The notes below the pieces were generated by a model that searched no databases, had not been told where the DNA came from, and was given only the letters and a program-made list of their open reading frames with translations. A stretch of DNA of 10,828 nt, taken from Octopus sinensis. Taxonomy: Eukaryota. The position numbers were made by a program, and so were the translations under genes. Location of the stretch: positions 1-10,828 of the forward strand of contig NW_021827238.1 in assembly GCF_006345805.1 (NCBI RefSeq), in the 5' to 3' direction. This document shows positions 1 to 10,828 of the stretch, piece after piece; the stretch's first letter is position 1; every line of letters starts with the position of its first letter.

Positions 1-42
1 GTGTGTATATATGTGTGTGTGTGTGTGTGTATTTATGTATGT

Positions 43-192
43 ATGGCTGTGTGATAAGACGTTTGCTTGCAATCATATGTTCTGGGTTTCATTCCCACTG
101 CGTGGCACCTTGGGCAAGTGTCTTCTACTATAGCCTGGGGGTCGACCAAAGCCTTGTGAGTGGATTTGGCAGATGGAAACTGAAAGAAGCCC
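43..192 (+). mobile_element. tRNA-derived SINE family A, diverged 5' half
   Basis: Aligns by eye with the family A copy at 5435-5597 (cccactgcgtggca..ttgg.caagtgtcttct.ctatagcc ... gacc aa.g.cttgtgagtggatttgg.aga.ggaaactgaaagaagcc). Degenerate Pol III A/B-box head at about 43-97. Confidence 0.85.
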
Positions 193-493
193 AGTGGTTA
201 GGTCAGTGACTCTCGCGGTCGTAGGAGCAGGGTTTCGATTCCCAGACCAGGCGTTGTGATTAATTTATTGAGCGATAATACCTAAAGCTCCACGACGCTT
301 AGACAGGGGGTGATGGCGAGCCCTACTGTACTCTTTCACCACACCACAACTTTCTTTCACTCTTTCTCCCTGTTTCTCTTGTACCTCTATTTCAAAAGAC
401 CAGCCTTGTCACAATCTGAGTCACGCCGAATCTCTCTGAGAGCTACGCTGAGGGTACTCGTGTCTGCGGAGTACTCAGTCACTTGCACGTTAA
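193..493 (+). mobile_element. tRNA-derived SINE family C, copy 1 (extreme 5' end missing, 3' truncated)
   Basis: Head and body match 6847-7000 (tggttagg.cag.g...tcgcggtcgtagga...ggtttcgattcccaga; tgtactctttcaccac). B-box-like GGTTTCGATTCCC at about 231-243. Confidence 0.8.
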
Positions 494-561
494 TATACCC
501 TTGGAGGTTTTATATCTGTTTTAAGGAATCCATAAACACGTATAAAACATCCAAGGGTATA
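494..561. repeat. 68-bp inverted-repeat (hairpin, MITE-like) element
   Basis: 494-514 TATACCCTTGGAGGTTTTATA versus the reverse complement of 541-561, TATACCCTTGGATGTTTTATA: 20/21 match, 26-nt spacer, TA at both outer ends. Confidence 0.8.
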
Positions 562-744
562 ATTTTCTCCCTCTGAAGATATTGTACTCACTCATATGAA
601 TTAAATATTCAATTGATATTCACTGAGTATTCATTGAAACAGCTGTAAGGGATGATGATTGCTATGCTGTTAATAATAAGCAATTATTTACTTCCTATTC
701 TCCATTTTCTTTTCTTGGGGTTAACATAACCTCTAATCGAATTT

Positions 745-757
745 ATGTGTGTGTGTG

Positions 758-820
<63 letters not shown>

Positions 821-1097
821 ATACTATTAGTATATATATATATATATATATATCTATATATATATATATAATATATATATATATAATATAAATAATGTGT
901 GCGTGTATACATGTGTGTGCATGTATGTATGTCATTTATAATATATATATATATATAATATTATACTTCTACAAGAATGTTGTCAACAGTGACTTCGAAG
1001 TCTTGGCAATCCAGCCAACTAAGCCATATATAAATGTTATATGTGTGTTTGCGCGCGTGTGTGTGTATCTATGTAAGCATGTGCGTGTGTATGTGTG

Positions 1098-1166
<69 letters not shown>

Positions 1167-1280
1167 GTATATATATATGTATGCATATATATATATATAG
1201 GGAGAGACAGACAGACAGAGAAGGGCGGATAGATATAGATATACATTTTGTACACACACACATATACACACACGTAGTTA
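745..1280. repeat. (TA)n / (TG)n / (CA)n compound microsatellite block
   Basis: Long (TA)n at about 760-890 and 1098-1199 with TG, AC and GACA runs. A short complex island sits at about 961-1030. Confidence 0.95.
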
Positions 1281-1360
1281 TATAATCACGGTTTTTACTA
1301 TATCTTCTCACCACCACCTCTGCTGCTGTTCATTTAACCGCCACCCACGCCCTTTTCTTT

Positions 1361-1413
1361 CCCGATCCACCCCCCATCCCCCCACCTCCACCCCTATACC
1401 CACCCACCCACCC
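1361..1413 (-). other. G-quadruplex-forming sequence (predicted)
   Basis: Minus strand reads GGGTGGGTGGGTGGGTATAGGGGTGGAGGTGGGGGGATGGGGGGTGGATCGGG, containing four GGG tracts with 1-nt loops plus extra G tracts. Confidence 0.6.
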
Positions 1414-1497
1414 GCTATGTACCCCTCACAACCTGTCTACTTTCGTCCATCGTAATTAGAGAAATAATCACAGGTTTTATTCGTTAGTTACTTGTGA

Positions 1498-2410
1498 ATG
1501 CGTATGTATGGGTATGTACCCGACTATGGGTATGTACCCGACTGTGTGTGTGTGTGTGTGTGTTCGTGTATGTGTGTACATCAGTGTGTGTGAGTCTTTC
1601 TGTGTATGTGCACTTCGTGTGTTTACTTGCGTGTGTATGCATGTGTACCCGAGCATTTATGTGTTTGCATACGGGTACGTGTGCGTAATCTGTGTGTTTA
1701 TATGAGGATATATATGCAGTTGAGTGTATATGCGTGTGTGTGTGTGTGTGTGTACCTGAGTGTGTATGTGTGTATATAATGGGTGTGTATTTGAGTGTAT
1801 ATCTATGTACCCGTGTGTTTGTACATGTACGTGTATGTGTGTGCACCATGTGTGTGTATATGCATATGTATTTGTGTGTGTAAGTGTATGGACGTATGTG
1901 TGTGTAAGCGTACGTGTGAGTGTGCATGTGCGTGCGTGCGTGTATGTGTGAGTGTGTGTGTGTGTGTATGTGCACATGGATTTAACTGTGTTTGCGAGAT
2001 TGTGTATGTGTGTATATATTTGTGTATGTGTGTATATACCTACAAATATTTCTCTGTGTGTGTGTGTATGTAGGTGTGTGCGCGTGTGTGTATGTGTGTG
2101 TGCAATACAGGTACAAATGTGTGTGCGTTTCTGTATGTGTGTGAGCGTGTGTATGTATCTGAATTTTTATACGTTTGTGTGTATGTATGCATGTGTGTGC
2201 GTGTGTGTATGTGTTTGTGTGTGCAATACAGGTACGAATGTGTGCGTTTCTGTATGTGTGTGATCGCGTGTATGTATCTAAATGTGTATATGGGTATATG
2301 AATGTGTGTGTGTGTGTGTGTGTTTGTGTGTGGAGCAACGTTAATTGCATATGTCGGTAGCGGGGAAGGTGTGTATGTGTGTGTGTGTGTATGTGTGTGT
2401 ATGTATCTAT
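1498..2410. repeat. Degenerate (TG)n / (TATG)n alternating purine-pyrimidine tract
   Basis: About 900 bp dominated by TG/TA/CG alternation. Contains an 18-bp tandem duplicate (1508-1543) and a 121-bp-period duplicate (TGCAATACAGGTAC at 2101 and 2222). Confidence 0.95.
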
Positions 2411-2504
2411 AATACAATTAGCGTATGTTTATAATTTATATCAGTTAGAGTATGTGTAAGACTAGTGTGTGGGGGGGAGGGGTTAAATGACAACACAACC
2501 AACA

Positions 2505-2992
2505 CCGCCATCACTATCACAACAGCATAGCACAATCTCCTCGTGTCACCGTCATCATCGTCATCATCATCATCATCATCATCACCCTCACCTTTAACTT
2601 CATTGTCACAAATCGCCATTATATAAAGGGAAAAAACCCACCACTGACGCCACCATCAGAACTACCACCACCACCACTACCACAACAACAGTCAGCAATC
2701 TTCATTACCACCCCCTCCACTACAGCACACTACCACCAACACCACCACCACCACTAACACCACCAACGTCACCACCACTAACACCAACAAGAGCGACGCT
2801 ACCTGTAATTTCCGACCTCCCACACACATACCCCCGGCCACCACCACCAATTACCACCATCACCACCACCACCATCACCGCCGTCACCACCATTATCACT
2901 ACTACTACCACCACCAACACCACTAGCGCCACTACCTATAATTTCCGCCCCCACCACCCACCATCCACCACCCACCACCACCGCCGCCACCA
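2505..2992. repeat. Cryptic (ACC)n / (ATC)n / (AAC)n trinucleotide simple-sequence region
   Basis: Runs of cac/cat/caa triplets with frequent phase slips; (CAT)n at about 2552-2584. Confidence 0.9.
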
Positions 2993-3062
2993 GTCGTCGA
3001 AGTTTGACAGCGTATGTACTTCAGTAAGGTAACCAATAACATTAAGGCCATATTTGTCTCAC
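2932..3062 (-). CDS. Candidate coding exon, in frame with the 3410-3500 exon: (G)ETNMALMLLVTLLKYIRCQTSTTGGGGGGGWWMVGGGGGNYR*; true 3' end uncertain
   Basis: Strong acceptor TTTTTTTTTCACGACAG| (AG at 3064-3063). The phase fits the upstream phase-1 donor and the joined frame is open to TAG at 2934-2932. No convincing internal donor, and the 3' part runs into simple repeat. Confidence 0.35.
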
Positions 3063-3134
3063 CTGTCGTGAAAAAAAAATACACATTTTGTCTTCGTTAA
3101 GTCGAACACTTGGCAGAGTAAGACACCGTTTCTT

Positions 3135-3290
3135 CTATTTCCCTTTCACTGGGGTCTTTCTTTCTCCTCTATCTCTCTTCCTCCCTCTCTCTATCTCTCC
3201 TTCTCTCTCTCTCTATCTCTCTTATTCTCCTTCGTTTTTACCCTTACTCATTCTCTATCTCTGTCTCTCTCTGTCTCTCTGTCTCTTTCT
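3135..3290. repeat. (CT)n-rich polypyrimidine tract
   Basis: Near-continuous C/T with ctct/ctgt/ctat units; lies inside the putative 3063-3409 intron. Confidence 0.9.
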
Positions 3291-3409
3291 GATGTAAGTG
3301 TTCGAGTACATGGACCCTGTTTGTAGGGACACGGAATGTAAATACTACAGTCACGTGTAAAACACACACAGACACACCCCCACACGTACACATGCGCAAA
3401 GGAACTTAC

Positions 3410-3500
3410 CTAGAACTCGCTCAACTTTTATTCCGTATTCCTCGAATGTTACCCGGTACTTATCAAGTCTTCGTAACTGGTTTCTACTCTCGAAGAGAAA
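3410..3500 (-). CDS. Candidate 91-bp internal coding exon: FLFESRNQLRRLDKYRVTFEEYGIKVERVL(G); product unknown
   Basis: Acceptor TTCGTTCTGGTTTCCTAG| (AG 3502-3501) and donor CTAG|GTAAGT (GT 3409-3408), followed by a GT-rich intron start. Only one of three frames is open. Non-repetitive, protein-like composition. Confidence 0.55.
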
Positions 3501-3812
3501 CTAGGAAACCAGAACGAATTCAAACCAAGGAACGAAACACTTTAATATGACACCAGCATTATCAACAATACCCGTATTACACCCGTAATAATAGCAACAG
3601 GAGCATTAACACCAAACGATTATTACGACTAGAGAGTGTTCGGGTCATTTGGTCTGCTAGAAACAGCAGCTAAGACTGTTCGTTAAATAACAGTCTACCA
3701 GATTAAAAAATTGAGAGTGCGAAAAGTAACACCGTATTATTTAAGGCAGGATGGTCATGTTTGGAATGCCTTTGATCATAAGTCTGCTTATTCAGGATTG
3801 ACTTAAAGCTTG

Positions 3813-3865
3813 ACAACAACAGCAACAACAACAACAACAACAATAACATAACATCAACAACAACA
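3813..3865. repeat. (AAC)n microsatellite
   Basis: acaacaacagcaacaacaacaacaacaacaataacataacatcaacaacaacagc. Confidence 0.9.
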
Positions 3866-4191
3866 GCGGAAGACAAAAACAAAATATGACGGTTACAAAG
3901 ATAAGGTAAGATCCGGAATCTAAGGAATCGTTTGCCTTTCTGCAATTGTGGTATTAACCTCTGTATTCTTAATCTTTGAAGAAGAACAAATTTCCGAAAC
4001 GTTGGATTTCGATCCCTTACAGCAAATCAACAATTCCGTTATTCCTTTCGGATTTCCTTTGAATCTTCATGCCGTAAAGATATTATCTGAAGAGTTAGAA
4101 TTACCCATAAAGGTACTAGCATTGGTTTTGGTGCTTGGTGGTGTTGTTATTGTTGTTGATGTTGGTGTTGTTGTGTCGAAGCCAGTAAAAG

Positions 4192-4218
4192 GTCACATGA
4201 CACTATGTCAACCAATCA
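4192..4218 (+). promoter_or_regulatory. E-box (GTCACATGAC, MiT/USF-type) plus CCAAT box
   Basis: GTCACATGAC at 4192-4201 and AACCAATCA with CCAAT at 4212-4216, 12 bp after the CACATG core. Motif match only; no expression evidence. Confidence 0.3.
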
Positions 4219-4399
4219 CATCCCTCATGATGAAAATATTCCCACCCAGGTAAGCCACTTTTATGTTCGTTATATGAAGACTGGGTATCTATTTTTGGTA
4301 CTTGTTGTTACCTTGTTGTTCTTGTTCTTATTGATGTTGTTTACCAATTTAGGCAGCTAAGGATTTATCCACCACCATCAAAAATGCGTGTCATCCAAG

Positions 4400-4817
4400 C
4401 AAACTTAATCTGTCGACCCTGTTCAACAAACTTACTCTATCGCCCGGTTTAACAAACTTAATCTGTCACCCAGTTAATCAAATTTAATCCGTCACTCAGT
4501 TTAGCGAACTTAATCTGTCACCCAGTTTAATAAATTTAATCTGTCGCCCGATTTAAAAAACTATCTCGGTCGCCCGGTTAACCAAATTTAATCCGTCGCT
4601 CGGTTTAAAAACTTCATCTGTCGCACCGGTTTAACAAACTTAATCTGTCGCCCGGTTAACCAATTTAATCTGTCGCCCGATTTAAAAAACTTAATCTGTC
4701 GCCCGGTTTAACAAACTTAATCTGTCGCCCGGTTAATCAAATTTAATCTGTTACCCGGTTAACCAAATTTAATCTTTCGCCCGGTTTAAAAAACGTAATC
4801 TGTAGTCCGGTTTAACA
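4400..4817. repeat. 26-bp minisatellite, about 16 units, consensus AACAAACTTAATCTGTCGCCCGGTTT
   Basis: TAATC-type anchors at 4406, 4433, 4459, 4485, 4511, 4537, about 4563, 4589, 4614, 4641, 4666, 4692, 4718, 4744, 4770 and 4796. Confidence 0.95.
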
Positions 4818-5059
4818 ATGCCCTCTTGGCAATTGGCTCTCTTTAGCGGAATTCACTACGTTACAAGCTGTAGATCCTAATCTCCAATTGGGGAACATTT
4901 CTCCCATCCAATAGTTTCGGAGGCCCTGTAAAGGATTATGCTCCCATTATTTCCTACTGACTAAGCGATTAAAAAGAACTAGCTAAAATAGATCCGAGGA
5001 AAACAGTCCCTCCAAGAGCACGCTTAAGCCCTCTAGGGCAACAGTTTTGTGTTTCCGCA

Positions 5060-5197
5060 TTTCTCTTGCAGTACCTCAAATTTCTGTTAGAGAACCTTAA
5101 ATTCCTCTTGCAGTACCTCAAATTTCCGTTAGATTACCTCAAATTTCCGTTAGATTACCTCAGATTTCTTCCAAGAGTACCTCAGATTTCTTCCATA
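5060..5197. repeat. 21-bp minisatellite, about 6.5 units
   Basis: Units tttctcttgcagtacctcaaa / tttctgttagagaaccttaaa / ttcctcttgcagtacctcaaa / tttccgttagattacctcaaa / tttccgttagattacctcaga / tttcttccaagagtacctcaga. Confidence 0.9.
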
Positions 5198-5434
5198 GGC
5201 TTTATTCGATTGGAAGTATTAGGTACCAAATACTTGTCAATCCTACAGTCTTTGCAGTTGAGTCTTTGAATCTTAGTGTCACATTCATTCTACAAAAAGC
5301 TCTGGAACTCAAACAAACAAATTCAACAGTTTTTTTTTTTCTGCACTGAAGAGTTTCAAGCTCCGCTGTACACACCTCCGAAAATATCACATGGCTCTTA
5401 ATGTTTATAACCGAAACGTGATATAGAATGCGAC

Positions 5435-6165
5435 AGGCGCAGGAGTGGCTGTGGTAAGTAGCTTGCAAACCAACCACATGGTTTCGGGTTCAGTCCCACT
5501 GCGTGGCATCTTGGCCAAGTGTCTTCTGCTATAGCCCCGGGCCGACCAATGACTTGTGAGTGGATTTGGTAGACGGAAACTGAAAGAAGCCTGTCGTTTA
5601 TATGTATATATATATGTGTGTGTGTTTGTGTGTGTGTTTGTCCCCCTAGCATTGCTTGACAATCGATGCTGGTGTGTTTACGTCCCCGTCACTTAGCGGT
5701 TCGGCAAAAGAGACCGATAGAATATGTACTGGGCTTACAAAAGAATAAGTCCCGGGGTCGATTTGCTCGACTAAATGCGGTGCTCCAGCATGGCCGCAGT
5801 CAAATGACACTTGGGCAAGTGTCTTCTGCTATAGCCCCGGGCCGACCAAAGCCTTGTGAGTGGATTTGGTAGACGGAAACTGAAAGAAGCCTGTCGTATA
5901 TATGTGTATATATATATATATATGTATGTATGTGTGTGTGTGTTTGTGTGTCTGTGTTTGTCCCCCTAGCATAGCTTGACAATCGATGCTAGTGTGTTTA
6001 CGTCCCCGTCACTTAGCGGTTCGGCAAAAGAGACCGATAGAATATGTACTGGGCTTACAAAAGAATAAGTCCCGGGGGTCGATTTGCTCGACTAAAGGCG
6101 GTGCTCCAGCATGGCCGCAGTCAAATGACTGAAACAAGTAAAAGAGTAAAAAGAGTAAAGAGAGT
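5435..6165 (+). mobile_element. SINE family A head-to-tail dimer (monomer 1 5435-5808; 5'-truncated monomer 2 5809-6165)
   Basis: tRNA-like head with A box TGGCTGTGG and B box GGTTCAGTCCC (about 5487-5497), internal TA/TG microsatellite and (AAAGAGT)n tail at about 6138-6165. 5810-6129 repeats about 5510-5808 at high identity. Confidence 0.92.
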
Positions 6166-6600
6166 TCGTTCGGCACATTCCGCCTCTTGTTCTTGCGGCG
6201 TCATTCGCTCAGCTTTGATCTTAGCTCTCACAGGCAACGGAAGCAAACTTTGAAAGGACATGAAAGAAAACGAAGACAGATTTACAGAAGGTTGTGGAAG
6301 AAATAAACGCCAAGAAATATATAATTCTTCCAGTCACGTATTCCTGTTTTGTACTTTCTTCTTCTACCCGACCCTCTTTCAAGTTAAACAATCATGTTTG
6401 ATCTACATAGATTAAGATATGCAAACCGATTAAAATTACAAACCTTTTTTCTCTCTCTCTCTCTATCTTCATTTATCTATCTATTTATTTATCTATTTAT
6501 TTATTGGTATTGTCAACACTCATTGCTTTTATCGAGTCAATGTGTTGCGTTGTGTTTTCTTTTTCTTTTTCTTTTGCTTCTTTTATTTTTTTATGTGTAT

Positions 6601-6770
6601 AGGCGTGTGTATGATTGTGTAGTAAGAAACTCGCTTTGCAGTCACGTGGTTTCGTCTTCAAGTGTCACTGCGCGGCACCTTGGGCAAGTGTCTTCAACTA
6701 CCCCCCCCCCGGCGACCAATGCCTTGTGAAGGAATTTGGTAGGGGGAAACTGACTGGAAGCCCATCGTAT
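6601..6770 (+). mobile_element. SINE family A, diverged 5' half
   Basis: cactgcgcggcaccttgggcaagtgtcttc ... gaccaatgccttgtg..ggaatttggtagggggaaactga..ggaagccc matches 5497-5592. Confidence 0.85.
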
Positions 6771-6831
6771 ATTATATATATATATAATGTGTGTGTGTGT
6801 GTGTGTGTGTGTTGGGTGTGTGTGTGTGTGT

Positions 6832-7088
6832 GGAGGCGCAATGGCTCACTGGTTAGGGCAGCGGACTCGCGGTCGTAGGATCGCGGTTTCGATTCCCAGA
6901 ACGGGCGTTGTGAAAACACCTTAAAGCTGCAGGAGGCTCCGGCAGGGGGTGGTGATCCCTGGTGTACTCTTTCACCACTCTTTCTTTCACTCTTTCTTCT
7001 GTTGGCCTGCACGAAGGCTAAAAACAATGCGAAGTGCATTGTGATCAGCGATGTGTAACAACATCTGATGGTCTGGTCGGTCACGTGA
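6832..7088 (+). mobile_element. SINE family C, copy 2 (intact tRNA-like head, alternative 3' tail)
   Basis: GGAGGCGCAATGGCTCACTGGTTAG A-box region and GGTTTCGATTCCC B box. Body matches 193-370; the tail at 7000-7088 differs from copy 1. Inserted directly after (TG)n. Confidence 0.85.
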
Positions 7089-7093
7089 TATAT

Positions 7094-7129
<36 letters not shown>

Positions 7130-7316
7130 GGGAGGGTTTATGAAGAAAACAAAAGACGAAGACAGGTGGTGTACAAAACAAACAGATGTATTAGTATAAC
7201 GCTCAGGAATAGAAAAAGTCTTTTACGTTTCGAGCCTACGCTCTTCTACAGAAAGGGACACAGAAAAAAACAAGGAGAGAAAAAATGTTGTAGTGGCTAA
7301 CGATCTGTCATGGGAC
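7130..7316 (-). mobile_element. Short element embedded in (TA)n, probably a Penelope-like-element / retrozyme-type terminal fragment
   Basis: Complex sequence flanked by (TA)n on both sides (7089-7129, 7317-7338) and carrying a minimal hammerhead-like motif. The family assignment is inferred from that motif. Confidence 0.5.
7218..7259 (-). ncRNA. Minimal type I hammerhead ribozyme-like motif with variant core
   Basis: Minus strand GUCCCUUU-CUGUAGA-A-GAGC-GUAG-GCUC-GAAA-CG-UA-AAAGAC. Stem I CUUU/AAAG, extendable GUC/GAC across a bulge; stem II GAGC/GCUC; palindromic loopless stem III ACGU. One core deviation (A6 to U). Confidence 0.6.
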
Positions 7317-7341
7317 TATATATATATAATATATATAATCT

Positions 7342-7342
<1 letters not shown>

Positions 7343-7374
<32 letters not shown>

Positions 7375-7570
7375 TTGTGTGTGTGTGTGTGTATGTATGG
7401 TATGTATGTATGAATGTAGTATGTATTGTATGTATGTATGTATGTATGTATGTATGTATGCTGTATGTATGTATGTATGTATGTATGATGTATGTATGTA
7501 TGTATTATGTACGTGCGTATGCATGTATGTATGTATGTATGTATGTGTATGTATGTATGTATGTGTGTGT
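7343..7570. repeat. (TG)n and (TATG)n microsatellite
   Basis: Direct reading of the sequence. Confidence 0.95.
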
Positions 7571-7578
7571 TTCTTTAG

Positions 7579-7735
7579 GTTTGCCCACTCGGCTGCCGCT
7601 TGACAACAAGTGCTGGATTACCTACATCCTGTGAGGTAGCGGTTCGGTAAATGAGATCGATACAGTAATTCCCAGACTTAAAATAAGTTCTGGGTCTATT
7701 TGCTTGACTAAACCGGTGGCACCCAAAGTGGGCGG
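7579..7735 (+). mobile_element. SINE family A, diverged 3' half
   Basis: gcttgacaac..gtgctgg ... tagcggttcgg.aaa.gaga.cgata ... aataagt.c.ggg..ctatttgct.gactaaa matches about 5637-5795. Confidence 0.7.
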
Positions 7736-7807
7736 TATTGCACCCCTGGGGGCGGTAGAAACTTCCGAGGAACATTGATGAAAAGTGAGGCGATAATGGG
7801 GTAGCGA

Positions 7808-8225
7808 AAGGCGGGGAGCTGGCAGAAACGTTAGCACGCAGGGCGAAATGCTTAGCGGTATTTCGTCTGCCGCTACGTTCTGAGTTCAAATTCCGCCGAG
7901 GTCGACTTTGCCTTTCATCCTTTCGGGGGTCGATAAATTAAGTACTAGTTACGCACTGGGGTCGATGTAATCGACTCAATCCGTTTGTCTGTCCTTGTTT
8001 GTCCTCTCTGTGTTTAGCCCCTTGTGGGTAGTAAAGAAATAAGTATTTCGTCTGCCGTTACGTTCTGAGTTCAAATTCCGCTGAGTTCGACTTTGCCTTT
8101 CATCCTTTCGGGGTCGATAAATTAAGTACCAGTTACGCACTGGGGTCGATGTAATCGACTCAATCCGTTTGTCTGTCCTTGTTTGTCCTCTCTGTGTTTA
8201 GCCCCTTGTGGGTAATAAAGAAATA
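7808..8225 (+). mobile_element. SINE family B homodimer (7808-8042 full; 8043-8225 5'-truncated) with 16-bp TSD
   Basis: tRNA-like head (TGGCAGAAACG; GAGTTCAAATTCC) and central CCTTTCATCCTTTCGGGGTCGATAAATTAAGTAC resembling the Deu/Nin SINE core as I recall it. Perfect TSD GATAATGGGGTAGCGA at 7792-7807 and 8226-8241. Confidence 0.95.
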
Positions 8226-8420
8226 GATAATGGGGTAGCGATTCATGTAAAAACGACAAAATAATGGGTTCGCTAGGTTAAGTTTTATTTGTGAAATACA
8301 GTTGCTCTGAATTTGCTTCAGAAAGAGGTCTATGTTTGTGATGGTTTGTTGAGTTGGGGGTGCTAGGAACGTGACCTGGGTATCAAGGAGGCGGCCACCC
8401 GAAAAACTTTGAGAACCGTT

Positions 8421-8475
8421 GGACTAAACTTTTGAGGCGGTACCCCAGCATGACCGCAGTTTAAGTAAAAAAAAA
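8421..8475 (+). mobile_element. SINE family A 3'-end fragment
   Basis: gactaaa...ggcggtaccccagcatgaccgcagt..aagtaaaa matches the tail region 6090-6143. Confidence 0.6.
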
Positions 8476-8872
8476 GGCGATCTTTCGGTACAAGTACCAT
8501 AACTGCCAAGTCTGTTTGTTTACATTTGAAGAACAAGATCGTCACTTTCCGTTAAGTTTTTTTTTTTATATATATGTGGGATTAGGGTTAGGGGTGGGAG
8601 AAAAGGGTTTCTTTTTTCTTCAGAAATGTAAATAAACCCACGTGAGTTTATTATTGGCAGTTATGGTACTTGTACTGAAAGATCGCCAAAGAAAAGATAA
8701 AAACCTTCTTGATCTTAAATCGGTGCCTCCGAATGCTTCCTCACAAATACTACATGGCTCTTAATATTTATAACTGAATCGTGATTTTTTTGTTTAAAAC
8801 AAAAATGAATTTGAAAAGACGAAAGGAGATTCAAGTACTTGAAACAGTTTCTTTCATAAGTTCCACTCAGAT

Positions 8873-9260
8873 TTAACATTTTATCATCCAAACCGACCAT
8901 ATCTGGCCGAACTGTCCTACTTGTTTTATGCTCAAACTGGCCAGATCCGGCGTGTCACACATACCCTACAACGTCCTTCTAAAAATAAGCAATCTCATTG
9001 TGAAAATCCCAAGCTACAGGATAATGCATGATTAATTGAAAACAATCCTTACTACTATCGGCACAAAGCCTGAAATTTGGGGGGAGGAGGGCCAGTGGAT
9101 TAGATCAACCCCAGTACGCAACTGGTACTTAATTTATTGATCTACGAAAGGCTGAAAGGCAAAGTCGAACTCGGTGGGATTTGAACTCTGATTAATTGAA
9201 AATGATGTGAATAAATAAGCATTACTTTTGACAGAGTAATTATGAATGCTAAAGAGTTTA
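8873..9260. mobile_element. Degenerate TTAA-type (piggyBac-like) MITE interrupted by a SINE
   Basis: Left end TTAA-CATTTTATCATC versus reverse-complemented right end TAAA-CTCTTTAGCATT (8/12 TIR match). Non-coding, AT-rich, and similar to an octopus MITE I recall (unverified). Confidence 0.5.
9047..9188 (-). mobile_element. 5'-truncated SINE family B (second tail type), inverted, with 18-bp TSD
   Basis: Reverse complement GAGTTCAAATCCCACCGAGTTCGACTTTGCCTTTCAGCCTTTCG...AATTAAGTACCAGTTGCGTACTGGGG...CCCCAAATTTCAGGCTTTGTGCC matches about 10049-10176. TSD 9029-9046 and 9189-9206 (16/18). Confidence 0.9.
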
Positions 9261-9757
9261 GACATCGAGACAGATTCCTGTAAGGAAAAAAGACAAAAAG
9301 CTTTTAGTCAAAAGGAAACGCAGGGCTCATGATTCTTGAGGGTGTTCAATAGAGGGAGCTACTGTTGTGATCAACGGGGAGTGGAGAAGTGAGTGATATG
9401 AATGGATTGAGTTAGAGATAGGTATTGTTATAGGAGAAACGAGAGAAGAAGAAACGGGGGGCGGTGCGTAGCTGGACGATGGAAAAGGGGTCGAAGTGGG
9501 TTAGTGGATTAAAGGATTTCTCGCTATCGTGTGAGCGGGTTACGTTTTTGAGGTTTCGGTGCAGTATGTGTGTGTGTACATGTGTATGTGTGCGTGTGTG
9601 GTGTACATGGTGTGTCACATATTTGAACGTGCTCAGAGATGGAAATGTTTTTACATTGTAGAATGCCTATTCCTATTGTTTAGACAAACTGAAGACAATC
9701 TCTTTGACATGAAGCTGTGGTTATTCCATTTACAAATGCTCAACGTAAAAAGACGTC

Positions 9758-10188
9758 AAGGCGGCGAGCTGGCAGAAACGTTAGCACGCCGGGCGAAATG
9801 CTAAGCAGTATTTCATCTGCCGTTACGTTCTGAGTTCAAATTCCGCCGAGGTCGACTTTGCTTTTCATCCTTTCGGGGTCGATTAAATAAGTACCAGTTA
9901 CGCACTGGAGTCGATGTAATCGACTTAATCCGTTTGTCCGTCCTTGTTTGTCCCCCCTGTGTTTAATCCCTTGGGGGCAATAAAGAAATAAGAAACTTTA
10001 GCGCGCCGAGCGAAATGTTTAGAGGTATTTCGTCTGTCCTTGTGTTCTGAGTTCAAATTCCACCGAGGTCGACTTCACCTTTCATCCTTTCGGGGTAGAT
10101 GAATTAAGTACCAGTTGCGTACTGGGGTCGATGTAATCGACCGGCTCCTTCCCCCAAAATTTTGGGCCTTGTGCCTAGAGTGGAATAG
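9758..10188 (+). mobile_element. SINE family B heterodimer (9758-9990 tail type 1; 9991-10188 tail type 2)
   Basis: Monomer 1 matches 7808-8042. Monomer 2 restarts at AGAAAC.TTAGC and ends in the CCCCAAAATTTTGGGCCTTGTGCC tail. Probable TSD AACGTAAAAAGACGT (9742-9756) / AATGTAAGAAGACGT (10189-10203), 13/15. Confidence 0.9.
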
Positions 10189-10260
10189 AATGTAAGAAGA
10201 CGTAAATGGGGTGAGTGGGGGGCGCCAGCACTTGCTTGTGTCTACCCGTATCTATGCATG

Positions 10261-10663
10261 TATTTAAGAGAGTTGTGTGAATTCATGACCCTCTCTTCGC
10301 GATGAAAGCGTCAACCGCAAAGCCAAAGCTACAAATGCTTTTGGTTAATTTCGCCACATCTAATGAGAAACAAAACCAAGTGTCTGTCAATGCTCTGTCC
10401 TTTCTACTCTCTTCTATCGATCGCAGTCTTGGTTACCCGGTCCATCACATATCAACAAGCTTCATGTCTTACAAAAGCTAGATGTCGGACTATTTGTGGG
10501 TACTTTTTTTTTTCAACGAGAGAATTTTGAATAATGACGAGTTTTCTAAATGAAGCGCTGACGGCATTGAATCCTTTCTTTTGCAATCCTAATTAACAAT
10601 GGACTCGTCTTGGCGTCAGAATGAGTGACAGCAGAATTCCAAAAGTCATGCATAACAAGCTCA
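10261..10663 (+). mobile_element. Decayed RTE-clade LINE ORF2 fragment (region just C-terminal to the RT core)
   Basis: From 10301: DESVNRKAKATNAFG*FRHI**ETKPSVCQCSVLSTLFYRSQSWLPGPSHINKLHVLQK; from 10597: QWTRLGVRMSDSRIPKVMHNKL. These follow the RTE pattern RIAKA..AFG / TK..VY...VL.TLLYG.E.W / LRW.GHV.RM...RIPK. Contains stops and frameshifts. Confidence 0.8.
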
Positions 10664-10671
10664 TTATGAGT

Positions 10672-10759
10672 TTGTGTGTGTGTGTGTGTTTTTGTGTGTG
10701 TGTGTGTGGTGCACAAACATGTATGTTATGTATGTGTTTGTGTGTATAATATATATATA

Positions 10760-10792
<33 letters not shown>

Positions 10793-10818
10793 ATGTATGT
10801 ATGTATGTATGTATGTAT
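10672..10818. repeat. (TG)n / (TA)n / (TATG)n microsatellite
   Basis: Direct reading of the sequence. Confidence 0.95.
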
Positions 10819-10828
10819 ACAACGAAAG

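What the first reader, a model, noticed from the sequence alone, without database searches (positions are those of the whole stretch)
7218..7259. Minimal hammerhead-ribozyme-like motif with a variant catalytic core in a TA-embedded element
Seen (minus strand): stem I CUUU/AAAG (plus GUC/GAC), core CUGUAGA, one extra A, stem II GAGC-GUAG-GCUC, GAAA, loopless palindromic stem III ACGU, and cleavage triplet GUA with the predicted cut between 7224 and 7223. Established: Penelope-like elements and retrozymes carry minimal type I hammerheads whose short palindromic stem III favours dimeric cleavage, and an extra A after A9 is tolerated in a natural viroid hammerhead. The canonical core is CUGANGA; here position 6 is U. 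Inference: either a dead copy, or a family-wide core variant with altered or trans/dimer-dependent activity. If the candidate gene is real, it lies sense within an intron.
Basis: partly seen in the sequence, partly recalled or inferred. Interest (0 to 1): 0.75.

Follow-up and report, generated by a model that had tools for sequence, protein, structure and literature searches.

The report
Decayed Penelope-type minimal hammerhead remnant
The sequence does look like the stripped-down hammerhead ribozyme carried by Penelope-like retrotransposons, but it is a lone copy with a change at an essential core base, so it is most likely an ordinary dead transposon relic, not a new ribozyme variant.

Summary
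The one error is that the two proposed stem I pairings both use G7220, so only one can form. In practice stem I is 4 bp, three of them A-U.

The match is unlikely to be chance for a single window. My min-HHR descriptor allowing at most one core mismatch hits only this site, none of 400 shuffles, and 1 site in 60 Mb of random sequence (about 3.6e-4 per window). That rate would still give tens of chance hits in a Gb-sized genome.

A metagenome scan with core positions 6 and 7 left free found 82 loci. About 77-79 of them form one min-HHR family with the same bulged A, GAGC/GCUC helix II and GAAACGU. One member lies 214 nt downstream of a PLE-type endonuclease ORF. Position 6 is A in every family member and never U.

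In the window there is no second copy, no tandem repeat and no RT or endonuclease. The U6 change also favours a closed, non-catalytic hairpin.

Rfam finds nothing, but it also misses the canonical-core min-HHRs, so that result says little.

Most likely this is a decayed, inactive, solo PLE-derived min-HHR sitting in a (TA)n run. Host-genome copies could not be reached, so a family-wide U6 variant is not excluded, only unlikely.

The parts
7218..7259 (-).
   Evidence: Read directly. It is the only descriptor hit with <=1 or <=2 core mismatches in the window.
7252..7255 (-). Helix I, 5' strand (CUUU)
   Evidence: Pairs with 7223-7220 (AAAG): 4 bp, three of them A-U. Ensemble pair probability is 0.16-0.19.
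7245..7251 (-). Core box CUGUAGA (C3-A9). Base 7248 is U at position 6, where all hammerhead consensus cores have A.
   Evidence: Position 6 is A in 77/77 family relatives. Natural A6C is known to be crippled in Mg2+ (PMC7151607).
7244..7244 (-). Unpaired A between A9 and G10.1
   Evidence: The same bulged A occurs in 75/77 relatives. The feature is described for PLE min-HHRs (PMC4209133).
7232..7243 (-). Helix II hairpin GAGC-GUAG-GCUC (G10.1-C11.1 closing pair)
   Evidence: Pair probability is about 1.0. The stem letters are identical to the metagenome family.
7224..7231 (-). GAAA box (G12-A15.1), the loopless palindrome ACGU (15.1-16.1) and A17. The predicted scissile bond lies between 7224 and 7223.
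   Evidence: The self-duplex of the ACGU palindrome is only about -3.7 kcal/mol.
7220..7223 (-). Helix I, 3' strand (AAAG)
7130..7316 (-). 187-nt unique segment carrying the motif. It is a possible 5'-truncated PLE 3' end, with the motif 57 nt from its 5' edge and the cut site 94 nt from its 3' edge.
   Evidence: No paralogue in the window. The boundaries are inferred only from the flanking TA runs. In the metagenome family the element extends 60-125 nt beyond the HHR.
7088..7129 (.). (TA)n run on the low-coordinate side; it is also the tail of the SINE-like repeat at about 6836-7087
   Evidence: TRF; sequence.
7317..7339 (.). (TA)n run on the high-coordinate side, in phase with the other run; it is followed by a (TG)n/(TGTA)n microsatellite
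   Evidence: TRF; sequence.

Best explanation
This is a solitary, mutationally decayed minimal type I hammerhead of the kind carried near the 3' end or in the pseudo-LTR of Penelope-like retroelements. Most likely a 5'-truncated PLE copy or PLE-derived non-autonomous fragment (about 7130-7316, minus-strand sense) inserted into a (TA)n microsatellite. It later acquired an A-to-U change at core position 6. When the parent element was intact and transcribed as a tandem or multimeric RNA, two such motifs could pair through the ACGU palindrome to build a shared helix III and cut after A17. This copy has no partner nearby and a weak 4-bp helix I. Its U6 both removes an essential core adenine and helps close the core into a plain hairpin, so it is expected to be catalytically dead and without function. 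Shown here: the motif, its statistics, its letter-level match to a real PLE-linked family, and the absence of partners or ORFs in the window. Inferred: PLE origin of this particular copy, insertion into the TA run, and inactivity.
For: (1) Architecture. All min-HHR hallmarks except A6 are present (against PMC4209133). (2) Chance. The descriptor hits only this site in the window, 0/400 shuffles and 1 hit in 60 Mb of random sequence. Among the 8 random hits at <=2 mismatches, only 1 also had both the bulge and G10.1-C11.1. (3) Relatives. The pattern CTGNNGANGAGCNNNNGCTCGAAACGT gave 82 metagenome loci. Of these, 77-79 are one family, CUGACGA-A-GAGC-UAAC-GCUC-GAAA-CG-UC, with a 3-bp helix I. The contigs are metazoan, for example a TRIM/NHL gene in L012. 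L005 has an ORF ending in CX4CX2C plus a GIY-YIG-like block 214 nt upstream of its HHR on the same strand; I identified that block by eye. (4) Position 6 is A in 77/77 family members, while free positions vary by 2.6-9.1%. This is consistent with constraint on A6. (5) Changes at position 6 give low activity. The natural A6C variant is >10,000-fold slower in 0.3 mM Mg2+ (PMC7151607; PMC3088659). (6) With U6, the MFE (-8.6 kcal/mol) pairs U6-A15.1, G5-C15.2 and U4-G16.2. With A at position 6, the hammerhead-compatible fold (-7.4) is the MFE. (7) Context. The TA runs on both sides are in phase, and (TA)n is a reported preferred target of some PLE clades (PMC8557442). Only 3.3% of the window lies in gaps of <=200 nt between TA runs. 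(8) If the host is an octopus, as the SINEs suggest to me from memory, its genome had a PLE burst at JC distance 0.2 (PMC13282606). At that divergence, copies with exactly one change in 10 core bases should outnumber intact ones.
Against: No other copy of the 187-nt segment or the motif is available, so homology to a PLE is not demonstrated for this locus. The flanks show no similarity to the metagenome family. The window contains no RT or GIY-YIG remnant in the 6 long non-SINE ORF segments I tested, and no second motif. The search pattern was derived from the candidate, so the shared 20 letters are partly by construction; only the existence and size of the family are independent evidence. The metagenome family is not TA-embedded (0/70), and the low-side TA run may simply be a SINE tail. 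Host identity was not verified with any tool.
Confidence: 0.62

Rival explanations
1. Chance resemblance. An A/G/U-rich stretch with a 4-bp GC hairpin happens to match a permissive one-mismatch hammerhead descriptor, and the sequence has never been a ribozyme.
For: The random expectation is about 3.6e-4 per window, which means about 40-90 sites per 2.7-Gb genome (and my analytic estimate of about 1.6e-4). The first-stage reader scanned an unknown number of windows and motif types. Helix I is only 4 bp and A-U rich, with pair probability <0.2. The fold z-score is +0.67. There is no Rfam hit, no second copy, and no PLE protein remnant in the segments tested.
Against: The candidate also has the bulged nucleotide, G10.1-C11.1 and the CG palindrome, which cut the chance rate roughly tenfold. 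It matches a genuine 77-79-member family in 20 of 20 specified letters. It lies between in-phase TA runs. In PLE-rich genomes, real decayed min-HHRs number in the thousands (PMC4209133, PMC7229834), far above the chance count.
Confidence: 0.27
2. A functional core variant. U6 is the consensus of a host-specific min-HHR family that cleaves as a dimer, in trans, with a cofactor, or with a different metal preference, by analogy with natural A6C hammerheads that prefer Mn2+.
For: Natural variation at position 6 exists and retains activity in Mn2+ (PMC7151607; PMC3088659). PLE min-HHRs are highly variable and poorly active in vitro even with canonical cores. All other core and architectural features are intact.
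Against: U6 occurs in 0 of 82 hits when positions 6 and 7 were left free. There is a single copy with no partner in 10.8 kb. Min-HHRs lack the loop-loop contacts thought to compensate for core defects (PMC3088659). U6 stabilises a competing closed hairpin. A ~20%-diverged relic explains one core change without invoking selection.
Confidence: 0.06
3. Part of a non-LTR retrozyme, a tandemly repeated non-autonomous element that produces circular RNA.
For: Animal retrozymes carry type I hammerheads and are related to PLE pseudo-LTRs (PMC7229834; bioRxiv 10.64898/2026.07.22.740005).
Against: There is no tandem repeat of 170-400 bp at this site and no second hammerhead. Retrozyme hammerheads are canonical, with loop 1-loop 2 contacts, and this motif has none.
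Confidence: 0.03

Closest known systems
Minimal hammerhead ribozymes (min-HHR) of metazoan Penelope-like elements (Cervera & de la Pena 2014, PMC4209133)
   Same: Type I topology. Short helix I. An unpaired nucleotide between A9 and G10.1. A G10.1-C11.1 pair. GAAA followed by a palindromic 15.2/16.2 dinucleotide with no loop 3, which implies dimer-dependent formation of helix III. A solo genomic copy, as for most reported motifs. The bulge, helix II and helix III letters are identical to a 77-79-copy PLE-linked family found here.
   Different: Core position 6 is U instead of the invariant A. No partner copy, pseudo-LTR or RT/EN ORF was seen within 10.8 kb. Membership of a consensus family in the host genome could not be shown.
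Natural A6C hammerhead of bacteriophage Bcep176 (Perreault et al. 2011, PMC3088659; Naghdi et al. 2020, PMC7151607)
   Same: A natural hammerhead-like sequence with a non-A base at core position 6.
   Different: That ribozyme has stable helices, was shown to cleave, and carries C rather than U. The candidate here is a minimal, loopless motif with no activity data.
Non-LTR retrozymes of animals (de la Pena et al. 2020, PMC7229834)
   Same: Type I hammerhead with a short helix III that works in multimeric transcripts, and an evolutionary link to PLEs.
   Different: Retrozymes are tandem arrays of 170-400-bp units with canonical hammerheads and loop-loop contacts. This is a single minimal motif.
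CChMVd (+) hammerhead with an extra nucleotide after A9 (De la Pena & Flores 2001, as cited in PMC4209133)
   Same: An extra unpaired nucleotide between A9 and G10.1.
   Different: It is a viroid type III ribozyme with a canonical core and stable helices.

Membership tests
PLE minimal hammerhead (min-HHR) | Type I order: helix I 5' strand, CUGANGA, helix II hairpin, GAAA, minimal helix III, U-H, helix I 3' strand | tested here: met
   Direct reading and a descriptor hit.
PLE minimal hammerhead (min-HHR) | All conserved core nucleotides present (C3 U4 G5 A6 G8 A9 G12 A13 A14 A15.1 U16.1, H17) | tested here: not met
   Position 6 (7248) is U; the other 10 bases and H17 = A are present. The only documented core exception in PLEs is the U3-A8 covariation.
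PLE minimal hammerhead (min-HHR) | Unpaired nucleotide between A9 and G10.1 | tested here: met
   A7244; the same base occurs in 75/77 relatives.
PLE minimal hammerhead (min-HHR) | G10.1-C11.1 closing pair of helix II | tested here: met
   G7243-C7232.
PLE minimal hammerhead (min-HHR) | Palindromic 15.2/16.2 with no loop 3 (or a palindromic one), allowing a dimeric helix III | tested here: met
   A-CG-U at 7228-7225; the self-duplex is about -3.7 kcal/mol.
PLE minimal hammerhead (min-HHR) | Short helix I (2-5 bp reported) | tested here: met
   4 bp, CUUU/AAAG; the metagenome family has 3 bp.
PLE minimal hammerhead (min-HHR) | Belongs to a within-genome consensus family showing covariation | not testable with these tools
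   The host genome is not in any searchable collection. Protein and contig look-ups were empty. There is no copy elsewhere in the window.
PLE minimal hammerhead (min-HHR) | Lies in a pseudo-LTR next to an RT/GIY-YIG ORF, or has a second motif nearby (<50 kb) | tested here: not met
   No second motif in the 10.8-kb window even at <=2 mismatches. No Pfam hit in 6 long non-SINE ORF segments. No ORF >170 aa other than low-complexity ones. The test covers only 10.8 kb, and most reported motifs are solo copies.
PLE minimal hammerhead (min-HHR) | Self-cleavage, at least as a dimer | not testable with these tools
   Needs in vitro transcription and cleavage assays.
Canonical hammerhead ribozyme (Rfam Hammerhead_1/3/II/HH9/HH10) | Score at or above the family gathering threshold | tested here: not met
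   No hit at gathering score or at E<=10. The control shows the models also miss canonical-core min-HHRs, so this is weak evidence.
Non-LTR retrozyme | Tandem array of 170-400-bp units, each with a type I hammerhead with loop 1-loop 2 contacts | tested here: not met
   TRF shows no such array around 7130-7316; there is only a single motif.

The most novel reading that the evidence does not exclude
U6 is not a private mutation but the consensus of a host-specific (probably cephalopod) PLE min-HHR lineage. Such a lineage would retain dimer- or cofactor-dependent cleavage with an altered metal requirement, making it the first natural U6 hammerhead core and a eukaryotic parallel to the Mn2+-preferring A6C variant.
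Probability: 0.05. Interest if true: 0.55.

Novelty: new member of a known kind. Interest (0 to 1): 0.2.

Why it matters
As a dead PLE hammerhead relic, it matters only as annotation. It flags a small PLE-derived fragment in a repeat-dense region and adds one more example of min-HHR decay.

It would matter more if a census of the host genome showed U6 to be a family consensus. That would widen the known sequence space of the hammerhead core and bear on how the barely active min-HHRs work in vivo.

One practical point from this work is that Rfam's hammerhead models do not detect PLE min-HHRs at all. Rfam-based scans therefore undercount them.

Tried and rejected
- **Rfam scans** at gathering score and at E<=10 on 10.8 kb, 701 nt and 91 nt gave no hammerhead. 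The control shows this negative result is uninformative.
- **Copies within the window:** a 22-mer search with up to 3 mismatches and blastn of the 187-nt segment found none.
- **Host-genome copies through proteins:** the 44-aa ORF over the motif and a 128-aa SINE-derived ORF returned no homologues. Four exact-protein contig look-ups found nothing on record.
- **Literature string searches** for the motif and for the SINE sequences gave 0 papers. No supplements are held for the two key PLE papers.
- **Viral-contig scan** with the degenerate pattern gave 0 hits.
I tested stop-free segments instead and found no RT or GIY-YIG. Pfam also failed to recognise the PLE-like endonuclease tail in L005, so that identification rests on my reading of the motifs.
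- **Similarity between the window and the 82 metagenome loci:** none.
- **TA-embedding of the metagenome family:** 0 of 70 copies, so a TA target preference is not a general property of that family.
- **tRNA or B-box reading of the plus strand** (GTTTCGAGCC): rejected, because it forms no T-arm and ARAGORN finds no tRNA in the window.
- **Alternative registers** that would restore CUGANGA: none exists.
- **Covariance model from the metagenome family:** not built, because the family was collected with a pattern taken from the candidate and the score would be circular.
- **Reaching octopus PLEs through the L005 endonuclease:** not pursued, because the hit lists carry no taxonomy and the chance of landing in the right family was very low.

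Full report
**What is in the sequence**

The window is eukaryotic and dominated by microsatellites and SINE-like repeats. There is no convincing coding ORF and no tRNA. The repeats look to me like octopus SINEs, but that is from memory and no tool confirmed it.

On the minus strand, 7259..7218 reads GUCCCUUU-CUGUAGA-A-GAGC-GUAG-GCUC-GAAA-CG-U-A|AAAGAC.

One detail is wrong. CUUU/AAAG and GUC/GAC both use G7220, so they are alternatives, not additions. The 4-bp version gives a hammerhead-compatible fold of -7.4 kcal/mol, and the 3+3-bp version gives -6.3.

**Is it more than chance?**

I wrote a descriptor modelled on the published min-HHR descriptor. It requires helix I of at least 4 bp, CUGANGA, 0-1 extra nucleotide, helix II of at least 4 bp with a 3-8-nt loop, GAAA, a Watson-Crick palindromic 15.2/16.2, then U and H.

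- The window has no perfect hit. With one or two mismatches allowed in the ten fixed core bases, it has exactly one hit, which is this site.
- None of 400 dinucleotide shuffles gave a hit.
- Sixty megabases of first-order Markov sequence gave 0 perfect hits, 1 one-mismatch hit and 8 two-mismatch hits.
- That is about 3.6e-4 per window, in line with my analytic estimate of about 1.6e-4.
- The same rate predicts tens of chance sites in a genome of 2-3 Gb. The motif alone is therefore significant for this window but not for a genome-wide scan.

**Rfam is silent, but uninformative**

No hammerhead model matched at gathering score or at E<=10 in 701-nt and 91-nt slices. As a control I scanned six metagenome loci that carry the same architecture with a canonical core. 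Rfam missed all of them. Its models do not cover loopless minimal hammerheads.

**Related sequences**

I scanned public metagenome contigs with CTGNNGANGAGCNNNNGCTCGAAACGT, leaving positions 6 and 7, the bulge and loop 2 free. About two chance hits were expected, by my own estimate from the 20 specified bases. The scan returned 82 loci.

- Three hits lie on GC-rich, bacterial-looking contigs with G at position 6 and look like chance.
- The other 77-79 form one family..GCU-CUGACGA-A-GAGC-UAAC-GCUC-GAAA-CG-UC-AGC.., with conserved 3' flanks of 60-125 nt and frequent inverted partners.
- The contigs are metazoan. L012, for example, carries a TRIM/B-box/NHL gene. Most come from a few sample series that I take to be coral-associated.
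- In L005 the hammerhead lies 214 nt downstream, on the same strand, of an ORF ending ...GTFKCARKRCNTCPF...FTCTSANVIY...IGETGRRLGDRFREHL. I read this as the CX2-5CxxC linker plus GIY-YIG endonuclease of a Penelope-like element, as described in PMC8557442. Pfam did not call it.

A bona fide PLE-linked min-HHR family therefore exists that shares the candidate's bulged A, helix II letters and GAAACGU. The pattern came from the candidate, so the letter identity is partly by construction. The existence and size of the family are the independent evidence.

**Position 6**

Within that family, free positions vary. Non-consensus frequencies are 9.1% at position 7, 2.6% at the bulge, 2.6-5.2% in loop 2 and 1.3-7.8% in the near flanks. 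Position 6 is A in 77 of 77 copies. That fits constraint on A6, but the evidence is modest, with P roughly 0.03 at about 4.5% per-site variation.

The literature agrees that changes at position 6 are crippling.

- The natural A6C hammerhead of phage Bcep176 is slow in Mg2+.
- An A6C mutant of a fast ribozyme is more than 10,000-fold slower in 0.3 mM Mg2+, although nearly normal in Mn2+ (PMC7151607; PMC3088659).
- I found no report of a natural U6 core.
- PLE min-HHRs are barely active in vitro even with canonical cores, and only as dimers (PMC4209133).

Folding adds a further point. With U6, the minimum-energy structure (-8.6 kcal/mol) closes the core by pairing U6-A15.1, G5-C15.2 and U4-G16.2. 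With A at position 6, the hammerhead-compatible fold is the minimum. Helix II is solid, with pair probability near 1.0. Helix I is not, at 0.16-0.19.

**Context**

The motif sits in a 187-nt unique segment (7130-7316) between two (TA)n runs that are in phase with each other. The low-side run also serves as the tail of a SINE-like repeat at about 6836-7087. (TA)n is a reported preferred target for some PLE clades (PMC8557442). Only 3.3% of the window lies in gaps of 200 nt or less between TA runs. The metagenome family, however, is not TA-embedded (0/70), so this is supportive and not diagnostic.

The cut site is 94 nt from the 3' edge of the segment, in the range seen for the metagenome family. 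The segment has no terminal inverted repeats by my reading, and no paralogue in the window. The window holds no second motif and no tandem array at the site. None of the long non-SINE ORF segments I tested hit RT or GIY-YIG in Pfam.

**Interpretation**

The best reading is a decayed, solitary PLE-type minimal hammerhead. It would be the 3' remnant of a 5'-truncated Penelope-like element or a derivative that landed in a TA microsatellite and later lost A6.

If the host is an octopus, this is what one would expect. O. vulgaris had a PLE expansion dated at Jukes-Cantor distance 0.2 (PMC13282606). At that divergence, copies with exactly one change in ten core bases should be about 2.5 times as common as intact ones. 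PLE-rich genomes carry thousands of min-HHRs, far more than the tens expected by chance.

I put this reading at about 0.62, pure chance at about 0.27, a functional U6 variant at about 0.06 and a retrozyme at about 0.03.

**What could not be done**

The decisive test is a census of copies in the host genome, and it was out of reach. The searchable DNA collections hold no cephalopod genome. Two protein searches and four exact-protein look-ups with window ORFs returned nothing. Literature string searches were empty. The claim that the motif lies sense within an intron could not be assessed because no gene was identified.

**Verdict**

The more exciting half of the interpretation, a family-wide core variant, has no support. 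This is an ordinary relic of a known kind of element.

Noticed in passing
window 4400-4818: A 26-nt tandem array of about 16 copies at 79% match, with consensus CAAACTTAATCTGTCGCCCGGTTTAA. It is a minisatellite of unknown origin.
   Followed up: no
window 5059-5195: A 21-22-nt tandem array of about 6 copies, with consensus ATTTCTCTTAGAGTACCTCAA.
   Followed up: no
window 7858-8225, 9807-9990, 10024-10207; inverted copy 9094-9191: A 184-nt SINE-like unit is present as a 96%-identical tandem pair plus further direct and inverted copies. The sequence looks to me like an octopus SINE, but no tool confirmed this.
   Followed up: partly
window 6836-7087; also 70-140, 5471-5541, 6640-6710; 5510-5757 vs 5810-6077: Two more SINE-like families, one with a tRNA-like head (GGCGCAATGGCTCACTGGTTAG...GGTTTCGATTCCC), and a 91-95% identical local duplication spaced about 300-320 nt apart. 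ARAGORN calls no tRNA.
   Followed up: partly
window 7492-7561 and other TG/TA/TGTA microsatellites: Rfam mir-297, mir-1277 and mir-466-type matches far below gathering score. These are hairpins formed by microsatellites, not miRNA genes.
   Followed up: yes
window 2550-3000: A strongly C/A-rich (minus strand G/T-rich) low-complexity block with a (TCA)11 run at 2552-2584 and CCA/ACC repeats. It gives long stop-free frames but only low-complexity peptides.
   Followed up: no
L058 969-1098 (metagenome locus OMLO01234164.1); also L004 1226-1332: Inverted pairs of min-HHR-bearing PLE ends form long hairpins. These score E = 5e-16 (76 bits, below the gathering score of 105) against the Rfam plant miRNA family MIR4374, and similarly against MIR9486. 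They are a likely source of false miRNA annotations.
   Followed up: no
L001-L082 (metagenome loci, series Ga0126336/7, Ga00998xx, OMLO01): A 77-79-copy min-HHR family, CUGACGA-A-GAGC-UAAC-GCUC-GAAACGUC, with a 3-bp helix I, in metazoan host DNA inside metagenomes. Rfam hammerhead models detect none of the six copies tested.
   Followed up: partly
L017 1662-1688 (MDSQ01052127.1): A separate min-HHR, CUGAAGA-A-GAGC-GUUG-GCUC-GAAACGUC. Its loop 2 differs from the candidate's GUAG by one base, but its flanks are unrelated.
   Followed up: partly
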